Source: Thermodesulfovibrionales bacterium (GTDB taxonomy: Bacteria > Nitrospirota > Thermodesulfovibrionia > Thermodesulfovibrionales > SM23-35). From it: 64,000 bases of DNA. The notes beneath the pieces are model-generated. The model saw nothing but the letters and a program-made list of their open reading frames with translations. It had not been told where the DNA came from and searched no databases. The stretch covers positions 192,001 through 256,000 of the forward strand of contig CAVQRT010000031.1 in NCBI GenBank assembly GCA_963715195.1, read 5' to 3'. Both the position numbers and the translations under genes were made by a program. Positions 1-64,000 of this stretch are shown here, piece after piece (position 1 is the stretch's first letter; each line of letters begins with the position of its first letter).

Positions 1-88
1 GGCACCTGCGCAAAGCACCAGCGGGAACTATCTGAGTCGATTAAGCGGGCAAGGAGTATTGCTCTTCTTGGTTTCGCAGAAAAGTAGG

Positions 89-370
89 ATGAGGATCCCG
101 AAAACTTGGGTTCCTCTCCTCGCAAAAAGAATTACAGACAATATCCTGTCAAAAAACTTCGCTTCAACAACCATCCCACGGGAAACCCTGATTACCGAGA
201 CGGAGGGAATCCTGCTCGATGAGCTTACCGTTGAGGACAGACTCAATGAGGAAGTTCGGGAAATACTGAAGACCCATGCTGCTGAAATAGAGAAGGGAAG
301 GTTGGATTACCGAAGGCTCTTTGAACTTACCAAACAGAAACTGGTGCGGGAAAGGAACATCGTCCTGTGA
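89..370 (+). CDS. DUF507 family protein
   Basis: MRIPKTWV...VEDRLNEEVREILK...YRRLFELTKQKLVRER pattern; ATG at 89 preferred to the ORF-track TTG at 59; tandem with a paralog. Confidence 0.75.
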   Translation: MRIPKTWVPLLAKRITDNILSKNFASTTIPRETLITETEGILLDELTVEDRLNEEVREILKTHAAEIEKGRLDYRRLFELTKQKLVRERNIVL

Positions 371-651
371 TGCTGTCGGAAGATAAGATTTCCCACCTCA
401 GTCACGTCCTGCTGAAGGGACTGATGGGTAAAGGCATCATTTCCATTACCGGGGAAGAAGGAAAGGTCCGGGCGGAGATCAAAAGAACCATCGTATCAGA
501 ATTAAAGGTAGGGGAGGAAATGGACTTCGCCGTTCGGAAAAAAATTCAGTCGTTTTCCAAGAAGGTTGTCGAAGGAAGCCCTGAATGGGACATCCTGTAC
601 AAGAAATTCTTCAGGGAAGAGGAAGTAAAAAGAGGCAGGCTCCCAGCATAA
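367..651 (+). CDS. DUF507 family protein (second paralog)
   Basis: MLSEDKISHLSH...VRKKIQSFSKKVVEGSPEWDILYKKFFREE motif; overlaps stop of previous gene. Confidence 0.75.
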   Translation: MMLSEDKISHLSHVLLKGLMGKGIISITGEEGKVRAEIKRTIVSELKVGEEMDFAVRKKIQSFSKKVVEGSPEWDILYKKFFREEEVKRGRLPA

Positions 652-746
652 GAGCAAAGTTTATAACCACCTTCCAATAGTTAGCACATCTTTACGCAAA
701 ACTTACAGCTGTTTCTTCCACTAGTCGGTATCCCGTTCAACTTCAC

Positions 747-776
747 TTGACACAACCGCCTGTGAATTGGTAAATT
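747..776 (+). promoter_or_regulatory. sigma70 promoter of hrcA-dnaK operon
   Basis: TTGACA (747-752), 18 nt, TGn-TAAATT (771-776), directly upstream of CIRCE. Confidence 0.7.
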
Positions 777-777
777 A

Positions 778-804
778 TTAGCACTTAAACATTGAGAGTG
801 CTAA
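778..804 (+). promoter_or_regulatory. CIRCE element (HrcA operator)
   Basis: TTAGCACTT-N9-GAGTGCTAA, one mismatch to TTAGCACTC-N9-GAGTGCTAA, 2 nt before the hrcA ATG. Confidence 0.95.
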
Positions 805-806
805 AT

Positions 807-1847
807 ATGCAAATATTAAGCGAAAGAAGCAGTAAAATCCTTTATGCTGTGGTTCAGAGCTATATCAATTACCTTGATCCGGTAGGATCAAGGGTCGTAA
901 CGAAAAGATATTCCTTCGGTCTTTCACCGGCAACGATCAGAAATATCATGGCTGACCTTGAAGAAATGGGTTTTCTCAAGCAGCCACACACTTCAGCCGG
1001 GAGGGTTCCCACTGACCTTGGCTACAGGTTCTATGTTGATTCCCTGGTAAAAGAAAGCGATCTGAACTCCAACATAGAAATCGAGATTCTTCAGGGACTT
1101 TACAGGAGGCTCGAAATATTGAAAAACAACATAGAGTTATTATTGAGTGAGACGACGAAAAGCCTCTCAATGTTATCTCATTATCTCGGAATTGCAATGT
1201 CCCCAACTCCTGACATGACGACGCTCAGAAAAATAAATCTTCTGAAGTACAATACTGACAAAGTGGCTGTGGTACTCTTTACGGATGAAGGCCTGATAAA
1301 GAACAAAGTCATCCCGATCGACCCTGAAATATCCCAGAAAGATCTCAACAGAATCGCAACATATCTGAATTCCGAATTCTCGGGATACACGTTTGATGAG
1401 ATCAGAATAAAAATTCTGAAAGAGATGTCGAGAGAAAAAATACGGTGCGATCATCTGATTTCGAAAGCGATGAGAATATGCAGGGAAGCACTCTGCTTTC
1501 CCCTGAATGAGCTCTTTATATCTGGATTCTCAGAGGTGCTTGCGTTGCCGGATTTTACGGATCTGAAGGTAATCCGGGAGCTTTCGAAAGCGGTTGAGGA
1601 TAAGCACAACATTATCAAGATACTCGATAAGCTGTCTGAAACGGAGGGTGTGCAGGTTGTCATAGGTTCTGAGAATGAACCGTTTGAAATGAAGAAGCTG
1701 AGTCTCGTTGCCTCGCCATGTATGGAAGGCGACCGTCCGGTCGGTGTTGTCGGTATTATCGGACCGACGAGGATGAACTACGCGAAAGCGATCTATATCG
1801 TAGAGAATACTGCAAAATTTATTTCCACGATGATTACGAGAAGGTAG
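807..1847 (+). CDS. hrcA: Heat-inducible transcription repressor HrcA
   Basis: PVGSR, SPATIRNIMADLEEMGFLKQPHTSAGRVPT and GIIGPTRMNY motifs; ATG at 807. Confidence 0.97.
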   Translation: MQILSERSSKILYAVVQSYINYLDPVGSRVVTKRYSFGLSPATIRNIMADLEEMGFLKQPHTSAGRVPTDLGYRFYVDSLVKESDLNSNIEIEILQGLYRRLEILKNNIELLLSETTKSLSMLSHYLGIAMSPTPDMTTLRKINLLKYNTDKVAVVLFTDEGLIKNKVIPIDPEISQKDLNRIATYLNSEFSGYTFDEIRIKILKEMSREKIRCDHLISKAMRICREALCFPLNELFISGFSEVLALPDFTDLKVIRELSKAVEDKHNIIKILDKLSETEGVQVVIGSENEPFEMKKLSLVASPCMEGDRPVGVVGIIGPTRMNYAKAIYIVENTAKFISTMITRR

Positions 1848-1851
1848 CGCG

Positions 1852-2442
1852 GTGAACGAAGACCCGGCCAATGAGGAAAATCCTGTGATGAATGAAGAGC
1901 TGACCGGAGCCCAGGAACCCGAGCACTCAGAAGCAGCGTCTGTTGATGAGACCGAACGACTCACTGCAGAATTGCAGGAAGCCAATGACAAATATCTGCG
2001 TCTCTATGCTGAATTTGAGAATTTTAAAAAAAGGGTTAGCAGAGACAAGGAAGAACTCATCAAGTACGGCAATGAACAGCTCATCGCTGAGCTGCTCCCG
2101 GTGATTGATCACCTTGAAATGGCTCTGGACCATGCTTCGAACGACGTTGCATCAGGGCTTGTTCAGGGGGTTGAGATAACCCTCAGGGAACTGAAAAAGA
2201 CGCTCCGGAAATTCGGGCTTACAGAGATAGAAGCTGAAGGGAAATCTTTTGATCCCTTGATACACCATGCAATGGCCCAGGTTGAGCGGGATGATGTTGA
2301 CGAGAATATGGTTGTGGAAGAATACCGGAAAGGATATATGTTGAATGACAAGGTAATACGGGCAGCGATGGTTGCCGTATCAAAGAAGCCGGCAGAAGAA
2401 GACATCAAGGAAAAAGAGATACATATAAAAGAGGAGGAATGA
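1852..2442 (+). CDS. grpE: Nucleotide exchange factor GrpE
   Basis: [40 protein letters not shown]; position between hrcA and dnaK. Confidence 0.97.
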
Positions 2443-2446
2443 TACT

Positions 2447-4375
2447 ATGGGCAAGGCAGTAGGAATAGATCTCGGAACCACAAATTCTGTCGTAGCGGTT
2501 GTCCAGGCCGGAGATCCCGTGGTTATTGCTAATCAGGAAGGGACAAGGACAACGCCATCTGTTGTAGCCGTAACAGAAAAAGGCGAAAGACTCGTTGGAC
2601 AGATTGCGAAGCGGCAGTCGATAACGAATCCGGAAAACACGATCTTTTCGATTAAGAGACTTATGGGCAGAAAATACAATTCATCCGAGGTTGAACATGC
2701 GCTGAAAAGACTCCCGTACAAAATTGTTGAGGCATCCAATGGTGATGCCCATGTCGAGATCAGGGGAAAGCGCTATTCACCTCCTGAGATTTCTGCAATG
2801 ATTCTGCAGAAACTAAAACAAGCAGCCGAGGACTATCTTGGAGAACCGGTTACCGAAGCGGTTATTACCGTCCCTGCATATTTCGACGACAGTCAGCGGC
2901 AAGCTACGAAGGATGCCGGGAGAATCGCCGGACTGAATGTCCTCAGAATCATCAATGAACCGACAGCTGCGGCACTGGCTTATGGCATGGACAAAAAGAA
3001 AGAAGAAAAGATCGGTGTTTATGACCTCGGAGGCGGAACATTCGACATCTCCATTCTCGAAATCGGGGAAGGTGTCATCGAGGTAAAATCAACAAACGGA
3101 AACACCTATCTGGGCGGTGATGATTTTGACCTCAGGATCATGGACTGGCTTGTGGAAGAATTCAGAAAAGACCAGGGCATCGATCTCAAGAATGACCGGA
3201 TGGCATTGCAAAGATTAAAGGAGGCTGCAGAGAAGGCAAAGATTGAACTTTCGACTGCAACGGAGACGGAAATCAATCTTCCTTTCGTAACGGCTGATGC
3301 TACTGGGCCGAAACACCTGCTCATGAAATTGTCAAGAGCCAAGCTTGAACAACTTGTCGGCGACCTTATTGACGGAACCACCAGCCCCTGCAAAAATGCC
3401 CTTACCGATGCGAATCTCTCTGCATCGAATATCGATGAAATTCTTCTCGTTGGCGGACAAACAAGAACGCCCAAAGTTCAGCAGGTTGTCCAGAGTTTTT
3501 TTGGGAGAGAGCCCAACAAGACGGTGAATCCCGACGAGGTTGTAGCAGTGGGAGCGGCAATCCAGGCTGCTGTTCTCAAGGGAGATGTCAAGGAAGTCCT
3601 GCTCCTCGATGTCACGCCGCTGTCTCTCGGAATCGAGACACTGGGCGGTATCTTCACAAAGATCATCGAGAGAAACACAACAATACCGACAAAGAAAAGT
3701 CAGGTATTTTCGACTGCGACGGATAATCAGCCGGCCGTTTCGATTAAGGTATGTCAGGGTGAACGGGAGATGGCTGCTGACAACAAACTCCTCGGCAATT
3801 TCGAACTCATCGGTATACCGCCTGCACCGCGGGGTATACCCCAAGTTGAGGTCACTTTCGATATCGACGCAAACGGAATACTTCATGTCTCTGCCAAAGA
3901 CCTCGGAACCGGAAAAGAGCAGTCCATTAGGATTACCGCGTCGAGCGGGCTGACCGAGGAAGAGATCAAGAAAGTAAAGCGGGATGCGGAAGCGCATTCG
4001 GATGATGACAAAAGGAAGAAGCAGCTTGCAGAGGCAAAAAATGAAGCCGATACCCTCGTCTACACCGTCGAGAAATCTCTCAAGGAATACGGGGACAAGG
4101 TTACTGAGGCAGAAAAGAAAGAGATTGAAGAGGCGCTGGGAAAATGCAGGCAGGCAAAAGATACCAGCAGTGAAGCATCAGAAATAAAGTCAGCAACAGA
4201 GGATCTGATGACGAAATCACATAAACTGGCGGAGCACATGTATAAAGCAGGGGGCGCTCAGGCAGGTCCGGAGGCCGGACCATCGGAAGCATCCGGTGGT
4301 GCAGGAGCCAAGGGGCCTGAAGAAGAGGTTGTGGAAGCTGAATTCGAAGACGTCGAGAAAGACAAGAATAAGTAG
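2447..4375 (+). CDS. dnaK: Chaperone DnaK (Hsp70)
   Basis: [32 protein letters not shown] Hsp70 signatures. Confidence 0.99.
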
Positions 4376-4416
4376 TAAGCAGCAAACGAGTATAGGCAGT
4401 AGGTAAGAAGCTGAAA

Positions 4417-4455
4417 GGGACTGCATCGGCAAGTCGATGCAGTCCCGCTTTATTT
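4417..4455 (+). terminator. Intrinsic terminator/stabilising hairpin after dnaK
   Basis: GGGACTGCATCG...CGATGCAGTCCC 12-bp stem followed by GCTTTATTT. Confidence 0.75.
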
Positions 4456-4491
4456 ACGTTCAATCCATTATAATATACACTCGAATTGCAT

Positions 4492-5586
4492 ATGAGAGAC
4501 TATTACGAAACACTGGGTATACCTCGCGATGCATCTGAAGTCGATATCAAAAAGGCATTCCGGCAGCTCGCGATGAAATATCATCCTGACAGAAATCCTG
4601 ACAACAAGGAATCGGAGGATTCTTTCAAGGAAATAAACGAGGCTTACTCATGCCTGATTGATCCTCAGAAAAGAGCACACTACGACAGATTCGGAAGTGC
4701 CGAAGGCCTGGGAGCAGGGTACAGTCCGTTCGGCACCGGGTTTGGTGACATCTTCGACGATATTTTTGGAGATTTCTTCGGGACATTCACAGGACGAAAA
4801 CCGAGGCCTGCAAAAGGCAATGACCTGAGATATGATCTTGAGATAACGCTCATGGAAGCTGCCTTTGGCACCGAAAAGGTGATCGAGATCCCCCGGTGGG
4901 AATTCTGCAGCAATTGCAATGGATCCGGTTCCGCCCCTGGAAAGACACCATCTGCGTGTCCAAACTGCAAGGGAGCAGGGCAAATACGGATCCAGCAGGG
5001 ATTCTTCAGTATTTCCAGAACCTGTGACCGGTGCGGGGGTGCCGGCAGGATCATCACGGATCCCTGCAAGGCATGCAAGGGTCAGGGGAGGATGCGGACC
5101 TTTAAGAGCATTTCGGTGAAGATGCCGGGTGGTGTGGATACCGGCTCAAGGCTCCGCATGTCCGGTGAAGGAGAGTTGGGAGTCCACGGTGGTCCGCGTG
5201 GTGATTTATATATTTATCTCAATGTAGAGGAGCATTCGTTTTTCAAGAGAGACGGAAACAACCTGTTCTGTGAAGTGCCTGTTTCTTTTCCCCAGGCAGC
5301 GTTGGGTTCAGAAATCGAAGTTCCCACGATCGACGGGACTCATAAGATCAAAGTCCCTGCCGGAACTCCTTCAGGCAGGATTTTCCATATCAAGGGGAAG
5401 GGTGTTCAGAAACTCGGCGGAAGCCACAGGGGCGACCAGGTTGTCAGGGTCTACGTGGATGTCCCGAAAAACATAACACAGCGCCAGAGAGAATTGCTTG
5501 AGGAATTCGCCCAATTGACCGGTGATGAAGTCAACAAGTCCTTCAAGGAAAAAATCAAGGACCTTTTCACCGGTGCGGAAAAATGA
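4492..5586 (+). CDS. dnaJ: Chaperone DnaJ
   Basis: J-domain with HPD, G/F region, four CxxCxGxG repeats; ATG at 4492. Confidence 0.98.
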
Positions 5587-5614
5587 AAAAAACAGGGACC
5601 CTTTGTAATCTGCC

Positions 5615-6376
5615 GTGGTAAGACTTTTCCTGCCGTCAGCCCGTCTGACAGATGAGAAGCTGTCCATCACGGATGAAAAAGCACATTATCTTTTGTCTGT
5701 CCTCAGATGCCGGGAGGGGGATAACTTCATTATCTTTGACGGAAGGGGCACCTGTTTTCTGGCAGTTATCAGAGAAACCCGGAAGCGGGAAGTTACTGCA
5801 GAGGTTATTGAAACATTCCCCTGCGATCTTGAATCCCCTCTGCACAGCATTCTTGTGCAGGGTATCCTCAAAGGAGAAAAAATGGATATGGTCATCCAAA
5901 AAACCACCGAACTCGGAATCAGCGAAATCGTTCCTGCAGCCACGGAGAGAAGCCAGTTGCGAGATACCAGACGGGTGAAGAGGTGGGAAAAAATAGCTGA
6001 AGAGGCTGCAAGACAGTCAGGAAGAAGCGTGGTCCCCGTTATCCGCGAGCCGGTTGATCTGAGGAATTATTTTACCTCTTCGTTTTCCCATTCGAAGCTT
6101 CAGGGGTTCATATTCTATGAAGAAGGAGGCATGCGACTCTCAGAAGCAGTCAAGGTATTTCCAACGAAAGGAAGGAATACTTCCTCGCCCCTGGTGGAAG
6201 AGGGGGGATTCTTAATCCTGGTAGGGCCCGAAGGCGGTTTTACCAAAGAAGAGGTAATTTGTGCTCAAGAAAGAGGTCTCAGCGTTGTTTCGCTCGGTAA
6301 AAGGGTTCTCAGGGCCGAGACGGCAGCTATTTCTGCAGTAACCCTTGTTCAGTATCTTTTCGGTGATATGGGTTAA
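5615..6376 (+). CDS. rsmE: 16S rRNA m3U1498 methyltransferase RsmE
   Basis: HYLLSVLR, IQKTTELG, EAARQSGR, VGPEGGF, LGKRVLRAETA motifs. Confidence 0.95.
   Translation: MVRLFLPSARLTDEKLSITDEKAHYLLSVLRCREGDNFIIFDGRGTCFLAVIRETRKREVTAEVIETFPCDLESPLHSILVQGILKGEKMDMVIQKTTELGISEIVPAATERSQLRDTRRVKRWEKIAEEAARQSGRSVVPVIREPVDLRNYFTSSFSHSKLQGFIFYEEGGMRLSEAVKVFPTKGRNTSSPLVEEGGFLILVGPEGGFTKEEVICAQERGLSVVSLGKRVLRAETAAISAVTLVQYLFGDMG
6183..6207. repeat. Palindromic repeat family B (CCTCTCCC...GGGAGAGG type), truncated copy inside rsmE
   Basis: CCTCGCCCCTGGTGGAAGAGGGGGG resembles the reverse complement of 9931-9966. Confidence 0.6.
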
Positions 6377-6534
6377 TCTTTTTCCCGAATGGATGTAATC
6401 CTCTCTACAGGGATCACAACCCATCCTGTTTCTGATTCAAGATGGACTTCCTCTTCACCCACCTCGATGAGTTTCCCTGTATACATCGTCTCCACAGTTT
6501 CAACAGTCACAAGCCTCCCGATGAGTTCTATCAT
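6373..6534 (-). CDS. Small hypothetical protein, Sm/LSm-like beta-fold pattern
   Basis: MIELIGRLVTVETVETMYTGKLIEVGEEEVHLESETGWVVIPVERITSIREKD; GAGGTG RBS before ATG 6534. Confidence 0.6.
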   Translation of the reverse strand: MIELIGRLVTVETVETMYTGKLIEVGEEEVHLESETGWVVIPVERITSIREKD

Positions 6535-6604
6535 ACCGGCCACCTCACTGCCAGACAATAACGCGGGGAAATTGTTCTCTTGTTCATCTCCTTATGCTTT
6601 CCAT

Positions 6605-8269
6605 TTACTGGAGGGTATACCGGGGCCCGCCTCCGCCCTCCGGCAGGTTCCAGATGATGTTTTCAAACGGACATTTGAGATCGCAGGTTTTGCAGTGGAG
6701 ACAATTGCTGAAATTCACCCGTATCGCATCATGTTCCAGTTCATAGACCCCGGCAGGGCAGAATACGGTGCAGGGCGCTCTATAATCGGCAATACACGTT
6801 TTGCATACTGATTCATCTTTTAACAGGATGTGGCTTTTCTGTTTTTCGTCATGTGTTGTGCCGGAGAAATAGACGTCAGTTAATTTGCTCACAACAATCC
6901 TGTCATCTGCCCGCGGCAATGCTTCAGGTGACCTATTGCCGTAAAAATGTTTCATATCTCTGGTCGTCGAATAATCAGGTTTTGTTTTCAGATCACCGAT
7001 GGGTGTAGAGCCACCGGCAAGAATCTGGAATCCAAGCAGGGGCCCCCCCGGAAACGGAATTCCCATTGCAACTGCGGGGGTGAAGTTGCGGCTTTCCCTG
7101 AGATCCGAGTATATCCAGCTGTTTTTCAATTTTTCTTCGTATTTCGACAATTGGTGAGCCGAGAAATCGTTCGTCCTGAGTGCTTCAAAGAGGACTTCAG
7201 CCGCGAGCATGCCCGATTTTATCGCTGTATGAAGCCCTTTGAGCTTTCGGGAATCGACAAGGTTTGCGGAGTCTCCGGTTATCATCACTCCCTCGGAAGT
7301 GAGTTTCGGTATTGAGAAATACCCACCGCAGGGCAGCGTACGTGCACCGTAATGAGTGGGCTTTCCGTCTTTGATAATGTTGAAAATAAACGGATGCTGC
7401 TTGTATTTTTGTAGTTCCTTGTGAGGATCGAACTGCGGATCTTCGGAACTGAGATGGGCGATAAGCCCAACGACAACCTGAGTTTCGGAAATGCAATACA
7501 TAAATCCACCGCCCGAAAGTCCTTTCCGGAAGGGATATCCAGAGGTATGGATACATTCCCCCTTTTTGAGCGGGTTGCTTTTGAGCTCGTAAATCTCTTT
7601 CACGCCGAGTTCATAGATGGAAGGCGCCTTGTTCTTATCAAGGTGTAGTTTTTCGGTGATGCTTTTGCGCAATGAGCCGTTGCTCCCCTCTCCCAGCACA
7701 ACGGCTTTTGATTTGAGAATATAACCGGGCGTTTCGTATTCCCCGTTTTCCAACAGACGCTTGTCGTCTGTCCTGACGCCGCTTACCCGATTTCCTTCGT
7801 ACAGTATTTCGACCGCTGCCGTCCCCTCAAGCATCATCACTTTGCTTTTTTCAGCAATTGAAGAGAGCCACTTGGTAAATTTGGAAAGCGACAGAAGATA
7901 ATTTCCGTGATTGGTCAGAAATTTCGGGGTAAAAGGTAATTTGAACTTCCCCTGTTCGGTCAAAAAATATAAAGCTTCGCCGGTCACCTCCGCGTCTATG
8001 GGGCAGCCGCGTTCCTTATGATCGGGCAAGAGTTCTGAAAGTGCATCCGGAATGAGCACTGCTCCGGAGATATTGTGCGCTCCGAAATACGCGCCTTTCT
8101 CAAGAACGGCAATTTTATCTTCGATGTCGATTTTCTCACCTTGGAGCTTTCCATTTTCAATATCTCCGTTGTATTTTTCTATGAGATTCATGAGATGAAT
8201 TGCGCTGCTCAAATTGGCAGGCCCCCCACCGACATAGATAACATCGAATTCTATTACTTCGCGTTCCAA
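6605..8269 (-). CDS. Electron transfer flavoprotein:quinone oxidoreductase (FixCX-like fusion)
   Basis: FAD motif VGGGPA, EKG...GAHNISGAV, KGLHTAIKSGMLAAE; C-terminal CPAGVY and CLHCKTCDLKCP Fe-S motifs; PEGGGGP. Confidence 0.92.
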   Translation of the reverse strand: MEREVIEFDVIYVGGGPANLSSAIHLMNLIEKYNGDIENGKLQGEKIDIEDKIAVLEKGAYFGAHNISGAVLIPDALSELLPDHKERGCPIDAEVTGEALYFLTEQGKFKLPFTPKFLTNHGNYLLSLSKFTKWLSSIAEKSKVMMLEGTAAVEILYEGNRVSGVRTDDKRLLENGEYETPGYILKSKAVVLGEGSNGSLRKSITEKLHLDKNKAPSIYELGVKEIYELKSNPLKKGECIHTSGYPFRKGLSGGGFMYCISETQVVVGLIAHLSSEDPQFDPHKELQKYKQHPFIFNIIKDGKPTHYGARTLPCGGYFSIPKLTSEGVMITGDSANLVDSRKLKGLHTAIKSGMLAAEVLFEALRTNDFSAHQLSKYEEKLKNSWIYSDLRESRNFTPAVAMGIPFPGGPLLGFQILAGGSTPIGDLKTKPDYSTTRDMKHFYGNRSPEALPRADDRIVVSKLTDVYFSGTTHDEKQKSHILLKDESVCKTCIADYRAPCTVFCPAGVYELEHDAIRVNFSNCLHCKTCDLKCPFENIIWNLPEGGGGPRYTLQ

Positions 8270-8407
8270 GCTGTTAAGCCCCTTATCTGTAAGGTAATCA
8301 TTGAGTCAGGCCGTTCAAGTGGGCCGATAGAAAATATGTACCATTATACAGAATTCACAGAATGATTGGTAACACGCACTCAAGGTGGCGATATTCCCAA
8401 GTATTCT

Positions 8408-8440
8408 GAGCGGGTTCAGGGTTTAAATCTGAACCCGCTC
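8408..8440 (-). terminator. Hairpin downstream of glnA
   Basis: GAGCGGGTTCAG/CTGAACCCGCTC 12-bp inverted repeat about 20 nt after the stop; no clear U-tract. Confidence 0.55.
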
Positions 8441-8461
8441 TCTCCTGCGAACGGTAAATTT

Positions 8462-9874
8462 TTAGATATCGTAGTACAGGAAAAACTCATACGGGTGCGG
8501 TCTGAGCCTCAGCGCATCCACCTCACGTGATCTTTTGTACCCCAGCCACATCTGGATCACATCCTCGGTAAACACATCTCCCTTTTTGAGGAAGTCGTGA
8601 TCTTTTTCGAGGGCGTCAAGGGCATCCTCCAGAGAACCCGGAAGGCTCGGAACGTTGGCCAGTTCCTCCGGTCCGAGTTCATAGATATCCTTGTCAAGCG
8701 GCTCACCCGGATCAATCTTGTTCTCTATACCGTCAAGTCCGGCCATGAGCATTGCGGAAAAAGCGAGGTACGGGTTACATGAGGGGTCAGGGAACCGAAC
8801 CTCAACCCTCTTTGCCTTCGGGCTTGGAGAATACATCGGGATTCGGATGGCTGCTGATCTGTTCCGGCTGGAATATGCGAGGTTGATTGGTGCCTCATAA
8901 CCCGGCACCAGTCTTTTATATGAATTCGTTGTTGGGGCGACGAATGCGGCGAGAGCAGCAGAATGTTTCAGGATGCCGCCGATATAATAGAGTGCAAGGT
9001 CTGAAAGCCCTGCATAACCGTTGCCGACAAAGAGAGGCTTGCCGCCTTTCCAGAGGCTCTGGTGGGTATGCATGCCTGATCCATTGTCACCGAAGAGCGG
9101 CTTTGGCATCAGGGTTACAGTCTTCCCGTGCCGAAGTGCTACGTTTTTAATAATATACTTGTACATTACCAGCTTGTCTGCCATATTGACTATAGGGGAA
9201 AATCTCATATCGATTTCACACTGGCCCCCAGTTGCTACCTCATGATGCTGGGCTTCGACGGTAATCCCTGCCTTTTCGAGTTCGAGCACCATTTCGGTGC
9301 GGATGTCCTGCAATTTGTCCATCGGCGGCACGGGGAAATAGCCTTCCTTGTGTCTCGGCTTGTAGGCGAGATTCGGGCCTTCCTCTCTCCCTGAGTTCCA
9401 GATACCTTCAATGGAATCAACAAAATAAAATGCACTGTTTGCAGTCTGGTCGAAACGCACATCATCAAAAATGAAAAACTCTGCTTCCGGGCCAAAATAT
9501 GCAGTGTCCGCTACCCGCGTAGATTTCATATAAGCTTCCGCCTTCTGAGCAACATACCGCGGGTCTCTTGAGTACGGCTCTTTGGTTATCGGGTCGACGA
9601 CATTACAAATGAGGCTGAGTGTCGGATGCTGGGTGAAGGGGTCCATGACTGCTGTTGACGGATCAGGGATCACCAGCATATCGCTCATATGGATCGCCTG
9701 CCATCCCCTGATGGAAGAACCGTCAAATCCAAGCCCGTTTTCAAACATGTCCTCTGAAAGTTCTTTGATAGGTACGGAAAAGTGCTGCCAGAGGCCCGGG
9801 AAATCCATAAACTTCAGATCAACCATTACTGCCTTGTTCTTCTTTGCGAGTTCCATTACTTCTTTTGTTGTCAT
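8462..9874 (-). CDS. glnA: Glutamine synthetase type I
   Basis: FDGSSI, HHEVA, MPKP...[24 protein letters not shown]; adenylylation-site Tyr in KDIYEL. Confidence 0.99.
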
Positions 9875-9930
9875 ATGTTTTTCCTCCTTTGAATTATTCC
9901 TAAGATTTCAAATGTCGCTAACCCTTAATT

Positions 9931-9966
9931 CCCCCTCGCCCTTACCCTCTCCCACCAGGGGAGAGG
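9931..9966. repeat. Palindromic repeat family B
   Basis: CCCCCTCGCCCTTACCCTCTCCCACCAGGGGAGAGG hairpin in the amtB-glnA spacer. Confidence 0.7.
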
Positions 9967-10059
9967 TATTATCCTTCCCGATATCGAGAGAAGTGTAATG
10001 TCGCTCTCTTTTTGTGAGGGTAAAAAAAGATTCTGTCCATCACCTCCTGTAGAGAATAT

Positions 10060-11400
10060 TTATCTTGAATATCCGGTCTCGCCGTGCTGCGAAATATCGA
10101 GTCCGTGCAGTTCTGATTCCTGGTCAATCCTCAGGCCAATAAATGTATCGATTATTTTCAGGAGAATCACGGTCGCAATAAATGAATAGACTGCGGTAAC
10201 TGCCATTGCAGTCATCTGTGATGCAAGCAACTGGTGATTCCCGAACAACAATCCATTGCTTCCTGCGGGGTTGATGAGTGTCGATGCAAAGATACCCGTT
10301 GCAAAGGTCCCCACAAATCCGCCAACACCGTGCACACCGAAGGCATCAAGAGAATCGTCATAACCGAGATTTTTCTTCATGTTCAGGGAAAGATAGCAAA
10401 CTGCACCTGCTGCGAGACCTATGATTAAGGAAGACATAGGGCTCACAAATCCCGCAGCCGGAGTTATTGTCGCAAGTCCTGCAATCGAACCGGTTGCAGC
10501 ACCAAACATTGTCGGTTTTCCTCTGTGTATCCATTCGATGAGCACCCAGATAAGCGTGGCTGAGACGGCAGAAGTATGCGTTGCGACAAATGCCATGGTA
10601 CTTAACGTGCCGGCGGACAGAGCGCTTCCCGCATTGAATCCGAACCATCCAAACCAGAGCAGACCTGCGCCCAGAACGGTCATGGGAAGATTATGCGGGT
10701 ACATGGCTTCCTGTAAATATCCTTTTCTTTTTCCGATGATCAATGCTGCGGCAAGGGCTGAAATTCCCGATATAAGATGAACAACAATACCACCGGCGAA
10801 ATCAAGGGCTCCCATCTTTTTCAACCATCCACCGGTACCCCAAACCCAGTGAGCGACCGGGTCGTAGACAAGGGTTGACCACAGGAGTATGAACAGGAGA
10901 TACGCTGAAAATTTCATTCGCTCCGCGAATGCCCCGGTGATGAGTGCAGGTGTAATTACCGCAAACATTGCCTGGTACATCATAAATGCGATGTGCGGAA
11001 CAGTCGGCGCATAATCAGGATTCGGCTCGATTCCGACACCATTCAATCCGATCCAGTCAAGGCTTCCGATGATCCCGTTTATGTCAGGGCCAAACGAGAG
11101 ACTGTATCCAACCAGTATCCACTGAACGCTTATCAGCGCAATCGCAACGAAACTCTGCATGATCGTACCGAGCACATTTTTTCCCCTCACCATGCCACCG
11201 TAAAAGAGCGCGAGCCCCGGAGTCATGAGCATCACGAGAGCTGTTGATATCAGTATCCAGGCAGTATCTCCCGTATCAACTGACGCTGCAGTCACAGCAG
11301 GAGCAACGTGCGTTGTTGCACCCGGCAGGTCTTCCCCAGACACAATGACCGGGAGAACCAGGAAAATGACTATTGAAAGGAAAATAAAGAATTTCGCCAT
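10060..11400 (-). CDS. amtB: Ammonium transporter Amt (copy 1)
   Basis: [42 protein letters not shown] (twin His); start moved to ATG 11400 after AGGAGG. Confidence 0.97.
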   Translation of the reverse strand: MAKFFIFLSIVIFLVLPVIVSGEDLPGATTHVAPAVTAASVDTGDTAWILISTALVMLMTPGLALFYGGMVRGKNVLGTIMQSFVAIALISVQWILVGYSLSFGPDINGIIGSLDWIGLNGVGIEPNPDYAPTVPHIAFMMYQAMFAVITPALITGAFAERMKFSAYLLFILLWSTLVYDPVAHWVWGTGGWLKKMGALDFAGGIVVHLISGISALAAALIIGKRKGYLQEAMYPHNLPMTVLGAGLLWFGWFGFNAGSALSAGTLSTMAFVATHTSAVSATLIWVLIEWIHRGKPTMFGAATGSIAGLATITPAAGFVSPMSSLIIGLAAGAVCYLSLNMKKNLGYDDSLDAFGVHGVGGFVGTFATGIFASTLINPAGSNGLLFGNHQLLASQMTAMAVTAVYSFIATVILLKIIDTFIGLRIDQESELHGLDISQHGETGYSR

Positions 11401-11439
11401 ATCCCCTCCTTTTGAATTATGATTCCAGGGAGAGCATAT

Positions 11440-11472
11440 ATCTAAAAACATGCCAGTTGTAACACATTGATT
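11440..11472 (-). promoter_or_regulatory. sigma54-type promoter (GG-N10-GA) with IHF site
   Basis: CTGGCATG-TTTT-TAGAT on minus strand; AATCAATGTGTTA (WATCAAN4TTR) at 11460-11472. Confidence 0.65.
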
Positions 11473-11516
11473 TATAGCCATAATTTAATGCGCGTTTTCT
11501 TTGTTGCCGAAAAATA

Positions 11517-11531
11517 CTACACTTTTGTCGG
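11517..11531. promoter_or_regulatory. Putative activator site CTACA-N4-TGTCG
   Basis: CTACACTTTTGTCGG, same motif as 11755-11785 and 14873-14905. Confidence 0.55.
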
Positions 11532-11601
11532 TAGAGATTTGTTCATCACTACTCCATGTCTCTGATAGATCTATTTAAATACTTGGCATGAGTCCATGTT
11601 A

Positions 11602-11673
11602 TGTCATCCTCCGGCTTGACTGGGGGATCCAGAATGTATTGAAAACAATGGATTCCCGCCTTCGCGGGAATGA
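11602..11673. repeat. Palindromic repeat family A (GTCATT/CC...GGAATGAC double hairpin)
   Basis: TGTCATCCTCCGGCTTGACTGGGGGATCCAG...TGGATTCCCGCCTTCGCGGGAATGA; weak outer inverted repeats at about 11562-11586 and 11690-11714. Confidence 0.75.
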
Positions 11674-11754
11674 TAACTCTCTGGAAAAACCATGGGTTAC
11701 AAACAGACTATGTGGCGCCATTTTCTTAAATCCATAGGATATATGCAGAAATCA

Positions 11755-11785
11755 TACAATTTTGTAGCTTCTACAATTTTGTCGG
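11755..11785. promoter_or_regulatory. Tandem putative enhancer (2x ACA-N4-TGT)
   Basis: TACAATTTTGTAG-ctt-CTACAATTTTGTCGG; near-identical inverted copy of 14873-14903. Confidence 0.65.
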
Positions 11786-11854
11786 AGAACTTCCGGAGGG
11801 TAAGAAACTCAGGGACTCAAATATCAATATGATTTTATTCATAAGGTTGTATTT

Positions 11855-11944
11855 TGTCATTGTCCGGCTTGACCGGACAATCCAGTAACGCGATCCTTGC
11901 GAGATTGAAAACACTGAATTCCCCGATCAAGTCGTGGAATGACA
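11855..11944. repeat. Palindromic repeat family A
   Basis: TGTCATTGTCCGGCTTGACCGGACAATCCAG...CTGAATTCCCCGATCAAGTCGTGGAATGACA just after glnK. Confidence 0.8.
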
Positions 11945-11971
11945 GAAAACCTAAATCTTAATGGATAATAC

Positions 11972-12366
<395 letters not shown>

Positions 12367-12405
12367 TTATAAGATATCTTTTCCCTACATACTATCTACT
12401 TTTTT

Positions 12406-13770
12406 TTACAGGCTGTATGCCTTTTCACCGTGCTGGCTTTCATCAAGACCGGTGATTTCATGTTCCTCGTGGACCCTGATACCGGTTATCGCTTTCACGA
12501 TCCCGAAGATAATCAGAGTAGCGACAGCACTGTAAACCATAGTTACTACAACAGCGATAATCTGGGTCAGGAGCTGCCCGGGATTACCATACAGAAGCCC
12601 TTTCCCAAGTTCGTTAACCGAAGGATCCGCAAATATCCCCGTCAGTATAGCACCCAGGATTCCACCGACTCCATGGATTCCGAATGCATCGAGTGAATCG
12701 TCATACCCGAGTTTTGGCTTGATCGCTGCGACAGCAAAGTACGGAACGATACCCGCCAGAAGCCCGATGATGAGAGCGCCATTGATATTCACGAAACCAG
12801 CAGCAGGGGTGATCGCCACAAGTCCTGCAACCGCTCCTGAGGCAAGTCCAAGAACAGTCGGTTTTTTCGTATGCATCCATTCCACAAACATCCACGAGAT
12901 AGCTGCCATTGCAGCTGCAGAGTTGGTATTAATGAATGCTGCCCCAGCAAGTCCGTTTGCTGCAACGGCAGATCCTGCGTTGAATCCGAACCACCCGAAC
13001 CAGAGCAGTCCGGCACCGGTTACCACAAGGGTCAGATTGCTTGGTTTCAGGGCTGCCTCTTTTCTCTTGCCAAGCATCAGGGCTCCCATAAGGGCTGCGA
13101 TACCTGCGTTGATATGCACGACGGTTCCACCGGCAAAGTCCAGTGCCCCCAGTTGCGCAAGGAAGCCACCGCCCCATACCCAGTGGGCTACGGGAACATA
13201 CACAAGGGTCATCCACAGTATCGAGAAGAGCACCCATGCAGAAAATTTCATTCTTTCGATAAACGCACCACTTGCGAGGGCCACGGTTATCGCTGCAAAG
13301 GTCATCTGGAATACAACGAATATGTATTCAGGAATAGTCCCCGAGAGGCTGTTGAATTCTACCCCTGCAAGCATGAGTTTTTCTGTCCCGCCAATGATCC
13401 CCTTTATGTCAGTGCCAAAAACGAGGGTATACCCGTATACCACCCAGAGGATGCTCACAATACAGTATGTTACAAAGGACATCGCCATGGTATTCAGGGT
13501 GTCCTTCCGCTTTGCAAGTCCTCCGTAAAAGAGCGCGAGTCCCGGTAGTGTCATGAGCATGACCAGGGCGGTTGCCACAATCATCCATGCAGTGTCACCG
13601 GTATCAATTTTAGCCGGTTCTGCTGCCACCGCTGCTTCTGGAGCAGGCTGAGCAGGCGATGCCTGCTCAGCTGCCGGAGGGGTAGGAGGGTTTGTTACCA
13701 CCTCTTCTGCAAACACTATCCCACTGATAATTGTTAAAAATAAAAATATGAGAATAGTAAATCGTTTCAT
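12406..13770 (-). CDS. amtB: Ammonium transporter Amt (copy 2)
   Basis: Signal peptide, Pro/Ala linker, [30 protein letters not shown]. Confidence 0.97.
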
Positions 13771-13782
13771 CGCAAACCTCCT

Positions 13783-14547
13783 TTAAAAACTTAACGTTAC
13801 ATTAATCCCGCCGTAGAAGATATCCTTGTCGCCGTCGTCGCTGTAAGCTTTCAGAGCTTCTTCAGAGTCGTCACTCAGAGGAAAGGAGTAGGCGATTTTA
13901 GGTGTTACCGTAATAGCCTTCCATACGGGAATATTCAATGATGCAGATAATTCAGCGTTATAGAAATTGCTGAAATCTTCGCCGTCTTCATCAGGGCCCA
14001 TTATCTTGTTATTTATGTTATAGCTTACATATGCGCCCAGATTCAGGTTAGCTCCCTTTGCTACTTCTAATGAATGTCCTATGGATGCCATGACAAATGC
14101 GCCGTTTCCCTCGTCAAAGTCGTAATAGACAGTGAGAGACGGTTTCAGCAGCGTATCATAAGCAGCTGAAAGATATAATTCCTGTGTGTCAGGTGCACCA
14201 TTCAGACCGTAATAAATATAGCCTGTACCGAATGTCCACTTGTCGAGGGACCGGGTGTAGCTCAAAGTCAGGTCGGTTTCACTCACCTCGCCGTGCCCAT
14301 CGCCTTCATCGACCTTTGCATCTGAATCATAGTTAGCCCAGAGGTTTGCCCCGAACACACCATATGTAATTGCCACAGATGGCTGGACAACCCAGCTGTT
14401 GCTGAGCTTCTGACCCCTCCATACATAATTGCTCATTACGTCAACCGATGCAAAACCCGATGTCTCTATTTCCCCGGCAAACGCAGCGCCGGAGGCACAT
14501 AATATTGCTAGAACGACTGTGATACTGAAAACTCTCAAATTTTTCAT
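13783..14547 (-). CDS. Putative outer-membrane beta-barrel (TorF/MipA-like) porin
   Basis: Signal peptide, SNYVWRG..LS motif, alternating beta-strand pattern, C-terminal Phe; upstream of amtB-glnK. Confidence 0.75.
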   Translation of the reverse strand: MKNLRVFSITVVLAILCASGAAFAGEIETSGFASVDVMSNYVWRGQKLSNSWVVQPSVAITYGVFGANLWANYDSDAKVDEGDGHGEVSETDLTLSYTRSLDKWTFGTGYIYYGLNGAPDTQELYLSAAYDTLLKPSLTVYYDFDEGNGAFVMASIGHSLEVAKGANLNLGAYVSYNINNKIMGPDEDGEDFSNFYNAELSASLNIPVWKAITVTPKIAYSFPLSDDSEEALKAYSDDGDKDIFYGGINVTLSF

Positions 14548-14584
14548 TTTCTGACCTCCTGTTTTTTTCTTTAAATTTTGCAGG

Positions 14585-14610
14585 GCAACCCCGAAAGCAT
14601 TCGGGGCTGC
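14585..14610 (-). other. RNA hairpin between HTH gene and porin gene
   Basis: GCAGCCCCGAA-UGCU-UUCGGGGUUGC pairs fully (with G.U) only on the minus-strand transcript; no U-tract. Confidence 0.55.
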
Positions 14611-14612
14611 GA

Positions 14613-14789
14613 CTACCTATTATTTCCCGTCTCCTTTCTTATGTTGTATTTCCTGATCTTGTATCCGATCATCCTTTCGGTTATGCCGAGTTTCCCTGCT
14701 GCCCTCGACATAATCCAATTGGACTCCTTCAATGCATTCAGTATTTCTTCCTGTTCAATTTCCTGGACTTTGTCTGTCAGATATCCCAT
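14613..14789 (-). CDS. 58-aa stand-alone Fis-type (NifA C-terminal-like) HTH protein; absent from ORF track
   Basis: Hand translation MGYLTDKVQEIEQEEILNALKESNWIMSRAAGKLGITERMIGYKIRKYNIRKETGNNR; AGGT 7 nt before ATG; aligns with the C-terminus of 57328-58851. Confidence 0.85.
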   Translation of the reverse strand: MGYLTDKVQEIEQEEILNALKESNWIMSRAAGKLGITERMIGYKIRKYNIRKETGNNR

Positions 14790-14811
14790 CGTGAATACCT
14801 GTCATGATTAT

Positions 14812-14845
14812 ATCCAAAACCGTGCCAAGAGGTAACATATTGATT
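14812..14845 (-). promoter_or_regulatory. sigma54-type promoter (GG-N10-GA) with IHF site
   Basis: TTGGCACG-GTTT-TGGAT; AATCAATATGTTA at 14833-14845. Confidence 0.8.
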
Positions 14846-14872
14846 TAATGTGATTCTACGAAGTATAAAATG

Positions 14873-14905
14873 CGACAAAATTGTATGAAGCTACAAATAT
14901 GTAGG
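14873..14905. promoter_or_regulatory. Tandem putative enhancer (2x ACA-N4-TGT)
   Basis: CGACAAAATTGTATGAAGCTACAAATATGTAGG, about 50-80 bp upstream of the -24 box. Confidence 0.7.
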
Positions 14906-15001
14906 TAAAATGCAGTCACGTTGGGATATGGGCCTCCGATGAAACCCTTTGGAAGTAATGTTGACGATCGAGAAGAGCTGCTTACCTAGCGGAGATATTT
15001 C

Positions 15002-15853
15002 CTATAAAGTTTTATACTCCCCAGTTTCCCTGAAGACGCACATAAGGTGAGTTTTACCTCCCACGACAAAGGGAGCTGCGGAGACATGAACAGAAACAAG
15101 GCTGCCATCCTTTCTCAACAAAGAAATATTGCTCGCGATGTCTATCTCTTCTCTCAGTAACTTCCTAAATTGTGCCATAATATACGGCATATCTTTTTGT
15201 GGATATATATCATCAATCTTGAGTTGCTTGAACTCTTCTCGGCTGTACCCCAGCATTTGATAGAGCGTTTTGTTTACCATGAAAGTTTTTCGCTCTGTCA
15301 TATCGATAAGATGAATGCCGTGATTTGCATAATCAAAAATTTTCCTGAATCTGCCTTCTGATTCTCTCAGTGAAGCTTCGGTTCGTCTGAACTCAGTTAT
15401 ATCTCTCAGGATATGAACAATCCTTACCATCTTGCCATTTTCGTCGAATATAGGATCACTTGAAACTTGCAACCACATGTCTTTCGCGGATAGATAACAC
15501 TCTGCCTCTTCATGTTTTTTTGAGTGATTTATTACGTTAAGAGGACATTCTCTGGGTGCGGAATCTATTTCGTGAATCAATCTGTAGCAGGTCTTACCAA
15601 TGATCTTATGGATAGGTTTTTTGAGAAATCGGGAAGTTGCAAGGTTTGCGTCTATGATACGAAATTTGGTGTCGAGCACCAGGCTGAAATCTTTTGCTGC
15701 ATCAAAGGATGACTGTAAATCTCTTAGTGCATTTTGTGTTTTATCCTTTTCTTTCCCCCGTTCTTTTTCTTTTGCCTCCAACCTCGTCACTTTCTGATGT
15801 GCCTTGACAAGCTCCTTAATGAGTTGGTCTTTTGTTTTGTTGCTGTGTTCCAC
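15002..15853 (-). CDS. Two-PAS-domain protein without output domain
   Basis: KTKDQLIKEL coiled coil, two PAS/PAC repeats (RDITE...LRESEGRFRKIF), stop right after the second PAC. Confidence 0.75.
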   Translation of the reverse strand: MEHSNKTKDQLIKELVKAHQKVTRLEAKEKERGKEKDKTQNALRDLQSSFDAAKDFSLVLDTKFRIIDANLATSRFLKKPIHKIIGKTCYRLIHEIDSAPRECPLNVINHSKKHEEAECYLSAKDMWLQVSSDPIFDENGKMVRIVHILRDITEFRRTEASLRESEGRFRKIFDYANHGIHLIDMTERKTFMVNKTLYQMLGYSREEFKQLKIDDIYPQKDMPYIMAQFRKLLREEIDIASNISLLRKDGSLVSVHVSAAPFVVGGKTHLMCVFRETGEYKTL

Positions 15854-16054
15854 TGCTTTATCCTGTTACTGCGTCCTGATTAACTTTTTCTTTCTTCTAT
15901 GTCATTTCCTGACGCGCTCCTCTGTATAGATGAGAGCACGAAATGGATATTTTGTCAATCCTTTTTATCAATCAGGAAATGCCGCGATGTTCTGTTTCAA
16001 AACAAGTTGATTTTGGATTGAAGAGTTGTTGCTTTTGGGAAAGATTGATTGTGT

Positions 16055-16318
16055 TTAGCGGGGTAGAAATATCATGTTGTCACCGTTAATGATTAGTTCA
16101 ACGTCTAAAACTTTAGCGATACCAAAGGCGACATCAAGTGGAATCCGTATTATACCCTTTTCATATTTATAAATTTGCTGTTGGGCGATTTCTTCAGATA
16201 AGCCGATAGTGATGCCGAGATAATATTGAGATATGCCTCTATTCTCGCGGATTTCCTTTAATAGGGACCCTATATTTCTATTTATATCATCGTCGACTTT
16301 TATAATTCTGGATTCCAT
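16055..16318 (-). CDS. XRE-family HTH regulator (copy 1)
   Basis: IGSLLKEIRENRGISQ..LG...QQQIYKYEKG..RIP. Confidence 0.85.
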   Translation of the reverse strand: MESRIIKVDDDINRNIGSLLKEIRENRGISQYYLGITIGLSEEIAQQQIYKYEKGIIRIPLDVAFGIAKVLDVELIINGDNMIFLPR

Positions 16319-16320
16319 TA

Positions 16321-16794
16321 TTAGGCCTTATATTTTGATACCACACCTTTTTGTGATGGAAGTCTCCGCAAAAAATTGCTAATGATATCAGTAAGTGTAA
16401 CAATGCCAACAAGTTTTCCTTCATTGACAACAGGTATCTGTTTTACCCTGCGGAGTAACATTATAGAACCAGCTCTAATACTTGGGACGCCACTATTAAT
16501 GGTAATAGGAGGCGAACCCATTATATCTTTGACTTTCATTTCAAAAAGTTTACCGATACGTTCCTCGATATGCTCAAGCTCTGACATATATTGCTCCTCT
16601 TCAATACTCTCAGGGTAACGGGGTAAGATTGCCTTGAAAATATCAGTTTTCGTAATAACGCCAACAACCTTTTCCCCCTCCTTAACAACAAGGCCATTAA
16701 CTCGCGTTTTTTCGAGTATTTTCGAACATTCCTTCAAACTACTATGTGGACTGATTGTATGTACTTTTTTGCTCATAATTTTGTCAATATTCAT
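16321..16794 (-). CDS. CBS-pair domain protein
   Basis: IMSKKVHTI...VVGVITKTDI; VKDIM...IPVVNEGKLVGIVTLTDI. Confidence 0.9.
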   Translation of the reverse strand: MNIDKIMSKKVHTISPHSSLKECSKILEKTRVNGLVVKEGEKVVGVITKTDIFKAILPRYPESIEEEQYMSELEHIEERIGKLFEMKVKDIMGSPPITINSGVPSIRAGSIMLLRRVKQIPVVNEGKLVGIVTLTDIISNFLRRLPSQKGVVSKYKA

Positions 16795-16940
16795 AGTTAT
16801 CCCCCCGGTATAAGATTATGTTAACAATATCTCTGTGCTTGTTATTTATAAATACCTAATATTTTCTAAAAGGATAAAGCTACTGGATGCAACATGCATA
16901 GGTATTATTCTGATACCACTCCAATCTTTTTTTTGCATTT

Positions 16941-17243
16941 TTAGCGGGGTATCAGTATCATCTTATTGCTGTTGAAGATAAGATCAATGCTTAGGGTTTT
17001 AGCTATTTTAACGGTGATGTCGATTGGAATACGAATTATGCCTTTTTCATATTTGTAGATATGTTGCTGCGCAATGTCCTCCGAGAGACCAATAGCTATA
17101 CCCAGATCATGTTGAGATATCCCCCTGGCCTCGCGGAACTCCCTAAAATATGTTCCTATGCGGTTGTTTATCTCATTTCTATCTTCAACTTCAACAATTT
17201 TGGTTTCCAAAGGTGGTAACGAGCGGGCGCTTTTTCTGTTCAT
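16941..17243 (-). CDS. XRE-family HTH regulator (copy 2)
   Basis: REARGISQHDLG...QQHIYKYEKGIIRIP; close paralog of 16055-16318. Confidence 0.85.
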   Translation of the reverse strand: MNRKSARSLPPLETKIVEVEDRNEINNRIGTYFREFREARGISQHDLGIAIGLSEDIAQQHIYKYEKGIIRIPIDITVKIAKTLSIDLIFNSNKMILIPR

Positions 17244-17258
17244 GTTAACTCCTTCTTC

Positions 17259-18848
17259 CTACATATGACCTACTGATGGTTTATAGAATGGATGTTGAGA
17301 GTAAGCAGAATTGTATTTTCGGGTAGGATTAGTTTTTAACAGATCAAATGCATTCTGGAGTTGAATATCTTTTTTTTCATCAATTGTCATTCTAACAATT
17401 TCTTCAGCTACATCTGTCTTTTCAGTTTCCCAATCAGTCAGATGTATTTCAGGATTTTTTTCTCCTATATCGTGGCCTGACTGTTGACCTAGTCTTATGT
17501 TTGGTTTGACAGCAATATCAGGTGAAATCCCAATTGACTGTATTGAGATTCCTTTTGGCGTATAATACTTTGCTATCGTCAGTTTTACCGCCGAACCATC
17601 CTTAAGGGGTACAACCGACTGAACAGAACCCTTCCCGTAAGTTGTCGTTCCAAGAATAGTAGCCCTATGCCAGTCTTTAAAAGCACCTGCAACTATTTCG
17701 GCGGCACTCGCGGTATTTTCATTGACAAGAACAACTACTGGTAACGCTAAGTAAGGATTATTCTCAGAGCTTCTATGCTCTTTCTTCTGACCTTTTCTAT
17801 TTATTGTATATACCACTAATTTTCCAGAAGGTATGAACTGGCTTGCAACCTTAACTGCGCTATGAAGGAGTCCGCCAGGATTATTCCTAAGATCGAGAAT
17901 AAGACATTTCATATTCTCCCGTTTCAGTTCTGCCATTGCGGCAGAAAATTCTGATGCAGTTTGCTGTTGAAACTGGTGAATTTTTATATAACCTATGCCG
18001 TGTTTGAGCATTTTTGATTTGACACTTTTTATTTTTATTATTTCCCGTGTGATGGTGAAATCCTTTTTCTCTTTCCAGCCATCCCTGAGGATGGTTATCT
18101 TTACCGTAGTTGATGGATTCCCCTTGATCTTGTTAGCGGCATCTTGAAGGCTCATATCTCTGGTAAACACGTTGTTTACCTTCATGATCTTGTCACCGGC
18201 TTTTATGCCGGCCCTGAATGCAGGAGTATTTTCTAGAGATTCGATAACTGTCAGCATGTTTTCTCTCATTCCTGTTTGTATCCCTATTCCTCCGAACTCT
18301 CCTTCTGTCCCATCTTTTATCTCCTTATATTGTTCAGGGATTATGAAAGCAGAATGAGGGTCGAGAGATCCTATCATTCCATTGATTGCACTGTACACCA
18401 AATTTTTCGATTGTATAGCTGTCTGCAATTCTTCAGCATAATTTTCACTGACAAGGGTCAGAGCCTCTCTAAATACTCTTGTCCCCTCGTCTCCATTACC
18501 CGCTGCTTCTATTGTGTTTAACAGGTTGTTTATGAAAATGCGTTTTGAGTCCACGTAATGCTCTCTATCCAGTTTGGGAGTCTCAAGAGAAGCATGTTGA
18601 TCGAGAGACCCCATCATTCCGTTGAGAGCGCTGAGCATAAGATCCTTCGTTTGCACATCTTCTATATAGTTGTTTCTAACAAGAGCTACTGCTTGTTGAA
18701 ATACTTTTATCCCCTCGTTTCTCTTAACCTCTGCTTCTAAATTGCATAAGACTTTGCTTAAAAAAGTAATAGTTACGATAACGGTAATTATCATAACCAG
18801 CGAGAGTATTGCTCTTTTGTCAATCATTTTCTTCTGTATTCTTTTCAT
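17259..18848 (-). CDS. S41A carboxy-terminal processing protease (CtpA/Prc-like) with PDZ
   Basis: N-terminal TM, LDPHS, FGGIGI (PDZ), LDLRNNPGGLL, TASAAEI (Ser), GKGSVQ (Lys), YYTPKG. Confidence 0.93.
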   Translation of the reverse strand: MKRIQKKMIDKRAILSLVMIITVIVTITFLSKVLCNLEAEVKRNEGIKVFQQAVALVRNNYIEDVQTKDLMLSALNGMMGSLDQHASLETPKLDREHYVDSKRIFINNLLNTIEAAGNGDEGTRVFREALTLVSENYAEELQTAIQSKNLVYSAINGMIGSLDPHSAFIIPEQYKEIKDGTEGEFGGIGIQTGMRENMLTVIESLENTPAFRAGIKAGDKIMKVNNVFTRDMSLQDAANKIKGNPSTTVKITILRDGWKEKKDFTITREIIKIKSVKSKMLKHGIGYIKIHQFQQQTASEFSAAMAELKRENMKCLILDLRNNPGGLLHSAVKVASQFIPSGKLVVYTINRKGQKKEHRSSENNPYLALPVVVLVNENTASAAEIVAGAFKDWHRATILGTTTYGKGSVQSVVPLKDGSAVKLTIAKYYTPKGISIQSIGISPDIAVKPNIRLGQQSGHDIGEKNPEIHLTDWETEKTDVAEEIVRMTIDEKKDIQLQNAFDLLKTNPTRKYNSAYSQHPFYKPSVGHM

Positions 18849-18900
18849 ACAGATTCATCTCCTTCCCAAACATTTATTGCATTGTTTCTGAATTCCATCT

Positions 18901-18915
18901 AAACAATAAATGTTT
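18901..18915. promoter_or_regulatory. Putative operator AAACA-N5-TGTTT
   Basis: AAACAATAAATGTTT upstream of the protease gene; partial inverted copy at 18868-18879. Confidence 0.5.
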
Positions 18916-18992
18916 ATATCTATAGCTTGAGATTTTTTTATTCTTTAAACAATCAGGAGAATTTAGAATTTTATGTAATAAAATTTAAAAAA

Positions 18993-19059
18993 AACTTGTA
19001 GGGAAATGCCTAGGAACTTGTAGGGAAATGCCTAGGGAACTTGTAGGGAAATGCCTGGG
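18993..19059. repeat. 3x tandem repeat (22/23/22 bp), likely response-regulator sites
   Basis: AACTTGTAGGGAAATGCCT identical three times; internal TAGG-N6-CCTA dyad. Confidence 0.9.
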
Positions 19060-19099
19060 AATTCTTTCAGGTGGCGTAAATGTAAGGTATGCCTTTTAC

Positions 19100-19750
19100 T
19101 TACAAAGGAGATATTCCATGTTTGATAGCATATCTTACAAGGCTGGGGATATCTTTAATCTCTAATTTCTGCATGACGCGGCTTTTATAGGTATCCACAG
19201 TTTTTGGAGAGATAAATAGAATATTAGAAATCTCTGTACTTGATTTTCCTTCGACGACGAGCTGGAGAATTTCTCTTTCGCGTTTACTAAGAGTTATTAT
19301 CTGGCTTTTTTCTTCAGGGTCCCCTCGCTGTTTTATATAGTCAGTGACTACTTTTTCAGAGATCTCTTGGCTGAGGTAATGTTGTCCTGCTTGCACCCTG
19401 CGTATTGCCTTTACCACTTCTTCACCCGCTGACTCTTTCAATATATAACCCTTTGCTCCTGCTTTTAATGCTTCAAAAATGTACTCTGAAGTATCGAGAA
19501 CAGAGAGTATAATAACGCTTGTAGATGGACAGTTCTCATTAATCTGAACAGTAGCATCAATGCCATTTAATTCAGGCATTGCTATATCCATAATTACTAT
19601 GTCAGGACATATTTTAGTAACTTCATGTACGGCCTGACGACCATTTGAAGCTTCACCTACTATGGAAATGTCTCCTTGCGATTCCAGAATTAAGCGCAAA
19701 CCATCCCTTATAATTGCGTGATCATCTACTAAAAATACACTTGTAGTCAT
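19100..19750 (-). CDS. NarL/FixJ-family response regulator
   Basis: LVDDH..IRDGL, IMDIAMP, LSKREREIL...ISPKTVDTY LuxR HTH. Confidence 0.95.
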   Translation of the reverse strand: MTTSVFLVDDHAIIRDGLRLILESQGDISIVGEASNGRQAVHEVTKICPDIVIMDIAMPELNGIDATVQINENCPSTSVIILSVLDTSEYIFEALKAGAKGYILKESAGEEVVKAIRRVQAGQHYLSQEISEKVVTDYIKQRGDPEEKSQIITLSKREREILQLVVEGKSSTEISNILFISPKTVDTYKSRVMQKLEIKDIPSLVRYAIKHGISPL

Positions 19751-19755
19751 TGATT

Positions 19756-22700
19756 TTATTTTTTAACCTCAACGATAACCCGTGTTCCTTTTCCCAATGA
19801 GGATTCCACACGGAGTATACCACCTATAGCTTCAACACGTTCTCTCATACCAAGGAGCCCTAATCCTTTTCTGTTAGCATTTGAAGGATCGAAACCAAGG
19901 CCATCATCAGTAATAGTAAGCCTGATTTTTTTTCCTGAATCTTCTAAGGTTATGGTGGCTTTGCTGGCATTAGCGTATTTGGATATATTGGTCAATGATT
20001 CCTGTACAATACGGAAGAGATTAGTCTCAACATCATGCGGTAAGCGTTGTTTAATTTTCCCTCCTTTAAATACTACAGGTATTTTAGTTCGCTGAGAAAA
20101 TCTTTCGCTAAACCAAAGTATTGAGGCCGCTAAGCCATAGTCATCGAGGATCTGTGGGCGGAGATAAGCAATTATATTCCTTATAAGTATCATAATTTTT
20201 TTTACGAGGGCTTTGGAGTCATATAGACTTGCAATTATAGTCGTTTCTGATTTCCCTGATAACTGCTCAAGCAAATAGTCCAAGTTGATACTCAGTGCTG
20301 TTAAAGGTTGCCCCACTTGGTCATGCAGCTCTCTAGTCAGCCCTCGCCGCTCTTCTTCTTGTATATTGGTAATGCGTAAAGAGAGAGCACGTAAATTTTC
20401 ATGGGATTTTTTTAGCGCTTCCTCTGCTTGTTTGCGTTTCGTTATATCGCGGTTACTGGCGCGCACCCCTATGAACATTTCTTGCTTATCGGTTACCGGT
20501 TGACATACATGATCAATCCAGCGTATCTCACCGTCTTTCCGCCTGATCCGAAATACTATACTTTGTGGACCCTGTACATTAAGAGTATCATGACGATGCT
20601 GTAACCAGATATCTTTATCCTCTGGCAATATAATTTCGGAAACAAGATTGGGGTTGTGGGCAAAGTGCTGAGGACTGAATCCAGTGATACGCTCACATGA
20701 TGGCGATATGTACTTCAGAAATCCATCAGGGGTCTCCCAATACTCCCAGTCATGGGTAAAGTCAGCTACTGTACGATAGCGAAGCTCTGCTTTGCGGATT
20801 TTCTCCTCTGCCCGCTTACGATCTGTAATATCGCGAACGATCCCTACAGAACACCACTTATTTTTTAATTTGAGAGCTGATGTAGAAACCTCTATAGGGA
20901 ACTCGGTACCATCTTTTCTGAGAGCAGAGAACTCTAATGTATTTCCAACCGCTATACCTTCACCTGTTTTTGCAAATCTTTTAAATCCTTTTTTGTATTC
21001 TTTGTGGAACCTCTTAGGTGCGAGGAGTAAATGTAAATCCTTGCCTAAAGCTGCTTCCCCTTTGTATCCAAACATTTTTTCTGCAGCAGGGTTCCAATAG
21101 GATACCGTTCCTTCACTATCTAATAAAAAAATTGCATCGATAGCTGTACTGGTAATTGCACGGAATTTTTCTTCACTCTCCTTTAATGCCTCCTCCGCTT
21201 GTTTGCGTTCAGTGATGTTCGTGTCTGCTCCTCTATATCCGAGGAGATTCCCTCCCGCATCAAGTATTGGAACGCCACTGGTTGAAAGCCATACTGTCTT
21301 GCCATTTTTGTGTATATTACTATTGACGTATTCACGAAAAGGTTGTTTTAAAGAAAAAGATTCGAGAGCTGCCTTCTTTAATGTTTCACGATTTTCCGGA
21401 TGGAAAAGATCATAAAAGTGTTTTTTGCCAATAATTTCGGATGCCCTGTAACCAAGTAATCTCTGAACTATCGGACTTGAGTAGGTGTACAAACCTTCCG
21501 CATTAACTTCCCAGATCCATTCCTCGGCATTTTCTGCTATTTGCTTGAAGCGTTCTTCACTGTCCCTCAGCTTATCCTCTGCCTGTTTGCGCTTAGTGAT
21601 GTCCTTGATAACTGCAAACACCATCTTTTGTCCATTGGAAGTAAAACTTGCGGCAGATATCTCAACAGGAAATACACTACCATTCTTTTTCCTGTGGTAT
21701 GCAAGAGGAATATTGACAATTTTGCCAGAAAGTACTTTTCGCAATAATTTTTCAAACAATGACGGATCTACTGAAATATGCTTTCGTTTCTTGTTGAGGA
21801 ATTCTTTATGAGTGTAACCATAAATACGTGAAGCAGCATTATTTGCATCAACAATATGTTGGGTTTTCACATTAGACACTATTATTGCGTCGGTTTCTGC
21901 AACGAATAACTGGCGATATTTTTTCTCGCTCTCCTTCAGTTTGTCTTGTATAAGATTACGTGCAGTTATATCTCTTGCAAAAGCCCAGTTATATTCATTG
22001 CCTTCAAATTCTACAAAATTTACTGTTATCTCCACTGGGAAAGTCTTCCCATATTTGGTTTTATGAAGCGATTCAAATGTAAAGGATTTTCGTTTCTTGA
22101 GATCTTGCCAATGATCTGACCATCTCTTTTTTGAAAACAGAGGATCGATATCATGGACAGTCATAGACAGTAGTTCATGTTGTGAATAGTCAAGAGTCTG
22201 ACAGGCTGCCTGATTAACGTAAATAAAGTGAGCATCTGATTTAATGCAAAAAGCGGAATCTGCAGCGTGATCTATACCAAATTGTATAAACCGCATTGTT
22301 TGTTCAGAATCATGGATTTCTTGTGCCGTTAGATTGACTACGTGTTTTAACTTGCTAATCAAATCAATATTGGATTTTTCATTTAACCTTATGTTTATGT
22401 CTCCTGAGGAAATCTTTCTTAATGCTTCAAATACCTGAGTTATCCCTATGGCTAACTCCATGCTTATTTCTCTTAATTCCTTATCTCTATCGGCAACAAT
22501 CTTTTTGTATTCTTTAAATTGGGTATTGATGACTCTAAAAGTATCTCTCAAAACCGTATCGCCCTTTAAAATAGTATTAATTCTCGACTTAAAGGGTCTG
22601 CAATTAAGACATATCTCCATCTTCTCCAAAAATCTTCCTTGAATTTGATTCCTACAAAGAGTTCCTGGCAATAACCAGCATCTATGATCTTCTGATTTAT

Positions 22701-22782
22701 ATGATGGGCATGTTTTCTCTTTACATTTGAAGAGTTCCCAGCATTTAATATCGCCTCTTTTTTTACGTTCCAATTTTTTCAC
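19756..22782 (-). CDS. Multi-PAS HisKA_3 sensor kinase with N-terminal Cys-rich 'two-CW' domain
   Basis: CWE..C..CP..CW..GT.C..C..C domain, five PAS/PAC repeats, RELHDQVGQ H-box, DDGLGF, GLGLLGMRER; start likely GTG 22782 or TTG 22773 rather than 22884. Confidence 0.9.
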   Translation of the reverse strand: MKKLERKKRGDIKCWELFKCKEKTCPSYKSEDHRCWLLPGTLCRNQIQGRFLEKMEICLNCRPFKSRINTILKGDTVLRDTFRVINTQFKEYKKIVADRDKELREISMELAIGITQVFEALRKISSGDINIRLNEKSNIDLISKLKHVVNLTAQEIHDSEQTMRFIQFGIDHAADSAFCIKSDAHFIYVNQAACQTLDYSQHELLSMTVHDIDPLFSKKRWSDHWQDLKKRKSFTFESLHKTKYGKTFPVEITVNFVEFEGNEYNWAFARDITARNLIQDKLKESEKKYRQLFVAETDAIIVSNVKTQHIVDANNAASRIYGYTHKEFLNKKRKHISVDPSLFEKLLRKVLSGKIVNIPLAYHRKKNGSVFPVEISAASFTSNGQKMVFAVIKDITKRKQAEDKLRDSEERFKQIAENAEEWIWEVNAEGLYTYSSPIVQRLLGYRASEIIGKKHFYDLFHPENRETLKKAALESFSLKQPFREYVNSNIHKNGKTVWLSTSGVPILDAGGNLLGYRGADTNITERKQAEEALKESEEKFRAITSTAIDAIFLLDSEGTVSYWNPAAEKMFGYKGEAALGKDLHLLLAPKRFHKEYKKGFKRFAKTGEGIAVGNTLEFSALRKDGTEFPIEVSTSALKLKNKWCSVGIVRDITDRKRAEEKIRKAELRYRTVADFTHDWEYWETPDGFLKYISPSCERITGFSPQHFAHNPNLVSEIILPEDKDIWLQHRHDTLNVQGPQSIVFRIRRKDGEIRWIDHVCQPVTDKQEMFIGVRASNRDITKRKQAEEALKKSHENLRALSLRITNIQEEERRGLTRELHDQVGQPLTALSINLDYLLEQLSGKSETTIIASLYDSKALVKKIMILIRNIIAYLRPQILDDYGLAASILWFSERFSQRTKIPVVFKGGKIKQRLPHDVETNLFRIVQESLTNISKYANASKATITLEDSGKKIRLTITDDGLGFDPSNANRKGLGLLGMRERVEAIGGILRVESSLGKGTRVIVEVKK

Positions 22783-22846
22783 GCCTTTTTCTCTGACTTT
22801 TGAACTCGGTATTCCTTGAGATTTTACCACAAGGCCTACATTAAAA

Positions 22847-22877
22847 CCTCTCCTTATGGAAGAGGTTAGGTGAGGGG
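22847..22877. repeat. Palindromic repeat family B, degenerate
   Basis: CCTCTCCTTATGGAAGAGGTTAGGTGAGGGG resembles the reverse complement of 9931-9966. Confidence 0.6.
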
Positions 22878-23039
22878 AATTCATTGAAGTCCCATACCAG
22901 TAAAATACTATTCTTTTTTGCGGTAAGATCTTTTTTCCCAGATATCTCTTTCTCCCGTCTTAGGTTATACAGTAGGATTTTTATATGATTCCCCACTCTT
23001 GTGGTAATTGCAGAGGTAATTGACCTAACAATTCTATTT

Positions 23040-23148
23040 AAACATCCTTTGTTTTCAAATTTCAAACAAAAATAGTTTTTAAATAGTCGTTCTCAACAAA
23101 GGGGCATTTGAAACACAATTAGTTTTTATAATAAAACATATTTTGTTT
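23040..23148. promoter_or_regulatory. Operator array, 4x AAACA-N5-(T/A)GTTT
   Basis: Sites at 23040, 23064, 23111 and 23134 (two pairs spaced 24 and 23 bp). Confidence 0.65.
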
Positions 23149-23330
23149 ATTTGTTTTGTAATAAGCACTTTTATTAAATATGGAAGTCTTTTTAAAAAAA
23201 CCAATATTGCTGTAAAAATATTTCTAACGTATTGATATAAATAGATATATATACATTAATAGAAATTTTTCTTAACCATATCCTTCTTTACATGTCGATC
23301 TATTAATAATTTTAATAGTTTTATTTTCGC

Positions 23331-23359
23331 TTGACAAAGAAACAAATATTGTTTATGAT
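23331..23359 (+). promoter_or_regulatory. sigma70 promoter with operator in the spacer
   Basis: TTGACA-17-TATGAT; AAACAAATATTGTTT at 23340-23354; AAAGGAGGTGA RBS downstream. Confidence 0.85.
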
Positions 23360-23419
23360 GAAACTAATAAAAAAGAATCTTTAATCTAACTTTAATCTAA
23401 AGAAAGGAGGTGATATTAG

Positions 23420-23704
23420 ATGAAAAGGGAAAATACATGGTTTGTTTTCGGGCTAGCGCTAATTGTGGGGGTGTTTGCTATTGTGCTATTCAAAGGGCCA
23501 ACGACAGAATTGACCGAAACAGCATTGATTGAAAGCCAGCAGCATTACGAGGAGGCACAGAAGGCTTACGATTCTGGTAATCTTGAGTTAGCATTGGCAC
23601 ATTTGGAGTCGATAAACGAGAGGACGCCTGCCTGGTATGAAAGTCGGGATTTTCATTGGCAAATTAAAGCGGAAATAAACACATATGCGAGAGCACGAGA
23701 ATGA
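23420..23704 (+). CDS. Membrane-anchored small protein with TPR-like helical domain
   Basis: N-terminal TM, then HYEEAQKAYDSGNLELALAHLESI; strong RBS; paralogous to the C-terminus of the next gene. Confidence 0.8.
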   Translation: MKRENTWFVFGLALIVGVFAIVLFKGPTTELTETALIESQQHYEEAQKAYDSGNLELALAHLESINERTPAWYESRDFHWQIKAEINTYARARE

Positions 23705-24276
23705 TTGGTATGCAAAAGTTAAGCAGAATAGTAAAAAACAGTATTGTTAATAAGGGGATGGACATGACGCTAGAAAAATGGCTTGAGGCCCATAGTATAT
23801 CCATGATAGACTTCGAGGGTATGTCTGGGGTTCCTTATCAGAGAATTTCAGAGCACATAAGGTTAAATAAGCCTCTATCTGAAAAACATGTCATTAAGGT
23901 ATTACAGACAACAAAATGTGATGTGTCCCCTGACATGTTAAGGCCAAGCCTCAAGCCTATTTTTCAACTTATAAACACCAAAAAATGGGTTTTAGTGCGA
24001 AGAACAACTGCATTTGCTTTATCGCTGGCGATTGTGCTTGTGACATTCGCTGCTATAATATTCCAATCACCTGCTGATTTTTCCGATTCTGTGCTAGTCG
24101 AAAGTCAGCGTCACTACGAAGAGGCCAAGAATGCCTTCAGCAATAATGACCTCGAGTTTGCATTGTCGCATCTTGAGGCGATAGAAAAGAAGACCCCCGT
24201 CTGGTACGAGAGTAGAGAGCTTCACTGGCAAGTTAAAGAGGAGTTGAACACGTATGCGCGGAAAGAGAGCAAATAA
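23701..24276 (+). CDS. Cro/YdaS-like HTH - TM - TPR-like domain protein (putative membrane-tethered regulator)
   Basis: MTLEKWLEAHSIS..F...SGVPYQRISEHI...VSPDMLRP, central TM, C-terminal domain like 23420-23704; start may be 23758 or 23764. Confidence 0.7.
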   Translation: MIGMQKLSRIVKNSIVNKGMDMTLEKWLEAHSISMIDFEGMSGVPYQRISEHIRLNKPLSEKHVIKVLQTTKCDVSPDMLRPSLKPIFQLINTKKWVLVRRTTAFALSLAIVLVTFAAIIFQSPADFSDSVLVESQRHYEEAKNAFSNNDLEFALSHLEAIEKKTPVWYESRELHWQVKEELNTYARKESK

Positions 24277-24451
24277 ATGTTTTAAATTAAGTAGCGTAGA
24301 TATAGTGATAGAAGAAGTTCGAAGGTGGCAATAGTAATGTCAATATTGTATTTATACGATTTTATAACATTTATTGGTGGGCTCGAAAGAAGAAAGATTA
24401 CTTTGACGCAAATATACTTGTGAAAAAAAAGCGCATTAAAAGGAATTCATC

Positions 24452-24661
24452 ATGAAAAATATACTATTTATTATAATCTGTGTATTTCTCTTTTTTTTAT
24501 TGGGCATCGAATTTCTAATCCATAAACATCTTTATTTTTCGTGGGAAAAGTGGCCAGGTTTTTATGCTGCTTTCGGATTTGTAGCCTTTGTGGTACTCAT
24601 TATGACAGCAAAATATATACTGCGGCCAATCATAAAAAGAAAAGAAAATTATTATGATTAA
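24452..24661 (+). CDS. Small 2-TM Mrp-associated protein (paralog of 35559-35801)
   Basis: WEKWPGFYAAFGFVA...AKYILRP..KRKENYYD. Confidence 0.8.
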   Translation: MKNILFIIICVFLFFLLGIEFLIHKHLYFSWEKWPGFYAAFGFVAFVVLIMTAKYILRPIIKRKENYYD

Positions 24662-26482
24662 TACGGCACCCCCAGCCGTTTTATTTGTCCTTGGGGCTCT
24701 CTTCATACCATTTTTAAAGGGAAAAACAAAAAATATATATCTCTTGTTGTTGCCCATTATTGGTTTTATTAACCTGATAAATATTCCTGAAGGAACACAC
24801 TGGGTTGTCAGGTTTCTTGATTATGAGCTTGTCTTTGGTAAGGTTGACAGACTTAGTCTTTTTTTTGGATATATATATCATCTAATTACTTTTCTAATTT
24901 TTCTTTATGCCATACATTTAAAGGATAATGCACAGCATGTGGCAGGTTTTATTTATGCAGGAAGCTCTTTAGGAGTTGTCTTTGCTGGTGATTTCCTTTC
25001 TCTATTTCTCTTCTGGGAAATGATGACTTTTAGTGCTGTCATTTTGGTCTGGTCAAACAGAACCAAGAAATCTATAGCTGCAGGATTCAGATATCTTCTT
25101 GGTTCATGTCACCGGAGGTCTTTGCCTTCTGGCGGGTATTATTCTTTATGTAATTGAAACTGGTTCTACTGAGTTTGGCTACATAGGATTAAAAGGATTA
25201 GCGACGTTTCTTATTTTTATTGGATTTGGTATCAATTGTGCTTGGCCAGGCCTCCATATCGTGGCTTCCTGATGCTTACCCGGAGTCAACAATAACAGGT
25301 GCTATATTCATGTGGACTTTTACAACAAAGACTGCTGTCTATGTCCTGGCAAGAGGTTTTCCGGGTACTGAAGCTCTGATATGGATTGGGGCAATCATGA
25401 CGGTATTCCCAATATTTTTTGCTGTCATCGAAAATAATCTAAGGAGAGTTCTTTCCTATAGTCTAATTAACCAGGTTGGATACATGGTCTGTGGCATTGG
25501 AATAGGGACACAGCTTTCTATCAATGGCACCGTGTCCCATGTCTTCTGCCATATCTTGTATAAGGGCCTTCTCGTTATGTCTATGGGTGCTGTCATGTAT
25601 CGGACAGGGAAAATAAATTGCACAGATCTGGGGGGACTTTATAAGAGTATGCCATTGACAGCCATTTTCTGTATAGTTGGTGCTGCATCCATCTCTGCAT
25701 TTCCACTATTCAGTGGGTTTATCTGTAAGTCAATGGTCGTTGAAGCATCTGCATTGGGAGGTATGAGTATCATATGGTTTTTACTCATGTTTGCATCAGT
25801 AGGTGTATTGGAACATGCAGGTATCAAAGTGCCTTATTATGCCTTTTTCTCCCATGACTCTGGCATACGAACAAAAGAAGCCCCTCTGAACATGCTTATT
25901 GCTATGGGAATAGCTGCCTTTTTATGTATTTTCATTGGTGTATTTCCGGGACCATTATACAGTCTTCTCCCATATCCTGTAGACTTCGATCCCTATACAC
26001 CTTTCCACATAGTAAGCATGAGTCAATTACTTTTCTTTGGTGCATTTGCCTACCTACTACTTGTGCTCTCGGGTATCTTTCCAGCTGAAATAAGGGCTCT
26101 TAATCTTGATTTTGATTGGTTCTACAGAAAAGGAGCATTGGTCTTTAAGTGGTGCTATGAGGGTCTAAATGACTTTAGGATCAAAGTACAAGTCTTACTA
26201 TCCAAATTCGTAGATGGAACCGCGAAGCATGGGCTTGATCCACTTTACATTCCTATGCTGGGAACAAGCTATATAAAGCTGAAGATTGTACAGACGTTTT
26301 TTAAGAAAAAAACCAAAGAATATGAGTTTAAGTTCAAGCAACTACGGGAGTTAGGAGAGGACAGCATGACTTATACCGCAGATGTACCGCGAAAACCTAT
26401 GGGTTTCGGTATTCTTCTGGCCCTTGCACTAATGTTTCTTTATCTGCTGGTATATCTAATATTTTATTTGCCGAAAAAATGA
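24654..26482 (+). pseudogene. mrpD: MrpD/NuoL-like antiporter subunit, orphan paralog of 33728-35566; two +1 frameshifts (possibly assembly errors)
   Basis: Fragments 24654-25157 and 25220-26482 join by removing single G insertions near 25101 and 25261; WLPDAYPE and HAGIK motifs. Confidence 0.8.
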
Positions 26483-26489
26483 TGAGGAA

Positions 26490-26649
26490 TTACTCGCTGC
26501 TCATGATGGCAACCGTTGGGTTGTAGCTGCGGTGAAGTACTGTTGAGCTCACCCCTCCTAATATAAGATCTTTTAGAGCGGTGCGTCCTTTACGAACCAT
26601 AATAATGAGATTGTAATCTTCTTCCGCTTCCTTAAGAATCTCCTCGGCT
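26490..26649 (-). pseudogene. 3' remnant of universal stress protein gene
   Basis: 26530-26649 is almost identical to 32782-32901; the stop at 26490 is collinear with 32742. Confidence 0.9.
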
Positions 26650-26819
26650 TACCGTATGGCTAACTCGGGGATAAGAATCGGATTTCCACTTACTTTTGCA
26701 ACAGCATTTACCACTCTTGATAAGGAATTTTGTACGCTAAACCTGACACTATTCAGAGGAACATCGCAAAACCAAAGAAATCCAGTACCTGCTTTCCTGT
26801 AAGACCAGTCAGCATTAAG
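26650..26819 (-). pseudogene. Internal remnant of mrpD-like gene
   Basis: Ungapped 170-bp match to 33948-34117. Confidence 0.9.
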
Positions 26820-26842
26820 TTTTTCTCATAATCTCCGACTGA

Positions 26843-26928
26843 GTCATTCCGGCTCTTGTCCGGAATCTGTCTTTATTTTAGGTAGAATTCCCGACGGCCC
26901 CGTATCAAGTACGGGGTTGCGGGAATGA
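26843..26928. repeat. Palindromic repeat family A with nested CCCCGTATCAAGTACGGGG hairpin
   Basis: GTCATTCCGGCTCTTGTCCGGAATC...ATTCCCGAC...GCGGGAATGA beside a deletion junction. Confidence 0.75.
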
Positions 26929-26982
26929 AGTTCTTAGAGAGACACCCTATTTTGAGGGTTCTTACAATTATCCTTTCTTTTT

Positions 26983-28500
26983 TTATTTCAACGTAACCGG
27001 CATTCCCATAAGAGGCCACAGAATCGCTGCCGCAAAACCTATTACTGCCATTAAGATAATGCTTGTGGGAATTCCGGCAAGGAAAAATTCTCCTGCAGTA
27101 AATTGCTTAGATTCATATGCAATTGCATTTGGAGCAGCACCAACGAGAAGAATGAACGGCATGCCTGCTGCAACGAGCGAAGCGTATAAGACTACTTCGG
27201 GAGCTACACCAAGATAAGGAGCGATAACAAGTGCAACCGGCATCGAAATAGCAATCGCGGCAACGTTCATAATGAAGTTGGTCATGATCAAGACGAAGAA
27301 GGCGATAGCAAGAACGAAAATGAACCAATTTGCCTTCTGGAACATAACAAGCCAATTGATAGCCATCCATTTTGCGGCCCCGGTTTCCCAGAGACAGAAG
27401 CCGATGCTCATAGCCCCTCCAAAAAGGAGAATGATATTCCAGGGGATTTCTTCCAGGTCTTTGATGGTGAGAATCTTGGTCAGGAAGAATACTAAGGTGC
27501 CAACAAGAACAATCGCGGATTTATTAAACTCTTTCAGTGCCGGGATAAAAGACTGCAGTGAGAGAAAGACGATTATTGATAAAACCACAAACCCCGAAAA
27601 AAGCTCTTTCCCTGTTATTGCCCCTAAATCTTTATAAAGCTGTATTGATTTTTCTCGGAGTCCAGGAATAGTCTTCTTTTCGGGCTTGAACCATACGAGC
27701 ATGAAGAACCACAAAATGAATGTCATAGCCCAACCCACTGGAAACATATATTTTGAAAGCTCGAAGAAGGTGACATTCTTGTGAGCGATTTCATTGAAGA
27801 ACCCTATCGCTACAGCGCCGCGCGCAGCACCCAATAGGGTAATAATACTGCCGGCACCTGCGACGTATGCCATACCGATAAATAGCCCTTTGCCAAATTT
27901 TGTTGGCTTATCCCCCTCCCCATACAGTGAATAAATGGCGAGAAGGAGAGGATATACGGTTGCTGCAACTGCTGTGTGGGCCATAAGATGGGTAAGGATA
28001 GTTGTTAATACAAAACAGCCAAGATATATCATGCTCGTTCTTTCACCCAAGATGGAGAGCATTTTGTAAGCTAGGCGTTTTGTAAGTCCTGTTTTCGTGA
28101 ATACCAATCCGATGATGATGGACCCAAAGATAAACCAGACCGATGGATCAAAGAAGCTTCTGAAAGCTTCCTTTGCCGGCCGAATGAAAAAAAGGGCCTG
28201 AAATACGCCGATGGCGATGCTGGTGACACCAATGGGTACGACTTCAAAAACCCACCACGTGCCTGCAAGGAGAAAAAGGGCTACCGCCCCTTTCCCCTCC
28301 TTCGAAAGCGGGAAATGCTCTCCGAGTGGGTCAACAGCATCTGGTAATGGCTGCATGTAGTAAAAAACAAAAAAGAAGGTTAATCCCAAGAATATAAAGA
28401 TTAGTCTTCTTATATTGAGTTTCGGCTTTGCTTCTGCCACTACTATCTCAGGTGGCGGCTCAGGTAGCCCTTCTGTTTTCTTTATCTCTTTGTCTGACAT
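26983..28500 (-). CDS. SLC13/DASS anion:sodium symporter (copy 2)
   Basis: WWVFEVVPIGVTS, HLMAHTAVAA, TNFIMNVAA, GAAPNAIAY; many TMs. Confidence 0.92.
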   Translation of the reverse strand: MSDKEIKKTEGLPEPPPEIVVAEAKPKLNIRRLIFIFLGLTFFFVFYYMQPLPDAVDPLGEHFPLSKEGKGAVALFLLAGTWWVFEVVPIGVTSIAIGVFQALFFIRPAKEAFRSFFDPSVWFIFGSIIIGLVFTKTGLTKRLAYKMLSILGERTSMIYLGCFVLTTILTHLMAHTAVAATVYPLLLAIYSLYGEGDKPTKFGKGLFIGMAYVAGAGSIITLLGAARGAVAIGFFNEIAHKNVTFFELSKYMFPVGWAMTFILWFFMLVWFKPEKKTIPGLREKSIQLYKDLGAITGKELFSGFVVLSIIVFLSLQSFIPALKEFNKSAIVLVGTLVFFLTKILTIKDLEEIPWNIILLFGGAMSIGFCLWETGAAKWMAINWLVMFQKANWFIFVLAIAFFVLIMTNFIMNVAAIAISMPVALVIAPYLGVAPEVVLYASLVAAGMPFILLVGAAPNAIAYESKQFTAGEFFLAGIPTSIILMAVIGFAAAILWPLMGMPVTLK

Positions 28501-28518
28501 GTTTCCCTCCTTTATTCC

Positions 28519-29035
28519 TTATAAAATTGCATTCGAGATTTCATCGAAAACTTCGATCATCCTGACGAGACCGACAAATTTCTTTCTGCCTTCCAGGACG
28601 GGCAGCAGGATCAGATCATGATGGAGCATCAGATATGCCGCCTTGGTTATAGGGTCGGTTGGTTCAACGAAGTAATGTGCAGGCACCATGATGTCGCTCA
28701 CCGGTTTTTCAGCAAGGGCTTTTGAACTCTTGTCGAAGAGCGTGTCCCAGATCAGTGACAGTGTGGATTCGTCTTCCTCTGAGTCCCTGTGCTTTCTCAC
28801 TTGCCTTCAGAAACCTGGGTTCCATCCCCCTGAGGATGTCCTTGAGCGTGATTGTGCCCATGAGGTTATACTTTTCATCGAAAACGAGGACAGCGAGGGG
28901 GTCCGGATACTTCTTGGCACTGATAAAAGAGGCCTTTACGATCTTGATGGCCTGATTTATCGTAAACCAGTACGGCACATGAGGATACTCAAAGATGCCG
29001 ATCATCACGTCTTTTACGACTTTGCTGTCTGACAT
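28519..29035 (-). pseudogene. CBS-domain protein (copy 2), one +1 frameshift
   Basis: Removing one base near 28781 gives KAQGLEEDESTL, collinear with KAQVPEENESHL of 43925-44446. Confidence 0.85.
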
Positions 29036-29050
29036 AGTCCCTCCTTATGG

Positions 29051-29788
29051 TTAGGCTACTTTTCGTTCAAGGTTGATCAGAAATGTGAACTTATCCGTCC
29101 GCTTGATTGATCGGGTATACATGACCGCCGTGTCCCCGGAAAAAAAATACTGGTGCAGGAGGATTGCGGGAGATCCCTCGGATAACCCGATTATGGCTGA
29201 CTCCTCAGCAGACAGGAAGGTTATTTCCATGTGATGCTCGACCCTTGTCAACTTGATGCCATATTTCTTCTCGAATACATTGAAGAGACAGCCATGCTCG
29301 AGGTCCTCCTTGAGGAGAAGAGGGCAGAGGTGGTAGGGGATATAGCTCTCCTGAAGGATTCCGGGTTCTCCGTCAATCGACAGGAGTCGCCTGAGGTAAA
29401 TAACCGGGCTGTCTGTCGGCAGATGCAGTTTTCTACTCAGATCACCCGTGGGCACGATGACGCTCCGCGCAAGGATTGCTGTAGCGACTTGCCCTCCTTT
29501 TTCAAAGAGGATGTCGTGCAGGCTCGTAAGCATGGTGGGGCTATCGGATACAATATTCCGGAATATGAATGTGCCCTTCCCCTGCTGTCGTTTCAGGTAG
29601 CCCTGCCGCACGAGTTCCATGAGAGCCGTTCTGACGGTTATCCTGCTTACGTTGAACATCTTGCAGAGATCGTCTTCGGTAGGGATTTTCGACCCTATTG
29701 GCCACTCGCTGTTTTCAATCTTCTTTCGTAAGACTTCATACAGCTGAAAATAGAGTTTCTGGTGGTCGTCTCTGTCAATTAATTCCAT
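29051..29788 (-). CDS. GntR (HutC/UTRA) family regulator (copy 2)
   Basis: KIPTEDDLCKMFNVSRITVRTAL...QGKGTF plus UTRA-like C-terminus. Confidence 0.92.
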   Translation of the reverse strand: MELIDRDDHQKLYFQLYEVLRKKIENSEWPIGSKIPTEDDLCKMFNVSRITVRTALMELVRQGYLKRQQGKGTFIFRNIVSDSPTMLTSLHDILFEKGGQVATAILARSVIVPTGDLSRKLHLPTDSPVIYLRRLLSIDGEPGILQESYIPYHLCPLLLKEDLEHGCLFNVFEKKYGIKLTRVEHHMEITFLSAEESAIIGLSEGSPAILLHQYFFSGDTAVMYTRSIKRTDKFTFLINLERKVA

Positions 29789-29875
29789 AATTCGTGTATT
29801 TGTATGCGAGACTTATAAAAAATCAGCAGGAACTCCCTGTGGTCTTACTACAGGGATGCATTGTTTCCCCATCTG

Positions 29876-29945
29876 TGTCATTGCCCGACTCAGATCGCGC
29901 AATCCAAAGAAAGAAGTGGATCCCCGGGTTACGCCGGAGGATGAC
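29876..29945. repeat. Palindromic repeat family A
   Basis: TGTCATTGCCCGACTCAGATCGCGCAATCCA...TGGATCCCCGGGTTACGCCGGAGGATGAC. Confidence 0.7.
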
Positions 29946-30087
29946 GGTATTAAGGTTAACTTTTACGCCCTGCGTTTTGCGCAGATGTCTAATTAAGATC
30001 ATTATAATGTTATAAAGATAATTTAGAATTACAATATATCAATATGCACGATACTCTAATTTTCCTACCTTGGGGTGGGGCTTTGCA

Positions 30088-30140
30088 ATCAGGTAAGGAC
30101 CGTATTTCTATCGGGTAAAGACTGTATTTTTAGGGGAAAG
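30088..30140. repeat. 22-bp-period degenerate direct repeat, likely response-regulator sites
   Basis: ATCAGGTAAGGACCGTATTTCT / ATCGGGTAAAGACTGTATTTTT / partial third copy. Confidence 0.6.
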
Positions 30141-30184
30141 AAGGCGTCATTTGATGCAGGCACCGCGGCAAAAGGCGTGTCTTC

Positions 30185-30817
30185 CTACTCTTTGTCTACC
30201 AATCCCGTCTTCATTGCATATCTCACAAGATCGGCAGTTGAGTGCAGATCGAGTTTCTGCATAATATTTGTCCTGTGGGTTTCCACAGTCTTCACACTGA
30301 TACACAATTTGTCACCGATCTGCCTGTTTGTGAGACCGGTTGCGATGAGCCTCAATATCTCGCTCTCCCGAGCCGTAAGTATGCGTGATTCGCTATCGAG
30401 GTATAAAGGTTGTTTGAAAATTCTTTGAGAGACAGACGGACTGACAAAAGTTCCACCGGCATAAACAGATCGGATTGCGTAGAGGAGGTCTTCAAAAGCA
30501 TTATCTTTCAGAACATACCCAGATACTTCTAATCCCATTGCTTTTCGTGCAGTCATTGAGTCCTTGTGCATGGTAAGAAAGATCACCTTGGTCCCGATGT
30601 TCAACTCACGGATTTTCCGAAAGATCTCAAAGCCATCGAGCCCCGGCATTGATATGTCGACTATAGCGATATCGGGTCGCTCTCTCATAATAAGATTCAG
30701 CGCTTCGGCTCCGTCACCAGCCTCTCCAATGACAGATAGGTTATTTTCGGCACTGAGCAGCTTGAGAAGCCCTTGTCTGAATATGACGTGATCGTCAGCG
30801 ATGATAACCCTGATCAT
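30185..30817 (-). CDS. NarL/FixJ-family response regulator
   Basis: IADDH..FRQGL, VDISMP, LTARESEIL...ISVKTVETHR. Confidence 0.95.
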   Translation of the reverse strand: MIRVIIADDHVIFRQGLLKLLSAENNLSVIGEAGDGAEALNLIMRERPDIAIVDISMPGLDGFEIFRKIRELNIGTKVIFLTMHKDSMTARKAMGLEVSGYVLKDNAFEDLLYAIRSVYAGGTFVSPSVSQRIFKQPLYLDSESRILTARESEILRLIATGLTNRQIGDKLCISVKTVETHRTNIMQKLDLHSTADLVRYAMKTGLVDKE

Positions 30818-32631
30818 TGAACCGGCACCTCGATATATATATTGGTGCCTATTTTATCAGAGCTTGTTATCCTTATAATGCCATCCAGTAATTCAACTCG
30901 TTCCCTGATTGTGTAAAGTCCTATGCCCTGCTCTCCTTTATTGACTGAATGACTGAATCCCTTTCCATTATCATGAATTTCAAGCACCAGATAAGAACCA
31001 TCCCGGCTCAATAATGCCTCAACCTTTGCGGCACCGGAATGTTTAACTGCATTATTCAATGCTTCCTGGAATATGCGATAGAAATTCTCTTTTATCCTGA
31101 GACTGATATCTCCGATAGAACCGGCAGAAATATCTATTTCAACGCCTGATCGCTCTTTCACCTTCCTCGCATGCCATGTGATCGCTTCGATCAGATCCGT
31201 ATTTTCAAGAAAAGCAGGTCTGATATCCATCGATACTGCCCGCAATTCCTCAATGGAACTGTCTATCTCGGCTATCAACTCCGGGAATGCTTGTTTGTTT
31301 ATGGGCTTTTCTTCCTTTGCCTGTGCCTCAAGCATTTGGAGCTTCAGCTTGGTCGCAAGCAGTGATGTTCCTATTCCGTCGTGAAGCTCTCTTGCCAATC
31401 TTCTTCGCTCTTTTTCATGCGCTTCAAAAATCTTTATTGATGCCGATTGCAACTCCTTTATCCTCGTGTAGCGGGAAGTCAAGGCGTACATGACGCATAT
31501 CATGAAGAACACCGCCGCATAATCCCAGAGGAAGAATCCCGTAACATGGAGCAGGTCGATCCCGCCAAGAGATTCGAGGACAAATCCGAAAATTATACCG
31601 CTGATACCGAGCAGAATAACCCCGGATTCATAGAACGTCCTGATAAATGCTTTTCCGGCTAGAAAGATAAGGTAGACTGCGGCGATGAGGAACAGAATAT
31701 TCCACACCGTATGGAGATACATGCGAACGGTATAGGTGTGGAATACGACAGTCAACAGTGCAATACCGATAAATGACGCAATAATTATTTTCATGAATGC
31801 AGAAGGCTGCTTCTTATAAAAATGCAAAAGCAGGAGAATCATGCTCGCAGGGAAGAGGGCGGAGACAGCATTTATTGTTTGCTGCACAAATCGAGTCTTA
31901 AGACCCGTTTCATAAAAAGTGACACTGCTGAGAAAGAAAAGCGCAGCGTAGAGTGTAATGAAAAACCAGAAATAGAAGTATTCCTTATCCCTCAGGCCTT
32001 TCATATAGAAGAACAGGCACGCAAGAAAGAAGAGCGAAAAGAGGGTGAAGAAACAGAATTCCCCGATAAGGGTCTTCTCATGCCGTTCCGAAACGAGATG
32101 GCGGAGATCTCGGTAATCGCCAACTGCTGCTTCCCTATCAAAGATACCACCGTTTAAATAGGTGTTCATTACTCTTACCGCGATGACGTTATCGGTTTCA
32201 AAGCGTATATATTCAGAGGGTATTTTATACAGCCTTTCTATTTTCGAAGCCTCAACGAACTGCTCCCCGATCACCCCCTCGCCTCCTATCCTGAAACCGT
32301 TGAAAAATAATTCATCGGCATCTCCTATCCGCCCGAGAAAAATTGCGGGTTCGACATTCCGATAATCATCCGGGATCGTGCAGTGGATCCTATACCAACC
32401 GATGCCACTTGAAGGCTTAATGTTCTGACTTTGCCACGTTCCAGGAATTATGATCAATTGCCATTGCGAGTCGTCGTATGTGGGTATGGCATAAACCGGA
32501 CTGTCATCAGGAGAAAATTTATGGGTGCCGTCCAGGATAAGAGGTCCTGGGGAAGTCTGACCAGGCACTGCAATTGCAAAAGCAGACGCGAATGTTACAA
32601 CGACGATAAAGAGAAAAGATCCTGTTTTCAT
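30814..32631 (-). CDS. HisKA_3 sensor kinase with periplasmic galactose-binding-like domain and about 7 TMs
   Basis: Signal peptide, YDDSQW..IPG.W..GWYR..LGRIGDADELFFNG jelly-roll pattern, TM block, ARELHDGIG. Confidence 0.88.
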   Translation of the reverse strand: MKTGSFLFIVVVTFASAFAIAVPGQTSPGPLILDGTHKFSPDDSPVYAIPTYDDSQWQLIIIPGTWQSQNIKPSSGIGWYRIHCTIPDDYRNVEPAIFLGRIGDADELFFNGFRIGGEGVIGEQFVEASKIERLYKIPSEYIRFETDNVIAVRVMNTYLNGGIFDREAAVGDYRDLRHLVSERHEKTLIGEFCFFTLFSLFFLACLFFYMKGLRDKEYFYFWFFITLYAALFFLSSVTFYETGLKTRFVQQTINAVSALFPASMILLLLHFYKKQPSAFMKIIIASFIGIALLTVVFHTYTVRMYLHTVWNILFLIAAVYLIFLAGKAFIRTFYESGVILLGISGIIFGFVLESLGGIDLLHVTGFFLWDYAAVFFMICVMYALTSRYTRIKELQSASIKIFEAHEKERRRLARELHDGIGTSLLATKLKLQMLEAQAKEEKPINKQAFPELIAEIDSSIEELRAVSMDIRPAFLENTDLIEAITWHARKVKERSGVEIDISAGSIGDISLRIKENFYRIFQEALNNAVKHSGAAKVEALLSRDGSYLVLEIHDNGKGFSHSVNKGEQGIGLYTIRERVELLDGIIRITSSDKIGTNIYIEVPVQ

Positions 32632-32741
32632 GGGATACGCAATTCACAATGAGAGATTTTGATTTGCCAGGTGTTCCTCTACTGAAAGATTATAGCGTAT
32701 TCCTTGTTCACTGGGGAAAAACCTGTTTATAAGCTAATTCT

Positions 32742-33689
32742 TTAGGGACTACTTACGAGAGCTATAGTTTGTTGTATGCATCGGTGAAGTACTGTTGAAC
32801 TGACCCCTCCTAATATAAGATCTTTTAGAGCGGTGCGTCCTTTACGACCCATAATAATGAGATTGTAATCTTCTTCCGCTTCCTTAAGAATCTCCTCGGC
32901 TGGTGTTCCTGACATGACCTTTGTTTTGATGAGTTCTTCGGGGACCTGTGCCTGTAAAAGAGTCGTTTTCGCTTCATTAAGTATTTTCTCAGCTTCCGCC
33001 TCAGGATCTATCCCTTCTTTCAGTTTTTTCAAATATAATGCCGGATTAATGACCTGAAGCAGGGTAATTTTCTCTATGAAGCTCTTTAATGAGCTGGCCA
33101 AGCAGGAAAGATGTTCCAATACCTTCAAAGAATAAAGTGAACCATCAATAGGAACGAGTATTTTAGAAATAGGACAAACCTTTTCTCGCATAACTTGGTA
33201 GCCTACTACATAAACAGTCTGTTTGGTTGCTGTATGGACAACCTTATTAGTAACACTACCCAAGAAGAATTCCTGTATTTTTGAAAGTCCTCTTCTTGCC
33301 ATGATTATAGTTGAAAAATGCTCTTTATCTGCTATCTTGACAATTTCATTTCCTGGATCACCATCCACTAATAATCTGCCAACCTCAATTTCAACCCCCG
33401 AATCCCTTAGGATCTTTTCACCTTCAACCAGGATAGGAATAAGATTTTCTTTAATATATGAGTCCCTTATCATTTCGAAGGTTTCTGGTTTCTCAGCAAC
33501 TTCGGCTCTGAGGTCAATTGAAGTCGCTGGACTAAGGTAGCTTCCTCCCGTAACGTTCAGTAAAGTAATATTTGAAAAACTCTTTGCTAACGATGCTCCC
33601 AGATACGCCGTGAACTGAACAGCCCGTTTTGAATGTTCGCTTTCATCTATTGGAAGCAGTATTCTTGGGATAGGACATTTTAGGTTCAT
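32742..33689 (-). CDS. Tandem universal stress protein
   Basis: Two USP domains (ILLPIDES..., ILVPIDGS...; GSVTNKV, GGVSSTV). Confidence 0.93.
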   Translation of the reverse strand: MNLKCPIPRILLPIDESEHSKRAVQFTAYLGASLAKSFSNITLLNVTGGSYLSPATSIDLRAEVAEKPETFEMIRDSYIKENLIPILVEGEKILRDSGVEIEVGRLLVDGDPGNEIVKIADKEHFSTIIMARRGLSKIQEFFLGSVTNKVVHTATKQTVYVVGYQVMREKVCPISKILVPIDGSLYSLKVLEHLSCLASSLKSFIEKITLLQVINPALYLKKLKEGIDPEAEAEKILNEAKTTLLQAQVPEELIKTKVMSGTPAEEILKEAEEDYNLIIMGRKGRTALKDLILGGVSSTVLHRCIQQTIALVSSP

Positions 33690-33727
33690 ATTAATTCAGC
33701 TCCATCATTTTTAATTATAGTATATGT

Positions 33728-35566
33728 TTAGATGAATAAGTAAACCGCAAGATAAAAAAGGATCAAGATAAAAGCTAAGAGAACGCCGAGACCTATCGGC
33801 TTTTGAGGCATGTCTGCGCCATATTCTCTTCCTCTTTCACTAATTTCTTGAAGACGTCTGAATTTGAATTCTATATCAGCAAGGTTATTTCTTGAACGCT
33901 GACTTTTATCAGCATGCAGGAGTGCCTTAGCGAATTTAAGATGGATATACCGTATCGCTAACTCGGGGATGAGAATCGGATCCCCGCTCACTTTTGCAAC
34001 AGAATTTACTAATCTCGATAAGGAATTTTGTACGCTGAGCCTGACACTATTCAGAGGAACATTGCAAAACCGAAGAAATGCAACACCTGCTTTTCTGTAA
34101 AACCAGTCAGCATCAAGATTGATAGCCCTTTTTTCAGAAGGATAGATTCCCGAAAGCAAAAGGAGGCTGAATGCTAATATTGCAAAGAGAAGAACCTGCA
34201 ATTGAGACATAACATGGGCAATGGTATATGGTTGATAATCTACAGGATATGGGAGAAGACTGTATAATGATCCCGGAAATACACCAATGAAAATGCATAA
34301 AAAGGCAGCTATTCCCATAGCAACAAGCATATTCAGAGGGGCTTCTTTTGTTCGTATGCCAGAGTCATGGGAGAAAAATGCAAAAAAGGGAATCTTGATG
34401 CCAGCATGTTCTAGCACTCCTACCGAGGCTATGAGTAATATAAACCAGATGATGGTCAAGTGCTCTCTTCCGACAGCTTCCATAATCATCGTCTTGGTTG
34501 CAAAAGCTGTGAAGAGTGGAAAAGCAGAGATCGATGCATTTCCTACGATACATAATATGCATGTAAGTGGCATGCTCTTATACAAACCACCAAGATCTGT
34601 ACAATTTATTTTTCCTGTCCGGTACAGGATAGCCCCCATAGCCATGAAAAGGAGTGATTTAAAAAGGATATTGGCAAAGGCATGTGCAACGGCACCGTTC
34701 AGCGCCAACTGAGTGCCTATTCCGATGCCCACAACCATGAAACCGACCTGGTTAATAATGCTGTAAGAAAGTATCCTCCTGAGATTATTTTCGATGACAG
34801 CAAAAAAGATTGGAAACGCTGTCATTATAGCGCCGATCCAGATGAGAATTTCGGTTCCCGGAAAACCTCTTGCTAACGCATACACTGCACACTTCGTAGT
34901 AAATACACCCAGAAATATCGTTCCGGTAACAGTTGATTCTGGATAGGCATCTGGAAGCCACGCATGCAGTAAAGGCCATGCACAATTGATGCCGAATCCA
35001 ATGAATATGAGGTAAGAGCCTAATCCATTTAATCCGATAAAACCGAACTCAATAGAGCCTGTATTGTATAACTGTATAAGGATGCCCGCTAAAAGACAGA
35101 TTCCCCCGAAAATATGCACTAAAAGAAATCTGAATCCTGCGGCGATAGCCCGGTTTGTTCTACTTGCCCAGATAAGAAAAGTTGCAGTAACAGCCATGAT
35201 TTCCCAGAAGATAAAGAGGGAGAATAAATCTCCGGCAAAAATGACACCCAGGGATGCCCCTGCATAAAGGAGAGCTGAGACATGTTGCATATTGTCTTTT
35301 ACATGGATGGCGTAAAGGATTGCAATAAATGATATGAGATGGAAAGCATACCCGAAGAGCATGCTGAGTTTGTCCATCCTACCAAAGACAAGCTCATAAT
35401 CAAGAAACCTGATTACAAAATGAGTGCCTTCTGGAATATTAAGCAGGTTTATAAATCCAATGATTGGCAAGAGCAAGAGATATGCGCTCTTGAGCGGTCC
35501 CCTTAATAATGGTATGAGTAGTGCACCAAGGATAAATATTACTGCTGGCGGTACTGCACTAATCAT
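33728..35566 (-). CDS. mrpD: MrpD/NuoL-like antiporter subunit
   Basis: FWEIM, HAWLPDAYP, YSIINQVG, LFKSLLFM; multiple TMs. Confidence 0.88.
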   Translation of the reverse strand: MISAVPPAVIFILGALLIPLLRGPLKSAYLLLLPIIGFINLLNIPEGTHFVIRFLDYELVFGRMDKLSMLFGYAFHLISFIAILYAIHVKDNMQHVSALLYAGASLGVIFAGDLFSLFIFWEIMAVTATFLIWASRTNRAIAAGFRFLLVHIFGGICLLAGILIQLYNTGSIEFGFIGLNGLGSYLIFIGFGINCAWPLLHAWLPDAYPESTVTGTIFLGVFTTKCAVYALARGFPGTEILIWIGAIMTAFPIFFAVIENNLRRILSYSIINQVGFMVVGIGIGTQLALNGAVAHAFANILFKSLLFMAMGAILYRTGKINCTDLGGLYKSMPLTCILCIVGNASISAFPLFTAFATKTMIMEAVGREHLTIIWFILLIASVGVLEHAGIKIPFFAFFSHDSGIRTKEAPLNMLVAMGIAAFLCIFIGVFPGSLYSLLPYPVDYQPYTIAHVMSQLQVLLFAILAFSLLLLSGIYPSEKRAINLDADWFYRKAGVAFLRFCNVPLNSVRLSVQNSLSRLVNSVAKVSGDPILIPELAIRYIHLKFAKALLHADKSQRSRNNLADIEFKFRRLQEISERGREYGADMPQKPIGLGVLLAFILILFYLAVYLFI

Positions 35567-35801
35567 AGTAATCCTCTTTTCTCTGTAAAAGAGGCCTTAG
35601 AATATGTTTTGCCAGTATAACGATGAGAGCGTAAGCAACAAAACCAAAAACCGCATAAAACTCGGGCCACTTTTCCCATGGAAAAATCGGATGCTTAGCG
35701 ATGAAGAAATCAAGAATCAGAAGTACGACGAGAACGACCCAGAAAACACGGAGTATTTTTAATACATTTTCAAATTTATCCAAAAAATATTTTTTCTGCA
35801 A
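35559..35801 (-). CDS. Small 2-TM Mrp-associated protein
   Basis: WEKWPEFYAVFGFVA...LQRKEDYYD; overlaps the mrpD start. Confidence 0.8.
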   Translation of the reverse strand: MQKKYFLDKFENVLKILRVFWVVLVVLLILDFFIAKHPIFPWEKWPEFYAVFGFVAYALIVILAKHILRPLLQRKEDYYD

Positions 35802-35820
35802 CAGAATCCCCTTTACTTGT

Positions 35821-35940
35821 TCAAACAGTATTAATGAGAATCACAGCTAGATAGATAATGAATACAACAAAAACGATGAGAAAGATTTTCTTGTATCCTG
35901 GTACGGCTTCATGATGAAGTTCCTGTAAGTCCTCTTTCAT
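35821..35940 (-). CDS. 39-aa single-TM protein in the mrp operon (not in ORF track)
   Basis: MKEDLQELHHEAVPGYKKIFLIVFVVFIIYLAVILINTV; GGAGG RBS; fills the operon gap. Confidence 0.7.
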   Translation of the reverse strand: MKEDLQELHHEAVPGYKKIFLIVFVVFIIYLAVILINTV

Positions 35941-35967
35941 GAGCAACCCTCCATAATACTTTTTTAA

Positions 35968-37458
35968 CTAACCCCCCACTATGCTTTTGACGGCAATGTT
36001 AACGATCTTGACGAAAGGGAGGAGTGCATTTGGAAAAATCCCCAGTACCAAAGAGATAGCGGCTGTTGCCGTAAGGGGAATTACCATAAACATAGATGCC
36101 TCATTAAAATGTGGATTCGTATTTTCCTGTGGTTGTTTAAAGAAAGCACGATATACTATAGGAAAGAAGAAAGCAGCATCTAAGAAGGCACTGGTAAGGA
36201 AAATGAAAAGAAAGAATATTGCGTTTGCCTCAAGTGTACCAAGGCATAAATACCATTTACTGATGAAGCCGCAAATGGGTGGGATCCCAGATACACCCAT
36301 AGCACCTATGGCAAATGCACCAAAAGTTAATGGCATCTGCCTCCCTAATCCATCGAGTTCACTTACATTCTGTTTATGAGTCTTTACATAGATAGCTCCG
36401 GCAACAAAGAACAACGTAATCTTCATGAAACCGTGATAGGCCAAATGAAGCATCCCACCTTTTATTGCACTGCTCGAAAGAAGAGCTGCTCCCAGTATGA
36501 TAATGGAGAGATTATTTATGGTTGAAAAAGCGAGCCTCCTCTTGATATTATCCTGCGCCAAAGCAAAAAAACAGCTCACAATTATGGTAAACGAGACGAA
36601 ATATGCTAATATTAACCAAAGACCCATATCATGGAGCAAGTCCGGCCCAAATACATAAAGGACGACTCTCAGCACGCAGAATACACCTGCCTTAACAACA
36701 GCCACAGCATGCAGGAGGGCACTTACCGGTGTTGGAGCAACCATAGCGGTTGGAAGCCACTCATGGAAAGGCATCATTCCTGCCTTTACACCGAATCCCA
36801 AAACCAATGCTATAAAGAGAAACTTCAGCATATCTGCTGAGGCGTGACCTGCGATAAAACCGCCTGGTCTAAAATCGAGCGTACCAGTCAGATAATATGT
36901 TGTTGCTATTGCTAAAAGGATTACTACTCCTGCTGTTAATGTGTAGGTTAGGTATTTTCTGCCACCCTTTATGGCCTCTGGTGTTTCTTTATGAGATACC
37001 AGAGGATATGTAGCCATTGTCAATGTCTCATAGAAAATAAAGAGAGTGAGGAGATTGGCAGAAAATGCAATGCCTAAGGTGGCAAAAAGGGCTATGGCAA
37101 AACAGAAAAAATATCTGGTCTGAGCATGTTCATTCATACCCCTCATATAACCAATTGAGTAGAAGGAAGTAGCTATCCAAAGGGTTGATGCGAGAATAGC
37201 GAATAAAAGACCAAAGGCATCTACCCTGAATTGAAATAATAGACCCGGGGCTAAGGATATAACAGTATACTCAATAACATTTCCTTTGAGAATAGTTGGA
37301 ATCATGGAAGCAACGATTATGAATTTAGCCACTGAAGCTAATATTGTCCATGTCTCCCTGAGGTTCTTTGACCGCTCTCCAGTAAGAAGAATAAGAAAGG
37401 CTGCAGTAAGAGAAACCAAAATAGCTAACAATGGCTTTATTGAACTTACAACTTCCAT
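35968..37458 (-). CDS. mrpD: MrpD-like antiporter subunit
   Basis: HEWLPTAMVAPTPVSALLHAVAVVKAG, LAFSTI, FMKITLF. Confidence 0.9.
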   Translation of the reverse strand: MEVVSSIKPLLAILVSLTAAFLILLTGERSKNLRETWTILASVAKFIIVASMIPTILKGNVIEYTVISLAPGLLFQFRVDAFGLLFAILASTLWIATSFYSIGYMRGMNEHAQTRYFFCFAIALFATLGIAFSANLLTLFIFYETLTMATYPLVSHKETPEAIKGGRKYLTYTLTAGVVILLAIATTYYLTGTLDFRPGGFIAGHASADMLKFLFIALVLGFGVKAGMMPFHEWLPTAMVAPTPVSALLHAVAVVKAGVFCVLRVVLYVFGPDLLHDMGLWLILAYFVSFTIIVSCFFALAQDNIKRRLAFSTINNLSIIILGAALLSSSAIKGGMLHLAYHGFMKITLFFVAGAIYVKTHKQNVSELDGLGRQMPLTFGAFAIGAMGVSGIPPICGFISKWYLCLGTLEANAIFFLFIFLTSAFLDAAFFFPIVYRAFFKQPQENTNPHFNEASMFMVIPLTATAAISLVLGIFPNALLPFVKIVNIAVKSIVGG

Positions 37459-37467
37459 CTTCTCCCC

Positions 37468-38970
37468 TTAAAAACTCGCTGGAACTGCAAATTGAATTAT
37501 CGTTGAGATAATCTTTCCACTAAAAATACCCAACGTGAGTATCCCTGCAACCGTTATGAATATTGGTACGAGCATGCTTAATGGTGCCTCATCCATGGGA
37601 ATCTTTTTATGTGTTTTTCCATTATGTTCATGTTCATGAACGGCAATGCGAGGCTCGAAATACACATTCTCAATAATTTTGAAAAATACGAGGGCACTTA
37701 AAAGACTGCTCAATATGAGAGCCACTGCAAATGCCCACTGTTGAGCATCTATTGCACCTAAGATCAAATACCACTTACTGAAAAAGCCACACGTAGGCGG
37801 TATGCCTATAACGGAAAGGGCAGCTATAGTGAATGCAGCCATGGTAAATGGCATCTTTCTGTGGAGATACTTGAATTTTGTGATGTCCCTTGAGCCTGTC
37901 TTATACATGATGGCCCCTCCCACTAAAAACAGACATGCCATCATAAAGGCATCATTCAGAATGTGGAGGATAGCTCCTGTAAGCCCCATTCGATTTGCTA
38001 CGCTGACACCCAATACTATGTAACCCACCTCGGCGATTATGATGTAACAGAAAATCCTTTTCAGATCATATTGAGCAATTGCCATTATGCAACCGAACAT
38101 CATAGCAGCAACAGCCACCCAGCCGAGTATAGTTGTAAGCGGTATAATTTCGATAGAATAATATGGTTTAAACACGGTAAACATGATTCTTATCAGCACA
38201 TAAGCACCTACTTTCGTCATTGTAGATGCAACTAATGCACTCACTGTTGAAGGGGCATAAGTATATGCATCGGGCAGCCATACATGTAATGGAAAAAGTG
38301 CCATCTTTATTGCCACTCCCACTATAAAGAAAGAGAAAGCAACTAAGATAACCTTAGAAAGATATAACTTGGGTAACAGCTGGGTGAGATCAGCCATATT
38401 AAGTGAACCGGTAACTATATATAGGTAGCCAACCCCAAGAAGATAAAAACATGCACCAACTGTTCCTATGACTACGTATTCAAAACTGGCAAGCGGGGAT
38501 CTCTCTTCTCCCAGGGCAATTAAAGCATATCCTGCAAGTGATGCGATTTCCAAGAATACATAGAGATTAAACATATCACCTGTTATCACTATTCCTAACA
38601 GTCCTGTCACCAGCAAAAGAAAGATAGAATAGAAGTAGACAGTCTTTCCCGGCAACTCCTGTTCAATGCTTTTCTTTGAGTAGATAGCTACGAGAAGGCT
38701 GATAAACGATACAATGACCAGTACAAAGGCATTGAGGTGGTCTACGACATATTCTATTCCCCATGGAGGCTCCCAATTACCGAGTCTGTAATGAATGGTA
38801 CCGGTCTTTATGACTGTGCCTAATGTAGTAAATGATGAAAGCGTGCACAAACTGAGGGCTAAAAGTACCCAAGGGTAGCAAAATCCTCTTCTCGTCCAAC
38901 CAATCAGGAGATTTATAAGAGAGGCAATCAGAGGAATGACTATGATAAGAGCTGGAGCCTGTGAGGTCAT
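37468..38970 (-). CDS. mrpD: MrpD antiporter subunit
   Basis: GNWEPPWGIE, GDMFNLYVFLEI, KMALFPLHVWLPDAY. Confidence 0.92.
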   Translation of the reverse strand: MTSQAPALIIVIPLIASLINLLIGWTRRGFCYPWVLLALSLCTLSSFTTLGTVIKTGTIHYRLGNWEPPWGIEYVVDHLNAFVLVIVSFISLLVAIYSKKSIEQELPGKTVYFYSIFLLLVTGLLGIVITGDMFNLYVFLEIASLAGYALIALGEERSPLASFEYVVIGTVGACFYLLGVGYLYIVTGSLNMADLTQLLPKLYLSKVILVAFSFFIVGVAIKMALFPLHVWLPDAYTYAPSTVSALVASTMTKVGAYVLIRIMFTVFKPYYSIEIIPLTTILGWVAVAAMMFGCIMAIAQYDLKRIFCYIIIAEVGYIVLGVSVANRMGLTGAILHILNDAFMMACLFLVGGAIMYKTGSRDITKFKYLHRKMPFTMAAFTIAALSVIGIPPTCGFFSKWYLILGAIDAQQWAFAVALILSSLLSALVFFKIIENVYFEPRIAVHEHEHNGKTHKKIPMDEAPLSMLVPIFITVAGILTLGIFSGKIISTIIQFAVPASF

Positions 38971-39371
38971 TCTCTTAGTCTCGAGCTTTCTAAAGCTTCA
39001 AATATTTCGTCTTCCTCTAAGGTTCCATATTTCCTATAAAGCAGAATTAACAATGCAAGGGCAACTCCAAAAGTACTAACCATAACTACTATGGCTGTAA
39101 GCATGAGAACATGAGGGAGGGGATTGATATAATGAGCAACATTTACTGCATGGTGTGCAATATCTCCGTGTCCATGCTCAATAATAGGGATGGTAGCACC
39201 ACTTTTTGAACCGGTAGAAACAAAAAAAAGTATTATTGCTGTCTGAAATATGTTCATCCCAACGAGTTTTTTCGCCAGATTCTTCTTGGCTATCATGGCG
39301 TAAAATCCTATCATCATTAGGATTATGTATACCCAGTAATTGTATTTACCAATAATGAAATCTAAATCCAC
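38967..39371 (-). CDS. mrpC: MrpC antiporter subunit
   Basis: NPLPHVLMLTAIVV; YGTLEED. Confidence 0.92.
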   Translation of the reverse strand: MDLDFIIGKYNYWVYIILMMIGFYAMIAKKNLAKKLVGMNIFQTAIILFFVSTGSKSGATIPIIEHGHGDIAHHAVNVAHYINPLPHVLMLTAIVVMVSTFGVALALLILLYRKYGTLEEDEIFEALESSRLRE

Positions 39372-39835
39372 TATTCCGGTAACTCCTCTGCCTCTTCATG
39401 TTCACCGCCAGAAGCAATATTAAAGAAGATAGATACCATAACAGCCATTACTGCGATTCCTACACCGATCTCAACACCTAAAATACCCAGAGATCTTGCA
39501 TTCGCGGGATCTACAGGAAGTATTCTATGGAGTATGCCGTAATCGAGGTAATTCGAACCGAGTATTAGGCATAACAGCCCAATTCCTGAATATATGATTA
39601 CACCGAGACTACAAAAAGCAACATTCAACTTTTCACTCATTCGTCTCTTCGTTTCTTTCAGGTCAAAGGCGATAACTAATAAGATGAAGCTTGCAGCAAG
39701 GATACAGCCGCCCTGGAACCCCCCGCCGGGACTGTGATGTCCATGGGCAATGACGTAAAGGGCAAAGAGCTGTATGGGTGGTACGAGGAGCCTGCATATG
39801 GTCTGTATGATTACATCTTCAAAACGACCGATCAT
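39371..39835 (-). CDS. mrpB: MrpB antiporter subunit
   Basis: GHHSPGGGFQGG; ATG 39835 overlaps the previous stop. Confidence 0.92.
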   Translation of the reverse strand: MIGRFEDVIIQTICRLLVPPIQLFALYVIAHGHHSPGGGFQGGCILAASFILLVIAFDLKETKRRMSEKLNVAFCSLGVIIYSGIGLLCLILGSNYLDYGILHRILPVDPANARSLGILGVEIGVGIAVMAVMVSIFFNIASGGEHEEAEELPE

Positions 39836-40104
39836 TTTCTTGACCTCCGTAAAAGCAACATGCATACAACACCAGCAGTAAAGATCACCGTAGTTTCACC
39901 TAATGTATCATAGCCTCTATAGTCAGCAAGCACTGAAGTAACCGCATTGGGAGTTGCTGTTTCCTCGATCGTCTTTTCGAGATATCTAGGGGAAACATGC
40001 GTGTTCGCAGGGGAATTCGGATCTCCCCAATCGGGCATGTCCACTGTGGCATACATGAGCAAGGCTCCTGTTATGAGCACAACAATAAATGCAAAAAACT
40101 TCAA
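39832..40104 (-). CDS. MbhE-like / MrpA C-terminal fragment subunit
   Basis: PNAVTSVLADYRGYDTLGE motif; TTG start 40104 overlaps the previous stop. Confidence 0.85.
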   Translation of the reverse strand: MKFFAFIVVLITGALLMYATVDMPDWGDPNSPANTHVSPRYLEKTIEETATPNAVTSVLADYRGYDTLGETTVIFTAGVVCMLLLRRSRK

Positions 40105-40346
40105 TCCTTTGTCCTCCTCGTAGTGAGGTATATTGCACCGAAAAAGAAGGCCGTACTGATACCTGCCCCAACAGCAGCTTCGGTAAAGGCAACATCCACC
40201 GCGCCCATTTCTGTCCAGAGAAGGCACATTAAGAAACTATATGCACCGAGAAGCACAGCTGAACTGAGAAGATCCTTAACTGTAATAGCTGCTAAAGCAC
40301 AGAGTACCACGAGAAAAAGGATAATAATATCCAACTGCCAAATCAT
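40101..40346 (-). CDS. DUF4040/MbhD-like Mrp subunit
   Basis: AVDVAFTEAAVGAG motif. Confidence 0.88.
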   Translation of the reverse strand: MIWQLDIIILFLVVLCALAAITVKDLLSSAVLLGAYSFLMCLLWTEMGAVDVAFTEAAVGAGISTAFFFGAIYLTTRRTKD

Positions 40347-40669
40347 TTAGATGAGTCCTCCTTTGTCCATGGCTTTACATCACAGTCCAAGCCTGCTTTA
40401 GTAATGGCATGGGTGGCAGTAGGGTTGGCCACGAAAATAAAAATTGCAATAAACATTAACTTAATGCTCACGAGGATGGTATCCAATGAAATTTCGTAAA
40501 GCAGGTTGAAAAGTGCCAGACCGATAAATGACAAGAAAGCTCCAAGGGTATCGCCCTTGCCAGTAGCATGCATCCTTGTATAGAAATCAGGAAACCGTAA
40601 AAGTCCAAGAGTTGCAGTTCCGAAGAAAAATGTTCCTGTAATGATAAAAATTATAGCTATTATATCCAC
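40343..40669 (-). CDS. mrpG: MrpG subunit
   Basis: GLLRFPDFYTRMHA, NPTATHAI. Confidence 0.93.
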   Translation of the reverse strand: MDIIAIIFIITGTFFFGTATLGLLRFPDFYTRMHATGKGDTLGAFLSFIGLALFNLLYEISLDTILVSIKLMFIAIFIFVANPTATHAITKAGLDCDVKPWTKEDSSK

Positions 40670-40978
40670 CTATTTAGTTACTTCCCTCTCTTTATAATAT
40701 TTTGCCCCTGGGGCAATACTCCTCCGTTTACGAAAGAATTTTGATGCAGCCATGGTCGCAATAAAATTTAATAAAGCATACGCAAGGGCAATATCCACAA
40801 ACATATCTACCCTCTTATAAATAAGACCAATAAGAATTAGGATAACCGTCGTCTTGGTGCCGATGACGCTGACACTTATTATCCTATCTAAAACTGTTGG
40901 CCCGAATATACCTCGATAGAGACAGAGCAGAGCCAGACAACCCAATATCAGACTAATAAGTAGAAAGAAGTTTTCCAC
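40670..40978 (-). CDS. mrpF: MrpF subunit
   Basis: GPTVLDRI, DIALAYALLNFI. Confidence 0.93.
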   Translation of the reverse strand: MENFFLLISLILGCLALLCLYRGIFGPTVLDRIISVSVIGTKTTVILILIGLIYKRVDMFVDIALAYALLNFIATMAASKFFRKRRSIAPGAKYYKEREVTK

Positions 40979-40979
40979 C

Positions 40980-41459
40980 TTAATCCTCCATGAATACGTG
41001 GGCTACTCTATTTTCCATTTCACCACTCAAAAGGTCATCTGCTACCTTCTTACTCAGAGCATGAACATAGAATTCCCCTTCCTGAATATCTGCTGAAATA
41101 GTGCCAGGTGTAAGAGTAATAGAATTAGCAAAAGCTACCACTGAAATATCCTTTTTCAATTTTGTCTTAAACTTAATTATCTTAGGATCTATTGGCATCT
41201 TCGGATTCAAGACCAATGACGCAACATGTATGTTTGCTAATACTATCTGATAAAGGAGCCAAGGTATATATTTAAATAACCTTATAACCTCTGTAATATC
41301 TCTAGAAGAAAATTTCTTGCGTGTGAACAAAAGATCATGAGAAATATATGTTACAAGGCTGCATGAGATGAATCCTAAGGAAAGGTGGAATGCGTCAAAT
41401 TTACCTGACCAAATCATCCAATGAAGATATAATATGATAAATGTTATGATATACTTCAT
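40980..41459 (-). CDS. mrpE: MrpE subunit
   Basis: ANIHVA, ANSITLTPGT, VHAL. Confidence 0.93.
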   Translation of the reverse strand: MKYIITFIILYLHWMIWSGKFDAFHLSLGFISCSLVTYISHDLLFTRKKFSSRDITEVIRLFKYIPWLLYQIVLANIHVASLVLNPKMPIDPKIIKFKTKLKKDISVVAFANSITLTPGTISADIQEGEFYVHALSKKVADDLLSGEMENRVAHVFMED

Positions 41460-41503
41460 TTATCTCTGGCCTTTCAGCTTTATCCTGTCTTTAATGTTTC
41501 AAG

Positions 41504-41532
41504 AATGTACATAATTTGTAGAAAATTATCAA
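41504..41532 (-). promoter_or_regulatory. Possible internal sigma70 promoter for mrpE
   Basis: TTGATA-17-TACATT. Confidence 0.45.
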
Positions 41533-41558
41533 TAAAAAAATACTTACAAACCACCAGT

Positions 41559-42272
41559 TTAAGTAGTTATATTTTTTCTCTTACCGTTAACGACAGTGTA
41601 CGTTACTGAAGGCCATACATAATTTCCCTCGGGCCCGTGTATCTGTATGCCGGTGATAAACGCATAATCACTGTGTTTGGTATTGACGGTCCCGCCGAGA
41701 GCACTCTCAAAGTCTTCTTTGATCGTCTTCAGGGTTATCTTTGTCAGTTCCATGAGGTCGGGGATATGTCCGTACGGCATCTCTCGCAGGAGCCTAGTCC
41801 TGATCAGACTCAGTTCGACATCCTCATTGTCCATTGAGAGATTCGGTTTTCTGCTTTTCAATTCCCCAAGAAAGACATTCAGTGCTCCGCACGCATTTGA
41901 TGCCTCGGTTCTGCCTACCCTTTTACATACCCCTAACTGGCCCTTCGGTCCGATTGCTATATGAGGCAGGGCATAGAATACATACCGTTCCTTGCCCTTC
42001 ACAATCGGCGCATGATGCATAGCCGCTTTTAAAGCTGTTTTCCCCGCAAAAAACATTGCTGCGAGGCTGCAGAGGTTGAACGCCTCCCCCCAGTGCTCTC
42101 TAATGAGCGCAACCAATGGCTGTGAAATCTCGTCCCTGCAAACATCGACAGCGGCTATGGTATTGTCGGCATCAAACCCTGATTTGTTCAGAATCTTGTA
42201 AGTCTTCTCCACGAAATCAGATTCGGTATACACCTTTGCGAAATATGTTTTTAGAATATCTTCAAATCCCAT
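41559..42272 (-). CDS. LCIB/LCIC-family (theta-class) carbonic anhydrase-like protein
   Basis: VCRDEI...WGEAF.L.SLA...GKT...AAMHHAP...RYVF...PHIAI...G...R...S.ACGAL; Cys/His/Cys zinc ligands present. Confidence 0.85.
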   Translation of the reverse strand: MGFEDILKTYFAKVYTESDFVEKTYKILNKSGFDADNTIAAVDVCRDEISQPLVALIREHWGEAFNLCSLAAMFFAGKTALKAAMHHAPIVKGKERYVFYALPHIAIGPKGQLGVCKRVGRTEASNACGALNVFLGELKSRKPNLSMDNEDVELSLIRTRLLREMPYGHIPDLMELTKITLKTIKEDFESALGGTVNTKHSDYAFITGIQIHGPEGNYVWPSVTYTVVNGKRKNITT

Positions 42273-42396
42273 ACATCCTCCCTAAATTTATGTTTAAAAG
42301 TTAAATGCTCCATTGTTTAACAGTTCTTTACGAAATAGCCTTAAGCCGCTAAACCATTCCATTGAACTTTTAACCCATTGAACATTCAACCTTTTT

Positions 42397-43914
42397 TTAT
42401 TTCAACGTCACCGGCATTCCCAAAAGCGGCCATATGATAGCTGCGCAGAGACCAGTAACAGCCATTAAAATAATACTGGCTGGTATTCCTGCAACAAAAA
42501 ACTGCGCAACTGAAAATTGTTTTGATTCATATGCGATAGCATTCGGCGCTGCACCAACCAGAAGGAGAAATGGCATGCCTGCTACGACCAGTGATGAAAA
42601 GAGAACCACTTCGCCCGAAACACCGAGGTACGGAGCAATAACAAGTGCAACGGGCAGTGAAATAGCAATTGCAGCCACGTTCATGATGAAATTGGTCATT
42701 ATCATGACGAAGAAGGATATAGCTAAGACAAAGATAAACCAGTTAGCCTCCTGGAACATAACAAGCCAGTTTATGGCCATCCATTTTGCAGCACCTGTAT
42801 CCCACAGGCAGAATCCAATGCTCATAGCTCCCCCGAAGAGAAGAATGATATTCCACGGGATTTCCTCAAGGTCCTTGATCGTGAGGATCTTGGTCAAGAA
42901 AAAGATTATTGTTGCAATAAGGACAATCGCCGATTTGTTGAATGGTTTCAGAGCAGGGACAAAAGACTGTAATGATAGAAAAATTATTATACAAAGAACA
43001 ACAATACCGGCGAAGATTTCCTTTCCCGTTATCCCGCCCATTTGCTTATAAAGGTCCTTTGCCTTTTGCCTGAGTCCCGGAATAGTCTTTTTTTCCGGTT
43101 TAAACCAGATCAATATGAATAACCAGAGGAGGAAGGTCATGATCCAACCAGGCAAAAACATGTATTTAGTGAGTTGAAAGAATGTTATATTCTGGTGCAT
43201 TATATCGTTGTAAAACCCTATAGCGACAGCGCCTCGTGCAGCACCGAGAAGGGTGACAATACTTCCTGCACCCGCAACAAATGCCATTCCGATAAAGAGT
43301 CCCTTCCCGAATTTTGTTGGCTTATCTCCCTCACCATACAGTGAGTAGATTGCGAGAAGGAGAGGGTATACCGTCGCTGCAACCGCAGTATGTGCCATAA
43401 CGTGTGTGAGAGCGGCCGTCAAAACAAAAACACCGAGATAAATCATACTCGTCTTCTCGCCTATTACTGTAAGCATTTTGTATGCAAGGCGCTTTGTAAG
43501 CCCTGTCCTTGTAAAGACCATACCGATGACTATGGAACCGAAAATGAACCAGACTGACGGATCCATGAAGCTTCTGAAGGCTTCTTTGGCAGGTCTGATG
43601 AAAAACATGGCCTGAAATACTCCAATGGTAATACTTGTTACTCCAATGGGAACAACCTCAAATACCCACCAGGTGCCTGCAAGAAGAAAGAGCGCTATCG
43701 CTGCTTTCCCCTCTTTGCTGAGTGGGAAATGCTCTCCCAATGGGTCAACGGCATCAGGGAGAGCGGGCATGTAGTTAAAAACAATAAAGAAGGTTAGTCC
43801 GAGTAAGACAAAAAATATCCTTTTCCAGTCAATCCTCGATTTCGGCTTCGCGACAGTAATTTCAGATGGTGGCTCAGGTAGCCCTTCTGTTTGCTTTCTC
43901 TCTTTTGCTGTCAT
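42397..43914 (-). CDS. SLC13/DASS anion:sodium symporter (copy 1)
   Basis: Same motifs and same 505-aa length as 26983-28500. Confidence 0.92.
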   Translation of the reverse strand: MTAKERKQTEGLPEPPSEITVAKPKSRIDWKRIFFVLLGLTFFIVFNYMPALPDAVDPLGEHFPLSKEGKAAIALFLLAGTWWVFEVVPIGVTSITIGVFQAMFFIRPAKEAFRSFMDPSVWFIFGSIVIGMVFTRTGLTKRLAYKMLTVIGEKTSMIYLGVFVLTAALTHVMAHTAVAATVYPLLLAIYSLYGEGDKPTKFGKGLFIGMAFVAGAGSIVTLLGAARGAVAIGFYNDIMHQNITFFQLTKYMFLPGWIMTFLLWLFILIWFKPEKKTIPGLRQKAKDLYKQMGGITGKEIFAGIVVLCIIIFLSLQSFVPALKPFNKSAIVLIATIIFFLTKILTIKDLEEIPWNIILLFGGAMSIGFCLWDTGAAKWMAINWLVMFQEANWFIFVLAISFFVMIMTNFIMNVAAIAISLPVALVIAPYLGVSGEVVLFSSLVVAGMPFLLLVGAAPNAIAYESKQFSVAQFFVAGIPASIILMAVTGLCAAIIWPLLGMPVTLK

Positions 43915-43924
43915 CCTCGCCCTC

Positions 43925-44446
43925 CTATTCCTTTACAACCGCGTTGGATATTTCATCAAATATTTCGATCATCCTGACGATACCGACAAACTTCTTCTTG
44001 TTCTCAAGAACGGGAAGAAGCACCAGATCGTGGTGAATCATGAGATAAGCAGCCTTTGTAATAGGGTCATCCGGTTCAACGAAGTACCTGGCAGGTATCA
44101 TGATTTCACTCACGGGTTTTTCCGCAAGCTCTTTTGCATCCTTATCAAAAAGCTTGTCCCATATGAGGGACAGATGTGATTCATTCTCCTCAGGGACCTG
44201 GGCTTTCGTGGTCGGTTTCAGAAACTTAGGTTCCAGTCCCCTGAGAATATCTTTCATGGTAAGAGTCCCCATGAGATTGTATTTCTCGTCAAATACCAAA
44301 ATTGCAAGAGGATCCGGATATTTCTTAGTACTGATAAAAGATACCTTCACGATCCTAATAGCCTGGCTGATTGAAAACCAGTAGGGCACGTGAGGATACT
44401 CAAAGATGCCGATCATTACATCCTTTGCCACTTTCCCGTCAGACAT
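43925..44446 (-). CDS. CBS-domain protein (copy 1)
   Basis: KDVMI..EYPHV; VSEIMIP..DDPITKAAYLM..LPVLE..VGIVRMIEI. Confidence 0.88.
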   Translation of the reverse strand: MSDGKVAKDVMIGIFEYPHVPYWFSISQAIRIVKVSFISTKKYPDPLAILVFDEKYNLMGTLTMKDILRGLEPKFLKPTTKAQVPEENESHLSLIWDKLFDKDAKELAEKPVSEIMIPARYFVEPDDPITKAAYLMIHHDLVLLPVLENKKKFVGIVRMIEIFDEISNAVVKE

Positions 44447-44532
44447 GTTCCCCTCCTTTTCAATGCTGTTAAACTTTTATGCCTGCAAAATTCAATCAAC
44501 CTAACGGTTCAACGATTGAATGGCTGACCTTA

Positions 44533-45271
44533 TTACACGATTCTGCGTTCAAGCTCCATGAAAAATTTAAATCTGTCAGAGCGGTTCATGAGACGTGCAT
44601 ACGTGACCAGGGTATCTCCTGAATACGCGTGCTGATTCAGGAGAATGGTCAAGGAATCCTCTGCGAGACCAAGAAGCCTCGCTTCGTCTGCATTCAATGG
44701 TGTTACTCCAATATAGTTTTTTATATTGGTGATCTTAATGTTGTATTTCTTATCGAGAAGGTCGAGCAAAGAATGTCCCCCCAGATCTTCTTCTATGAGA
44801 AGCGGACAAAGGTGATACGGGATATAGGATTCCTGAAGAATAACCGGCTCGTTGTCAATTGACCACAGACGTTTTATATATATAAGATGATTGTCCCTCA
44901 GGGATGTTGAATATTTTATTTAGGTCATCGATGGGAATCATGACAGTACGGGCAAGAACTGTTGAGGATAAAGCAGCCCCTTCCTCAATCATTGGTTCCC
45001 TGAAGTTAGTAAACATGGTCAGCCCCTCAGAGACAATTTTTTTGTAGATAAAAGTTCCTTTTCCCTGCTGGCGTTTCAGATATCCTTGCCTGACCAGTTC
45101 AAGGACAGCGGTTCTGACCGTGACTCTGCTAACATCAAACATTTTACAGAGATCTTCTTCAGTCGGTATTTGCGAACCAACCTGCCATTCATTGCTCTCA
45201 ATTTTTTTCTTCAGAATCTCGTAAAGCTGAAGATATAATTTCTGGTGGTCTTCCCTGTTGATTTGTTGCAT
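44533..45271 (-). pseudogene. GntR (HutC/UTRA) regulator (copy 1), one +1 frameshift
   Basis: An extra G in a G-run near 44895; removing it joins 44855-45271 to 44533-44769, collinear with 29051-29788. Confidence 0.85.
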
Positions 45272-45288
45272 GATATTATTAAATACTA

Positions 45289-45350
45289 ACGTTATGACAA
45301 AATTACGTTATGTTGGAAAAAATTATAAAAATATTAAGCGCAGTTGTCAA
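45289..45350 (-). promoter_or_regulatory. Consensus sigma70 promoter of gntR operon with downstream direct repeat
   Basis: TTGACA(45345-50)-17-TATAAT(45322-27); ACGTTATG at 45289 and 45305 (candidate GntR operator). Confidence 0.75.
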
Positions 45351-45389
45351 GAATTTTTTTAGGAATGCATAAAAGGGGTATAATGAGGT

Positions 45390-47960
45390 ATGTTCAGGGT
45401 TTCAGATTTATTTAAGAAAGGTTCTCGGAAAAAGGCCGGCAGCGAGGCTTTCAGAGCAGTCATTAAAGAGAAATACAAGGCATTCCAGAATCTCCTCACT
45501 GCGAATAATCAGGTTCTTGAACTTATGGCTGATATGGAAGAGAAATTTTCGGGTGAATATCTCTTTGATATGATCATATATAAAAACAAATACACGGCTC
45601 ATCAGCTATGAAAGTCCTGAAGATTATCGAAAGTCTGAATGCGCTTTCAGACAGGAGAAATACCGACAATTCTATACAATACATGCTGACATTGAGCGGA
45701 AGATCGAAAAAATTCTTGAATATAAAATGGAGATTCCGGTCAAGTGATCTCACTATTCCCATCGAAAATCTTGGCGGGGAAACAGTGGGAATTGCGGGTG
45801 GAAAGATTACATCATTTAGGGGAAGTGAAGAGCGCTCTCAATCTCCCGGCTCCCGATGGATTTGTTATCAGTGCGTATGCATTTCTTAAATTCATGGACC
45901 ACAACGGCCTTGTTGAAAAGATCAGTGAGAGCATAAAGGATCTGGATATCGAGGATCTAGACATCATTGAATCAGATAAGTGCAGAAATATATGAGATGA
46001 TCATACAATCGAATATTCCTCCTGATCATCAGTGAAGCTATCGACCATGCATACGCAAAGCTGTGCAAAAAAGCCGGTAGAGAAATTAATGGTATCGGTC
46101 AGAAGCAGTGCCATACGTGAAGACAGCGAATTCAGTTTTGCGGGTCAATATGCTACATTTCTGAATGTCCCGGGAGATTCTATTTTGCAGAAATACAAAG
46201 AAGTCGTTGCAAGTCTCTTTACTCCACGTGCGATTTTTTACTTCAAGACAAAGGGTTTTACGGAAACAGAAATGGTCATGGCTGTGGGTGTTCTGAGCAT
46301 GATTGATGCTGCTGCCGGAGGGGTAATGTACTCACGCGATCCAAACGATCCTCATTCGGATCATATCCTCATCAACGCTGTTCATGGTCTCGGGCTATGG
46401 GTGGTGGATGGCTACGGTGACCCCGAATATCTTTACCGTATCAAGGCATCCGACCGGTACAATCATCGAGCGGAAAATATCGAATCAGGAAAAGATGCTT
46501 GTCTGCGATGACGGTGGCGGAATTAAAAATAGAGACGGTTCCAGAGATAAAGAGAGGAAAGCAGTGTATTTCCGATGAACAGATCCAGGCGCTCTCACAC
46601 TATGCCCTTGATTTGGAAAAATACTACGGATTTCCCCAGGACATCGAATGGGCCGTGGGAGGTGATCAGACAATATATCATATTGCAAACCCGACCTCTG
46701 CAAATGCTTACCTCGGGACCGGACTGTCTGCATCCCGACACGATTTGAACAGTACAACATCATTCTGGATAAGGGAGAGATTGCATGTAAGGGAGTGGGA
46801 GTCGGCAATGTTTTCCTCTTAAACGACGACGAAGACTTGAAAAATTTCCCGGAAGGTGCCGTTCTCGTGGCCCATCATACATCACCAAAATTTGTGACAG
46901 TCATGAATAAGGCTGCCGCTATTATTACCGACGTCGGCAGTGTTACCGGTCACATGGCATCTCTGTCACGGGAGAATCAGGTCCCAACGATCCTTGATAC
47001 CGAAGTTGCAACAAGTGTTTTCAGGGACGGCCAGGAGATAACCGTCGATGCAATAAATTGCAATATCTACGAGGGCAGGGTTGATGAACTCATTCAGTTT
47101 GCCAGCACAAAGAAAGAGCCTTTCAAGGGAGACTCATTTATTCAAAACGCTTGAAAAAGTTCTCAAATCAATTGTTCCGCTCAATCTGACAGACCCTGAC
47201 AGTGAATACTTTAAACCGGAGTATTGCAAAACCTACCATGATATAACCCGCTTTGCCCATGAAATGGCAATGCACGAGATGTTCAGCATGGGCGAAGAAG
47301 GAGATATTGAAGATACAGCAAACAATTCGATCTTTCTGCCGGTATCCCCATTAATGTTCATGTAATAAATATCAATGGAGGATTGAAAGAAGGCTTGAAA
47401 AAGGCGACAGCGGAGGATGTACTTTCGATCCCATTTGCTGCGCTCTTAAAGGGGATGAAAAGTATGAAATGGCCGAGGCCTCGTCCGCCGGTTGATGCCA
47501 AGGGATTCATGGGCATGCTCGCGCATTCGGCGTCTGTGCCCGAGGACCAGCTTCAGGAGACGGCGAAGAAGAGCTTTGCTGTTGTTTCAAAAAATTATGT
47601 GAATTTCAGCATTCGGCTTGGTTACCATTTTTCCTTGATCGAGGCGTATGCAGGAGAAAACATTAATGACAACTATATTAAAGTTTTTCTTCAAAGGTGG
47701 AGGCGCTGCTCTCGACAGGAGATTACGACGAGTCAGGCTTATTCAGGAAATCCTCAAAGCGATGGGATTCCGGATCTACGGTCAAAGAAGATGTCATGAA
47801 TGCTCTTCTCACTAAATATAAGCAGCCCTCCATAGAAGAAAAATTGGTTATTTTAGGTAAACTGACTGCCTATACCAAACAACTTGATATGGCCATGTTT
47901 AATGATGCGGTTACCGATATGTATATAGACCAGTTTATCAAAGCGCATATACAGAAGTAA
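45390..47960 (+). pseudogene. PEP/pyruvate-binding (PEP-synthase-like) enzyme with phospho-His domain; many frameshifts
   Basis: Collinear fragments: GGK..LGE, VRSSAIRED..SFAGQY, PQDIEWA, TDVGSVTGHMASLSRE, CKTYHDITRFAHE, RLGYHF, TKQLDM. Confidence 0.85.
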
Positions 47961-47993
47961 TCTATTTCCCTGAATCCCTAAATCCTTGGTCCC

Positions 47994-48407
47994 TTATTCT
48001 TTTTTCAGTTGCTCCCTCAGCATTTTATTCTCTCTCTGAACTGTGAGCCATTTTAATGCCTTTTCAATCGTGAAGAGAATCTGTTCCTTTCGGAATGGTT
48101 TTGTAATAAAGTCAAAGCCGCCCTTCTGGATCGCCTCGGAGGCAGATTCAACAGAGGCAAAAGCCGTTATGATAATAACCGGGATGTCTTCGTCAATCTT
48201 CTTGACGGCATCGATTATTTCCATCCCGTTGAGTCCAGGCATCTTCAGGTCGGATATAACAAGGTCAAACCCGCCCTGTTTCGCAAGTTCTATCGCTTCT
48301 ACCGGATTATTTGTTGTCGTAATATCGTATGCGGTTTTCTCCCGCAAAATCATACTGAGGAGTTTCAACATATCAGGTTCGTCATCAATAATAAGTATTT
48401 TTGCCAT
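47994..48407 (-). CDS. Single-domain response regulator receiver
   Basis: ILIIDDE, SDLKMPG, ITAF, FITKPF; no output domain. Confidence 0.9.
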   Translation of the reverse strand: MAKILIIDDEPDMLKLLSMILREKTAYDITTTNNPVEAIELAKQGGFDLVISDLKMPGLNGMEIIDAVKKIDEDIPVIIITAFASVESASEAIQKGGFDFITKPFRKEQILFTIEKALKWLTVQRENKMLREQLKKE

Positions 48408-48418
48408 GATATCCTCCA

Positions 48419-50666
48419 TTATTTCGTTTCAACCTGTTCACCGCGTGCTGCCGGGAACGCTATTATGAATGTAGTCCCCGTTTCCTCTGACTCTTCTTTT
48501 GTCTTGGTTTCAAAAGTGATTGCCCCTCCGTGTTTTATTACGATACCATAAGAAACGGAAAGACCGAGACCGGTACCTTTCCCAACCTCTTTTGTGGTGA
48601 AGAGCGGATCAAAAATTCTGTTGCGATGTTCCTTTTTTATCCCATGTCCTGTATCTGCGAAACTGATCTTAACGGTATCATTATTGAATGACATGGTCGT
48701 AATGGTTAACACTCCGCCTCCCTGCATAGCATGAATGGCATTATTCATGATATTAATAAAGACTTGCTGCAACTCTGCCGAATCGACCTTGACTGTCGGC
48801 AGGTTTTCCTTCAGCTGTTTCTTCACCGATATCTTGTTTACAAGTAATGTATTATTCATCACTGCCAGCACTGTCTCGATATTTTTGTTGATATCAATAA
48901 ACTCCTCTTTATGCTCTTTGTGTCTGGCAAAGTTCAGGAGATTCTCTACCACCCTCTTGGCATTGAGCCCCTGTCTCTCAATGGTTTTCAAGAGATCGTA
49001 TTCTTGTGAATCAGGGGGGGCCTTCTCAAGGAGAAGCTCAGTGAATCCAAGAATAACGCCGAGAGGGTTGTTGATTTCATGTGCTACGCCAGCAGCCAGA
49101 GTGCCCATCGAGGCAAGTTTTTCTGTGTAATAACTATGTTCCTCAATTTTTCTTCGTTCCGTGATGTCCCTTGAAATTCCGAGTATCGCGTAGATATTTC
49201 CTGCTTCATCAAAGAGCCTTCTGAGGTGAGTGCTAAACCAGCACTGACGCTCTCCGATTACGACAAGATGAGTCATCTGCTGGCTTTCCTTTGTATCAAA
49301 TACCTTCTGAATCGTCAGAAGAAATGTTTTGGCACTCGGCCTTGAGAGTATTTCTGACAGGTTATGTCCGACGATATCCTCTCCGGTTTTTTCGAAAAAC
49401 TTGGCTCCATACTTATTAATTGATAAAAAGTTACCGCTGTAGTCCACGGAGAAGATGATATCCTCGGCATTTTCCACCAGTGATTTATATTTTTGTTCCG
49501 ACTTTTTGAGTTCCGCTGTTTTTCTCGTAACCTCCTGCTCTAAGATATTCGACCAGCTGAGAATCATAAAGTTGATAAATAGTCCGCCGAATAAAATGAG
49601 AAAAATTATCAGACCCTGAAGAATGAACTGCTGAACGTGAATTGAGTGAATTGCTTTTTCTACCTCTGTTGTTGGTGCCACAACAGCAACTGACCACATG
49701 CGGTTATTAGGATCACTTCTCAAATGAATAGGGGTATAAGCAATGAATTTCTTAATTTCTCCTTCGATACCTCTGTGCCATCCCGAAACATACCAGCTTG
49801 TACCCTCCTCACCTTTCAACATCTTGTCTTTTTGAATCTCATTAATTCTTGCGAAAAGAGATCGTTGGCTTTTTCCCTTTACGGGCTTCAAAAGCATTCT
49901 GTCCAACAAAGTTTTGCTCCTGGTGATACAGGAACATACCATTCTCATCTATGATCCATGCATATCCTGTTTTCCCTGATCGGATATCTTTGGCGATACC
50001 TTTAATGAGACGGCTTGCATCAATAACAAAGATCAACACCCCCGAAAATTTGTTTGTGGCAACAGGATGAGCATCATCGGAAGAAACCTGCCAGACAGGT
50101 ATCATTATTTTCATTTGAGGTTGTGTGGGTTGATCGCCGAAAGATCCGAGAAAAACGCTCGTCATGCGGATATGGCCTTTCTGATCGTCTTTCATTGCCC
50201 ATTCAAGGAAAGAAATATCTGCGGGATGTGGTTTTTCAGAAATGCATGAGTGGTTTTCAGTGACGTGATACATCCTCAGACGTTTTTGCTGGATAAACTG
50301 TATTTCTAATGTACCTTGATGTTGTATGCTCGAAAAGGTAATTTCCATTCTATTTCTGAGGGCGGGCAATTCTGAATATTGAATCGACGGGGATAAACTC
50401 AGGAGCTGAATTTCCCTTTTGAGCGAATCAAGGCTGTTCTCTATCTGGTATGCGACATGCTGGGCAAGGACAAGTTGCTGTTGGTTAAAATCTTCTGTAA
50501 CGGTTTCTCGTATCCTCTTAGAAGACATCCAGCCGAGGATGAGAACAGTGCCCAATAAGAGGGTCATCATGATGCCGATAAAAGCCTTAAAATATTTGAA
50601 ATTGAAAGGGTGGTATTTTTCAATTAAAGAGATTAAAGCTCGTTTCAGATCAAAAGGAAACGACAT
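48419..50666 (-). pseudogene. Cache-PAS-HisKA sensor kinase, one +1 frameshift
   Basis: TM, SGKTGYAWIID (Cache), TM, PAS, GVAHEINNPL, GKGTGLGL; an extra T near 49855 breaks ISFARINEIQ. Confidence 0.88.
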
Positions 50667-51067
50667 TTTTTTGCCTGGTAATACTATTAAAGATAGTTAT
50701 ACTATTTTGAAATTACAATAACATATTTAAGTAAAAAGCTATCCTTCTTTTCGATAGGTATATCCGCAGACAATTAAGTTCTCACTATAAAGTTTCGGCT
50801 AAACAATAAAGTGCTTACTTTTTCAGCGAAAAGTCTGTTACTCACTTAATGGACAGGCAAAGAGTCTACATAAAGTTGCAACCTATAGTGGGGGGATATC
50901 TCGTTCCTCTTTTTAGATAGATGGTCTTGTAAATGGTCTTGTTCTCGCTCTGCTCGCCTTTTTTTAAGAGAGAGTTATAATTTTTCCACTTCTTCTTTTC
51001 ATTCCTCTGGGAATTTAATCAAAGAATTCCTCGATGCTCTGCATCGGAGGCAATATTTCCGCTATTC

Positions 51068-51152
51068 TGTCATTCACGCTTGGCGGGAATCCTTCTGAAT
51101 AAAGAAAAAATACAGTATAGCAAAGAAAGATTCCGGCCAAGCCGGAATGACA
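51068..51152. repeat. Palindromic repeat family A with flanking hairpins
   Basis: TGTCATTCACGCTTGGCGGGAATCC...GATTCCGGCCAAGCCGGAATGACA; extra hairpins at about 51028-51050 and 51161-51186. Confidence 0.75.
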
Positions 51153-51243
51153 ATTTTTGATACCTCGCAGCTTTGCTGTGGGGTAGTTCATGTGGTAAGA
51201 ATGAAATCAGCGGAGAAAATAGGAAAATATGGAACATTTACAT

Positions 51244-51287
51244 AAAAAAAACTTCTGAGAAGGCTACTTTTTTGGCCTTCCCAGAAG
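51244..51287 (-). terminator. Intrinsic terminator after porin gene
   Basis: CTTCTGGGAAGGC...GCCTTCTCAGAAG stem followed by a T-run on the minus strand. Confidence 0.75.
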
Positions 51288-51313
51288 AAATATTTTGAAG
51301 AAGGTTTTATCCT

Positions 51314-52834
51314 TTAAAATTTAAAGATCATGCGCATTCCGACCATATCCTCATTCTGGGACTGACCTTCGCCCGCCAGATTCGCGCCGTCTCCACTATA
51401 CAGCCCGCTTTCTCCGGCAGTGACATGGGTGTAGTTAAGCTGCCAGCGTACGAGAGGATTCCACGTCCAGTTCACACCAAAAGTATATTCATCAGTCCAC
51501 GGGGCACCGTCCATAATGCGGTACGAGTTTCCATCATATTCCGTGCGGGCAAAGAACCTTTCACTGACATCAGTATGCGTGTACCGTGCCAGCAATTCCC
51601 ATGCACCGCTTCCCTGCATTTTAACTGGATTAAAGTCAACTTTAGGATTAGGCTGGCGCCACCCAAAATTGCTAACAGTCTTGCTCTCGCCTGTGAGGAA
51701 ATAACTGACCCAGGTGCTCCACGAGGATAGCGTTCCGTCAACATCGAGGACCTTCGCACCAGACGATTTCTCAAACACATCGATATTATCGTATTTTGTT
51801 TCGAGGTATTCAGTGCTGCAGGAGAAAGGTCCACCTATATAGTGGGCCTCAACACCCCAGCGGTTTCGCTGCCCTATTTCCCCTTTCGAAAAACTCTGTT
51901 CCGTACGCCACTTCCACATTTTATCATCCCTAATTTGAGTGCTCATACCGCCGGTTTCAAATCGTGTTGTTGGAACTGACTGATTACTGTGCGTGGCCTG
52001 TACAGCAAGATGGAGCCCTTCAAGGAAATGTCCTTTATCGTTTTTGAAGGGACTGAAAAATATTCTTGCGATAATATCCTTGTGATCATCGATGTCTCCC
52101 TTCTTGTAGTCCAGTTCCATGCCTGCACCAGTCCATGCAGACAGGTTCCACGCCAGGGTTTTGTTCATCACATCACCCCACAGCCAGAGACCTCGGTCAA
52201 AGTAAGGATAGACGGGCGTAGTGGAGCCCCGTTCGATGAAATTTACATTATTATCCATTGTCCACCATGAGGTGCTGAAAGGGGGCTTCATTTGACCTGC
52301 CCTGAAATGGAGCCAGTCTCTGAAAGCGTAATCCACCCATGCATTTCTTATGTATGGACTGTCAGCAAATTCTGCCTGCAGCCTGAACGTTATATACTTA
52401 TAGAATGTCCCTTGGAAATCTGCACGTGCCCGCCTGAGGTCGAACTGGGTCGAGTTCTCGCTATTTCCTCCATATGCCTTCATATCGAAGTGGATATTGC
52501 CCCGAATCCTCATGCTGAAGTTACCGTCGGGAGTTTCAAGATAGAAATCATTTTTCCAAAAACTGAATGCAGGGATGGCCTTTTTCTCCTTTATTATCTC
52601 CTCCTGCTTCTGCACCGTCGCAGTGGCTTTTTCCATTTCCTGGAGCTTCATTTCGAGCGTTTTCACCCTCTCTTCCAGTACTCTATTCTCTTCAATCTTC
52701 TGCTTGAGCATCTGTAATTCTTGCTTGAGCTCATCTGTCGTTGTGGTCTGAGAGAAGCAAACAGGTGCGCTAAGGCCTACCATCAGCACGATAAATAGGG
52801 AAAATACCAGAGCCTTCATGTGAAATTGTTTCAC
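51314..52834 (-). CDS. OprO/OprP-family anion-selective porin with N-terminal coiled coil
   Basis: Signal peptide, FDLRRAR, AGQMKPPFS, GAWELLARY, GVNWTWN; C-terminal Phe. Confidence 0.88.
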   Translation of the reverse strand: MKQFHMKALVFSLFIVLMVGLSAPVCFSQTTTTDELKQELQMLKQKIEENRVLEERVKTLEMKLQEMEKATATVQKQEEIIKEKKAIPAFSFWKNDFYLETPDGNFSMRIRGNIHFDMKAYGGNSENSTQFDLRRARADFQGTFYKYITFRLQAEFADSPYIRNAWVDYAFRDWLHFRAGQMKPPFSTSWWTMDNNVNFIERGSTTPVYPYFDRGLWLWGDVMNKTLAWNLSAWTGAGMELDYKKGDIDDHKDIIARIFFSPFKNDKGHFLEGLHLAVQATHSNQSVPTTRFETGGMSTQIRDDKMWKWRTEQSFSKGEIGQRNRWGVEAHYIGGPFSCSTEYLETKYDNIDVFEKSSGAKVLDVDGTLSSWSTWVSYFLTGESKTVSNFGWRQPNPKVDFNPVKMQGSGAWELLARYTHTDVSERFFARTEYDGNSYRIMDGAPWTDEYTFGVNWTWNPLVRWQLNYTHVTAGESGLYSGDGANLAGEGQSQNEDMVGMRMIFKF

Positions 52835-52881
52835 AGATTACTCCTTTCATATGACAGTTCATTTCAAGCTACGGGTAAACC

Positions 52882-53313
52882 TTACTTCTTCACTACATAA
52901 ACAGAACATGGTGCGTGGCTGACTACCTTTGATGCCACACTCCCCATGAAAAACCGTGTTGCCTTGCCTCCCATTCCTTTGCTTCCGATGATGATGAGAT
53001 CCATTTTCTTCTTCTCGGCAACTCCAAGTATTTCGTTCGCAGGAGAGATGGAAGACATGAGAAGGGTTTTAGCTGCAACCCCCTCTGCCTGGAGTATCAC
53101 CTGTGCCTTCTCAATTACTTCCTCTCCCCTGCGTTTCATGCTCTCATTAATGCTGCCTGCCTCCTTTGCCGAAAGTTCGAGGTCAAAACCTGCAAGAAAA
53201 GGGATAACTGTCATGAGGTGAACCTCTGCTTTTTGTGCTTTGGCAAAAGCAAGTGCTACCCTTACAGCCTCCATCGAATAATTTGATCCATCTACCGGTA
53301 CGAGTATTTTCAT
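52882..53313 (-). CDS. Universal stress protein
   Basis: KILVPVDGS, DLIIIGSKG, GSVASKVVSHAPCSV. Confidence 0.95.
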   Translation of the reverse strand: MKILVPVDGSNYSMEAVRVALAFAKAQKAEVHLMTVIPFLAGFDLELSAKEAGSINESMKRRGEEVIEKAQVILQAEGVAAKTLLMSSISPANEILGVAEKKKMDLIIIGSKGMGGKATRFFMGSVASKVVSHAPCSVYVVKK

Positions 53314-53325
53314 TTTTCACCTCCT

Positions 53326-54097
53326 TTAAACTTCCTTCTTCACTTTTGCCTTCTTCATGCTCAGACCCATTCCCTCAAATATGTAGAAGATCGCAAACCC
53401 GTACCACAGAGTATACACAACATAGAAGACAGCAGGAGACCGTCATGATGCCGAGCTCTGTCACTCACCTTTTCAGGAGCTATCCCATAGAAGTTATATG
53501 CTGTTTCAACCGCTTTTTTCATCACGTCGATACCATGTTTGCCTCTTCAACCATTTTCTCTTTTTTGAACGCTTTGTCTATCTTGGGCAAGCATTATGCC
53601 ACTGCCTGAACATCTTTTCAGCATCGTCATTTGCTCATCGCATAACCGCATATTTGGCCTTGATCTTTGTCTCCTTCGTTATTAAACATCGCATCTGCAT
53701 CGTTCAACGCTGCAGCAAGTATTTTCCCAAGGTCTCCTTCGATTTTCAGTTCAGCACCATTGACTTCAACCTTCGCACCTTCAGTACCGTAAACAGCTTA
53801 GATGTTCCGTTCAGCTCTCTTCTCAGCATCTCCCGGCTTGTCGTAGGCTTATCCATCTTGATGCTGATGTAAACATTTTGCCCATAAACTTCTCATTGCT
53901 CTTCAACCTTCGGGATGAAGTATGAAGACCCTTTCGCAAGCCTGTTGAACATCCTGTCCGAATACTCCAGTCCATTCTGTGGTGATCCATCAGGAGCCTT
54001 CGGGAAGATAGGCGAAAAGATAAGAAACAATACCACAAAAAACGAAACAAGCATGACGTATCCCAAGGCCCAGATGTCCTTTATGTCCTTTGGCCAT
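53326..54097 (-). pseudogene. Hypothetical membrane protein downstream of the TSUP gene; frameshifted
   Basis: Reconstructed MAKGHKGHLGLGI-VMLVSFFVVLFLIFSPIF..NGLEYSDRMFNRLAKGSSYFIP...YTLWYGFAIFYIFEGMGL..K. Confidence 0.65.
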
Positions 54098-54099
54098 TT

Positions 54100-55357
54100 T
54101 TATCCCTCCTCTTTTAATGTTTTAATGTTCGTAAAGAATTTGCTGAAAACCCAGAACCCGAAGACCGCAATGACAGCCCAGAATACAGAACCTCCGATAG
54201 TCTCTATGCCTGTTGCGACAGATGGTTGCGACATTTTGATGTATTCGAGTTCGATCATCTTTTTAGGAACTGCAGAAGCCCTGTTTACGAAACCTGCAAG
54301 AATTGCCATGGCATAAAATCCCCTGATGTGTATCCCCTTCACGACCTTTGTGGTAAGTGCACCAACCTGAATTCCAATTAGTGAACCAAGAAGCATTCCC
54401 ATAGCAAGGGTATAGAACACATATCCGTAAATAGCATATTGGCTTATAGCGGCAAACCCTGCGGTAAAGATAATCTGGAGGATATCAGTTCCAACGGTTG
54501 TCATAGAGGATACACCAAAGATATACACGAACATGGGGAAGGTTGCGAATCCACCGCCGACACCCATTATGGCAGCCAGATTCCCCACGATGAATCCACC
54601 AATGCAATGATAACTCCTGATATCCTTCTTCCACCGAAATCTTCATCAAACGTTATCATGGGCGGAATCTTTATATTCTGCACTTTGATACCGAAGAGGC
54701 GGGCACCTCCAGATGGTCCGCCGTGTGCACCATGCCCACCGGCATCAGATGATGCCCTTTCTTGATTTATAAAATCGATCATGGCATAAGTGCCAAGAAA
54801 CGGAGCAATACCGCGTATATCACGCTAATGAAGGCTTCGCTCAAGTAGCAGGGTTCTTTGTCATAGATGCGCCCTGTTGAAAGTACCTCCAACAATAGCT
54901 CCTCCAATGGCGCCCGCAAGGAAAGCGATCGCCAGCTTTCCCGACACATTGCCAAGTTTCTTGTGGACAGCAGTACCCATAATTGCTTTGGCAAAGATAT
55001 GGAACAGATCCGTACCTACAGCGAGAATTCCCTTTACCCCAGCGGCCATAAGGGCCGGGGTGATGATAAACCCGCCACCCGCACCGATACATCCTGTGAT
55101 AAGCCCGGCAGCCAGACCGACTGCAATTGAAACCACGAATATTGTGGTCGAATAAAATGCAGGGGCATACGCCTTTTTGCCCCTAACACGTCAGCTGCCT
55201 CTGAAAATGATATGGCCAGTATCGGCAGCAGAAGAAGGAAAAGGACCAGCAGTTTCTTTCTATTCTTGATAATGCTCATCGAAACTTCATAGTCCCACTT
55301 GGCATGAGCTATACTGGCCGCTTTCATAAATTCAAAAATCTGTCTCGGAAAACTCAT
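54100..55357 (-). pseudogene. TauE/SafE (TSUP) family exporter; several frameshifts
   Basis: GLITGCIGAGGGFIITP, AVGTDLFH, AAIMGVGGGF, TVGTDI motifs spread over overlapping fragments. Confidence 0.88.
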
Positions 55358-55396
55358 TTCAACCCCTCCTTTTTTAATAATTAGGCACTGATCAGT

Positions 55397-55573
55397 TTAC
55401 TTCTTCGCTTTAGCCTTTCTTGTCGTCTGTTTTTTCTTTGTTGACTTTACCCTTTTTTTAAAGGCATCCTTTCCCTCTATATTTACTTCTCTTTTGATAT
55501 CATACTCCTGCGGCTCTGCGAAGGTTATTTCCACCTTGATATCTTTAAATTTTTTTGTCAACTTTTTAACCAT
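55397..55573 (-). CDS. 58-aa basic hypothetical protein, first ORF of TSUP operon (not in ORF track)
   Basis: MVKKLTKKFKDIKVEITFAEPQEYDIKRE...KAKAKK; between the sigma54 promoter and TSUP; weak RBS. Confidence 0.5.
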   Translation of the reverse strand: MVKKLTKKFKDIKVEITFAEPQEYDIKREVNIEGKDAFKKRVKSTKKKQTTRKAKAKK

Positions 55574-55622
55574 ATATATTATTGAGTGTTTAAACTTACT
55601 TAACTTCTCTAAAAAATATTAG

Positions 55623-55656
55623 AGCAATACTTATACCAGCCTGTAACATATTGATA
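55623..55656 (-). promoter_or_regulatory. sigma54 promoter with IHF site
   Basis: CTGGTATA-AGTA-TTGCT; TATCAATATGTTA at 55644-55656; TGCA-based dyads at about 55690-55770. Confidence 0.75.
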
Positions 55657-55777
55657 TTTAAGATAAAAATATTTCGTGGGAAACGATAATGCAATTTAAT
55701 GATGCATTTAGAAGATAAAAAAAATGGAATAGCTTATTGGCGTGCAATTTACTGCATTAAAAAGTTGCAGTGAAAAT

Positions 55778-57079
55778 TTATATTGCTATTTTCAAGTTCC
55801 TGATCTTTTTTTGGAGTTGCTGTCTGTAAATCCCGAGGGATTCTGCTGCCTTTGATATATTTCCACGGGAGCCTTGTAAAGCAGACCATATTAATTCCTT
55901 TTCATATTCTTCGAGCGCTTCTTTCAATTTATGCTTAATAATTTTTTTTCTGGTAGAGGCTTGAAACAGGTATGAAGGCAAATCAGAAGGCAATATTTTC
56001 GGCGTATTTGTGAATGATATGGCACGCTCAATGATATTTTCAAGCTCCCGTACATTTCCAGGGTATACGTGGTTCATGAGTGTATCCATCGCATCCCCTG
56101 TGATACCTCTCATTAACATGTCTTTTCTTTTCGGAGCGTGCTTCTTTATAAAATGATCAACCAAAAGTGGTATATCCTCCATTCTCTTCTTTAATGGTGG
56201 AAGCTCTATATTTATCACATTCAATCTATAATATAGATCTTCTCGGAACATGTCTTTTTTACATGCAGTTTTGAGGTCCTTATTTGATGCCGCGATGATT
56301 CTCACATCAACTCTTAAAAAATGTGCCCCCCCAATCCTCATGATCTCGCCTTCTTGAATTACCCTTAAGATCTTAGTTTGAAACAGAGGGGAGACGTCTC
56401 CAATCTCATCAAAGAATACCGTCCCACCGTTTGCAAGTTCTAAAAGACCCTTTTTCGTATAATTTGCCCCGGTAAAGGCACCTTTTTCAAAACCGAATAG
56501 CTCTGACTCAAGGAGGGTATCAGGTATGGCACTACAGTTAATAGTCATAAAAGGGTTTTGCTTTCTTGGACTCCATTTATGAATCGCCCTTGCGACAAGC
56601 TCTTTACCTGTGCCGCTTTCGCCTATAATGAGCACGTTGCTTTCACTAACTGCCGCCTTTTTTATTAGGCCGAATACTTCTTGCATTAACGTGCTTGCAC
56701 CTATTAATTCGTCAAATCCATATTTATGGTTGAGGATTTTCTTTTTATATTTATTGATTACGTCACTTAAAACGGTATTGGTAAGCGGTTTTTCTAAAAA
56801 ATCGCATGCACCGAGTTTCATTGCTTCTACAGCCATTTTTAAATCAGGGTTCGAGAAAGCTATTACAGGCATTTCTTGTCTCAACTCTAAAATTCTTTGT
56901 TGCCAATTCTCAATATCGAGGTCAAGGAAAGCTAAATCATATCTGTTAAGATTGACAGACCCACTTATCAATGAACTGGCTTTTGCTCTCTGTTCTTTTT
57001 TATTTATGGTGAATCTGACTGATTTAAATAATGTATATAATTCTTTAGCTTCATCTGATAGTATCAAGACATTAAGCAT
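55778..57079 (-). CDS. sigma54-dependent activator (atypical receiver-AAA+-HTH)
   Basis: [35 protein letters not shown], Fis HTH. Confidence 0.93.
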   Translation of the reverse strand: MLNVLILSDEAKELYTLFKSVRFTINKKEQRAKASSLISGSVNLNRYDLAFLDLDIENWQQRILELRQEMPVIAFSNPDLKMAVEAMKLGACDFLEKPLTNTVLSDVINKYKKKILNHKYGFDELIGASTLMQEVFGLIKKAAVSESNVLIIGESGTGKELVARAIHKWSPRKQNPFMTINCSAIPDTLLESELFGFEKGAFTGANYTKKGLLELANGGTVFFDEIGDVSPLFQTKILRVIQEGEIMRIGGAHFLRVDVRIIAASNKDLKTACKKDMFREDLYYRLNVINIELPPLKKRMEDIPLLVDHFIKKHAPKRKDMLMRGITGDAMDTLMNHVYPGNVRELENIIERAISFTNTPKILPSDLPSYLFQASTRKKIIKHKLKEALEEYEKELIWSALQGSRGNISKAAESLGIYRQQLQKKIRNLKIAI

Positions 57080-57327
57080 TACTCATTTTATAGTAAAACA
57101 GATATAAAAAACACCGCGGGAGGGTAAAAATAGGGATTCGAGAAATAGCTTTTTTGAAGCTGCGATTTCAAGAGGTAAACCGCTACCGGAGTAGAAAGAT
57201 GTTTTTTCTTGCACGTCAATGTCGTTTTTGTCTCACTATAGGCACTCCTACACCCCAATTACCCTTAACAAAAAACACTATCCCCTCGATATGCCTCTAA
57301 ACTGTAACCACTATTCGCTCAGGCAGC

Positions 57328-58851
57328 CTATTGAAGAGCTGTCGGTGCGGACAGGCCGTATTTCTTGATCTTATACCCGATCTGTCTGGGTGTGAGGCCG
57401 GTCATGCGGGCTGCCTTTGCCTGAACCCAGCCTGTTTTTTCGAGCGCATCGAGGATGCTCGACTTCTCGATGTCCTCAATGCCTGCCCTGAGGGACTCTT
57501 TCTGAAGCATATCTTCAGGTGAAGGCAATTTCAGATTGATCGGAAGGTCTGAAGCCCTTATCGTTTCGCGGCCTGACATGACGACAAGTCTTTCTATAGT
57601 GTTTTCGAGTTCCCTTACATTTCCGGGCCAGGCATAGTCAATCAATGCGTGAAGCGCCTCAGAAGAGATTGAAACGTTCTTGTGATTTTCTTCATTGAAA
57701 CGCCTGAGGAAAAAATCAACGAGCAGCGGAGTATCTTCCTTTCTTTCCCTGAGGGGCGGCATAAATATCGGAACAACATTCAGCCTGTAGAACAGATCCT
57801 CCCTGAATTTTCCTTTTGCAACGAGTTCTTCAAGATTTCTGCTCGTTGCCGCAATCAGCCTGATATCAACTTTGATTGTTCTCTCGCCGCCGACCCTCTC
57901 GAATTCCCTCTCCTGGAGCACGCGTAGGATTTTTGGCTGAAGATTCAGGGGGAGGTCTCCAACTTCATCAAGCAGAATCGTCCCGTGGTGAGCAAGTTCA
58001 AATCTGCCTTTTCTCACATTCATGGCGCCGGTGAATGCACCTTTCTCGTGCCCGAAAAGCTCTGATTCAAGCAGTCCTTCCGGTATGGACGCGCAATTGA
58101 ATTTGACAAACGGCGCCTTTGCCCTGGGGCTCATATAATGGATGGACTTCGCGATCAGTTCCTTCCCGGTCCCGCTTTCTCCATATAGAATGACCGTTGC
58201 CCTGGAGTCTGCGACGCGGTGAACGGCTTCGAATACTTCCTTCATTTTGTCTGAGGTTCCGATGATATTCGGCAGGCTGTACTTGCCCTTCAGCTGCAGC
58301 TTCAGGCTCTCTTTTTCCTCTTCGGAAGCCCGGTAATGCTTCCAGAGCATAACATACTGGGCAATAATGGAGCCGATGATTTCGAGGACCCTGACATCCT
58401 CGTCGACGGTTATTGCCTGATCTTTGAAGATTCTGTCAACGCTGAGGACTCCGATTGCTTCTCCCTTGAATGAGATCGGTACGCAGAGGAAAGAAATGCC
58501 GCTCTTCCCAATCCTCGATCCCGTCCTGTTCAGAAATAACGGCTCCTCACCGACGTTTGGAATAACCATGGGTGTTCCCTTCCCAATCACCCGTCCGACG
58601 ATTCCCTCCCCGATTCTGTATTTTCCCCGTTCGATCTGTTCCCTGGTGAGCCCATGAGCAGCAACAATCTTCAACTCCCTGGTGGTGTGGTCAAGGAGAA
58701 AAACAGACCCGCGCTCCATCTCGAGAAATTCACCAAGAACACGCATGGTCTTCGAGAGGTTTTTCTCGAGTTCAAACGAGGAATTGAGAACCCTGCTCAC
58801 TTCGAGGAGGGCTGAAAGGATTCTATTTTCTCGTGCTAATGACTCTGCCAC
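57328..58851 (-). CDS. nifA: NifA-like GAF-AAA+-HTH sigma54 activator
   Basis: GAF ([19 protein letters not shown]), GAFTGA, C-terminal [17 protein letters not shown] NifA signature; GTG start 58851; no nif structural genes in window. Confidence 0.85.
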
Positions 58852-58853
58852 CG

Positions 58854-61304
58854 CTATACGTTTTCCACCATTTCCCAGACGCCGCATGGACAGATGCCCG
58901 CGCAGAATCCGCAGCCGATGCACTTGTCATCGTCAACGACATACTCATATGAGCCGTCTTTGTGCTCGATCCTGCTGATTGCCCCCCAGTAGCAGGTAGC
59001 CTCACACATGTGGCAATCCCGGCAGGTGGCACAGGACATGCATTTGTTTGCCTCCTGTTCGGGAGACGTGAAGTCTCCCCGGCAGACATCATAATATTCC
59101 GTTCTGATACGTTCGTAGGGAATAACCTGTTTGATTTCGGGCGAGCGCGGGGCATGCATAAGCTGGTAGTGAATTGTCTCCGCAGCGGTCCTGCCCTGTC
59201 CGATTGCATGGGTAACGAGTCCAAGCCGCGTGGCGTCGCCGATCGCAAAGACTTTTACGTCAGATGTCTGTCCAATTTCGTTGACCGCAATCCATCCTCT
59301 TTCGGTATGGATGTTCGGCGGGAGGAAATCGAGAATCGGGATATCACCAACGGACATGATAACGACGTCAGCTTCAAGAAATGTCCCGTCCTTAAAAAAC
59401 AGTTTCTTTTCATTGTGGTCATATCTGTCCGTGAATCTCGGCCAGAGTATCTGTGTTCCCTTCGCAAGAGCAGTATCCATTTCCTTTCCGGATGCAGCCG
59501 GTTTCTGGATGTCCACAGCAATGACAGACTCAGCCCCGCAATTGAATGCCTGGGATGCAACATCCATCCCCACGTTGCCGGCCCCGATGATAACAACCTT
59601 CTTTTCATGCAGGGTTGGGATATCACCAAAGTTAATCCCCTTCAGAAAGTCATATGCCGAGAGGATGTGCTCTGAACCGGGGAACGGGAAAATCCGGGGT
59701 TTATGAGCACCGCAGGACACGACGACGATCTCGTGGGACGCATATATTTCCTCGAATTTCTTCTGATCTGTTCTCGCGTTCAGATGGACCGAAACCCCTA
59801 TCTCCCTGAACCGTGACAGTTCTTTCTGGAGTACATCCTGCGGAAGCCGTTCCCTCGGTATACAGAGTTCAAGCTTTCCGCCAAGCTTGTCCGTTGCTTC
59901 ATACAGATCGACTGTGTGGCCTTTGAGGCCGAGCTGCCAGGCGGCGCTCAGCCCTGCCGGTCCCCCTCCGATGACTGCTATGGTATGTCCCGTGGAATCA
60001 GCCTTTTCCGGTGCCGGAAGGTCAAGGGCGAGTCTGCCAAGCTGATCGATGCCCAACGGTTTGTCGAGCTTTGCCCTCGTGCAGCTCTGCATGCAGAGGT
60101 TCGGGCATATCTGACCGCATACGGTTGCCGGGAGCGGACTGTACTGAAGCACGAGTTCCAGGGCTTCATGGAGTTTCCCCTGTCTGATGAGCGAGGCCCT
60201 CTTGTGTGAAGGAATTTGTGTCGGGCAATTGTATGCGCAGGGTGGCAGGTATTTTTCATTTGCCCACACAGGTCTGTTCCTTCTCTCTTTCCCGGTTGTT
60301 ATATACGGCAGTATGGTCAGGTCGTGATCTATGTAAGGCGCAAATATCCCGCCTGCACCGACCTCTTTTTCCCATGTATTCTTCCTGAAATCGGAAGTCG
60401 AAATGCTAAACCATCGCCGGGCACGCTTCTCCTGAGGGGTAAATGCGATGAACTTTTTCCAGTCATCCGAAGAACGGGTCAGTTCTCTGTAATAGGACAT
60501 TCTGTCAATGGCTTTAAGATAGGGCTTCATTTGTGTTTTGAGCCATTCCCAGTCCTGCGGAGTGAGGTCGAGAAGTTTTACATCCCGTTCACTGTATCCC
60601 TGAATCGGGCCTCTGAAATAGACAGTGCCGCCCACCATTCCGACGCAAGGCCGGTAACCGAGGATGTTCTGAGGGTTCCTTGAATCAACACCGCAGACAA
60701 CGGCGATACCGCCCGCCTTGAATTCGGCGAACGAATCCCCGACATTCCTGAAATACCAGGACTGCGGCGGGTCGAAACGGGGATTGTGTTTCGTCATCGT
60801 ATCGCAGCGTGCTCCGCCACTTCCCTGAACGTAGAGAATTCCCTGTGCTGCGGCATTGAAGGCTCCGTTCGTTACGTCTCCCAATACTGTTATGTTTGCC
60901 CCGCAATTGATCCACCCGATATCATCGGAAGCACTCCCGTTGACAACGATTTCGGTGCCGAACATCCCCATGCTCCCGAGCCTCTGACCAACAGGCCCGT
61001 CCACGGTAATTTTGACGGTCTCTCCCCTCGGCCAGATTCTCCCTCCGATGCCGTGCTGCCCATCGGCCAGGATGTGCAAAGCCCGGGCCCCATCCCTGAC
61101 CGCCTGCTGTATTTCCTCCTCCAGGATCCGGGACCGAACACGCTTCCCGCCGACGACGCCGTGAATGGTTATGATTTTCTGTTCTGTTTTCTGGAAATCT
61201 TCTTTTTCTTCTTGAGCAGCAGTGAGTGCAGGCCGAATGTTTTTTGTTTTTTTCTTCCCGTCTGTTCCCCGCTGCCTACTGCCCACTGGTTTTTTAGCAC
61301 GCAT
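58854..61304 (-). CDS. Glutamate synthase GXGXG domain fused to GltD-like FAD oxidoreductase and ferredoxin
   Basis: [54 protein letters not shown]. Confidence 0.9.
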
Positions 61305-62955
61305 AGCTTATTTCCAATCTGTCTGCCATCGCTTTATCATCGATGCTCAATCCGTCCGACATCCCGATGGGCAGTTCGGTGCTTCTTCCCATGGGAGCGA
61401 AGATTTTTTTCAGTTCGACATTGGCTGACTTGAATACTTCGACAACACGCTCGGCAACCTTGTCGGAATCCAGTCTCCGGTAAAGTTTTGGGTCCTGGGT
61501 CGTTATGCCTCTCGGGCATTTCCCCGTATTGCAGAGGTTGCAGCGATTATATTCGTCACCGAAGCAGTTTGCGGTTGCCTGCATAACATATTTCCCGATT
61601 GATACCGCCGATGCGCCGAGCATGATGAGGGCAGCAGCATTTGCCGCCAAATTCCCTTTCTTTGCAACACCTCCGGCCGCAATCAATGGCAGTTCATTCT
61701 GTTTGCCCTGTTTGACGAGGTCGAGGTAGCATTCCCGCAGATTCGATACTATCGGATGCCCCATCTTGTCTATCGAGACATTGTAGGCAGCTCCGGTTCC
61801 GCCGTCTTCACCATCGATCGACAGAGCTGCTGCATAAGGATTCCTCGCGAGATTATTGAGAACAGCGCGTGCCGTTTTGGTTCCGGAAATCTTCGGGTAA
61901 ACAGGCACACGGAATCCCCAGGCCATTGACATCGACTGGATCATCTTCGCAACGGCCTCTTCAATAGAGTATTTCGTCTGATGGGTGGGGGGTGATGCGA
62001 GGTCGACAAACTGCGGGACCCCGCGAATGCTTGCGATAAGCCTCATGACCTTCTGGGCCATGAGGAGACCGCCGTCACCGGGTTTTGCGCCCTGACCATA
62101 CTTGATCTCGATGGCAGCGGGGTCCTCGACCATATCAGGTATAGCATGGATGATCTCATCCCATCCGAAATACCCTGAAGCGATCTGAATGGTCATGTAT
62201 TTCAGAAATCTTGATTTCAATAGCCTTGGCGGTACCCCGCCTTCACCGGTGCACATGACAACCGGCATGTTCTCAACTTCATTGAGATAGGCGACTCCCA
62301 TGGCAAGGCCCTCCCACATCGGAGGCGACAATGCCCCCATGGACATGCTTCCGATCATGATGGGGAATATTTCACGGACCGGGGGGATAAATGTATCAGT
62401 CGGATGTTCAACTCCGAGTGTACCGTTCGTTGTAATCAGGGGCAGTTCTTCGGGCGGCAGGATTCTTCCCAGAAGGGTCCTTACCCGGAATTCATGTCTC
62501 CCTGCATCGAGGGCAGGATCTGTGAGCATGGAGATTCTCGTGAATTTGAGTCTGTCGAGCGTCGATATCGCAGGGTCATTCCTTCTTCCACCTCGTTTAT
62601 AGCCTTCTCCGCCCCTGTTTTTGAAATGAAGAAATTTGTTCGTTGGGTTATACTCAGGTTCTATCGCATCATTCGGGCATACAAGGGTGCATGCGCCGCA
62701 GCCGGTACAGGCCCGCTCTATCTCCGTCACCTGTTCAACGACATGGGTGATTCTCCGGACGGTTGCCGGTTCTGGAACAGGGCCTTCCGACTGCACAAGG
62801 CGCTGAAGTTTGACTGCCGGTACGATAGCCTTTACCGGACAGACCGCCGTGCAACTGCCGCATCGCTTGCACCGGTCATCCCTCCAGCGGACGATATAGG
62901 GAAATTCCTTCAGCGAGAGCTGATGATTGTGATCTAATGTTGCAGCTGGTTCCAT
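61294..62955 (-). CDS. gltB: Glutamate synthase FMN-binding subunit with N-terminal ferredoxin (GltB2-like)
   Basis: CKRCGSC..CP, MSMGALS, TGEGG, EIKYGQGAKPGDGG, CNTGKCPRGITTQ. Confidence 0.92.
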   Translation of the reverse strand: MEPAATLDHNHQLSLKEFPYIVRWRDDRCKRCGSCTAVCPVKAIVPAVKLQRLVQSEGPVPEPATVRRITHVVEQVTEIERACTGCGACTLVCPNDAIEPEYNPTNKFLHFKNRGGEGYKRGGRRNDPAISTLDRLKFTRISMLTDPALDAGRHEFRVRTLLGRILPPEELPLITTNGTLGVEHPTDTFIPPVREIFPIMIGSMSMGALSPPMWEGLAMGVAYLNEVENMPVVMCTGEGGVPPRLLKSRFLKYMTIQIASGYFGWDEIIHAIPDMVEDPAAIEIKYGQGAKPGDGGLLMAQKVMRLIASIRGVPQFVDLASPPTHQTKYSIEEAVAKMIQSMSMAWGFRVPVYPKISGTKTARAVLNNLARNPYAAALSIDGEDGGTGAAYNVSIDKMGHPIVSNLRECYLDLVKQGKQNELPLIAAGGVAKKGNLAANAAALIMLGASAVSIGKYVMQATANCFGDEYNRCNLCNTGKCPRGITTQDPKLYRRLDSDKVAERVVEVFKSANVELKKIFAPMGRSTELPIGMSDGLSIDDKAMADRLEISYAC

Positions 62956-64000
62956 ACGCTGACCTCCTCCGCATCTGGCTTGACGATTACCATGTCGTAT
63001 TTCATAGGAAAGATATCACCTGATTTGTCCCTTTTGGGGATGGAGCTGTCGAGGCCGCATTCCTCGGACATCAGTGCATATTTCCCCTTAGTCCCGCCAA
63101 CGACTCCGGGTCTCAGTTTCTTTGCGTCGTGCGCCATGAAACAGTTGCCGTTGGGGGTAAATCCGATAACCATATTCGGGCCGTCGATGCAGAGCGGCCT
63201 TAAGGATTGTTTGATAAGCCGCAAGGCTTTTTTGTCCTGTCTGGGTTCGATTTCAGAATCTTTCAGCGGTGTAATGACATCTTTATAGTAGGTGAGAGGG
63301 AATCCCAACTGCCGTACGGTATAGTGCAGAATATGGGTGAAAACCTCACTGTCACTGTTATACCCCATATACCCCGGGAAGCCCCTGCTCATCAGGAACT
63401 CCCTGATGGGCACAAAGGCAGTATTCTCTCCGTTTGTCATAGAGCAAAATCCCTGGATGAAAAAAGGATGGCAGGCATAGAGATAGATCGCATAATTTGT
63501 GTTCTGCCTTCCCTGAGCAAAGATAATTTTTGCTTTGAGGCCGCCCTTGTCGAGACCAAAGAATTCAGCTACCTGAAGCGGGTCCCCGACTTCCTTCAGC
63601 GTCAGTACGTCGGGATAGAATGAGAAAACGAAGATTGATTCATCCTGTTCTCCGAGCTTTCGCAGCGTAAGGCGGATATTCATCAGGAGATCTTCTTTTT
63701 CCTTTGTCGGTTTGTATTTGTAGGAAAAGGGATAATCGTATGCCCGCGCGAAATAATGGTCGCGGGGCTGAATCCCCTTAACGGATTTTGTTTTCGGAGC
63801 CCAGATGTCTTTTAACTGAAATCCTGCCTTGTCCATGAAGTCGTCAAGAATCTTAGCCCCGGATTTTGAGCATATGCCTGAAAGAATCGGGTATCCTTTC
63901 AGGTGCTCAAAATGCCCCCCAAGGTCTTTGAGTGTGAGACCAAGACCTGAGCCGTCGTGGCCCTCCTTCATGGTCTCAAGGGCAAGGATATTCTCCATCG
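62934..64000 (-). CDS. gltB: Glutamate synthase amidotransferase subunit (GltB1-like), 5' end outside window
   Basis: GHDGSG, RQNTN, ACHPF, NGEN, SDSE, DGP, KKLRP class-II GATase motifs. Confidence 0.88.
   Translation of the reverse strand, partial: MENILALETMKEGHDGSGLGLTLKDLGGHFEHLKGYPILSGICSKSGAKILDDFMDKAGFQLKDIWAPKTKSVKGIQPRDHYFARAYDYPFSYKYKPTKEKEDLLMNIRLTLRKLGEQDESIFVFSFYPDVLTLKEVGDPLQVAEFFGLDKGGLKAKIIFAQGRQNTNYAIYLYACHPFFIQGFCSMTNGENTAFVPIREFLMSRGFPGYMGYNSDSEVFTHILHYTVRQLGFPLTYYKDVITPLKDSEIEPRQDKKALRLIKQSLRPLCIDGPNMVIGFTPNGNCFMAHDAKKLRPGVVGGTKGKYALMSEECGLDSSIPKRDKSGDIFPMKYDMVIVKPDAEEVSVWNQLQH

Follow-up and report, generated by a model that had tools for sequence, protein, structure and literature searches.

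The window (the whole 64,000 nt stretch of DNA analysed) carries on its minus strand a short gene for a stand-alone helix-turn-helix (HTH) protein, which lies behind a sigma-54-type promoter and is followed by genes of ammonium uptake. The elements at this locus, in the direction of transcription, are as follows.

14873-14904, no strand assigned: two palindromic ACA-N4-TGT sites in tandem (14873-14886 and 14891-14904, 18 bp apart), the predicted activator enhancer
14833-14845, minus strand: IHF-type site between enhancer and promoter
14812-14827, minus strand: sigma-54 -24/-12 promoter (TGGCAC at 14827-14822, -12 dinucleotide GA at 14814-14813)
14797-14800, minus strand: weak SD-like AGGT ahead of the small ORF
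14613-14789, minus strand: 58-aa stand-alone Fis-type HTH protein, ATG start, TAG stop
14631-14635, minus strand: SD-like AGGAG in the tail of this ORF, not followed by a conserved start codon
14585-14610, minus strand: GC-rich hairpin 3′ of the stop codon
13783-14547, minus strand: next gene, coding for 254 aa and judged porin-like from its signal-peptide-like start and terminal Phe
12406-13770, minus strand: ammonium transporter amt1 (PF00909)
11972-12310, minus strand: PII protein (GlnK/GlnB; PF00543)

The 58-aa protein matches Pfam HTH_8 at 44.7 bits (gathering cut-off 22) and is made up of helices B, C and D of a NifA-type DNA-binding domain, with neither helix A nor an AAA+ domain. It reaches 31 bits with TIGR01817 (cut-off 528.85), contains no AAA+ module with a GAFTGA loop, and lacks the helix A and N-terminal arm preceding the HTH that we take to define Fis. 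Its start codon is positioned 3 residues ahead of helix B in 16/17 aligned small-protein sequences. A preliminary description of this DNA had placed here a small ORF with its own ATG, SD-like AGGT and stop behind the -12 box, and this is confirmed, the ATG lying 24 nt past the -12 dinucleotide. Its term 'unannotated' was, however, too strong, as the exact 58-aa protein is present in NCBI/ENA gene calls, although members of its cluster bear automatic names only in public annotation. Across five metatranscriptome runs only 6-18 % of the locus words are present. Amongst four placed on the locus, one contig of 151 nt (X3, depth 2, one mismatch) spans 14556-14706, covering the end of the ORF and the hairpin; as such contigs give neither strand nor level, and DNA carry-over is possible, it is not counted as RNA evidence.

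With regard to conservation, a short open frame at 52-77 % identity is found in 21 of 40 relatives; beyond these 21, two other short matches are activator fragments and one is a truncated copy on a short contig. All 21 relatives with the small gene fall within the 31 that possess a NifA-type activator, and none within the nine without an activator match, a co-occurrence count amongst relatives that are not independent and assemblies that are incomplete. Selection acts on the protein: pN is below pS in 171/171 pairs (45 codons, 19 sequences, with L020 left out as it is shortened by a stop), and in the 52 unsaturated pairs omega has a median of 0.096 and a maximum of 0.21, which denotes strong purifying selection, whilst third codon positions are free (majority base 0.62 vs 0.89-0.91). 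The in silico checks for non-conservation, neutral decay or a full-length activator at this position likewise gave nothing against the preliminary description. The 58-aa ORF is thus a real, old gene.

Homologues were sought using a HMMER scan over 1.84 billion representatives. The GTDB scan confirmed 477 stretches, and amongst the best 80 of these, 78 are titled as Nitrospirota lineages and 2 as uncultured bacterium. When 250 genomes were sampled evenly across the phylum, about 49 of the 91 belonging to the same class held stand-alone copies (E ≤ 1e-20), as did 1 of the 159 outside it, and the neighbours in the atlas are unnamed HTH_8 clusters, mostly from Nitrospirota. In five genomes (G001, of the same genus, as well as G015, G019, G023 and G034) the enhancer, promoter and operon persist although the small gene is absent, with visible remnants of it in two of them (G015 and G023). 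The small gene is therefore dispensable, and its product would be a tuner rather than an essential part.

The parent family of this domain is represented at the far end of the window, in an operon of glutamate-synthase-like genes.

58854-63998, minus strand: glutamate-synthase-like genes upstream of the activator, with the promoter just past the window edge
57328-58923, minus strand: GAF-AAA+-HTH activator (TIGR01817 nifA, 578.9 bits vs 528.85), last gene of the glutamate-synthase-like operon

The best match of the 58-aa protein in the genome is the C-terminus of this activator (ungapped, 42 % over 48 aa, E 4e-10), so that the gapless alignment reported previously is borne out; the next enhancer-binding protein of the genome follows at E 6e-4. 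In a tree of 71 domains and 49 columns, the 30 stand-alone domains cluster together (98/93) within the NifA-type activators, which establishes descent from the DNA-binding domain of such activators, with a weakly placed exact sister: the nearest neighbours are five activators, from a different class of the phylum, in whose recognition helix Met is already present (82/94, weak). One clade of 30 stand-alone domains argues for a single ancient split and not for repeated truncation. The idea that the small protein is a copy of the activator that induces it holds as far as descent from NifA-type domains is concerned, but is best put more softly for this particular activator, since the clade is an ancient paralogous one. 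A truncated activator pseudogene can be rejected: the DNA upstream is promoter and not AAA+ remnant, its frame being closed by stops, and an omega of about 0.1, the single clade and the conserved start do not describe a truncation scar; from the upstream DNA, the preliminary description had likewise concluded that it does not look like one.

The promoter ahead of the small gene is the top-scoring sigma-54-type site of the genome, using a matrix trained on other genomes. From standard spacing, transcription is predicted to start near 14801, leaving a 5′ leader of only ~12 nt. In the GTDB loci (78 parsed of 80, themselves the best 80 of 477 stretches), a TGGCAY box lies 27-73 nt (median 39) ahead of the start codon in 75 of 78; at least one ACA-N4-TGT site, mostly at -57 and -76, accompanies 67 of those 75, so that the full anatomy of sigma-54 box and activator-type enhancer is seen in 67/78 parsed loci. 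An SD-like 4-mer stands ahead of the start in 53 of the same 78 and is absent in 25, which, together with the short leaders, suggests that expression may be low. A strict match to the IHF-type consensus, which we take to be WATCAA-N4-TTR, is present in 25 of 75 related promoters, and no other conserved HTH-type site was seen in the aligned promoters. Both sigma-54 promoters of the window have GA rather than GC at -12 (14814-14813 and 11442-11441), as do 10 of 66 distinct related promoters.

Downstream, the order is porin-like gene, amt, PII, a second amt and a glnA-like gene (glnA named by inspection); no Pfam or NCBIfam match was obtained for the 254-aa porin-like protein. The second transporter has regulatory elements of its own.

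11754-11784, no strand assigned: second tandem pair of ACA-N4-TGT sites, about 300 bp upstream of the amt2 promoter
11440-11530, minus strand: another sigma-54 promoter, with one proximal site (11517-11530), driving amt2
10060-11481, minus strand: ammonium transporter amt2 (PF00909), as a mechanical ORF

The true amt2 start is probably near 11400, past the promoter, and no small HTH gene lies behind this promoter. Repeat-like palindromic inserts at 11540-11750 and 11860-11950 put about 230 bp between the tandem sites and the amt2 promoter. The small gene usually comes first in a sigma-54 operon of porin-like, amt and PII genes, preceded by tandem ACA-N4-TGT sites. Within 4 kb downstream, amt is found in 54 of the 78 parsed loci, only a porin-like gene in 9, only PII or glnA in 3, and no reference gene in 12, some of which head amino-acid-permease-like and PP2C-like genes (below cut-offs). 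Several genomes have two or three copies at different operons, and some copies (L013, L183, L190) sit inside operons without a promoter of their own. In L183 (G041:C16), which is outside the class, two such copies alternate with amt genes in one operon; in G024 a PII-like gene precedes a copy; and in L067 the small HTH and the porin-like gene are joined in one frame of 343 aa, which may be a sequencing or assembly artefact. Within 16055-16318, 16941-17243 and 23420-24276 the window also holds short paralogous pairs, namely two Xre-type HTH proteins (the first being PF01381) and two small membrane proteins with a common C-terminal motif.

Tandem ACA-N4-TGT pairs occur exactly three times in the 2.8 Mb genome, compared with none for a control pattern, and a matrix scan agrees with this count. 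All three are at nitrogen genes: before the small gene, before amt2 and before the glutamate-synthase-like operon, the last being located as follows.

G000:C31:256111-256144 (loci L177/L191): third tandem pair, 110 bases past window position 64000

From co-occurrence, we infer that the activator is the reader of these sites. In five genomes whose activators bear Met, a search for enhancers gave 10 matches against 11 for the control pattern, and so no statistical signal; only two of these matches precede nitrogen genes.

The third pair differs in layout, its sites being 20 bp apart and without a sigma-54 box. Its proximal site overlaps a TTGACA with TAnnnT 17-18 nt further on, a sigma-70-type call made by eye from TTGACA-N17/18-TAnnnT across relatives; in the host genome, the glutamate-synthase promoter was not amongst the hits of a simple sigma-70 scanner. 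Of the 30 loci, 29 were readable: 19 of these belong to the family, 14 of them with such a pair, whilst amongst the 10 from other families one has a single site. A pair over the -35 box is arranged as expected for steric autorepression, and since this requires no more than a DNA-binding domain, a protein limited to DNA binding could also cut activator synthesis. The operator is, however, kept where the small gene has been lost (G001, G019, G023) and missing in carriers of the gene (G004, G010, G020), which suggests that it serves the activator first, with the small protein at most an added occupant. One operator carrier, G008, has no activator match, and its contig ends ~4 kb downstream.

The leader of the glutamate-synthase operon holds further elements. 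A conserved inverted repeat of ~18 bp, ACGGYAA...TTRCCGT, lies just past the -10 box, at the transcription start, in most relatives (L191-L220); it occurs with or without activator sites and may serve a different regulator as operator or form an RNA hairpin. Where the -35 operator is missing, the same leader instead contains a conserved terminator-like hairpin, GCGTC...GACGC followed by a U-tract (L196, L199, L204, L206, L210, L213, L216 and L220), a candidate attenuator or riboswitch platform. Rfam at gathering level returned nothing in nine glutamate-synthase loci and L001.

At the 3′ end of the small gene, the hairpin noted in the preliminary description does exist (region z -3.3), although the stabilising role proposed for it on a short transcript does not stand. 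Its exact pattern recurs in only 1 of 20 loci, no U-tract was found behind it and terminator-like sites number zero, and near-identical protein variants of 72 aa read through it; for these reasons it is rejected both as terminator and as stabiliser. The tail of the ORF has a composition of its own, with GGAGG in 56 of 73 distinct tails and skewed Glu and Lys codons (GAG:GAA is 83:19 in the tails vs 208:225 in the core). This GGAGG mostly has no start codon behind it and is the SD of the next gene in a few loci. A second small ORF behind it was considered and rejected, as the reading frame is not conserved.

The recognition helix had been described as nearly identical to that of the activator. 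This is accurate for R, I, G, Y and K, but not for two fixed differences (TERMIGYK vs TPRQIGYK). Comparing 89 small proteins with 26 activators, T37, R39, I41, G42, Y43, K44, K47 and Y48 agree, and the basic DNA-reading face (R39, Y43, K47) is invariant in 89/89 small proteins. Residue 27, by contrast, is Met in 82/89 small proteins and Gln in 22/26 activators, residue 38 is Glu in 89/89 and Pro in 22/26, and residue 40 is Met in 83/89 and Gln in 25/26. The net charge of helices C-D is nonetheless similar (+5.6 for the small protein vs +5.7 for the activator). According to the available portions of PMC11407668, an alanine scan of LuxO found S423, I425, Y426, R427 and K428 necessary for DNA binding, and P422 and T424 tolerant. 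Aligned by motif spacing, R39, I41, G42, Y43 and K44 correspond to the former and the differing positions 38 and 40 to the latter; positions 39 and 41-45 thus align with essential LuxO residues, and position 27 with a hydrophobic, essential Ile (same portions of that source). Full-length activators bearing Glu (G034) or Met (G061) are found with the same site at the same spacing at a nitrogen-gene promoter, with one example each. A site specificity common to small protein and activator is accordingly likely on these alignments, whilst the selected differences at Glu38, Met27 and Met40 could reflect a different site or partner.

Modelled as a homodimer through helix B, the small protein scores 0.52 (best control 0.00), with 100 % of contacts shared between runs and a pLDDT of at least 84; the mark for this score is reached by 20 of 30 solved pairs and by 1 of 23 single chains. 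Like dimers have been solved, of the NtrC/Fis type, and the model may thus reflect memory. The interface (L4, E12, I16, L34-I36) is equally conserved in the activator (L 24/26, E 26/26, I 24/26). Taken alone, a NifA domain devoid of helix A is monomeric and has a Kd of 20 uM, as given in the available part of PMC10590331, and the small protein, which also lacks helix A, would need a high copy number or gained affinity.

Taken together, these features incline us, with some reserve, towards delayed negative feedback by a DNA-binding-only paralogue of the activator. On nitrogen shortage, the GAF-AAA+-HTH activator would bind the tandem ACA-N4-TGT sites and fire the sigma-54 promoter, as the conserved promoter anatomy suggests, and the first operon product would be the 58-aa HTH protein. 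This is modelled to dimerise via helix B and would read the same ACA-N4-TGT sequence, of which the tandem sites at 14873-14904 are its predicted target; unable to activate sigma-54, it would displace the activator from the amt enhancers or dilute it there. In only some of the family, its occupation of the -35-box sites may additionally lower expression of the glutamate-synthase/activator operon. The net effect would be a cap, or a pulse shape, on the expression of ammonium-uptake genes. More tentatively, and with doubt outweighing confidence, the arrangement may amount to a bacterial ICER-like circuit, in which an ancient DNA-binding-only paralogue induced by a sigma-54 activator closes the loop twice (at the enhancers and at the sigma-70 promoter) and heads several nitrogen-uptake operons class-wide.

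The same residues can be read differently. Rather than competing for DNA, the small protein might pair with the activator's DNA-binding domain via helix B and spoil or retune its tethering, with its own DNA binding secondary. The equally conserved interface makes mixed pairs sterically plausible, and the weak affinity of free NifA-type domains makes plain competition hard, yet the invariant DNA-reading face would be needless for a pure poison, and we consider this explanation unlikely. Similarly improbable, in our estimation, is that the protein leaves the activator unrestrained and acts as a sigma-54-induced small repressor or Fis-like bender with its own specificity, directed at other genes or at looping. 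The fixed Glu38, Met40 and Met27 would fit such a role, and there are parallels in Fis, which arose from the NtrC DNA-binding domain and took a new role (PMC11407668, available portions), and in XrpA, a sigma-54-induced repressor of other genes belonging to another family than the small HTH (PMC11999139, available portions). Against it, the promoters show no second motif, the positions that matter in LuxO are the same as in the activator, and an IHF-type site already supplies the bend.

If the ORF worked chiefly in cis, as a translated leader with an SD-like tail that shields the mRNA downstream or feeds it, or if it were a relic being lost, this would agree with the constant cotranscription with uptake genes, the GGAGG and GAG bias of the tails, and the repeated deletions with their remnants. 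Selection at the amino-acid level with free third positions, HTH residues that are invariant across the class, and copies within operons lacking a promoter of their own all run counter to this, and we hold it to be very unlikely. Feedback through the shared sites remains our preferred reading, and under it the locus can be set against known systems.

Amongst solved structures, NifA-type C-terminal domains (TIGR01817; PDB 2m8g and 9qq6) are the best PDB matches of the small-family profile (E 1e-12 and 9e-9). The small protein shares their WVxARAA...R.IGYK pattern and helices B-C-D, without helix A. Unlike NifA, it stands alone without GAF or AAA+ domains, has the fixed Met27, Glu38 and Met40, and would use the site ACA-N4-TGT as opposed to the TGT-N10-ACA quoted for nifH. 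A nif context is rejected, as nifH over cut-off is absent from the host genome. Fis, as Morett and Bork reportedly proposed in 1998, is a stand-alone protein derived from the NtrC DNA-binding domain; it comprises about 98 aa, has helix A and plays a global nucleoid role. The small protein, in contrast, is about 60 aa long, traces back to NifA-type domains and remains within the regulon of its parent. Fis is nevertheless a precedent for a freed HTH_8 domain of an enhancer-binding protein (PMC11407668, available portions), and the family, if correctly interpreted, would offer a snapshot of how a Fis-like protein originates from activators. The VnfA1, VnfA2 and VnfA3 proteins of Azotobacter are also paralogues with common promoters and mutual tuning, but are full-length and act via mixed AAA+ rings (PMC9542535, available portions). 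Such a small protein is unmentioned in the available portions of PMC6615313 and PMC9866876, and no description of the family or circuit was found in the literature searched, which was largely open-access main text. The analysis further defines a compact nitrogen regulon for a mostly uncultured group, comprising a site, two sigma-54 promoters and one autorepressed sigma-70 promoter (all predicted).

In function, the proposed role resembles that of the anti-activators NifL, FleN, PspA and HrpV, which exert negative control over an enhancer-binding protein; these, however, bind the regulatory or AAA+ part of the activator and are not related to it. In the case of FleN and PspA, the activator that they hold in check also induces them, but to our knowledge none of the four is a DNA-binding-only paralogue. 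Closest in logic are the eukaryotic ICER and microProteins, small single-domain paralogues that are induced by, and restrain, their parent, although they have no homology to the small protein, and many microProteins keep dimerisation and lose the DNA-binding part. If the preferred reading is true, the family would provide a 58-residue tool to cap NifA-type output. Moreover, whilst known brakes on sigma-54 activators target ATPase or sensor domains, a brake derived from the activator's own DNA-binding domain, and selected class-wide, would represent a different principle of control.
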